DNA from: Octopus bimaculoides
Taxonomy: Eukaryota
Reading direction: 5' to 3'
Assembly (NCBI RefSeq): GCF_001194135.2
Contig: NC_068988.1
Coordinates: 29,000,146 to 29,048,421, forward strand
Length of the DNA: 48,276 bases
The notes below the pieces were generated by a model. It saw only the letters and a list, made by a program, of their open reading frames with translations, ran no database searches and had not been told where the DNA came from. The translations under genes and the position numbers were made by a program. Below are positions 1 to 48,276 of this stretch, piece by piece (position 1 is the first letter of the stretch; each line of letters starts with the position of its first letter).

Positions 1-37
<37 letters not shown>

Positions 38-282
38 TGTATACACACACACGCACACACGCACACACATACATATATTTATACACAAAACATTTGTTAC
101 ATTTCAAAAATTTATGAATTATTATGGAAAATCCTGGAGCGAGAAAACAAGAAAATTAGTTTATTCATCAATCAATTACTTCAATTACTTCATTCATAAA
201 TCAATACAACGTATAATAAGAACTCATTGGATTTCGTCGATCGATTCCTCACTGCTTTAAGGTAAATATATTTGTATGCACT

Positions 283-351
<69 letters not shown>

Positions 352-2577
352 TTGTCTGTTTGTCTGTCTGTCTGTCCGTCCGTATGTCTGCCTGCCTGCC
401 TGCCTGTCTGTCTATCTGTCTGTCTACATATCTATCTGTCTATACGTATATATGTATATGTGTGTGTGTGTGTGTGTGTGTGAGTGTGTGTGTGNNNNNN
501 NNNNTGTGTGTGTGTGTGTGTGTGTGTGTGTGAGTGTGTGTGTGTGTGTGTATGGAATGATGCCTATATATGGATGTATACGAAGGTACGTTAAGTATAT
601 TTAGATCTGAGCGCTATAAATTTGATTATACAGCCAATTTACTCCATTTGTATTCATTATAGCCAGGAAGTTAGAGATCTGCACCGGCAAACCAGTTTCC
701 TTTTCAACTTTCAAGCCAAACATCATTGTTTGTTGTCCATCTCTTTCGTTTAAAACAAACACAGTATCCCTTGAACGTCTCTCCTTGGTCAAACAGTACT
801 CACAGCTATATATTTCCACAACTGTCAATTTAGAGACAGTTTTCCAAGTATTATTCACAAACACGGCATCTCATAATTAATTTTGATTCCATTGATACGC
901 TTCAAAACTTAATTCTCTATGTGCCTACCTGAATGTGAGAATCTATATACCTGAAACGTTGAAAGATCAGCTAAGAGATACCTTTGAATCAAATATCACC
1001 TTTGTTCAGCATCCATCATTATTATGGAGAAAGTATTCTCTTCTATGAGACTTAAGTGGTCCGAAGATGGAGAAAGAGAATTGTTTTATTAATTTAACAT
1101 TTGGATGTATATCACTAAATGATATTATGTGATTTACCATTGCAATCATCTACTCTATGATAGCAACTTTTCTTATCGTTTCATCAGTCATGTCAACCCT
1201 GATCTAATCATTCATAAGTCTATCATCTTGATTCATTTTTATCAATAATGTATTCCCAATACCCAATACTCTTTCCTCTTCTTTGAGATGAATTAACATT
1301 CGCTTCTTCCAGTACTTTTAAGTTTTTCGCCTTTATATTGCTCAAAATTCACTTTTCTTTCAATAAAACATTCACATTACGTTCCAATAAAGATCCAAAA
1401 GTTTGGATATAATTCAATGACGTTTTATGACAATTTCGAGAATTGTGTCACGCATTCACTGCTAAAAAAGAATTTCCTATATTTAAACGTGACCGTTTAA
1501 GTGAGGTAAGTAAGACTCTTCAGTTCGAACAACCTGTCCTTGACTTTGTTATATTAGTATTAAAGGTATTCGGAGAAATTTTGAATTATATTTCAGGATT
1601 TTCTTTTGTACTAGATTCTCTATATTCTTAGAATATTTTTCTTGAGCCCAAAGTACCCATGACCGGTTAGGCGGTTTCCATGGTGAATAAGTGATCTAGG
1701 TCCCAACATTCCCTCTGAATGGGGTGCCAGTTCGTGGCAGAATTCAGGGCCAACAGTTTTGAGGGAAGCGGACAACTCAATTACACTGATACCAGTACAT
1801 GACTGGTACTTTACTTCATCGATCCCAAACAGATTGAAAGTAAAGTTGATCTTAGTGGGATTTGAGTTCAGACATAAAGAGCCGGAAGAAATGATCATTC
1901 TCTCAGATGTACCAACAATTGCCTGCCCATTGCCTTATAAAACACATTTATGCATTGTTATATATATGATTAAAAAAAAAATCCTCGATTATATTAAGAA
2001 GAATGTTACCTACACGTTCTTTCTACCGCTGACTGTGAACCTCAGGTCTGCTCAATGCACATTATATATTGCATTTGTCTTCAATATTTTTTTCCTCACA
2101 AGCCAAAGACTTCTAAAATTAAATTCAATTTTTCATCTGGAGGCCATTTTGTCTGTATCACACCACACGTTCCATTTTGTAGTTTGCGTCAAATTCCTAT
2201 ATTTCAAATTCCAAATTAATTTAATCTCAGTACCAGCTTCTATCTCCTTTATATAAATTGTATTCTCCACTTTCTTTGAGAAAATCAATGAGTTTAACTC
2301 CATAATGTTTAGCACGACCAACCAAAAACATAATCATAAAATATTTTCTGCAAATAGATTTCTGCCAAACAAATATATAAATATTTCTAGAATATATATT
2401 GTCCAACAATTATATTTTAGATACAAAATAACATTTTGGCAAGCTCACCGAGGCTGATTTCATATTTTTTGTTTATATACGTACAAAGACACGTACGCAC
2501 GCACACACAAACACACAAACACACAGAGAGACAAATACACATATATATGCGTTGTGTGTGTGTGTGTTTGTATGATT

Positions 2578-2619
<42 letters not shown>

Positions 2620-2621
2620 TA

Positions 2622-3446
2622 NNNNNNNNNNNNNNNNNNNNNNNNNNNNNNNNNNNNNNNNNNNNNNNNNNNNNNNNNNNNNNNNNNNNNNNNNNNNNNN
2701 NNNNNNNNNNNNNNNNNNNNNNNNNNNNNNNNNNNNNNNNNNNNNNNNNNNNNNNNNNNNNNNNNNNNNNNNNNNNNNNNNNNNNNNNNNNNNNNNNNNN
2801 NNNNNNNNNNNNNNNNNNNNNNNNNNNNNNNNNNNNNNNNNNNNNNNNNNNNNNNNNNNNNNNNNNNNNNNNNNNNNNNNNNNNNNNNNNNNNNNNNNNN
2901 NNNNNNNNNNNNNNNNNNNNNNNNNNNNNNNNNNNNNNNNNNNNNNNNNNNNNNNNNNNNNNNNNNNNNNNNNNNNNNNNNNNNNNNNNNNNNNNNNNNN
3001 NNNNNNNNNNNNNNNNNNNNNNNNNNNNNNNNNNNNNNNNNNNNNNNNNNNNNNNNNNNNNNNNNNNNNNNNNNNNNNNNNNNNNNNNNNNNNNNNNNNN
3101 NNNNNNNNNNNNNNNNNNNNNNNNNNNNNNNNNNNNNNNNNNNNNNNNNNNNNNNNNNNNNNNNNNNNNNNNNNNNNNNNNNNNNNNNNNNNNNNNNNNN
3201 NNNNNNNNNNNNNNNNNNNNNNNNNNNNNNNNNNNNNNNNNNNNNNNNNNNNNNNNNNNNNNNNNNNNNNNNNNNNNNNNNNNNNNNNNNNNNNNNNNNN
3301 NNNNNNNNNNNNNNNNNNNNNNNNNNNNNNNNNNNNNNNNNNNNNNNNNNNNNNNNNNNNNNNNNNNNNNNNNNNNNNNNNNNNNNNNNNNNNNNNNNNN
3401 NNNNNNNNNNNNNNNNNNNNNNNNNNNNNNNNNNNNNNNNNNNNNN
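2622..3446. other. Assembly gap, one of about twenty. Other large gaps: 5898-6401, 11832-12249, 17468-17978, 18858-19472, 24357-25054 and 46488-46740
   Basis: N runs, nearly always flanked by (TA)n or (CA)n tracts. Confidence 0.98.
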
Positions 3447-3585
3447 ATATATGAAAGTTTTGTCGGCGGAACTAGAGAGCATGCGAAATACAGACACAAA
3501 TCTGGTGCAATAAATGTAACAAACATGAAACTGATTAAAATGAAAATTATTTAACCGTGTGAAGAATGTAATCTCTCTTTCGCCC

Positions 3586-3881
3586 TTTTAAAGCCTAGCC
3601 AGGCTCATGGGCCCCATTTCCCCGTTTCTATGGCGTATGTGTTCTCCCCCACCTGGACGGGACGCCAGTCCATCGCAGCGTTTCTCAAGAAATAGGAAGA
3701 AAGAGTGAGAGAAAGTTGGGGCGAAAGAGTACAACAGGGGTCGCCACCACCTCCTGCTGGAGCCTCGTGGAGCATTTTGGTGTTTACGCTCAATAAACAC
3801 ACACAACGCCCGGTCTGGGAATCGAAACCGCGATCCTCTGACCGTGAGTCCGCTGCCCTAACCATTGGGCCATTGCGCCTC
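3586..3881 (-). mobile_element. tRNA-derived SINE family C, tail X
   Basis: Minus head gaggcgcaatggcccaatggttagggcagcggactcacggtcagaggatcgcggtttcgattcccagaccggg (A and B boxes); tail gcgatggactggcgtcccgtccagg..tacgccatagaaacggg. Confidence 0.85.
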
Positions 3882-3970
3882 TACTGAAGAATGCAATACA
3901 TGAGCGAAATTCACTCTGGCCACAGAAAATGTAAACATGTCATCAAAAATCTCACTAAACAGAACTCAGA

Positions 3971-4037
<67 letters not shown>

Positions 4038-4399
4038 TGCTCACAGAGATAGCAAGAAAAGAGAGAGAAACCGGTCATTGTAATGATCCCTTAGTCGATC
4101 CCCCTAAAGGCAAATAAATGCTTAGTTCTCCATTTACTCCCCCACCTCTTGTTTCAACATTCTTGCTTTTATCCTTTGGCTCTCCTTCCATCTTAGTTTT
4201 TCCCTCCACTTCAGTCACGTTTACATCGCTTCCTCTTCTCATTTCTCCTTCCTTCTCCCTCTTTCTCCTGTTTACGTAAGCGTTCTCCATCAATTGCAAT
4301 CATTTAAAAAAAAAAAACAGATGTAAAACTCTGCTCTCTCTCTTATTTTCCTTCCGTCATATTTAGCGTGAAGGAAGAGTCTGTCCAAAACGTTGAATA

Positions 4400-4716
4400 C
4401 AATATTCCCTCGACTATCACAGGTGAAAATCCGCGAAGTAGAAACAGTACTGTACTGTATATTTTTTAAAATTTTCATAATTTGTATATATTCATTTTAT
4501 TATAAATGCAAAACAACACCACAGAGGAATCAATGTAAGCTTAAATAATAAACGGCGATAGGTGAACGGCGATAGTTGAACGGCGATAGTTGAACGGCGA
4601 TAGTTGAACCGCGATAGTTGAACCGCGATAGTTGAACCGCGATAGTTGAACCGCGATAGTTGAACCGCGATAGTTGAACCGCGATAGTTGAACCGCGAGA
4701 TGGCGAGGGATTACTG
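4400..4716. mobile_element. pogo/Tigger-like MITE (Tc1/mariner superfamily) with TA target duplication
   Basis: TA at 4398-4399 and 4717-4718. Left end ta-caatattccctcg versus reverse complement of right end ta-cagtaatccctcg (13/15 match including TA). No ORF. Confidence 0.65.
4551..4700. repeat. 14-bp minisatellite AAC(G/C)GCGATAGTTG, 10 full units plus a partial, inside the MITE
   Basis: Counted directly: 4 units with AACGGCG, then 6 with AACCGCG. Confidence 0.95.
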
Positions 4717-5374
4717 TACTCCACTACCCACGGCAATTCCAATATACTCTTTCTGTCGTCTCATCATACATCTGAACAAATGTAAGAAGATACATCTAAG
4801 GTCTTTTATAGATCTTAAAGCGTTTACTTCGGAGCTAATACAACAGAGGCAAATTGTGATTCGTGGAAGCCATTTTTGGTTGCTGACGCATGTTATGTTT
4901 TATGAATAGAGCATCAGATAATACTAAGAATAAAGTATTACGCTAATATAGGATTATAATGATCGTGGTAAGTGAAGTAGACTGTATTTAAGTATGCTAG
5001 CAAGTTATTCTCTCAGAGATAGACTCAAAACATCCATAGAAACAAAAATAATAATATATACTTATCGTTGCTTATAGTTAATTTGCGGTTTTAACAATTT
5101 CACAATGTAACGGACCACATGACTCGGTCTGTTTTCTATTGGAATTTTCTATTGTTTTGATGCCAAAAGCTGATTTATACTCCGCAAGAAACTACTTTAA
5201 CTCACTGTAATAAGTTTATTTCTTCATTATCTTTTGTTCGTCTCTTCCGAATCATGTTATTAGTTTTATCGTAACTCAGTTCAAATAACTGCTTCGCTGC
5301 AGTAAAATATGAACGACACAAGATTTTGTGTTGCAAAACTCTTTTATTAATTCTCTGCTACTAATTTATTTTTC

Positions 5375-5545
5375 TCGTGCTGCTAAGAAACTCTCTTTGC
5401 AACCACATGGTTTCGGGTTCAGTCCCACTGCACAGCTCCTAGAACTAGTGTCTTCTACTGTAGCCCTGAGCCAACCAATATCTTGCGATTGAGTTTGGTT
5501 GACGGAAACTGTATGGAATCCTGTCATATGTATATGTATATATAT
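5375..5545 (+). mobile_element. SINE family A 5' half (plus strand). Similar fragments at 9238-9342(-), 17265-17405(+), 27800-27915(-), 41040-41135(-) and 43545-43715(+)
   Basis: caaccacatggtttcgggttcagtcccactgc..gtgtcttctactgtagcc..gacggaaactg. Confidence 0.75.
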
Positions 5546-5570
5546 ATTGTGTGTGTATACATACATACGT

Positions 5571-5615
<45 letters not shown>

Positions 5616-6401
5616 ATAACGTAAATAATATATAAATATATGCATATATCCATACATATATGTACATACCTACATCTATATGTATACATACATGTATATA
5701 TGGGTACAGGACATCACAAAAAACGTTAAACACAATGAGAAACGAAGACAGAAAACGAACTTTTTTTCGAACAACGAAAAAAACAAACAGAGAAACGAGT
5801 CATGCAACATAAAGAATATTTCCCTTCTTCAGTTGTCCCTGCTCCATCTACTCCTTGACAAACAAGGACAGAAAAACGGATTAAGTCGATTATATCGNNN
5901 NNNNNNNNNNNNNNNNNNNNNNNNNNNNNNNNNNNNNNNNNNNNNNNNNNNNNNNNNNNNNNNNNNNNNNNNNNNNNNNNNNNNNNNNNNNNNNNNNNNN
6001 NNNNNNNNNNNNNNNNNNNNNNNNNNNNNNNNNNNNNNNNNNNNNNNNNNNNNNNNNNNNNNNNNNNNNNNNNNNNNNNNNNNNNNNNNNNNNNNNNNNN
6101 NNNNNNNNNNNNNNNNNNNNNNNNNNNNNNNNNNNNNNNNNNNNNNNNNNNNNNNNNNNNNNNNNNNNNNNNNNNNNNNNNNNNNNNNNNNNNNNNNNNN
6201 NNNNNNNNNNNNNNNNNNNNNNNNNNNNNNNNNNNNNNNNNNNNNNNNNNNNNNNNNNNNNNNNNNNNNNNNNNNNNNNNNNNNNNNNNNNNNNNNNNNN
6301 NNNNNNNNNNNNNNNNNNNNNNNNNNNNNNNNNNNNNNNNNNNNNNNNNNNNNNNNNNNNNNNNNNNNNNNNNNNNNNNNNNNNNNNNNNNNNNNNNNNN
6401 N

Positions 6402-7019
6402 ATGTCTATGAAGAGTAAATATAGACTGAGATACAGGGGTCCCAGACGGACAGACAGAATTTTAAGCTAGTCCTGTGGAGGACTAATTGGACCTGTGGCC
6501 CAAAGCTAAAGAAGGAAACAATAATAAAGCATTTATTGGTATTCTACAATCTCAGATTTATATAACAGAATATCATATTTGGAGAACTTTGTATACTGTA
6601 ACATTTGCCGGTCACTGTAAAGCAGTAAGATAAACAATATTCTTGATTTTATTATTAGGTGTGAGTATAAAGAGATTGTTGCCATTTCTATTTCTGGAAC
6701 AACCGGCATAGAATTGACCATGGGAAAACCATTGCTGCATGAAGTGAAGACCAACGATTCTCAGTAACCGCTCTTGACTCTTGTTAAATGACATTGCAAA
6801 ACCAACTCTTACTGGAAAGTCTCTTGATTTGAAAAGGCATGTCTGCTGGAATCAGTGGAAATTCTTGAAATAAACACATTTTCTCCCTTTCCCCAAAACT
6901 ATATGTCTATGAAGAGTAAATATAGACTGAGATACAGGGGTCCCAGACGGACAGACAGAATTTTAAGCTAGTCCTGTGGAGGACTAATTGGACCTGTGGC
7001 CCAAAGCTAAAGAAGGAAA
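6402..7019 (-). mobile_element. Helitron-derived fragment: decayed PIF1-like helicase C-terminus bracketed by a 117-bp direct repeat
   Basis: Minus strand 6893-6612, with two frameshifts, reads GKGENVFISRI/PLIPADMPFQIKRL/FPVRVGFAMSFNKSQERLLRIVGLHFMQQWFSHGQFYAGCSRNRNGNNLFILTPNNKIKNIVYLTALQ*. This matches the Helitron RepHel tail (RIPLIP..FPVRLAFAMTINKAQGQ..FSHGQLYVxxSR..TKNIVYxExL). 6402-6518 equals 6903-7019. Confidence 0.85.
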
Positions 7020-7489
7020 NNNNNNNNNNNNNNNNNNNNNNNNNNNNNNNNNNNNNNNNNNNNNNNNNNNNNNNNNNNNNNNNNNNNNNNNNNNNNNNNN
7101 NNNNNNNNNNNNNNNNNNNNNNNNNNNNNNNNNNNNNNNNNNNNNNNNNNNNNNNNNNNNNNNNNNNNNNNNNNNNNNNNNNNNNNNNNNNNNNNNNNNN
7201 NNNNNNNNNNNNNNNNNNNNNNNNNNNNNNNNNNNNNNNNNNNNNNNNNNNNNNNNNNNNNNNTATATATAACTCAGAACGTAAAGACAGACAAAATACT
7301 GCTAAACTTTCCGTCCGGCGTGCTAACGTTTCTGTCACCTTGCAGTGTAGGGTGTAGGTACATGCTATTATATTATCCTACTTTAAATAGGCAGTGTGTA
7401 ACATGAGGGAAATTTTACTGCTATTTCCTGTAGCCGTCAAATAACGACCACAGAGAAGTTCAGAATGATAACGTAGCAGAAAAGGATTA

Positions 7490-7710
7490 GAAACTGCTTG
7501 GCCTAGTGGTTAGGGTGTTTCACTCATGATTGCAAGGTCGTAGTTTCTAATTACAGGCCGGGCAGTGAATTGTGTTCTTGAGCAAAATACTTCATTTCAC
7601 GTTGCACCAGTTCACTCAGCTGTAAATAAGTAGTCCTGTGAAGGACTGGAGTCACTTTCAAATGGAATAATGTGATCTCGGTCACTGTTACGCCATGGAA
7701 ACCGGGTACT
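7490..7710 (+). mobile_element. Diverged tRNA-derived SINE carrying tail X
   Basis: tggcctagtggttaggg head; gtgttcttgagcaaaatactt..cagttcactcagctgtaaat centre; tail ending ttacgccatggaaaccggg. Confidence 0.65.
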
Positions 7711-7763
7711 TATGATTCCGAGAACTCGAGACAGTATTGTCCTGGTGTTGTTGTTGATGTTGT

Positions 7764-7794
<31 letters not shown>

Positions 7795-8702
7795 ATCGCA
7801 TTTAAACCTCCTGATCGAGATCACAACGTCCCTTCTGAACTGGATTTCAGTTCGTCACAGGGTTACTCATTTACAGTGTTATTCATTTATTTGATCAACA
7901 TGAAATGATGTGTTTTGTTCATGAACACAATAGGCCATACGGTCTGCAAATTGGAACTAAGATCCTGCAAACGTATGCAACATCCTAACTATTAGGCGCC
8001 GCACCTTCACCATTTCCCGAAACCCTGAAACAAATATGAAACGCTAATAGTGGAAGTCTTTAATTGAAACCTGTTTATATATTCTCGCTTTTAATGTAAT
8101 TTAATAGCACGAGCTTGGCTCCGATATTTCAGGAACAAATGCATACCTCCTGGAGATGTGTTCTTAAAATTATTTTTAAAACTTTCCATCATCAACGTTT
8201 TATTATCTTTTCAATCATTGACAATTTTAATTATAAGTTTTTCGTTTAATTTAAACCTTATAGATAAAAGATGTTTTAATGCTGTTGTTTTGTTTCTTAA
8301 CATTATTACTGAAAATCATGATTAAAGTTATACATTGTTAGAAGGATGGCTGACAGAAACAGTAGAGTGCTATATCAAGAATTTAAGTTCCACTGGAGAT
8401 GACGACTACTATATTTCTCCTACTTCTCGGATCGATAATAGTGTCAATCAGATGCTGCGTTCGATATTATGAATTGATACTTACTCACAAACTTCTAACT
8501 TCAGAAGAATTGTTGCAGCGTCAAAGAAAAACAAAAATGCTTTGGCCCTTTATATTTTGAGTTCAAATCAGACCGACATCAACTTTAACTTTCATCTGTC
8601 GTTAAAATATAATACCAGCCTAGTACTAGGTCGATGTTATCGATTAGACCCCTCGGGGCCTTGTGCGCGTAGTAGAAAGAATCATCATCATCATCATCAT
8701 CA

Positions 8703-8754
<52 letters not shown>

Positions 8755-8875
8755 CTTTTCACCTTCCTTCTTGACTATTCGCGAATCAATAGGGCATGCA
8801 ACATCAACTATATAGCAGATGTGGTGCACCTTGTCCACCACCACTAGGCCCGAACTGTTATTTGATTCGATTCCA
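8755..8875 (-). mobile_element. Fragment of an R4/Dong-type non-LTR retrotransposon, restriction-like endonuclease domain
   Basis: GLVVVDKVHHICYIVDVACPIDSRIVKKEGEK resembles the RLE motif PD(I/L)VVVDK..IIDVACPxDxRIxxKExEK. Truncated against an (ATT)n(ATC)n tract. Confidence 0.6.
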
Positions 8876-9194
8876 TGCAACTCAAAGTTCTGTAGCTTCG
8901 TCACTGGAGTCTAGCTCGTCAGGTTGAGGCGACAAAATGGTGGGATGGAGGAAGCCCTTGATCGTTATTGGAATCTTTAAGCTGCACGGGNNNNNNNNNN
9001 NNNNNNNNNNNNNNNNNNNNNNNNNNNNNNNNNNNNNNNNNNNNNNNNNNNNNNNNNNNNNNNNNNNNNNNNNNNNNNNNNNNNNNNNNNNNNNNNNNNN
9101 NNNNNNNNNNNNNNNNNNNNNNNNNNNNNNNNNNNNNNNNNNNNNNNNNNNNNNNNNNNNNNNNNNNNNNNNNNNNNNNNNNNNNNNNNNNNNN

Positions 9195-9238
<44 letters not shown>

Positions 9239-10112
9239 CGTGTGTGAGTCACAAAATATATCTTTCGTCTACTAAATTCACTCACAAGGCATGTGTCGGC
9301 CTGAGGTTATAGTAGAAGACATCTTCCAAAGGAGACGCACGGCATATCAATTGTATAAGCGTTATAAGTAAATTGATATTTCTTCAACGTTAAAGTTTAG
9401 TCGCTCGCTTGCGGAAGATAGGCTGGTTTTTTTAACGATTTTTTGAAATATCGATTGACCATAAAAGTAAAATTTCTAATAGATAACAAAATATATATTG
9501 CCAAGAATACTCTTTATAGAAGAGAGGGAGATAAAATAAGTTCTAGCTGGGAGGTACGTATTTTTTATTACTTCAACCGAATTTTAAATAACAGATAGTA
9601 AGTAATATCAATATTCAATATAAACTGATGATTTCGCTGTATTATAACGTGACAATGATCGCATACCTTTTCGTGCGTGTTCAATGAACGAAATGTTATT
9701 GTATTCCTTAATGGCTGACTTTCATTTTCTGTCATTTTAGCAATTTACATAAAGTAATCCAAAGATATTATTTCTGACCTTTGTATAAAATTTCTGCTAA
9801 AAAATAACAAACTTTAGAAATTCATAATTTTCTTTCTCTGTCATATGCTAAAACAATATGTTATTGACGCTTACAGAATTTGACAAAATTTCATTCGCAT
9901 TTCAAATTAATATAAAAAGTCTACTTTTTGGTATCATATTTAGTGTTATGTAGGTTCTTCATGTTCAATTGTTGATGTCAATTCTTTTTATTTTTCTAAT
10001 GCTGAGTTTAGCATTTTTGTTATAGATGGCTTCGAATATAACAGAAAACAGTTTATGTATGTATGTATGTATGTATGAATGTATGTATGTATATATGTAT
10101 GTATGTATGTAT

Positions 10113-10333
10113 TATTTCTTTACTACCCACAAGAGGGGACAAACAAGGACAGACAAACGGATTAAGTCGATTATATCGACCCCAGTGCGTAACTGGTACT
10201 TATTTAATCGACCCCGAAAGGATGAAAGGCAAAGTCGACCTCGGCGGAATTTGAACTCAGAACGCAGTGGCAGACGAAATACCGCTAAGCATTTCGCCCG
10301 GCGTGCTAACGTTTCTGCCAGCTCGCCGCCTTA
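10113..10333 (-). mobile_element. tRNA-derived SINE family B, full length, tail type 2, inserted in a (TATG)n tract
   Basis: Minus: ggcggcgagctggcagaaacgttagcacgcc..gagttcaaattccgccgaggtcgactttgcctttcatcctttcggggtcgattaaataagtaccag. The central block resembles, from memory, the widely shared Meta-type SINE domain. Tail ..ccccttgtgggtagtaaagaaata. Confidence 0.88.
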
Positions 10334-11630
10334 TGTATGTATGTATGTATGTATGCATGCATGCATGTATGTATGTATGCATGTACGTGTATATATATAT
10401 ATGTTTGTATGTATGTATGTTTGCATGCATGTATGCAGGCATGCATTTATGTATGTATATAAACACATGTATGTATGCGTGTCTATATATTTCATATTAT
10501 ATATACACATACATACATACATACATACATGCATATATATATATATATATATATGAGGATTTTATGCGAGGAAGTTAAGTTTATATCTCACGAACATAGA
10601 ATTTTATAACATTTTATTGTATTAACCATCAAAAGTATATATATTAATGTCACCAGAAAATAGCAGAAAGTTGGTAGAAAATTCTGGGTTCCAGTGGCAT
10701 CAGAGTTGCAAACATTTATCTAGATTCTAGCGGCTGGTTTGTTGATCAGCTAGGTGAAAATGATAAACCTTACGTATAAATGTGTTTCTTTATGCTCACA
10801 GAAGCTGCTATACATCATGTATGTATTACAAAGAATTTCTATAATAAATCCCAATAAGCATTTAAGATCTTTAGTTAAAGACTAAGATTAGTGTTATGAA
10901 TTAAAAGGCAAATCTTTTTGGGTTCTGTTCTTTTATCTTATTTTGCGGGACACCACACTGAATGATCTTCCGTATATAGACACTCATACATTGCGAGAGA
11001 TATATTTTATCGATACCATAATATGCAACAAGAAAGTTGCAAGAGAAGAAAGGGACGTTGTTAGATCGGAACTAAGTACACGTTTCCACGAGAATTAAAT
11101 GCACGCATGTACACACAGATATGTGTATAAGTGTGTATGTGTTTGTTTGTACGTTTAGTCGTATATCGTTAATGATTTCATGGTCAGAATGTATAACATG
11201 CTCTCCAATCATCGGTACACTATAACCAGAAAATATAAATATGAACATCTCTACATGCCAAGCGAACAACAACGCATCCAGCAGAGCATGTACAAACGTT
11301 CACACTTATATATCCATGAAAGGCGGGGATTCTCATGTTCATCTCAGCCATACGTGTATAATCGGAACAATTCAGCACTGAATATTTTCCGGTTTAATTT
11401 TTAAATATAAGGATAAAACCTGTATAAGATTTATCAAATAGCCAGCGTGGAAAACCAATTGTGGAAAAAATTAATACAAAGTATATATTATTTTTTTACC
11501 TTAAATGTAAAATACATTATTATATCAAGGGCTATTACTATAAGTAACGCCTCACGCTGCAGTGGCACTCTTCTTTGTTCATTCTCTCGATTTCGGTTCC
11601 TGTGTATGCTTATTGATGTAGTTTGACTTT

Positions 11631-11696
11631 AGAGTCCCATTACAGCATCATATACAGAGTCCCATTACAGCGTCAGACATAGAGTCCCATTACAGC
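11631..11696. repeat. Three exact copies of AGAGTCCCATTACAGC at a 25-bp period
   Basis: Copies at 11631-11646, 11656-11671 and 11681-11696; 9-nt spacers atcatatac and gtcagacat. Confidence 0.95.
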
Positions 11697-12363
11697 CCAA
11701 GATATAATAATGTATTTTATATTTAAGGAAATAAATTATATACTTTGTGTTAATTTTTTCCTTAATTGGTTTTCCACGCTGGTTACTTGATAAATCTTAT
11801 ATAGATTTTATCCTTTTATATATATATATATNNNNNNNNNNNNNNNNNNNNNNNNNNNNNNNNNNNNNNNNNNNNNNNNNNNNNNNNNNNNNNNNNNNNN
11901 NNNNNNNNNNNNNNNNNNNNNNNNNNNNNNNNNNNNNNNNNNNNNNNNNNNNNNNNNNNNNNNNNNNNNNNNNNNNNNNNNNNNNNNNNNNNNNNNNNNN
12001 NNNNNNNNNNNNNNNNNNNNNNNNNNNNNNNNNNNNNNNNNNNNNNNNNNNNNNNNNNNNNNNNNNNNNNNNNNNNNNNNNNNNNNNNNNNNNNNNNNNN
12101 NNNNNNNNNNNNNNNNNNNNNNNNNNNNNNNNNNNNNNNNNNNNNNNNNNNNNNNNNNNNNNNNNNNNNNNNNNNNNNNNNNNNNNNNNNNNNNNNNNNN
12201 NNNNNNNNNNNNNNNNNNNNNNNNNNNNNNNNNNNNNNNNNNNNNNNNNATATATACACATAGGTTCAAAAAGGAAAAAGACAAAAAACAACAACAAAAA
12301 ACAACAACGTGAGGATGTGATACAGATTGTGTTACTGGACGCTCGGAAAAGGAAAGAAAGAGA

Positions 12364-12398
12364 ATTTGACATTTCGAGCGGAGCTCTTCGTCGGAAAC
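12364..12398 (-). ncRNA. Decayed minimal hammerhead motif
   Basis: GTTT CCGACGA A GAGC TCC GCTC GAAA TGTC AAAT: stems I and II are present, with two core substitutions (U4 to C; C15.2 to T). Confidence 0.5.
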
Positions 12399-12898
12399 AA
12401 AGGAAAGTCCAAAGAAGGGAAAGACGGAGGAAGAAAAAATCACCAACGATATCCACGAGGACTTTTGCACCGTATCCTTATTTGATTTAGAAGATATAGC
12501 TGACTCAAGGTTATGATAAAAAGATTTGCTCAAAATATTTCATGGTAGGATCGAATTATGTGACTACGAACTGAAATTTCAAACCGCATAAGTTCATTTG
12601 CTCTAATACTGGTAATCTTATTGAACTAGATTTCGCTGAACTAGATACTATCACTATGAGTCTCTATTTATATACATGTATATATATATAATTAAGCTTA
12701 TATATATATATAAACACTTTTACATACAGACACATAAGCATGCACAAACACACGCACGCACACACAGTCTCTCTCTCTCACACACACATCTCCAATTATT
12801 TGATATTCCATCATATCCATTTATACTATCACATCCAATTATCAAAAATGAATAATATATCTCACGTTGATATATGACATATATATATNNNNNNNNNN

Positions 12899-12942
<44 letters not shown>

Positions 12943-13283
12943 GTGTGTGTATGTGTGTGTACGTATATATATTTAGGAAGAGAGAAAGTGAGAGAGAGAT
13001 AGTTAGATATTCATATAGATAAATATTTATTTACTCAAAATATTTCTCCAAATTTCCTTGTCAATATAAAAATTATCTCTAGATTATTTAACAATGTTAA
13101 GAAGATATATTGCCTTCTTTGAACCAGTGACCAAGTGTTCTGTTTAGTTTCGTCCCAATGCGTATTCATCATATGTCTGGATAGACAGATAAAATGGCGG
13201 ATATCTGAAGTTACATACACATACAAAGAAAAATATTAGCATAGGTAATTTTCTCAAATCAAATTTCAAATACACCAATAGGT

Positions 13284-13665
13284 TGTTGGCACTCTGTCGC
13301 TTACGACATCGAGGGTTCCAGTTGATCCGATCAACGGAACAACCTGCTCGTGAAATTAACGTGCAAATGGCTGAGCACTCCACAGACACGTGTACCCTTA
13401 ACGTAGTTCTCGGGGATATTCAGCGTGACATAGTGTGACAAGGCTGACCCTTTGAATTACAGGCACAACAGAAACAGGAAGTAAGAGTGAGAGAAAGTTG
13501 TGGTGAAAGAGTACAGTAGGGTTCGCCACCATCCCCTGCCGGAGCCTCGTGGAGCTTTAGGTGTTTTCGCTCAATAAACACTTACAACGCCCGGTCTGGG
13601 AATCGAAACCGCGATCATATGACCACGAGTCCGCTGTCCTAACCACTGGGCCATTTCGCCTCCAT
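13284..13665 (-). mobile_element. SINE family C, tail Y, with a 10-bp target-site duplication
   Basis: The 5' ~190 bp match 3695-3881, then a different tail follows (..gtacacgtgtctgtggagtgctcagcc..gtgccaacaa). TSD ACCAATAGGT at 13274-13283 and 13666-13675. Confidence 0.9.
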
Positions 13666-13821
13666 ACCAATAGGTAGATAAATATATAAAGTATAGTGGT
13701 GCATATGTGATGTAGTCTGAGAATTTATCCACAAATAGGAAACAATAGCTTTACTTAGTTGCAGCCTGTAAAGAGTCAGTTGCATATTTTGATAAAGCTG
13801 GCAATCCAGATGCATCAGATA

Positions 13822-14227
13822 TCTTTTATCTTTTATCGTTTATCTTTTACCTGTTTCAGTCATTAGTCTGAGGCCATGCTGGGACGCCGCCTTAAAGTTT
13901 TAGCCGAATGAATCGACCCCAGTACTTATTCTTTAAGCCTGGTATTTATTCTATCGGTTCTTTTTGTGGAACCGCTAAGTTACGGGGACGTAAACACACC
14001 AACACCCGGTTGTCAAGTGGTGACGAGGAGAGACAGACACACAAACATAGACGTGTATACATATATATACGACGGGCTTCTTTCAGTTTCCCTCTACCAT
14101 ATCCACTAACAAGACTTGGGTCGGCCCGAAGCTATTGTAGAAGATACTTGCCCAAGGTGCTACACAGGGGGACTGAACCTGGAACCATGTGGTTCGGAAG
14201 CAAGCTTTTTACTACACGGCCACACCT
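13822..14227 (-). mobile_element. tRNA-derived SINE family A (CORE-like centre, internal CA/TA microsatellite), full length
   Basis: Minus strand: tRNA-like head with B box GGTTCAGTCCC, a CCTTGGGCAAGT CORE-like block, and a (TAAAAG)n-type tail. Homologous to the copies at 29366, 32728, 35692 and 47990. Confidence 0.85.
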
Positions 14228-14439
14228 GAAAATAATATTTCATCAGAAAATATACATTCTCTGTCATAATATTCGACAGAGTTTGCGCCTTGGCTTCTTA
14301 GCTTCTCGACTGACAGCTTGATCAGCGAAAAGCAAAAAGGAAGAGCTGTAAACAGGGGTGAGTATTAAACTTTTGGAAGTAAATGAAAAAAAAAGAATGC
14401 TTTAAGAATGCTTAAAAAAAAAAGAAAACGAAAGCGAGG

Positions 14440-15170
14440 TCACTGCTTTGCACAGCGTTTCTTTCTTCTTAAAGTTGGTTTTTTCTTTAGCAGGAATTTG
14501 ACTTGTCGAAAGTAATGAGAATTTGTATCCATCCAAACTTCTCTGTTCAAATGGGAAGTGCAGTCATTCAATGACTACATTCGTTACAGGATTCACTCAC
14601 TGAGATTGTAATCTTGTAAGCATAGACTGCGTAATTCAACAAAGATACGACAGTGATCCGCGAGTTTAGTCAGAAGTAATTTTTTCAAATTCTTTCGACT
14701 GTGGCCTGATAAACGGTAAATAATGTTAATTTGTTGTATTTGAGTATATAGCATATAATTCCATCACATAATTCTTGTTGTAACGAGNNNNNNNNNNCAC
14801 TCACTGAGATTGTAATCTTGTAAGCATAGACTGCGTAATTCAACAAAGATACGACAGTGATCCGCGAGTTTAGTCAGAAGTAATTTTTTCAAATTCTTTC
14901 GACTGTGGCCTGATAAACGGTAAATAATGTTAATTTGTTGTATTTGAGTATATAGCATATAATTCCATCACATAATTCTTGTTGTAACGAGATGCCATTT
15001 AAAGATGCAATTTTAATACATTCCTCTGGCAAACAATTCTTTATCTGCATTTCTTTCTCGCTAGGATTCTTGTGGAGTGAAAGAGGGAATGGTTCCTCGC
15101 CATTATTAATTAATTTACATATGTCCATGTACGATTCCTTTCGCAACACTATTCAGTGAAACCAGTTTAA
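14440..15170 (-). repeat. Left arm of a ~540-bp inverted duplication (contains a 194-bp gap-flank artefact)
   Basis: Reverse complement aligns with 15575-16104 along its whole length, roughly 90 percent identical by eye. Confidence 0.9.
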
Positions 15171-15574
15171 CAAAAAGTATGTATGAGATGGTAATTCTTT
15201 AGAACCATGGGAGCATGCTAATTGCAGAGAGTGGCAAATATATTTTTATGAGTATCAAGGTTAATTTATTTAATTTCATCAATGTAGATAGAAGATTATT
15301 GATGACAGCCACAGAGGTTTGACGCTCGGTCAGTCACAGCAGCAAAACTCCCCTGTACTGCTTTGATCTCTCTTTCTCTCTTCCTCTTTCTGTACATACA
15401 TGTGTGTGTGTGTATCCGAAATTATAGGAATTTTAAAAACCATAAACTGTAGTAAACATTCTCTCTTGTCAATAGCCCTTTCTCCTATAGGCACCAAGCC
15501 TGGAATTCGGGGAGAGAGGAAGCAGATTGCATCGACCCTAGTGCTCAAGTAGTACTTATTTTATCAACTTATTT

Positions 15575-16104
15575 TAAGCTGGTTTCACTGAACAGTGTTG
15601 CGAAAGGAATCGTACATGGACATATGTAAATTAATTAATAATGGTGAGGAACCATTGAAAATTATTCCCTTTCACTCCACAAGAAGCCTAACGAGGAAGA
15701 AATGCAGATAAAGAATTGTTTGCCAGAGGAATGTATTAAAATTGCATCTTTAAATGGCATCTCGTTACAACAAGAATTGTGATGGAATTATATGCTATAT
15801 ACTCAAATACAACAAATGAACATTATTTACCGTTCATCAGACCACAGTTGAAAGAATTTGAAAAAAATTACTTTTGACGAAACTCGCAGACACTGTCGTA
15901 TCTTTGTTGAATTACGCAGTCTATGCTTACAAAATTACAACTTCAGTGAGTGAATCGTGTCACGAATGTAGTCATTGAATGACTGCACTTCCCATTTGAA
16001 CAGAGAAGTTTGGATACAAATTCTCATCACTTTCGACATGTCAAATTTCATCAAAAGTAAAAAGAAAAGTTCTAAGAACAAAGAAACGCTGTGCAAAGAG
16101 GTGA
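15575..16104 (+). repeat. Right arm of the inverted duplication
   Basis: From ctggtttcactgaa..gtgttgcgaaaggaatcgtacatgg to aagaaacgctgtgcaaag. Confidence 0.9.
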
Positions 16105-17979
16105 GCAAGGAAAAGATGAAGGCAGAGTCGACCTCGGTGGAATTTCTACTCAGAACGTAAATTCAGACGAAATTTTGTTAAATATTTTGTTCGACATGCT
16201 AACGATTCTATCAGCTCGCTGCCTTATATCTTGTCAATAATAAGGCGATTTGAACCCCGCACACACTAATAGTCATGCAGAAGCATAACATAAAATTGAG
16301 TTGCATTGTTATCGTCTTCATGTCAAAATATGCAAATGTTTTACCAGCACAAAAGTGCAGTTTTAAATCGCCACAAAAATCGCATTTGTTTCACGTTTAA
16401 TTTGTCAAGCATTTAGATGGATGAATTTTGTCTGATGATAACCAACGTATCAACTTGTGTCGATACTGCGTTCAGTTGATATTCCCGTTGAGAATCAAGG
16501 TATAGGAAACCGGAATAATTTTCATTCTCAAATTACTTCTGAGAGAATTCAAGTATATTTATGTGTACTTGTCTATACACAACTCTGTTTTTATTATTTA
16601 TATTCATGTATATACACATTCATATATATGCAAGCTCGCGTATAAGCTGGATATATACGAGTTTATGGCAACGTGTTTGTCTGTACATTTTTGTCTGTAT
16701 GTGTGAATGTGTATATGCATGTTTGTGTACGTATTTGTGTGTATGCGTATTTGTATATTTGCCTGGATATGAGTATGAATACGTCATTGTGTACTTGCAT
16801 GTGTATGGATGTTTCTATGCAGCTGTATAACCCTGCATATGTTTTCACTCATGGATTCGAAAAAAAAGTATCTATAAAACAACATACAATGAAATTTCTC
16901 ATATTCTCTACATTTTGAACAGTAACAATGCTTCTAGGGATAAACCAAGAATATAAATGCTGTTACTTACTATGCTACAAGTCTCTTTACATGTTGTTTT
17001 ACATATGTTTTTAAATAAGAACAAAGTGAATTAAATAAAACGTAAATAAGTTGCATGTTTTTTTTATCAATATCTCTTCAGTTTTTCTTTTCTCTATTGT
17101 ACTTATATCGGAAATATTTCACGAATATTCTGTATTATCAAATGTATTGTACAATTAGAGAAAAAAAAACTGGTAGAGAGTTTAAAATGTTAAAGTACTC
17201 GATTAAACATTATACGGTATCCTGTTTCGTATGTCTGTGCGACGAGTCTCAATTTGCAAAACTGAGTGGTTAAGAAATTAACCACTCGCAACCAAGTAGC
17301 TCCGTGTTCGATTTGATTGCCGGCTTTTTGGGAACATGTATTCTGATTTAGCTTCGAGTTGACCAATGCCTGCCGAAATGGAATATGGCAAACAGAAACT
17401 GTGTTTATTTGGCAAAAAATACGACTATCCCGAAGGATAACAATACATATATATGTATATATATATANNNNNNNNNNNNNNNNNNNNNNNNNNNNNNNNN
17501 NNNNNNNNNNNNNNNNNNNNNNNNNNNNNNNNNNNNNNNNNNNNNNNNNNNNNNNNNNNNNNNNNNNNNNNNNNNNNNNNNNNNNNNNNNNNNNNNNNNN
17601 NNNNNNNNNNNNNNNNNNNNNNNNNNNNNNNNNNNNNNNNNNNNNNNNNNNNNNNNNNNNNNNNNNNNNNNNNNNNNNNNNNNNNNNNNNNNNNNNNNNN
17701 NNNNNNNNNNNNNNNNNNNNNNNNNNNNNNNNNNNNNNNNNNNNNNNNNNNNNNNNNNNNNNNNNNNNNNNNNNNNNNNNNNNNNNNNNNNNNNNNNNNN
17801 NNNNNNNNNNNNNNNNNNNNNNNNNNNNNNNNNNNNNNNNNNNNNNNNNNNNNNNNNNNNNNNNNNNNNNNNNNNNNNNNNNNNNNNNNNNNNNNNNNNN
17901 NNNNNNNNNNNNNNNNNNNNNNNNNNNNNNNNNNNNNNNNNNNNNNNNNNNNNNNNNNNNNNNNNNNNNNNNNNNNNNC

Positions 17980-18485
17980 TTTTGATGATTTTGTGTGTGT
18001 GTAAAATTTCCTTTAATTTGGGGTCCTTATGTAGCATTGGTATGTTTTGGGTGATGATGGTGAAGGCTTCTTTGTTTCTGGGGTTGTATGTGGATATGTA
18101 CGGCAGTATTTTCGGGGAAGGTGTGTTGCTGTGTTTAACTTTTCTTAAGTTTTCTATGTTAATTTGTGATGCACGTCTGATTCCATCCTCTATGAATTGA
18201 ACTGGGTAGTGTCTGTCAATTAGTGTGTTTTTGAGTTCTTGTAGTCTGTAGTCTCTAGTATTTTGTTCTGACACTATTGTGCATATCCTTCTTGCAAGGT
18301 TGAAGGAGATGTTTGTCTTGGGTGGCATGAATCAAATAGTAGATATTGCCTGGCGTCTGTGGTTTTGTAAAATATGTCCGTTTATATTTTTAGGTTTATT
18401 TTTTAATTAGTATATCCAAGAATGGGAGCTCCTTTTGGTTGTACTCCATTATGAACTGTATGTTTGGGTTGACACTGTTCAATAG
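17980..18485 (-). mobile_element. Penelope-like retroelement, RT C-terminal/thumb region, decayed
   Basis: LNSVNPNIQFIMEYNQKELPFLDILIKK ... TDIFYKTTDARQYLLFDSCHP / KTNISFNLARRICTIVSEQNTRDYRLQELKNTLIDRHYP ... LPYISTYNP. These are hallmark PLE motifs (LPFLD, TDxYxKxT..YL..S.HP, RICT, YP). Frameshifted; runs into a gap. Confidence 0.9.
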
Positions 18486-19794
18486 ACTTTTGCTTCGCCA
18501 GCAGATTGCATGCCCAGAATACCGAATGATACCTTTTAGTGAATATATTGAGAAATGCGCAAAACAAATGCTACCACAATTTATAATCTTTCCTTTCTAT
18601 CAATGTGCCATTAAAACACCAACACAGATTAGATTGAATAAGGAAAACTTCTTCATTCAAAAATACAAACCCAAACTTAACCATTGCCAACACATTTAAA
18701 TAAGGAAATTCATCACCCCACTGAGAAAAAAGGAAAAAAATATAGAACAAAACCATGGTAAATTAATCAAATTCCACCACCTCCTAGATTTCGATTATCT
18801 CCCCTATACCGGAAGAAATCCCTAATTACCTCCCCCTATCTAGAACTCTTCTTTTTCNNNNNNNNNNNNNNNNNNNNNNNNNNNNNNNNNNNNNNNNNNN
18901 NNNNNNNNNNNNNNNNNNNNNNNNNNNNNNNNNNNNNNNNNNNNNNNNNNNNNNNNNNNNNNNNNNNNNNNNNNNNNNNNNNNNNNNNNNNNNNNNNNNN
19001 NNNNNNNNNNNNNNNNNNNNNNNNNNNNNNNNNNNNNNNNNNNNNNNNNNNNNNNNNNNNNNNNNNNNNNNNNNNNNNNNNNNNNNNNNNNNNNNNNNNN
19101 NNNNNNNNNNNNNNNNNNNNNNNNNNNNNNNNNNNNNNNNNNNNNNNNNNNNNNNNNNNNNNNNNNNNNNNNNNNNNNNNNNNNNNNNNNNNNNNNNNNN
19201 NNNNNNNNNNNNNNNNNNNNNNNNNNNNNNNNNNNNNNNNNNNNNNNNNNNNNNNNNNNNNNNNNNNNNNNNNNNNNNNNNNNNNNNNNNNNNNNNNNNN
19301 NNNNNNNNNNNNNNNNNNNNNNNNNNNNNNNNNNNNNNNNNNNNNNNNNNNNNNNNNNNNNNNNNNNNNNNNNNNNNNNNNNNNNNNNNNNNNNNNNNNN
19401 NNNNNNNNNNNNNNNNNNNNNNNNNNNNNNNNNNNNNNNNNNNNNNNNNNNNNNNNNNNNNNNNNNNNNNNNTATATATATAGTACAAAATCACGCACGC
19501 TCGCACACACTCACTCAAAGAAAAGTAAATGGCACCAAACAGTGTTTCACCTCCACCATCACAATGACTATTGCTACTCTTCTAACGACAACCACCAACG
19601 CCAGCACAACAACAAACAACACCATCTCCACTGTACACAGAAGGAAAAAAATGAAGTCACGCAAACCTCGCTGAAAAGTCAAAAATCTTGATACACCAAG
19701 TAAATCTTGACACAACGAAGTATAATACAAACATTTCCTGAAAGTAAGATGGATTCCCCAAGAAAGCCAGAGTACTAACCTTGTAAGAGTTACG

Positions 19795-19858
<64 letters not shown>

Positions 19859-21094
19859 CAATGCAATAAGAGTTATTTCTAGTGTAAAGAGTTGAATGGA
19901 AAACTTAAAAAATTTATTAAATTAGACCCATTGAAGTAAACCCTTTAATGGAATGGAATTCAGTAATCTCAAATACACCAGGCAAAACATATACACATAT
20001 ACAACTTGAAATCCGGGACATAACATTGTATTTCAAAATAGAATGCGATACATATCGTGTCATAATTACATATAAATATGCACATGTATGTGCGTGTATG
20101 GAAGTGTGCGCTCGCGAGCGTGTAAGAGAGTGAGGGAGAGAGAGAGAGAGAGGAAGAGAGAAAGAGAGAGAGGGAGAGAAGAGAGAGTGAGTTGTATTTT
20201 GGTAGAGTCACTCTGTCCATCAAAGTGCACGAAATGTTTGTACTTTGCTTCGGTGTTCATTGGTGTATCACAGTCTTTCTCTGGAAATCTTTTGATTTTT
20301 CAATGAGGTTGGCGTGACTACATTTTGATCTCTGTGTCCGGTAGCTATAGTGGTGGTGGTGGTGGTGGTAGTTTTTGCTGTGGAGATTGTTGCGGCTGCG
20401 GCGGCGGTAGTGGGGGTTTGGTTAGAAGGGTAGAAGTAGTCATTAGGATGATGGAGGTGAAACTATGTTTGGTGCCATGTCCTTTTGTCTGAGTGAATGC
20501 GTGTGTGCATGCGTTCGTTTGTGTGTACATCATAACGACGACATAACGTGCGCATAATGCTTCACGTCAATGAGTATCTGTTCTCGATTGTGCTTTTTGC
20601 TTTTATTTAGTTTATTCGTTTCATTTTGATGTATTTTCATATTTGTATCGACTGAACCGGATTCAAATTAGTAGCAGCAGCAGCAGCAGCAGATAATGAC
20701 TGACTATGATCGATAGGGGTGGGCGAGGGATGGAGAGGAGTATCTTTCTTTGTCCTTGACTTCCCGGTATCTTTCTTAGCATCGTCTGTGTCAGTCTCTC
20801 CGTTTATCAATCTAAAGCGTAGAGTTCTTTTACAGACATTCACTCACACTACACCTCACGTAGTTAAGAAACTCGCTGAGCAAGTATCTTCTACAATAAC
20901 CCCGTACCGACAAATTCCTTGTTAGTAAATCTGCTAGACGGAAACTATGTGGAAGCCCATCTACTTCATCATGACCGCAGTCCAATTATTGAAACAATAT
21001 AAATATAAATACATATTTATATATACTTGTGTGTGTGTGTGTGTGTGTGTGAGTGTGTGTGTCTTTGTGATTGTCCCCGCCACTGATTGACAAT

Positions 21095-21337
21095 GCATGG
21101 CCATTATCTTTTTAATTCTTCTGTCCATACTGACGAGTCTCTTGTGTGTACATTCCACAATTCACACAGCGTAGCAGACCATACATACAACCCAAGCCAT
21201 AACGCCAATGATCAGACTACCTCCATTCAATTTAGATCTACACAAATTCTTCACTCTTCTAATGTACTCTGGTGTCATTTTGTCTTTCATCTTGGCGTCC
21301 ATCTCCTAATCCAGCTGCAAAATCCGAAAGTACTTCC
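21095..21337 (-). mobile_element. R4/Dong-type non-LTR retrotransposon, RT C-terminal fragment, decayed
   Basis: KYFRILQLD*EMDAKMKDKMTPEYIRRVKNLCRSKLNGGSLIIGVMAWVVCMVCYAV*IVECTHKRLVSMDRRIKKIMAMH fits the R4-clade pattern YKYLGILQ..EYxRRVxxxxxSKLNGGNLIxxxNxWA..DRKTRKxM. Two in-frame stops. Confidence 0.8.
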
Positions 21338-22224
21338 TTGCTTAATTTTCTAAAACACAATATTTTCTTTTTCTTAAATTTAAAAATAATTTACCAACTC
21401 TTTAAAATAAAACAGTTGCGCATATTTTCATGTTTTCATATATCCACATAATTTATTGCAGTGTGTGTTTTCCATTTTGTTTCAGGCGGTCATCTCCAGC
21501 ATCCAAAATAATACGAAATCTCATTCACATACATAAACATTCACAAGCACTTTCACACAAGCAAGCAGGCACTCACGCATATATACACTCACAGACACAA
21601 ACATAAAACACACTCATAAGCTTACACACACAAACACACACACACACACATACACAGACGCGCGCGCACACACGCACACACACATACACACACACACACA
21701 CTTGCTCACGCAAACACACATACACTCTCACACATACATTCTCACACATACACTCACACAATTACACACGCTCATAAACTCACACACATACATACATACA
21801 CACACTCACTTACACACATACACACAAACACGAGCTCTTACTCTCGCCCTTCTCTCTCTCCCCCGTACACAAGCATTAGAAAAATCTAATTTGTAATTGA
21901 ATTTTTTCACCCAAACTAATAATAATTATTATTTGGTGGATTAACAGAGTCGTTAGAGCGTAGTAAAGATGCCTCGCGGTATTTCATTGCGTTCCTCTAG
22001 ATTGCATCGCAATCCCCTCAAAATTATTGGCTCTAAGCCTAAATTAGAAATTATCATTTGCCAAGGTTAAGAACAGCGAAGTCAGGGAGGAGTTTCTAAG
22101 AAATCCCAAGCTGTTTATTCGGGGTATGCTTCGGGCTGATTGCCACTGCGCGAATATGTATGCTTTATTGAGTGCGGGACTGCGCGTGGGTGGTTGTGAG
22201 GGGTATGGTTGTGAGGGGTATGGT

Positions 22225-22257
<33 letters not shown>

Positions 22258-22296
22258 ATTTTCTCTTCTATTTCTAATTGGAGTCTGAATCTTCTT

Positions 22297-22790
<494 letters not shown>

Positions 22791-22799
22791 GAACAAATA

Positions 22800-23245
22800 T
22801 TTCATAAGGCAGCCCTCTACTATAACAATGCTCTAGTTTAGAACGGCTTCAAAGATAAAACATACTACAACTCTAAGTAAAAATAGATAAAAAAAATAGA
22901 TCTAGGAAAACAATTTGGTTCGTCCTTCCTTCCTTCCTTCATGTTAAGAGTAACGTAGCCATATTTACTATTAAATCATAAATACAGGAAAATGTTTAAC
23001 GCTCAGTAAAACTATTATACAGTTGCTGCCCCAATATGAAGAACATTATAACTCGCAAAAACCACCAAGAGACCACTCTCAGTTGTAACTGTCGAAACCC
23101 AGCAGCTTGCCCACTTCACGAAGCGTGTATTATGAACTCCGTCAAATACGAGGCTGAAATTACAGCTACGCACCCAGACAAATGAGTTGAAAAGAAGTAC
23201 ATCTGGTTATGCGAGAGCGAATTGAAGAAACGTTATGCAAACTAG
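22800..23245 (+). mobile_element. Second Penelope-like fragment: linker plus GIY-YIG endonuclease with Cys knuckle, decayed
   Basis: FHKAALYYNNALV*NGFKDK, then 23006-23242 VKLLYSCCPNMKNIITRKNHQETTLSCNCRNPAACPLHEACIMNSVKYEAEITATHPDK*VEKKYIWLCESELKKRYAN. This fits the PLE pattern YSCxPNMxxII..CNC..CPL..C..V.Y.A....YIG..E..FK.RY.N. Confidence 0.8.
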
Positions 23246-23447
23246 CTGACGGAAACTTTGTGGAAGCCCGTCGTAGCTCTCTTTTAGAATTTCACGATAC
23301 CAACAATCTATTTCTACTTCAATATTTCAACTTACAAACGTCAATTCGGTCACAGCTGCACGTTTAGTTCTTGATGCACTCACTTCGTTTTCAACGTGTT
23401 CTGTTCAATTGAAACAAACTTTACATAAACTTTGGTGTGTGTGTGTG

Positions 23448-23479
<32 letters not shown>

Positions 23480-23786
23480 AGTGCGTGTGCATGCGTGTTT
23501 CCTAAGAGTGACTAAGTTAAATTGAAAAGAGTTTCGTTTACGTTTATTTAATATTGTAATTCCCTTTAGATATAAACAAAGCTATGTTAACGACTTATTG
23601 TTGTCTGATTTAATTATGGTTTGGCTTCGAAATAATTTTATGTATTTATTTTATTTACTATTTTTATTGTCATTTATTTAATATTTTAATTAATTATTGA
23701 TTTCCATTACGAGTTAAAATATCCATGGGAGAGACCAGTATGTAATACAATTCTACGAACTGTGACTAACAAGGAAGAAGATAAAA

Positions 23787-23829
<43 letters not shown>

Positions 23830-24193
23830 TGTCATCGTCGTAGCAGTAGTGGTGGTGGTGGTGGTGGTGGTGGTGGTGATGATGGTGATATATTAATGTT
23901 TGTTTTTCCGTTAAGTTTAATAACAATAATTTAAAATTAATCTGATGGATTAATCTATACTTTTGTAGAATAAAAGTCTATTATTCTTATTCAAGAATAT
24001 TGTTGCAGTCATTTCGAATTTTCGGTTAGCTAAACCATTCTATGTACAAACGCGCGCGCTTCTGTCATAACTTCTGTCATACTTCTGTATCACCGAATAG
24101 TCACAAATCTATTCTAGACATGATAGGAAAAATATCAGTGAACAATAATAACGTCTTACCTCTAATGGGTCAAAACAAGTAAATATTGGTCAA

Positions 24194-24251
24194 CTTGGTA
24201 CCGGTTTCGAAATTTAGCGCCGAATAGGTGCCTGATTTCTCATCAGCCAAA
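24194..24251 (-). ncRNA. Minimal type I hammerhead ribozyme, canonical core
   Basis: Minus strand: tTTGG CTGATGA GAAAT-(21 nt)-ATTTC GAAAC CG GTA CCAAg. Stem I is TTGG/CCAA (plus a G-U pair), stem II is GAAAT/ATTTC, stem III is the palindrome ACCGGT, and the cleavage triplet is GUA (cut between 24199 and 24198). Confidence 0.8.
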
Positions 24252-25584
24252 GTCTGCCAGCTAAAATACAACTAAAATTCCGCCCCTGTACGGCTGATAA
24301 TTCGCTTGCCACTCGTGATGGTATTTTAATAATACCATCCCTATATATATATATATNNNNNNNNNNNNNNNNNNNNNNNNNNNNNNNNNNNNNNNNNNNN
24401 NNNNNNNNNNNNNNNNNNNNNNNNNNNNNNNNNNNNNNNNNNNNNNNNNNNNNNNNNNNNNNNNNNNNNNNNNNNNNNNNNNNNNNNNNNNNNNNNNNNN
24501 NNNNNNNNNNNNNNNNNNNNNNNNNNNNNNNNNNNNNNNNNNNNNNNNNNNNNNNNNNNNNNNNNNNNNNNNNNNNNNNNNNNNNNNNNNNNNNNNNNNN
24601 NNNNNNNNNNNNNNNNNNNNNNNNNNNNNNNNNNNNNNNNNNNNNNNNNNNNNNNNNNNNNNNNNNNNNNNNNNNNNNNNNNNNNNNNNNNNNNNNNNNN
24701 NNNNNNNNNNNNNNNNNNNNNNNNNNNNNNNNNNNNNNNNNNNNNNNNNNNNNNNNNNNNNNNNNNNNNNNNNNNNNNNNNNNNNNNNNNNNNNNNNNNN
24801 NNNNNNNNNNNNNNNNNNNNNNNNNNNNNNNNNNNNNNNNNNNNNNNNNNNNNNNNNNNNNNNNNNNNNNNNNNNNNNNNNNNNNNNNNNNNNNNNNNNN
24901 NNNNNNNNNNNNNNNNNNNNNNNNNNNNNNNNNNNNNNNNNNNNNNNNNNNNNNNNNNNNNNNNNNNNNNNNNNNNNNNNNNNNNNNNNNNNNNNNNNNN
25001 NNNNNNNNNNNNNNNNNNNNNNNNNNNNNNNNNNNNNNNNNNNNNNNNNNNNNNCATGCTGAAATTTTATTCAATAATCCGCCATAACTTATTAAATTTA
25101 ATTTTTGTTCCAGCGTTAGAATCAGTCGTGACAAAGAATAAACGTTGAAACCTCCAAGAACTTGAAATTCCAACTTTAACAAATATAGGAAGTTGTACTA
25201 ATTGTCATGGATGTGTATATTTCTATCTAAAGGCAAGTTGTTGAACACGAGAGCTAATAAAAAAACATGCATTTTTAAAGGGAAATGATATTGAATTTTC
25301 AGCAAATTAATTTTTTAAAAAGTTGTTTCTCTCTTTTAAACAAAATCTTGAACAGGTATTTAGAAAAATAAAAAAAAGATATTTCTCTCTATCAAACTAT
25401 ATAATAGAAATGATAAAGTTAGCCGAACATTGAAGCACTACAAGTAGCTAATGCAGTTTCGTGTTACACTTAACTTTATGTCAATTATTTTTTTCTATCC
25501 CTAAAATGTTCAGTTTTTCCGTATTATTCTCGTGTTTGATACAATTTCAGAAATCCAATCTTATTTTCAATCCGAAGCTTCCCA

Positions 25585-25867
25585 AAGGTCAATGAACATG
25601 TCCATAACACCAAAGATTCTTTGAAAGCTGCCATAGTCAGAGTAATGTCCAAAATGAACCAGGACCACTTGATTGGAGCATGTAGATGATTTAGATCTCA
25701 TATAGAGGCAGTTGCTGAAGCTGAACGTAGCTTTATTGAATAATATTATGGAAAAGAAGGTTTATTTTTATCTTCATAGGATTTTTTGATAAATAAAGTT
25801 ATTATCTGTTATTATATCTGTTTTCTTTATAAGCATAAATCTGTCCTCAAATATCTTACGCACTCTG
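25585..25867 (+). mobile_element. 3' end of a maT/Bmmar1-like mariner-family transposon (transposase C-terminus plus right TIR)
   Basis: KVNEHVHNTKDSLKAAIVRVMSKMNQDHLIGACR*FRSHIEAVAEAERSFIE* (stop 25741-25743), then ...atcttacgcactctg-TA, whose reverse complement TA-CAGAGTG resembles a mariner TIR start. Confidence 0.7.
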
Positions 25868-26116
25868 TATATAGGAGTAAATGTAAGGATAAGCAAGTTA
25901 GGCAAGTCGATATATAATAAATATTAAATACATTTAATACAAAAAATGTACATATGTATGTACTACTATCACTAGCTTCATTATTAACCCTAACCCGAAA
26001 TCTATTTTCTCCTCCCACTACTCTCTATCTAACCCTCCAACTCCGAATACACTTAGTTCTCCACAAAATCATTCCATCTTGAAACTCCATTCTGTCAATA
26101 CCTCAAATATAAATTT

Positions 26117-26210
26117 CTTCCCTGAAGACGGTGGCTGGTGGTATTCGATGATGGAATCAATTTGCAATTATTATTTTGGACCACCAAGCCCCCAGAAACA
26201 GCTGTTGGGC
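26117..26210 (+). ncRNA. Hammerhead-like motif with extended stem II, probably from a Penelope terminal repeat
   Basis: CTGAAGA (26122-26128). Imperfect stem II includes TGGTGGT/ACCACCA. GAAAC AGCT GTT has palindromic AACAGCTGTT. Stem I is only about 3 bp (TCC/GGG). Confidence 0.55.
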
Positions 26211-26370
26211 GTATATTCTATGCATTAGACGTATTTAATATTTTTTGTATATAGACTTGTTTAACTAGCTTGTCCTTGCGTTTACTCCTTTACCTGTTCA
26301 AGTTTAAATCTCTTGAGCACTACGAAGTGTACGCTATACAGAGAATACTTGTCTCTAATCTATCTATCTT

Positions 26371-26421
<51 letters not shown>

Positions 26422-26699
26422 CGTTGCTCACACGTGACCATCGTCCATCTTTCCTTTCCTCACGTGACCATCTTTCCTTTCCTGCACGGACGTTCAGAGG
26501 ATTGGACGTTTTTCTCTCTCTTCTATCTCTTCTCTTTTCAGAGAAAATATTTCTCCCAGCGTTCACTATTTTCCTCTCATTGTGGTCTAACGACCCCCCA
26601 TGCTTGTTTTCGTTCAGTTTCCTTGTATGTCTCCACTGTTCTGTTTTGTTCCCAACTTTGACCCTGTATAAATCCTAAATTTTATTTTAGAATCTATGG

Positions 26700-26895
26700 G
26701 AGCAACTGTCTATGAAGACGCATATTGTCGTTGAATGCTCGAAATGAGGAGTAGATAGACAGCCGACAACTGATGAAGGGTCATTTTTCTGCGTTTACTT
26801 GCTTGTTTTCTATTTTTCTCTCTCGTTGTTTACGTATTTAACTCGCTTGTCTACGTATCTCATGTTGTTTACACAGTTGGTGACGTCCTGTACCC
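26700..26895 (+). repeat. Dispersed repeat resembling a Penelope terminal repeat; other copies at 5640-5860(-) and 34190-34350(+)
   Basis: Shared blocks ctga(t/a)gaagg..ttct(c/t)tatgt..(g/a)a(t/c)gtcctgt(a/g)ccc in all three copies. The PLE assignment is inference. Confidence 0.55.
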
Positions 26896-26904
26896 ATACA
26901 TACA

Positions 26905-26937
<33 letters not shown>

Positions 26938-26947
26938 TATTTATTAT

Positions 26948-26981
<34 letters not shown>

Positions 26982-28090
26982 NNNNNNNNNNNNNNNNNNN
27001 NNNNNNNNNNNNNNNNNNNNNNNNNNNNNNNNNNNNNNNNNNNNNNNNNNNNNNNNNNNNNNNNNNNNNNNNNNNNNNNNNNNNNNNNNNNNNNNNNNNN
27101 NNNNNNNNNNNNNNNNNNNNNNNNNNNNNNNNNNNNNNNNNNNNNNNNNNNNNNNNTATACTTTTTCTGAAAGAAAGTAACTTCTAGCCTGTTGATTTTT
27201 ATTTCAGAGATCGTCTCGGTGACATTCCTTACTTAAATGTAATTGCATCAGAATAACTTTATATATTTGAACAATTCGATATAAGATTATTCTCTTTTTA
27301 CAGAAACGGAATAGAATTTCTCGAAGTGACAACGTCGTGTTATGAAATCCGATAAAATCAATATTTAGCATTTCTTTATTGTTATTTAATCAGGGAAAAG
27401 CACAAAATTAGCAGAACCAGTACAGTAAGGGACAAAAGGTTCTGCGGTTTTGTGTCGACGTCCCCAGACGATGAAGTAGGCTAGCCCAATACGTAGATAT
27501 ATTGGGAGAAGTCTAGACGTAGTAGTAGTTGAGTAGAGGTCATTCGAACGTGCGATATAACAGTGGCGACGAGGATTTCGTAGCTCAACACAGCCACTGT
27601 GTAGTATTGTGATATAACAGGTTTTTACGCTAATTACTCCCTTTAAAGTTATAAGTTCAATCTCACCATGATCCACATTGCCTTTCATTTATATTCGATA
27701 AAACAATGTGCTAATCAAGTTCTGAAGATCGATCACATCTATGATATTCTCCAACTGTCGGAGTATTGAAGTATTGAATCCATGGTAGAATTCATTCTTT
27801 ATTTAGTGACGATGGTGTGGACGGCCTGGGGCTATAGTAAAAGACACTCGTCCAAGGTGCTGCGCATTGAGACCGAACTCGAAACTACGTGGTTGCAAAG
27901 CGAACTCCTTAACAACATAACAATGTATATTATATAATATCTAGTCCTACGTTCTCTTGTCATATCAAGTATATCATATGCATAACACTTGCCTTTACAC
28001 AGAATTTCATTTTGACGAACACAACTATCCACTGTGTTCAACTAAAAATACCGCCATTTTTCATTTCTATAATTTTCTGTTTATTGACAG

Positions 28091-28253
28091 GACTGTTAGG
28101 AGTTTTCGGAAATGGCATTGTACTATCCATGTTCTCTATATACAAAGCATTGAGAACACCGACCAATATGTTGTTTATTAATCTGGCTGTTAATGACATT
28201 GGGATGTGTCTTTGTCTCTTCCCAATTGCAGGGATATCAAGTTTTAAACGAGT
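28091..28253 (+). CDS. RRH: Internal coding exon (probably exon 2; TM1-ICL1-TM2) of a peropsin-like Group-4 opsin GPCR
   Basis: Acceptor ttattgacAG (28089-28090) and donor GTAAGT (28254-28259). Translation (G)LLGVFGNGIVLSMFSIYKALRTPTNMLFINLAVNDIGMCLCLFPIAGISSFKR(V) has the class A GN and LRTPTN..NLAVxD motifs and resembles human RRH (KELRTPTN..NLAVTDIG, recalled). Starts phase 1, ends phase 2. Confidence 0.85.
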
Positions 28254-29365
28254 GTAAGTTTTTGCATGTTTTCCTTATTCTCTCTCACCATTTTTGTCTT
28301 ATATGACTTCTCTTATAGTCACACATCTGTGACTTATATGACCTCTCATTCTGTTTCTTTTTTGTTTCACTTTTTGTCTCAATTCCCTTTTTTTTATAAT
28401 TGACTTTATCCGTACATCAACGTCTAACGGTACAAATATACCCAGAACGCACATGAGCCACTTGGCACAGCAGTTTTGGCGCCGCCTGTTTGGCATCATT
28501 GAGTCGACGCTGACCTATTCGACATCACACGTATTAATATTTCGTTTCCTCTCCTTCTCTCTCTCTCTCTTTCTCTCTCCCTTCTCTGTCTCTCACTCTC
28601 TGTATGTGTTTATGCATGTAAGCGTACTTCTCTATTTGGGAGAAAAAGTGTTTATGTCAGTCGTGTTCAATTAATCATTATATCGTTTCTCTTCCTTTTC
28701 TCTCTCTCTCACTCTTTCTATTTCTATGTATATATTACTGCGTGTGTGCCTGTATGTCAGCGTGTTTTTGTATGTATATCTCTTTGTATATGTGTGCGTG
28801 CGTGTGTGTGTGTGTGTGTGTGTGTGCGTGCGTGCGTGCGTGTTTGTCTGTCTCTGATGCCAAAATGTACTGTCGCCGTCCAGTCAGCCGTGCCAAATGA
28901 TCTCATTCAGAGTCATATAGCAACGTGTGGTCCTAGCAATATGAGGGAAGAATACGAAGACCAGCTACAGCTGAATGCAGTAATTCTCTTTAACAAGCTG
29001 CTGCAGGACATTTATACAACTAGGAAGGTGGAAGCCAGCGGAAGTGCGACTCTGGTGACAATAATAATGGTGAACCATTTGAAATTTTATGATTCTTAGT
29101 GGACTCCATTATGGACCGAATAAAAATTCATAGACTTGCTCTTAAAGGAATAATTACAATACAATTATTGTAAAAAAAAAAACAGCAAAAAACTGGCAAT
29201 CCTTGTAGTAATGGAAATAAGCATTTAGGAAACTGTTACAATATCTTTTATGTTTTACTTATTTCAGTCCTTGGGCTGCGGCCATACTGGAGCAAGGCCT
29301 TGTAATGGTTAGTCGAACAAAACGATTCCATATCACGAAATGATAGTTTGGAAACTGATTCTGAT

Positions 29366-29579
29366 TATTCTTTTACTTTTATTCTTTTATTTGTTTCAAT
29401 TATTTGACTGTGGCCATGCTGGAGCACCGCCTTTAGTCGAGCAAATCGACCCCAGGACTTATTCTTTGTAAGCCTAGTACTTATTATATCGGTTTCATTT
29501 GTCGAACCGGTATGTGACGGACACGTAAACACACCAGCATCGGTTGTCAAGCGATGTTGGGGGGACAAACACAGGCACA

Positions 29580-29616
<37 letters not shown>

Positions 29617-29736
29617 GTATGTATATATATATATATATGACGGGTTTCTTTCAGTTTCCGCGTACCAAATCCACTCGCAAGGCTTTAGTCGGCCCGAGGC
29701 TACAGTAGGAGACACTTGCCCAAGGTGCCACGCAGT
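29366..29736 (-). mobile_element. SINE family A copy, head truncated, in opsin intron
   Basis: High similarity to 32728-33123. Confidence 0.85.
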
Positions 29737-29975
29737 AGATGGCAAAATGGTAATCGAGATGAACTGAGATCTTCAGATGAAGAAATGAAGCAGCTAATTC
29801 GCATGTCAGAAATACAATCTGTAAGTGGAACAGTAAAAATATGGAAGACTTTTATCAAGTTTAAAATATGACATTGTTTTTGTTATCTATATTCCAACGA
29901 TGGAGCTTTGTGTCTTTGTTAGAAACCAGAGGAAGATTTCAAATAATTAAAAACAGAAGAGAACCTACAAACATA

Positions 29976-30191
29976 CGAGGGGGTGCTGAAAAGTTCTTGG
30001 CTTTAAGGGTGTCGCGAAAGACCTTGCTGGAGGCCCAACCTTCCGAGTACTTTTACAGGGCTTAGAAAAATTAAAAGACCCCTGCAATAAGTGTGTGAAT
30101 CTGATAGAGGAGTATGTTGAATAAAATCATAATTAACTAATCCTCCTGTATTTCTTTTACCCAAAGCCAGGAACTTTTCAGCACCCCCTCG
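29976..30191 (+). mobile_element. 216-bp mariner-derived MITE with TIRs and TA duplication
   Basis: TA-cgagggggtgctgaaaagttcttggcttt ... aaagccaggaacttttcagcaccccctcg-TA (one mismatch in about 29 bp). Interior retains the mariner C-terminus LQGLEKLKDPCNKCVNLIEEYVE*. Confidence 0.9.
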
Positions 30192-30282
30192 TAGATGAAA
30201 AGAAAGTAGATGATATATAAAATGTATATTTTCTAGAAAATGCCATGTGTACGGTAACACTTTTCTTTCTCATCTTTTTCAG

Positions 30283-30410
30283 GTGGATCTTTGGTACAAC
30301 TGGTTGTCAGTGGTATGGCTTCACAGGGATGTTGTTCGGACTAGCAAATATTGGCTTTCTCACAGCTATCAGTGTAGATCGATATTTGATCACTTGTAAA
30401 TACTATATTT
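30283..30410 (+). CDS. RRH: Next coding exon (probably exon 3; ECL1-TM3-DRY) of the same peropsin-like opsin
   Basis: Polypyrimidine tract ttttctttctcatctttttcAG (AG 30281-30282) and donor GTAAGT at 30411. The phase-2 start joins the previous exon in frame (GT+G = Val). Translation WIFGTTGCQWYGFTGMLFGLANIGFLTAISVDRYLITCKYYI has the ECL1 WxFGxxGC, Tyr at the bovine-113 equivalent and a DRY motif. Ends phase 1. Opsin versus other class A GPCR cannot be settled without TM7. Confidence 0.85.
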
Positions 30411-31532
30411 GTAAGTATCATGTATTGTTTCAACAATCTTGTGTTACTTTAGCACAAATATTGCCTGACAAACACCACACCCAAATATAAGCTTATGAAT
30501 ATGTAGTATAAACACCCCCACTACCATGCCGAATAACCCTCCTTCAAGACTATAAATCTTAAATACACCCTTCCTACTTATGTCGTAGTGATGTCCCCTC
30601 TTATAAAACCTCTTTAATTTGTTTTGATTTGGCAAAGTCATCCTGCGACCAGCAATGATCGGGCAATCACAAAATATGCACATTCGGTGGATTTTAAATG
30701 ATTTCTAAATGTTTCTTAAATGTTTTTTAAATGTCCTTAACAGTATAGTTTGTGTGTTCATCTGAAGAAAACAATTTTTATAATAATATAATGTACTCAC
30801 TGATGAATTTAAAAAAGTTCGTTGGAAACGGCTGTAACGAATCAACACCTATCCAGCCTTTGTTATGTACTTATTCATAATTCACCTCTCTCAGAACCTG
30901 TTCCCCGCGTATTCCGAAATATATTATGGACCATAAAGTTAATACTACATGAGTTTCTGAATTAACCCAAGGGCTGATGATATACTCAGTCGGTTTCAGT
31001 TGAATGTATGCATACCCTGAATATCTTTCTGCCTGTACTTCGGTACCAGTGTTTGTATTCGTCTGCCTACCTGTCTGCCTGCCTGTCTGCCTGTCTGCCT
31101 GTCTACCTGCCTGTCTGTCTACCTACCTACCTACCTACCTACCTACCTACCTACCTACCTACCTACCTACCTACCTGTCTATCTATCTATCTATCTATCT
31201 ATCCATCTATCTATCTATCTATCCATCTATCTATCTATCTATCCATCCATCTATCTATCTATCTATCTATCTACACGTATATACCTACATGGTTGTGTGT
31301 GTAGGCAAGCGAATATAGTTTGCTCTCCTGTACACTATTCGTATATCTGAAACACGCCATCCATCTAGTAAACATGTTTATGTTCAGTTTTGTTATTTTT
31401 TATTTGGTGAATCTCATATTCGCTCTCATCTCTGATATTATCTCGACATATTCTCATACGCAAGCCAATACCACTACGTTCATAACAAACATTTATCCAA
31501 ACACTTACAAATACTTACATAGCACCTCCTAT

Positions 31533-31638
<106 letters not shown>

Positions 31639-31752
31639 ACACACACACATACACGTGTGTGTGTGTGTAATATACATATATATGTGTAAACATACACATG
31701 CTTTCTAACACGCACACACATGTATATTATACACGGACATACAAATTCATAA

Positions 31753-31790
31753 GACAGTCATCTGGTTTCGCCTTCGGCTCATCAGGTTTT
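31753..31790 (-). ncRNA. Hammerhead core motif lacking a good stem I
   Basis: CTGATGA GCC GAA GGC GAAAC CAG ATGA CTG TC: perfect core and stem II, stem III with one bulge, poor stem I. Confidence 0.45.
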
Positions 31791-31990
31791 GCCAGTATAC
31801 CTACATAAATGCATACATACATGCGTCTACGCAAACTCACATATACATACATACATACATACATACATACATACATACATACATACATACAAAACATTCC
31901 ACAAACATTATATTATAGTTTTCTCTTTTATGATAGTGGCAGCAGCTGTTCTTACCAGCCAGCAGATAAAATCACACACCCAAACGCACG

Positions 31991-32047
<57 letters not shown>

Positions 32048-32727
32048 ATGTACAAACGAGCATAGATGTGGCCAATATCATTTATTCATTCCGAGTGGGT
32101 GAATTAATCTGTCTCCGCTCCGAACGGTTTGTCTCTCGGTAGCGCTCATTCAGGCGCCTAAGTCGTTAATTTATGTGTGTGTATATATATATTTGTATAT
32201 ATATGAGAGTGAGTGAGTATGTGTGTGTGTGTGTGTACATATGTATACGTATGCGTGTATATCCATGTGCGTATGTATGCACGTATGCGTATTCACGTAT
32301 ATATAAGAAACGAGGTGTTGTATATACGATGAAAAATATTTCTTGTGTAAATGTTATTAGTTGAGAACAGAAGATTTTATTAACGGATTTTTTTTCTCAA
32401 GTAATGATATATACAATTACAGGATCCCTTTAAACATGTCTCACTCACTAGATGCTCCAAGGGGGCGGGCGAGGGTTAATTTCCAAAACATGAGGGCTGA
32501 TGTTTAACTGGCTACTATAATTAGTGTAATATTTTTGTCAATACAAAATTAGTATACCTTAAAAGTCATGATATCTAGACGGTTATTCTTTCCTCTCTAC
32601 TACAAATCCCTTTACCGACTATATCTTGTTTATAGCAAAATAGCTTCTGATAGCCTCAAGCTAAGTGATTCTTTGAGGGGCGATAAATTTGACGGTAATA
32701 TACTTTAAAATATGTACATTTATATAC

Positions 32728-32933
32728 TATTTTACTTGGTTCAGTCATTTGCTGGAGCACCGCCTTTTATCGAGCAAATCGACCCCAGGACTCAGTCTTT
32801 GGAAGCCTAGTACTTATTCTATCGGTCTTTTTTGCCGAACCGCTAAGTTACGGGGACGTAAACACACCAGCATTGGTTGTCAAGCGATGTTGGGGGGACA
32901 AACACAGACACACTAACATATACACAAACATAC

Positions 32934-32964
<31 letters not shown>

Positions 32965-33123
32965 CGACGGGCTTCTTTCAGTTTCCGTCTACCAAATCCA
33001 CTCACAAGGCTTTGGTCGGCCCGAGGCTATAGTAGAAGTCACTTGCTGAAGGTGCCACGCAGTGGGACTGAACCCGGAACCATGTGGTTGGTAAGCAAGC
33101 TACTTACCACACAGTCACTCCTA
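32728..33123 (-). mobile_element. SINE family A copy, full length
   Basis: Head (minus) ggagtgactgtgtggtaagtagcttgcttaccaaccacatggttccgggttcagtccc; A and B boxes visible. Confidence 0.9.
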
Positions 33124-34597
33124 CGCGTAAATTTAAAGAAGGTTAGTAATTCCATCCGCCCAATCATCCTTCTATCTTAGCCTTCTACCCTGGGAAAGTT
33201 TGTGGGCTAAAATCCTATGAGAAACAACCTTCATTATATTTACCGGCTTGATTCCCAAGCGTGACCAACTGATAGTATGGGTATAATTCATCACGTTCTA
33301 GGTTTACCCCTAAGCACTCCAGTTGGGGATCTGGCTATCAGGTAACACAGCAATTAAATTTAGGGTGCAATTTAACTTGACTACGCGCCTGAAAGGCGGT
33401 GGACTGGTAGAATGGTTAATGTCTTACTCAGTATGTCTGATTGTCTGTCTCTATCTGTCTGTCTGTCTGTCTCTGTCTGTCTGTCTGTCTCTGTCTGTCT
33501 GTCTGTCTGTCTCTGTCTGTCTCTCTCTCTCTCTCCCTCTCTCTGTATCTCTATGCTATATTTGTGTGCGTGCGTGCATATTTGTCTCCAGCTCCAAGAC
33601 GTACTGTCGCCAGACATGTTGAAAATTCAACCGGCCATGCGAAATGATCCCGTGTCCAAGCAACCGTGTCCCAGAATCTCATTCCCTACTCAAAACGTTA
33701 GATTTCTTTTCTTCTTTTAGAAAACTAATTTATCCTACTCCTGAACTGCTTACGCTCACTAATTGCAGACACAGCACGTTACAAGTATTTTTGGATCCGT
33801 TTGTTTACTTCGAACATTGTATGTTTACAGGAAAAAATGAAATCTTCAAACTATTATACACACATCAAAACTTGTTATTACCAGATATACCCACATACAC
33901 ACACTCCACAGACATATATAAATATATGAACATACGTGTATATATGTGTGTATGTATGTGTGTGCGTATGTATGTATGTATGTGTGCGTAAGGTAGGAAA
34001 GTGTGGGAGTGATGTCTGGGAGAAAAGTGAAACTTTTGGTGCATGACCAAATGTCATAATGTTTTTCTCTTTGATCTCAAAATACAAAATTTACTTTTCA
34101 TTTTCTTTACATTATGTCCTTTTTTTTTTTTTTCAGTCTCTGAGCAAAATCTAATTTTCTCATGATTTATAATTTGTATATATTTTATATCTCTTCGAAA
34201 CGCCGGTGTTAAAACGGGGGTAGCTGATGAAGGAGAATGTTCTCTATGTGGCTTGTGTGTTTTCTCGTCTACGTTTTGTTTGCAATGTCCTGTGCCCAGA
34301 TATGCACCTATACATACAGGTGGATGTCGGTATGCACATACCTGTACGTATATATGCATATACTCATTTACTATTTGTTTTTATATGTATATATATATAT
34401 ATATATATATGTGTATATATATTTTCTTGGTAGTAATCAAAATTATGTGATATACGAGTTACGTCTATACGGTGCTTCATAATTGTTTTACAAGTATATA
34501 TATAAACACCCTTCGCTCGTGTGTCTAAGAATATATTATATTTTCAATTAAAAACAAATAATTATTAGGAAAATAAATAAACATGAAATAGAGAATA

Positions 34598-34806
34598 TAT
34601 TCTTTTATTCTTTTACTTGTTTCAGTCATTTGACTGCGGCCATGCTGGAGCATCGCCTTTAGTCGAGCAAATCGACACGAGGACTTATTCCATCGGCCTC
34701 TTTTGCCGAACCGCTAAGTCACAGGGACGTAAACACACCAATACCTGTTGTCAAGCGATGTTGGGGGGACAAACACACACGCACACCTACCTACATAATA
34801 TATATA
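34598..34806 (-). mobile_element. SINE family A, 3' half, broken by a gap at its internal microsatellite
   Basis: Matches 32728-32950. Confidence 0.85.
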
Positions 34807-35001
34807 NNNNNNNNNNNNNNNNNNNNNNNNNNNNNNNNNNNNNNNNNNNNNNNNNNNNNNNNNNNNNNNNNNNNNNNNNNNNNNNNNNNNNNNNNNNNNN
34901 NNNNNNNNNNNNNNNNNNNNNNNNNNNNNNNNNNNNNNNNNNNNNNNNNNNNNNNNNNNNNNNNNNNNNNNNNNNNNNNNNNNNNNNNNNNNNNNNNNNN
35001 N

Positions 35002-35059
<58 letters not shown>

Positions 35060-35691
35060 GGAGAAAACGGTTGGGCTGAGAGTTGTAAATACTTCATGCG
35101 AAATAACGAAATGCAATCCTTATAAGGCCTCAAGACATATATTTATTAGATTTCTTACAAATGAAAATTTAACTCTTTCCTAATAATACATTTGCAACAC
35201 GTTCCATTATCCCTCAAACAGCCGGTTTTCAGCTTTGCTTTGCATGCTATAAATCGTGTAAGAAAGGTATATTATTCTTAATTGGAGGGGAGCGACGTGG
35301 TAGAATCATTAGCGATTCGGAGAAAATGCCTCGCGGAATTTCTTCTAGCTTTTTATCCTCGAGGCCCAAATTCCGACAAGGTCGACTGTTCCATTTTCTT
35401 TTCCGGGTCGATAAAATAGATAGTTTAAAACTGGGACCGATGTAATCGACTGATATCATCCCTTAAAATTCCTGGCTTTGTTCCAAACTTTGAAACTATA
35501 TTGATATAAGACATCCGTTTATCGCAGGTAATATGATCGGATGATCTCGAATATCGGTTTATAGAAAGGGCGTGGGATACAGAGTTACTCTCCAAAGAGT
35601 ACGAAACTCCTGCTGGGATTCGAGACACTTCACCAATAAGCTTACACAACAATGCTTCACCCACTCAGCTATCTCACCTAGATTAACCATT

Positions 35692-36082
35692 ATCTTTTAT
35701 TTGTTTCAATCATTAGACTGCGGCCATACTAGGGCACCACTTTGTAGAATTTTTAGTCCAATGAATCGATTCCAGTACTTATTACATTTTGTATGAAGCC
35801 CGGTACTTATTCTGTCGGTGTCTTTTACAGAACCGCTAAGTTATGGAGACATAGACACGCCAACACGGGTTGTCAAACGATGCTGGGGACAAACACAAAG
35901 ACACACACACACACCAACACACGATGGGCTTCCTTCAGTTTCCGTCAGCCAAATCCACTCACAAAGCTTTGGTCGGTCCGACGCTATAGTAGAAGATATT
36001 TGTCCAAGGTGCCACGCAGTGAGACTGAACCCGGGACCATGTGGATGGGAAGCAAACATTTTACCACCCAACAACGCCTGGG
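35692..36082 (-). mobile_element. SINE family A copy, more diverged
   Basis: Same block order as 32728-33123. Confidence 0.85.
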
Positions 36083-36563
36083 TGGTATAAATTGAAATAC
36101 GATTAGTCTTTGTTAAAAATAATGACATTTTTTAGTATTATATATATCTCATTTATCATACCTTTAAACGAAATTTTATCAAATATATTCTTTGGTCTTT
36201 GAGATGTGTTTGAAAAAAAAGTCTTCAAAAGGTTCGACAGATTGATCCTTTATATGAAATTTGTTAATTCGATTTTTCAATTTAAGATTGCCCATGAATG
36301 AAAAATGAACTATCTTTATTTTGAAAATTTCTTTGAAAATTTTTTCTTTTATTTCTTTCCTCTTTTGTACAATGAAATGTGCGTTTAGAATATTTTCCCA
36401 GTTTTATGTATTCTAGATTTGCATTGTTTTGTTTTTATTTTTCTGTTCAGATATTTTATATTAATTATTAGTTATATATTAGTTATTCTCTGTTGCTGGA
36501 GAGAGATGAAATATAAAACAAGACGTCATCGTTAAAGATGTATGTACATATGCATGACCATAA

Positions 36564-36595
<32 letters not shown>

Positions 36596-36897
36596 GATGT
36601 ATGTGTGTGTGTGTACCTATGCATACATTCATATTTACTTACAAGTACACATAATCAGATATAATCAATGTATATTTAAACAGATACTAATTCTATAGAT
36701 TGAAAGGAAAACGGTATGTTTTTTTTCCTTCCTCGGCACAAAAGTCTCATTAATTTTGATGATGTAAAGAAGTTAATGAGATGTGTCAGGTTCATCTATC
36801 GCGGGATGCCACAAACGACTTTTCTTAAAATTATAACTGATGTTTCACTAAAGACTAAGTTTTCGGAAATAGGTTTGTATTACATTCCTGGTAATAA

Positions 36898-37297
36898 TGG
36901 TTTCAAATTCTGGCACAAGGCTAGCAGTTTCTGGAGAGGAATTTAATCATTTACTTCAACCTCAGTACTTGTCTGGTACGTTATGTTATCGACTCGAAAA
37001 GGATGAAAGGCAAAGATGACCGGTAGAATTTGAACTCAGAACGTCGGAAGAAATGCCGCTAAGCATTTTGTCCGATGTGCTAACGATAACGTCAAATCGC
37101 CGCCTTCATTCCTGGAAATGTTTCATATTGTTTCAAATTTTTGCTAAATGGCCAACATTTTTAAGGGTGGGGTAAGTCGATTTTATTGATCCCAGTGTTT
37201 AACTGGTACTCACTTATTTTATCGATCCTGAAAGGATGAAATGTTAAGTCAACTCCGGTGAAATTTGAACTCAGAAGAAATTTGAACGGCCGGAAGC
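36898..37297 (-). mobile_element. Two adjacent diverged SINE family B copies. Others at 1640-1893(-), 7267-7340(-), 15490-15570(-), 16111-16226(-), 35285-35498(+), 42996-43240(-) and 46760-46912(-)
   Basis: Recurring ggatgaaaggcaaag..gaatttgaactcagaa block. Confidence 0.78.
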
Positions 37298-38343
37298 AAT
37301 GCATCCATGGAAATTCGAAACTCTGATAGAGAATTTATGCTGTCAGTCAATCTGATAGAACGAGATTGGGAGTGGTTGAGATATCATCAAATTACACCTT
37401 ATAGTCATTAAATATATGAAGTACACCTTGTGTGAGTAAAACCTTGGATATACCATGTCTGACGCAAAGAAAAATATTCGTGATAATTTCTGATTGAACA
37501 CATTTGGTTTTAAGCTTACTTTGTCAGCGCTGACATGGTGCAATATTAAGAACAACAACATCATATCCGATATCATAGATGAGAGAAATATAACATATAT
37601 CAAACGATCAGTTAATGATATCAATGATGCGAAATGGTTATGAAGCAAATTACTAGATAACAGAAATAATAATGATATTTTATTTAATATTTTATGTTAT
37701 TGATTCTGATTGGATGAAAGGCAAAGTTGATCACAGCAGGATTTGATCTCAGAAAGTAGAATCCGAAGAAGTGTTGCAAGATAGTAATGTGTGTTATACT
37801 TCATGCAAATACATCACGAAAGGCAAATTAACTGCAAAATTTGTTCAGTGATAATATCTCTGATGGACTCACTGTGTTTAAAAAACAAAAACAACAAATA
37901 TTAATATATCAGTCACAAACGAAAATCGTCCAGCAGCGGCGGTTAAAATGCCAGATTTGTCTTTCTGCTTCTTCGGGCTTTGTCCATAGTGAGCACCCGC
38001 AGGCAATTGTATGCTGAGACAAAATTCATCGTCACTGATATAGGAAAACAGTGATTGAAATACTACTGGTTACAAACTAACCGCCCAGCTAAATGAAAAT
38101 CCGTTATATCTACATTCGTTGTATTATAAAGATAGCTATTTTAATCTAACGCTACTTCTGCAGTTTTTATTGCAAGATATTTTTGTCGACGCTCTTACGA
38201 ATCTGTCAGCTTGCCAATAATGACTTCTAATATCAGAAGAATATAAATTAAGTACCAGATGAACACTGGGGGGTAAAGTAATCGACTTACCCTCTCCTCT
38301 GAAATCACTGGCCTTGTACCAAGATTTGAAGCCACTATTAAAA

Positions 38344-38568
38344 TTAGGGCGGCGAGCTGGCAGAATTGTTAGCACGTCGAGCAAAATGCTTAGCGGCATT
38401 TCGTCCGTCATTATGTTCTGAGTTCAAATTCCGCCAAGGTCGACTTTGTCTTAAATCCTTTCGGCATCGATAAAATAAGTACCAGTTCGACACTGGGGTA
38501 GATCTAATCGACTTAGCCTCTCCCCACCCCGAAATTGCTGGCCTTGTGCCAAAATTTCAAGCCGATAT
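38344..38568 (+). mobile_element. SINE family B, full length, tail type 1, preceded by a tandem 3' fragment (38250-38340)
   Basis: Same head and centre as 10113; tail gaaattgctggccttgtgccaaaatttcaagcc. Confidence 0.85.
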
Positions 38569-39719
38569 TGGAAGAGAATCACAAATTCTATAGGAAACAA
38601 GATTTGAATAAATCGAGCTCGATACTTTAATTATTTTTATCAACAATCAAGGCTGAATAACCAAATAACGCGTATACATTTCTTATTTCTTTATTTACGT
38701 TATAAAAATTAATAATTTTATAGAAAATCGAGAGATGTAAAATAAGATAACGCTATAAATATTGGTTCAAAATTGTGTATAAGTGGAGGAGCTAAGTCGA
38801 TAAGACTGACCCGGTGGTCATTCTTTTTCTGCTTGGCACTCCATCGTCGTGTGTCTGAATTGAGGCAAAATTTGTTCAAATTTAGTAAATAGAAAACGAT
38901 AAACAAAAGTTGCAGAGGAAAACTATAACTAAAAAAAAACATAAACACTACAGTAAAATTATTTTGGCTTTCATTCAAATAACATTGGAAGGAAGCGATG
39001 ACAACCCAATATATGTGTGTGTGTGTGTGTGTGTGTGTATAGATAAATATATAGATAAATAGATAAATAGATAAGCATACACACACGCACTCGCATATAC
39101 GGATCTAAAAGTCTGTCATATTTTGATGAGGTCATTTAAAACCTATGAAATGCACAAATATTTAAGCTATAATTTTAGAAAATTCAAACGAAATTTGGTG
39201 CTAAATAATTGTGGATAATTTGTGCACAATATAAACTGAGATTAAAGATTTATGTGAAAACTGCTTATATTTTTATTGAAAATGTTCATATAGCGATTTC
39301 TTAAATAACTTTCAAATAATATATGCTTTACACTCTACAAAGCAAATTTCAGAATATAAAATTAATCATTGATATTTGCTGGCAGTTTTAACAATGTATT
39401 CTATAGAATTTCGTCTGTAACACAAAAACAATCTATATAATTAGAGTAATTAATGGATAAACGTTTGTGTAGTAGAGTCTAAAAACATTGCATTAAAATA
39501 GATGATTAATAAGTGAAAGAACGGTATACAAGGGTTTAACAATTAGTTTCAGAAAATAATGTCTCCATCTTCATTGCTCGCAATCAAATCTGTAAATTTA
39601 AGAAAAATGACCANNNNNNNNNNNNNNNNNNNNNNNNNNNNNNNNNNNNNNNNNNNNNNNNNNNNNNNNNNNNNNNNNNNNNNNNNNNNNNNNNNNNNNN
39701 NNNNNNNNNNNNNNNNNNN

Positions 39720-39756
<37 letters not shown>

Positions 39757-39810
39757 AGCAAAATAAGACAAGGTAGAAAATGCTAAAGTAATTTTATCAT
39801 GAAGAACATT

Positions 39811-39848
39811 TTAGTACCGGTTTCAGTCTTTGCGACTTTTTCAACTTA
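39811..39848 (-). ncRNA. Decayed minimal hammerhead motif
   Basis: TTGAAAA AGTC GCAAA GACT GAAAC CG GTA CT: same ACCGGT palindromic stem III as the 24194 motif; core CTGAAGA mutated at two positions. Confidence 0.45.
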
Positions 39849-40441
39849 GAGTAAAGCATGAAAAACAATTAAATTGTGGAAAAATTAAACAAAATACTTT
39901 TTAAAAAATATTTCCATACTTTTCAAATGCAAGGGACATTTTCCTTTTGTCTGTTTGTGTCTGTCTCTGTTGTTTACTCATGTGAGATCTAGGTAGCAGG
40001 TAGTAGTAGTCTTAATACTTGACATGAGTGCTTGGTTTTGATTGTTTAAGTAGCAGTAGTAGCTGAGAAATCGATGCGACGACGAAGAAGAAGAAGAAGA
40101 AGAAGAAGGAGAAGGGGTAGGAAAAGAAGAGAAAGAATAATAAAAAATGCAGGAGTAGTATGAAAGTAGTAGGATGTTGGTTGAATCCTCTTAAATGATC
40201 AAGTGACCTAAAAGTGACCTGTTGTGCTTGTTATAATAGTGTTTGGAATTGTTCTGAATAAATTCATGGGTTGTGACAGTTCTGAATATATCGTTTTTAA
40301 TATTTGCGTGGGTATTATTCCAATATTGTAAATATTATTGATGTCACATACCTCTAAACCTTTAAACGTAACCTTTAAACGCTGGTTAGCTACAAAATTT
40401 CTTTCCGGGAAAGTTTCTTTAAGACAACCTACATACATACA

Positions 40442-40478
<37 letters not shown>

Positions 40479-41414
40479 CGGAAAAGGACAACAGCGACAT
40501 ATACATGCACACTTATACGTAAGAGGGAAACAGATGGACAGATACAGGAAGAGACTATTAAGGAGAAAGTGAGGAATGTCGTTAATTAGAATAGAAACTG
40601 AGCTTGAAATACAAAGCAAGGAAACCAGATGAAAAGAATATGCAAATAAACGAATTCCCTCTTAGTTTCGACAGTGAATATTCTAGTTATTCCATTAACT
40701 GAACTGTCTATTCATTGAACAAACAAGCAGCTTTTGGTTTACACAGACGTCCTAAAAGTAAATAGACCGCCCTCGCTATACCGTTTTATCTCTACGGACA
40801 CCACTCATCAGTTCGACGCTGAAACGTGTTGAATCATAAGAAAGAAATTGCACGAGGCATACCTACAAAATACTAGATTATGTATTCATTTTCATCAAAT
40901 GATATTTTATTTCTAGAAATATATCTTTAAAAAAACGATCATGTGTATTTATTTTCGAGATGACTGTCTATACGTTTATCTGCAGGATTGATAGTGAAAA
41001 AGACACAATCCGGGAAAATACAAAAGAAGTCTGTCTATATAAGAAGAGACGTGCCTAATATCCACGCGTAGGGGATTGAACCCGAAACCACGTGGTTACC
41101 AACAAGCGTCTTAACCACACAACCACTCCTACTCCTGAAACCATTTTCGTCGAGCATGTATAACAGATAAATACTAGCTAATTTTATTTTTGGCAGAAGT
41201 TTCTTTACAATTACTACAATAAATCGAAACATAATAATGGAACTTAATTATACATTTGGATGTGAAGATGATTTGATTATTGTTAATAATATATCTGTTA
41301 AAACAATTCTGTAAATAAACGTATTCCACAGAATTATAATTAAAAATACAGAGTATAACTGAATTGGCAGGAAGCATTTTAGTCGACGATAACTATGAAA
41401 TAATAAATAGATTT

Positions 41415-41768
41415 CTACTCTAGACACAAGGCCCGAAATTTTTGGGGAGGGGGCCAGTCGATTAGATCGACCCCAGTACGCAAGTGGAACTTAATTTATC
41501 GACCCCGAAAGGATGAAAGGTGAAGTCAGCCTTGGCGGAATTTGAACTCAGAACGTAAAGACAGACGAAATACCGCTAAGCATTTCGCCCGGCGTGCTAA
41601 CGTTTCTTATTTCTTTATTGTCCACAAGGGGCTAAACATAGAAGGGACAAACAAGGACAGACAAAGGGATCAAGTTGGTTACATCGACCCCAGTGCGTAA
41701 CTGGTACTTAATTTATCGACCCCGAGAGGATGAAAGGCAAAGTCGACCTTGGCGGAATTTGAACTCAT
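41415..41768 (-). mobile_element. Two SINE family B units fused head-to-tail (tail type 2, then tail type 1)
   Basis: The central block atcgaccccg..ggatgaaagg..ggcggaatttgaactca occurs twice (about 41495-41550 and 41712-41768). Confidence 0.85.
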
Positions 41769-42085
41769 ATATATATACACACACACACACTGAAAGGGAC
41801 AGGGAGAAATACAGAGCCGTACTAAACATCTAAACATACGCATACACATTCATTTGTTTATGCATCCGATAAAAAGTTAGATACCATTTATCAGTTAAGA
41901 ATTCCGTCGTGATTTAATAGGGACGTAGCAAATGCAATATTTTGTGTAAATATTTAAAACGAGATTCCAGAAATTGCAACAATTACTATTAATAGAAATG
42001 ATGTATTAAATATTTTATTAACACTGGAAATTCTCAGGATATCAGAGTAGATAAGAAGAGAATAAACCAGTAACAGTTTAAGTAA

Positions 42086-42157
<72 letters not shown>

Positions 42158-42651
42158 ATATATATATGAATAAATAGTAAAACATATTTGTTTGAAGGGA
42201 ATTCTATTTGGATATGCAAACCACAACAATAGAAAGTGAATTGTAACTTCTGTACTCTGTAACAAATTGTTTGCGATTCAGTAAGCTTTTCCGGTCTGCA
42301 TTTTGTATTAATATGTTTCTTGCTGTATAAATATAACAACCAATCTGCGATCAGGCGTTAATGACGCCAGCAATGTATTTGGCTTTGTTAGTTACATTCT
42401 CAATGAAATGTATGTGCGTAGAATTACGACGACTAAATGCTTTCTTACGAGCGTTTGAGCGTTTGCATCTAAGGTCCTACTTTCTGTTCTAAACAGATAT
42501 AAGCTGCAGGGATGGAAGAAATCAATACACTGATAGAGATAATATCTTTCGAGTTCTTCATTGAGTTCTTTCTCTTCTTTTTAAATACTTTGCAAAGGGA
42601 ATAATTCTTGTACTGAGAAGCTCGACTTCAGCGTTAGTGTTGTACAAGTAT

Positions 42652-42770
<119 letters not shown>

Positions 42771-43729
42771 GATAGATAGATACATACATACATACATAGA
42801 AAGATTTACTGACAGATAAATAGATAAATGGATAGATAGCTAAATAAATAGATAGCTAAATAGATAGATAGATAGATAGATATGTTTCTTTATTGGCCAC
42901 ACAGGGCTGAACACAGAGGGGACAGGACGAAATGTCGCCAAGCATTTTGACCGTCGTGGTAACGATTCTGCCAGTCCACCGTCTTACAAAGTTATATAAT
43001 ACTGATTTCAATTTTTGACACCAGGCCAGCAGTTTGGACAAAGCTGCGAGTCAGTTACATCGACCTAAGTGCTTAACGGCACATATTTTATCAACCCACT
43101 AAAGGATGAAAGGCAAAGCTGGCCCCGGTGGAATTTGAACTCAGAGCAAAAAAACAAAAAACAAAAAAAAAAACGGATGAAATGCCGCTAAGGATCTCGC
43201 CAGGCGTGCTAACAATTTATCCAGCTCACCACCTTGAACTGATTTCCAATTTTGACAGTTGTAAGACAGCCAATATGTATTAATAACTTCTACGCTTAGT
43301 CCAGATTAATCCGTTAAATTTGCTAGAATCTAGGAGTGGTTTAGGGGCTCTATTTAAACTTTATCCGTAATCTCCTTCATATCAATAGTGTTTCAAACAG
43401 GAGACCTTCATTACCACTTTTAATTATATACAATTCATATATATTATTCATTTCTTATACATACATACATACATACATACATACATACATACATACATGT
43501 ACGCGCGCACACACACATACACACAGACACACACACATATATATATATACAGGCACAGACATGGCAGTATGGTACGAAGTTTGCTTCCTAACCACATGGT
43601 TCCCGGTTCAATCCCATGGCACCATGAAGAAGTGTCCTCTACTAAAGCATCAGACCAACCAAAACTTTTTGAGCGGATTTGGTAGGCGGAAACTGAAACG
43701 AACCCATCATATATATCCAACTCATTCGG

Positions 43730-44130
43730 GGTTGCTTTGCAACGTCAGCTGCCTTATAATGGGGATTATCTTCAACAAGCACCCTTGCCTGAAGGTCCAA
43801 GTTGACTTCAGTGCGATGATGTTAATCCCTTTCCTTTACTGTGGAATTGTCCAATCAATCTGTTGATTATAACAAGAAGAATCCGAAGGTTTCGTGCAAG
43901 ATTTCGCTGCTTAAGTCCACCATCACAGTGGCCGACAATATGCACTCTTTGAATATCACACAACACTTTTGCTTCTGGTGTGCAGGGTAGGGCTAGTGAT
44001 TATATGCAATTAACATATTGTAATCTGAAATGAAAAATAATAATAATAACCCATTAACAAGTTTGAAGTACCGGGCAGTGTCTGCAAAAATAAAATAATA
44101 ACGAGAGGTGTCCACTTACTTTTAGCATGG
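43730..44130 (-). mobile_element. 5' part of a Tc1-like transposon (TIR remnant plus N-terminal HTH), decayed
   Basis: Minus-strand IQRVHIVGHCDGGLKQRNLARNLRILLVIINRLIGQFHSKGK resembles the Tc1 paired-like HTH. ggtgtccacttacttttagc at 44107-44126 resembles a Tc1 TIR in the matching orientation. Confidence 0.5.
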
Positions 44131-44181
44131 CTTTATTATTACCGTCACTCCGTTAGTCTATGTTATGATCACTCCTGTGAC

Positions 44182-44348
44182 CTTCTTCTTCTTCTTCTTC
44201 TTCTTCTTCTTCTTCTTCTTCTTCTTCTTCTTCTTCTTCTTCTTCTTCTTCTTCTTCTTCTTCTTCTTCTTCTTCTTCTTCTTCTTCTTCTTCTTCTTCT
44301 TCTTCTTCTTCTTCTTCTTCTTCTTCTTCTTCTTCTTCTTCTTCTTCT
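44182..44348. repeat. Pure (CTT)n.(AAG)n microsatellite, about 55 units
   Basis: Uninterrupted tract; the ORF track shows 55 consecutive Glu on the minus strand. Confidence 0.97.
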
Positions 44349-44876
44349 ATCTTCTCCAATATGTTTTCCTTTCTTTTCTTTTATAAACAATTTATTTGCA
44401 TTTCCTAAGGGTAGTTTAATTCTTATGCTGCTACAATTTCCCCCTAACACACACACAGGCGCACACATACACACATACATGCACACACATACACACACAC
44501 ATTTATAAACTGTTCTGTCACATTCATTCTTACATTCTATGAGACACAATATATTGACACAATTGTACTTCGTAAAAATAGATATCCTTTCTTCCTCTAA
44601 CAGTGTCGAACACTTATTAAATAATGGAGGTCACTGAAAATATATACCTGCTCATTACACAGAGTTTCATATTCCAGAAGAAAATGTATAATAGTCTTTC
44701 GATAGGAACGACTGGGAATAAATCCTTTGCATTACTTTTGAAAAATAATTTGAAATGGTAGAGCGACGTCCGTTTGCGCATGCTTTAAAAAAACAACAGA
44801 GATTGTGAGTGGAGATAAACTTACAACTTGTTAGTTAAAGAATATTTTCAGTTTGTTACTTCCTTTGAGGTCTCTC

Positions 44877-44958
<82 letters not shown>

Positions 44959-45085
44959 TCGCTTACTCTCGCTCTCTTTCACACACACAAACACACACAC
45001 ACACACACACACATACACATCCACCTTTCTCTCACTGTGTCTCTTTACACACACACACACACACACAGAGACACACATATAAATG

Positions 45086-45116
<31 letters not shown>

Positions 45117-46455
45117 GTATATATATAAATGCATATATATATATATAAATGCATATATAAATGCATATATATTTATATATATATAAATGCATATATATAT
45201 ATAAATGTATATATATATATGATTATATATATATAATTTATATATATATATGTATATACATACATACATACATACATATATATATATATACATACATACA
45301 TATATAAATAATAACAATAAATGGAGCAAAACGCATATAAATAAAAGTTCCCCTAACATATATATATATATGTGTGTGTGTGCGTGTGTGTATATATATA
45401 TATNNNNNNNNNNNNNNNNNNNNNNNNNNNNNNNNNNNNNNNNNNNNNNNNNNNNNNNNNNNNNNNNNNNNNNNNNNNNNNNNNNNNNNNNNNNNNNNNN
45501 NNNNNNNNNNNNNNNNNNNNNNNNNNNNNNNTATATAAATGCATATATAAATGCATATATATTTATATATATATAAATGCATATATATATATAAATGTAT
45601 ATATATATGTGTGTGTATGTATATACAACACACGTACATACCTTATGTTCATATATACATGCACACATACCTACATACACCTCTCCATATATAGTTATTT
45701 GTTTGCCAATGTGATAAGTAACTATTACTATCAGATAGGAATGCTGCTATTTTAGAAGAAAATAATATTAAACGAAACGAAATAAGACTTTTTTAGGTTA
45801 ATATTTATCTGAAATTCTGTAATCTGCAACCAATTCTATTAATAGTAAGAATTTATGAAATATTTCTTAACCACAATGGTAATTCTTTGATATCAAATAT
45901 GAAGATAAAAGAGAAGAGCAGAATCCAGTAACAAAATTAGAAAAATAGGGTTGTAAAAATGATAATGGAATTAATAATAATAGATATCTCATTGAAGAGA
46001 AATATATATATATAAACTAAAATACTAAAACTATCCATACCTAAATCTTAACTTCGGCACTTGGCAATAAACTGTTTCGGAGTGAATAAGGAAAGTTCTT
46101 TGATACTTCTAAGAAATTTATGGTCTCAGCCTATATAGTATATACATTCAAACTGTATGAAATATGACTATCAATCTGCAATCAGCCTTTGATAACAATA
46201 GAACTTGTATTATTGGCTTTGACAGTAAATGTGTATTGACCTAGAATATATTGAAGCTTGTCAGTAAACATTTCAATATGAATAACGAATGTCCTATTTA
46301 GTGGACTAAATAGATTTAAGCTCAACTATTTGATGTGGTAAACATTCTGCTAGAGATTATATCGTTTGATTTCTTCATTGCCACCTTTTATCTAAATCCT
46401 TTGTGCGAGAAATATTCCCTCTTGTCTTGAGAAATTTCGTTTCAGCATTACATTA

Positions 46456-46487
<32 letters not shown>

Positions 46488-46912
46488 NNNNNNNNNNNNN
46501 NNNNNNNNNNNNNNNNNNNNNNNNNNNNNNNNNNNNNNNNNNNNNNNNNNNNNNNNNNNNNNNNNNNNNNNNNNNNNNNNNNNNNNNNNNNNNNNNNNNN
46601 NNNNNNNNNNNNNNNNNNNNNNNNNNNNNNNNNNNNNNNNNNNNNNNNNNNNNNNNNNNNNNNNNNNNNNNNNNNNNNNNNNNNNNNNNNNNNNNNNNNN
46701 NNNNNNNNNNNNNNNNNNNNNNNNNNNNNNNNNNNNNNNNTTGCACAATGAAAAATATATTGATTTCAAATTTTGGCACAAGGCCAGCAATTTTAAGGGA
46801 GGCGATTAGTCGATTGCATCGACCTCAGTGCTCAACTAGTACTTATTTTACCAACTCCGAAAGGATGAAAGGCAAATCGACCCTGGTGGAATTTGAACTC
46901 AGAACGTAAAGA

Positions 46913-47841
46913 TGTTAGGGGTAATGTAGCCTCAGAAATTGTCTGACAGTCAGCGACTGGGTTCTCCTGCTTGTGCGGCATGGTGCAGAGTCCTGTTGCC
47001 AGACATAGGGTCTTTCAGCAGCCACCTTCTTGACCCAGGGAAGTACTACCTCCTCTAGGCACTTGATGTAGGCCTCCGTGTTGAGTCTGAGGCTGTGTGG
47101 GAAGATGAACGGAAGCATAACGTCACTATCACTAGTGATCACTCCAAACACCATGATGTTGACTGGATGTTTGATTTTTATCACTCTTGGTAGATGATTT
47201 GGGGAAACAGCAAGCCAACGCTTGTCCTGTGGGTTCACGATCTGATATTGGCAGAAACTTTTCTCGTCTGAGAAAAACAAAAGCATGTTCAGTTGAAGAA
47301 GATGCTTGAGTTTGTTCAAAAGCTTCGTAGCGCGGTCTTTCCTCCTGTCCTTGATGGCTTGGAATAAAAATTGGCCCTTTCTCATCTTGTATGAGGAATA
47401 CTGAATGTCTTTATACACTAACAGCCTGATAAGAAACTTAGACACTCCCATGTCCCTGGCGATGGACCTGATTTATTTGGAGTGATCGTTGTCAATCGTG
47501 ACCTGAATCTCACCAAGATATTAAAGAGTTCTTTTCTTATGAGAACCGTCAGAGTGAGTTTTCCGAGCTGCCGTGCCTTCGTAATCACCATTAAACTCAT
47601 CCAACTCTTTCCGAATTCTCTGCACTGTCCTCAGACTGACACCTAAACACTAAACACTCTGAAATGTTCGTATTGGAGCTTCCGGCACGAAGGCCAAGCA
47701 GTACAGCATATCGTCATCGTGCTGTTTTTCTTACAGACAGTGCCCAACTGACCCTACTATACTGCGTAGTCGACAAAATCAAAAACAAACAATGCGCATG
47801 TTCGAAATTAAAAACATAAAATGGCGACAATTTACCGATCG
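46913..47841 (-). mobile_element. maT/Bmmar1-like mariner-family transposon: 5' end, HTH and DD catalytic region; 3' truncated at a SINE
   Basis: ORF 47451-46915 contains FFSDEK, HPVNIMVFGVITSD, YIKCLEEVVLPW and YVWQQDSAP. An upstream frame gives RYAVLLGLRAG..GVSLRTVQRIRKEL..IRSIARDMGVS. It ends (frameshifted) LSDNF*GYITPNI, just before the expected WPPxSPD. Left end TA-cgatcggtaaattgtcgcc at 47843-47823. Confidence 0.88.
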
Positions 47842-47917
47842 TATGTATGTATGTATGTATGTATGTATGTATGTATGTATGTATGTATGTATGTATGTTT
47901 GTATACACATACATACA

Positions 47918-47963
<46 letters not shown>

Positions 47964-47989
47964 CATACATATATAGATATATATATATA

Positions 47990-48276
47990 TTCTCTTTTAC
48001 TCTTTTACTTGTTTCAGTCATTTGACTGGGGCCATGCTGGAGCACCGCCTTTAGTCGAGCAAATCGACCCCGGGACTTATTCTTTGTAAGCCTAGTACTT
48101 ATTCTATCGGTCTCTTTTTGCCGAACCGCTACGTGACGGGGACATAAACATACCAGCATTGATTGTCAAGCAATGCTAGGAGGACAAACACAGACACACA
48201 CATATATATATATACATATATACGACGGGCTTCTTTCAGTTTCCGTCTACAAAATCCACTCACAAGGCTCTGGTCG
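47990..48276 (-). mobile_element. SINE family A copy running off the window end
   Basis: Matches 32728-33020. Confidence 0.85.

Follow-up and report, generated by a model that had tools for sequence, protein, structure and literature searches.

The DNA analysed here very probably carries exons 2 and 3 of an intact and very long (hundreds of kb) Octopus bimaculoides gene which, judged from its sequence, would encode a Group 4 opsin of the mollusc peropsin-like clade, separate from the visual r-opsin and from retinochrome. By "the window" we mean the whole stretch that was analysed (48,276 nt). The gene itself is already known: RefSeq includes it, PMC5521729, PMC10733189, and PMC8465341 describe it, and it has been known since 2015 (Albertin et al. 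2015, as quoted in later papers). In the work of Ramirez et al. 2016 (PMC5521729), sequences from C. gigas, L. gigantea, and O. bimaculoides formed a small group that fell outside the retinochromes of protostomes; this clade was named mollusc peropsin-like.

Exons and splice sites in the window

The region 27800-30700 was read directly for exons and splice sites. The features found were as follows:

28089-28090, + strand: splice acceptor AG of exon 2, with a T-rich tract upstream; the preceding intron is in phase 1
28091-28253, + strand: exon A, i.e. exon 2 of the RefSeq model; coding segment read directly with its frame and matched by tblastn
28254, + strand: splice donor of exon 2, GT/GTAAGT (the slash marks the exon end), read directly
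28254-30282, + strand: intron of 2,029 nt between exons 2 and 3, GT...AG, phase 2
30281-30282, + strand: splice acceptor AG of exon 3, read directly; exon B is preceded by ...TTTTTCAG
30283-30410, + strand: exon B, i.e. exon 3 of the RefSeq model, read directly; 100% identity over 42 aa by tblastn
30411-30416, + strand: splice donor GTAAGT of exon 3; the following intron is in phase 1

The coordinates given in the earlier note proved exact on this direct reading, and its proposal that the two exons splice in frame into TM1-TM3 was confirmed, with canonical AG and GT sites. The reading frame enters exon A in phase 1 and leaves it in phase 2; exon B ends in phase 1. When joined, they gave one frame of 96 residues covering TM1-TM3, and no other frame was open. 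The spliced peptide reads xLLGVFGNGIVLSMFSIYKALRTPTNMLFINLAVNDIGMCLCLFPIAGISSFKRVWIFGTTGCQWYGFTGMLFGLANIGFLTAISVDRYLITCKYYI. Exon 2 codes for residues 35 to 89, with a split codon at either end (phase 1 at residue 35, phase 2 at residue 89); this stretch comprises the second half of TM1, ICL1 (LRTPTN), TM2 (NLAVND), and ECL1, while exon 3 codes for residues 89/90-131 and the first base of Tyr132, with WIFGTTGC (containing the equivalent of Cys110), a tyrosine at bovine position 113, TM3, and DRY. Every motif previously listed for these exons (LRTPTN, NLAVxD, WxFGxxGC, and DRY) was found in the spliced peptide, and the presence of Tyr at the position of bovine Glu113 was verified by alignment with bovine rhodopsin, the reference sequence of which was checked and found exact. 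The 96-aa peptide matched Pfam 7tm_1 with an E value of 9.6e-21 and was 100% identical to database proteins over its 96 residues (see below), which puts the exons, at the level of sequence, far beyond chance.

The description of these exons as buried in repeat DNA was a fair one. The 2,029-nt intron that separates them carries (TC)n, (TG)n, and (AC)n tracts, copies of interspersed repeats of families D18 and D19, of which there are further copies elsewhere in the window, and a 220-nt element bounded by 31-nt terminal inverted repeats. A search of the interspersed repeats with ARAGORN for a tRNA-like head was negative. A 178-aa ORF at 46915-47451 (- strand) had no Pfam match and no PDB match. 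The window also contains 16 runs of N (4,906 nt in total), which indicates a draft assembly.

Identity and extent of the gene

The window peptide was 100% identical over 96 residues to RefSeq XP_052825979.1 (P0151, 325 aa, 'peropsin [O. bimaculoides]'). By sequence comparison, exon 2 was identical to residues 36-89 of this protein, and the splice junctions of the latter (TG/LLGV, FKRV/WIFG, and KYYI/Y) were those read in the window. The peptide was equally 100% identical over 96 residues to P0001 (206 aa), and 98% identical to P0002 (325 aa), which is the O. vulgaris/O. sinensis protein XP_029640189.1 ('visual pigment-like receptor peropsin') and differs from it at 2 of the 96 positions. This pattern of identities points to O. 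bimaculoides as the most likely source of the window. The P0002 cluster also includes XP_052825979.1 and an Argonauta hians protein. At full length, P0151 shared 97% identity with the O. vulgaris/sinensis protein and 89% with that of Argonauta hians (BLASTP). Relatives were found by an exhaustive search of 1.84 billion representative proteins; a word-index search started from the same 96-aa peptide gave no match.

No further exons (exon 1 and those encoding TM4-TM7) were found in the 48-kb window by motif scans or by tblastn with P0002 and P0151, which returned low-complexity noise only. In O. vulgaris/O. sinensis, the gene for the 325-aa protein spans 357-359 kb, as opposed to 11 kb for the peropsin-like gene of the clam Mercenaria, and the presence of only two exons in the window is explained by this extent of about 358 kb. 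A non-functional remnant (pseudogene or exon relic) lying in repeat DNA might also show two exons only in 48 kb, with repeats and assembly gaps around them, and the older O. bimaculoides models P0001 (206 aa) and P0153 (193 aa) are indeed truncated versions of the peropsin-like gene; yet the open frames, the canonical splice sites, the complete 325-aa model in the same species, the intact O. vulgaris/sinensis and Argonauta orthologues, the length of the orthologue gene, which accounts for the missing exons, and the transcripts reported in several octopods make this explanation highly improbable.

We also mapped the exons of three other genes (O. vulgaris retinochrome, a Mercenaria peropsin-like gene, and a bird Opn5-like gene) onto their loci and compared the intron positions in a common alignment. 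The introns of the octopus peropsin-like gene, at residues 35 (phase 1), 89 (phase 2), and 132 (phase 1), correspond to alignment columns 36, 90, and 133. All three positions and phases recur in the O. vulgaris retinochrome gene, which has two additional introns downstream. Two of the three octopus introns (columns 90 and 133) have counterparts of the same phase in the Mercenaria gene model, the first intron of which is placed differently; it also has both downstream introns of the retinochrome gene. An intron at column 133 in the same phase and one of the downstream introns were also found in the bird gene; its product (P0212), considered as an RRH, was rejected as such because it reads as Opn5-like in the alignment, and it was kept as an Opn5-type comparison for introns. 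The matching introns in other opsin genes confirm that the exon boundaries read in the window are genuine, and the common positions fit a single origin within the tetraopsins.

Key residues of the full-length protein

The window DNA covers TM1-TM3 only; K296, E181, and NPxxY were read from the database protein of the same species, P0151, which matched Pfam 7tm_1 with an E value of 2.5e-46 over residues 41-290. In bovine numbering, P0151 has N55, D83, C110, Y113, D134-R135-Y136, E181, C187, Y223, Q247, and W265, and from TM7 onward K296 (its own K280, in FAKSS), N302-P303-Y306 (NPLIY), and N-R-R-F at 310-313. Thus, the points that the earlier note had proposed to check on the full protein came out as expected for an opsin of this type: the TM7 lysine is present, and is so in the O. 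vulgaris and Argonauta orthologues as well, position 181 is occupied by Glu, and NPLIY is accompanied by an NRR tripeptide. The combination of a non-acidic residue at 113 (Y113, in exon B) with an acidic one at 181 (E181, in P0151) is the candidate counterion pattern of Group 4. When aligned to bovine rhodopsin, P0151 displayed the residue pattern of human RRH and of mollusc peropsin-like opsins. The suggestion that the protein lacks retinochrome-type divergence was also borne out, as P0151 has DRY rather than ERY, NPLIY, and a full C-terminus.

The nearest known opsins, by score and in the tree, were the mollusc peropsin-like proteins of Crassostrea gigas, Lottia gigantea, Haliotis, and Mercenaria (38-46% identity, 241-287 bits in BLASTP), which share with the octopus protein Y113, DRY, K296, NPxxY, and an N-K/R-R tripeptide; position 181 is Glu in octopods and Asp in Crassostrea and Mercenaria. 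Human RRH (OPSX_HUMAN, 337 aa; 39% identity over 320 aa, 246-257 bits) has LRTPTN, Y113, DRY, an acidic residue at 181, Q247, FAKSS, NPxxY, and an N-K-K/R tripeptide in common with it, but it too has Asp instead of Glu at 181. The chelicerate peropsins (Limulus peropsin 1 and those of spiders, among which it is the jumping-spider protein that has been characterised as binding all-trans-retinal; 40-41% identity) share Y113, DRY, E181, K296, and NPxxY, but form a separate clade (87%) and have a tripeptide N-P-R/K followed by Leu rather than by Phe313. Cephalopod retinochrome (Todarodes REIS_TODPA and that of O. vulgaris) is a member of the same broad opsin group; the features in common with the octopus peropsin-like gene are K296, E181, the non-acidic position 113, and the three intron positions and phases. 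It differs by its low similarity (~25% identity, ~100 bits), its separate and strongly supported clade, and the retinochrome-specific ERY, lack of D83, N302, and Y306, and short C-terminus. RGR differs by H113, GRY, and NAxxY.

Similarity scores and phylogenetic placement

For these comparisons, human RGR, human RRH, bovine rhodopsin, Todarodes retinochrome, and relatives including the O. vulgaris retinochrome were verified by exact look-up. The phmmer scores obtained with P0151 as query were as follows:

Mollusc peropsin-like: 254-310 bits
Limulus peropsin 1: 269 bits
Human RRH: 257 bits
Ambulacrarian peropsins: 206-242 bits
Diadema r-opsin: 176 bits
Opn5-like: 173 bits
Opn3: 173 bits
Bovine rhodopsin: 151 bits
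Human RGR: 105 bits
Octopus retinochrome: 99.5 bits

The r-opsins, Opn5, and Opn3 ranged from 165 to 176 bits, and the xenopsins of Maritigrella and Terebratalia from 163 to 169 bits. Among the non-mollusc opsins compared, RRH was one of the highest scorers, with Limulus and spider peropsins slightly above it. BLASTP identities of P0151 were 46% with Mercenaria, 39% with human RRH, and 25% with Octopus retinochrome. In the reciprocal search, with human RRH as query, the octopus protein ranked alongside invertebrate peropsins.

We built a neighbor-joining tree from 54 sequences (318 columns, 200 bootstraps), which included no Go-opsin or noncanonical r-opsin references and in which unknown sequences were named afterwards through cluster look-up. 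The octopod clade had 100% support and joined Haliotis, Crassostrea, and Mercenaria at 61%; this octopod and mollusc group joined the deuterostome peropsins at a weak node (33%). The octopus protein was excluded from the clades of retinochromes (97%), chelicerate peropsins (87%), xenopsins (99%), Opn5/6 (100%), and r-opsins (88%). Deep nodes had less than 25% support, and the RGR/retinochrome/peropsin group as a whole did not emerge with support in this tree; it is supported in published maximum-likelihood trees (UFBoot 98 in PMC5521729). Further neighbor-joining bootstraps gave the following sisters of the octopod clade:

Mollusc peropsin-like sequences only: 233/300 replicates
Peropsin-named groups only: 263/300 replicates
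Opn5/6: 8/300 replicates
Retinochromes alone or xenopsins alone: 0/300 replicates

The assignment made from the two exons, that of a peropsin-like Group 4 opsin, was therefore supported by the scores with RRH and mollusc peropsins, by the residues, and by the identity of the sister group (233/300). The same holds for the view that the protein is neither rhodopsin nor retinochrome, since retinochrome was among the weakest opsin matches and both the retinochrome and the r-opsin clades excluded it. There was no grouping with neuropsin/Opn5, xenopsins, c-opsins, r-opsins, or non-opsin GPCRs.

Some observations would suit a wrong automated annotation of a member of a different opsin class (a divergent retinochrome paralogue, a xenopsin, a noncanonical r-opsin, a neuropsin, or a Go-opsin). 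The top matches among solved structures were squid and spider r-opsins, but the PDB comparison is biased, as there was no peropsin among its matches, and the r-opsin reading was rejected because full-length comparisons reversed the order. The NCBI 'peropsin' label is itself unreliable, as illustrated by a Tubulanus 'peropsin', which grouped with the retinochromes, and by the bird protein P0212. Such misnaming is nevertheless barely credible here: the score with human RRH exceeded that with every r-opsin, Opn5, or xenopsin by about 80 bits and that with retinochrome by about 150 bits, the corresponding clades left the octopus protein out with the supports given above (88-100%), the features that mark retinochromes (the ERY motif, the missing N302 and Y306, and the short tail) are absent, and Go-opsin and neuropsin have been reported to be absent from cephalopods (PMC10733189).

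The name 'peropsin' does not designate a demonstrably monophyletic group in these sequence comparisons; the octopus gene is a member of the 'mollusc peropsin-like' clade, with a weakly supported connection to vertebrate RRH. McElroy et al. 2023 (PMC10733189) likewise described 'peropsin' as not clearly monophyletic, and the relationship of the mollusc peropsin-like opsins to RRH is not settled in the literature (PMC10733189, PMC8628405). Published trees disagree on the position of these opsins, and deep nodes are weak there too.

Possible function of the octopod protein

Judged from the residues described above and from what is known of characterised peropsins, Lys280 (bovine 296) would form the Schiff base with retinal and Glu168 (bovine 181) would be its counterion, position 113 being taken by a neutral Tyr. 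To our knowledge, no mollusc peropsin-like opsin has been characterised so far. By analogy with the amphioxus and jumping-spider peropsins, the octopus protein would probably hold all-trans-retinal in the dark and photoconvert it to 11-cis-retinal; for characterised peropsins, binding of the all-trans form and its conversion to 11-cis are established (Nagata 2010, 2018, cited in PMC8628405).

A protein with these properties may be a pure retinal photoisomerase, i.e. a second supplier of 11-cis-retinal in octopods and the counterpart of the squids' second retinochrome, without signalling. We regard this as quite possible, though short of probable. It is in line with membership of the RGR/retinochrome/peropsin group, with the gene structure shared with retinochrome, and with the proposal of Voecking et al. 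(PMC8628405) that the group ancestrally served visual cycling. McElroy et al. 2023 (PMC10733189) pointed out that squids have two retinochromes and lack the peropsin, which octopus species possess next to a single retinochrome, and suggested similar functions. Against it speak the residues of the G-protein microswitches (D83, DRY, Y223, NPxxY, and F313), all of which are kept in the octopus peropsin-like opsin, unlike in retinochrome and RGR according to the alignment, and the 89-97% identity between octopod orthologues. The expression of peropsin in the octopod retina and optic lobe was also reported to be low (2026 preprint), including in comparison with retinochrome.

Because residues that have been lost in retinochrome and RGR are kept, we lean toward a pigment that would be able to switch a G protein, and would possibly be dark-active and light-inactivated, rather than toward a pure photoisomerase. 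McElroy et al. 2023 (PMC10733189) also noted that the conserved NPxxY and tripeptide suggest that mollusc peropsin may drive phototransduction. A fuller version of the signalling reading is that the octopod peropsin-like opsin, rather than recycling retinal, would signal in darkness with all-trans-retinal and be turned off by light, as a photoreceptor operating outside the main visual pathway (skin, suckers, or brain); octopods would have kept the gene, and squids and cuttlefish would have lost it, with a duplication of retinochrome in its place. We put this scenario forward tentatively, and taken as a whole it is rather unlikely.

Two small exons in repeat-rich DNA were sufficient for this opsin to be correctly recognised and classed. 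In octopods the peropsin-like gene has persisted with every one of its G-protein switch residues intact; in decapodiform cephalopods it was lost. The question at stake is whether cephalopods may have a third functional light-sensing pathway, beside rhodopsin and retinochrome.

Gene models and intron positions of peropsin-like opsins

The peropsin-like opsin gene with two exons in the window is divided between two older O. bimaculoides models, P0001 (206 aa), in which the exons for TM4-TM5 are skipped, and P0153 (193 aa), which has spurious residues at its start. Both models look like annotation artefacts of a gene of several hundred kb placed on a gapped draft.

We also compared the 11-kb peropsin-like gene of the clam Mercenaria (L001) with the 54-kb retinochrome gene of O. 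vulgaris (L003). Five intron positions were common to the two genes or nearly so. The sole difference concerned the first intron, found at alignment column 26 in phase 2 in the clam and at column 36 in phase 1 in the octopus. The intron may genuinely have shifted, or the first exon of the clam model may be incorrect.

Repeats, gaps and longer open reading frames in the window

The following features were found in the window.

29974-30193: 220-nt element with terminal inverted repeats, inside the intron between the opsin exons
29469-29795, 32802-33122, 35795-36079, 14033-14227, 34673-34800 and 48088-48215: interspersed repeat, about 330 nt long, that encloses a (CA)n tract
4551-4704: minisatellite with a 14-nt unit, (AACGGCGATAGTTG)n, about 11 copies
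46915-47451, minus strand: open reading frame of 178 aa
17405-18328, minus strand: open reading frame of 307 aa, broken by an N gap
2622-3446, 24357-25054, 26982-27156 and 34807-35001: examples of the N runs

The terminal inverted repeats of the 220-nt element are 31 nt long and 97% complementary (TACGAGGGGGTGCTGAAAAGTTC...), and the element looks like a non-autonomous DNA transposon of the MITE type. The copies of the interspersed repeat, one of which sits in the same intron, share 64-87% identity. This repeat may be a SINE; no tRNA-like part was found in it with ARAGORN. In the minisatellite, a G-to-C change spreads along the array.

The two open reading frames are not of low complexity and resemble the remains of proteins encoded by mobile elements. 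Pfam gave no match to either frame, and the 178-aa frame was also without a match in the PDB.

The window has 16 gaps, which together comprise 4,906 N bases; microsatellites flank many of the gaps. The sequence derives from a draft assembly, and small features could therefore be concealed in these gaps.

Reliability of peropsin names in databases

The proteins bearing on the naming of peropsins are P0026, P0212 and P0184-P0201. A Tubulanus protein named 'visual pigment-like receptor peropsin' clustered with the retinochromes in the tree, with 97% support. As judged from the alignment, P0212, a bird 'hypothetical protein' from the same hit list, reads as Opn5-like, and many amphibian and reptile 'peropsins' of about 400 aa were interspersed in that list with opsin-5-like proteins. 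As an automated annotation, 'visual pigment-like receptor peropsin' is not a reliable name.
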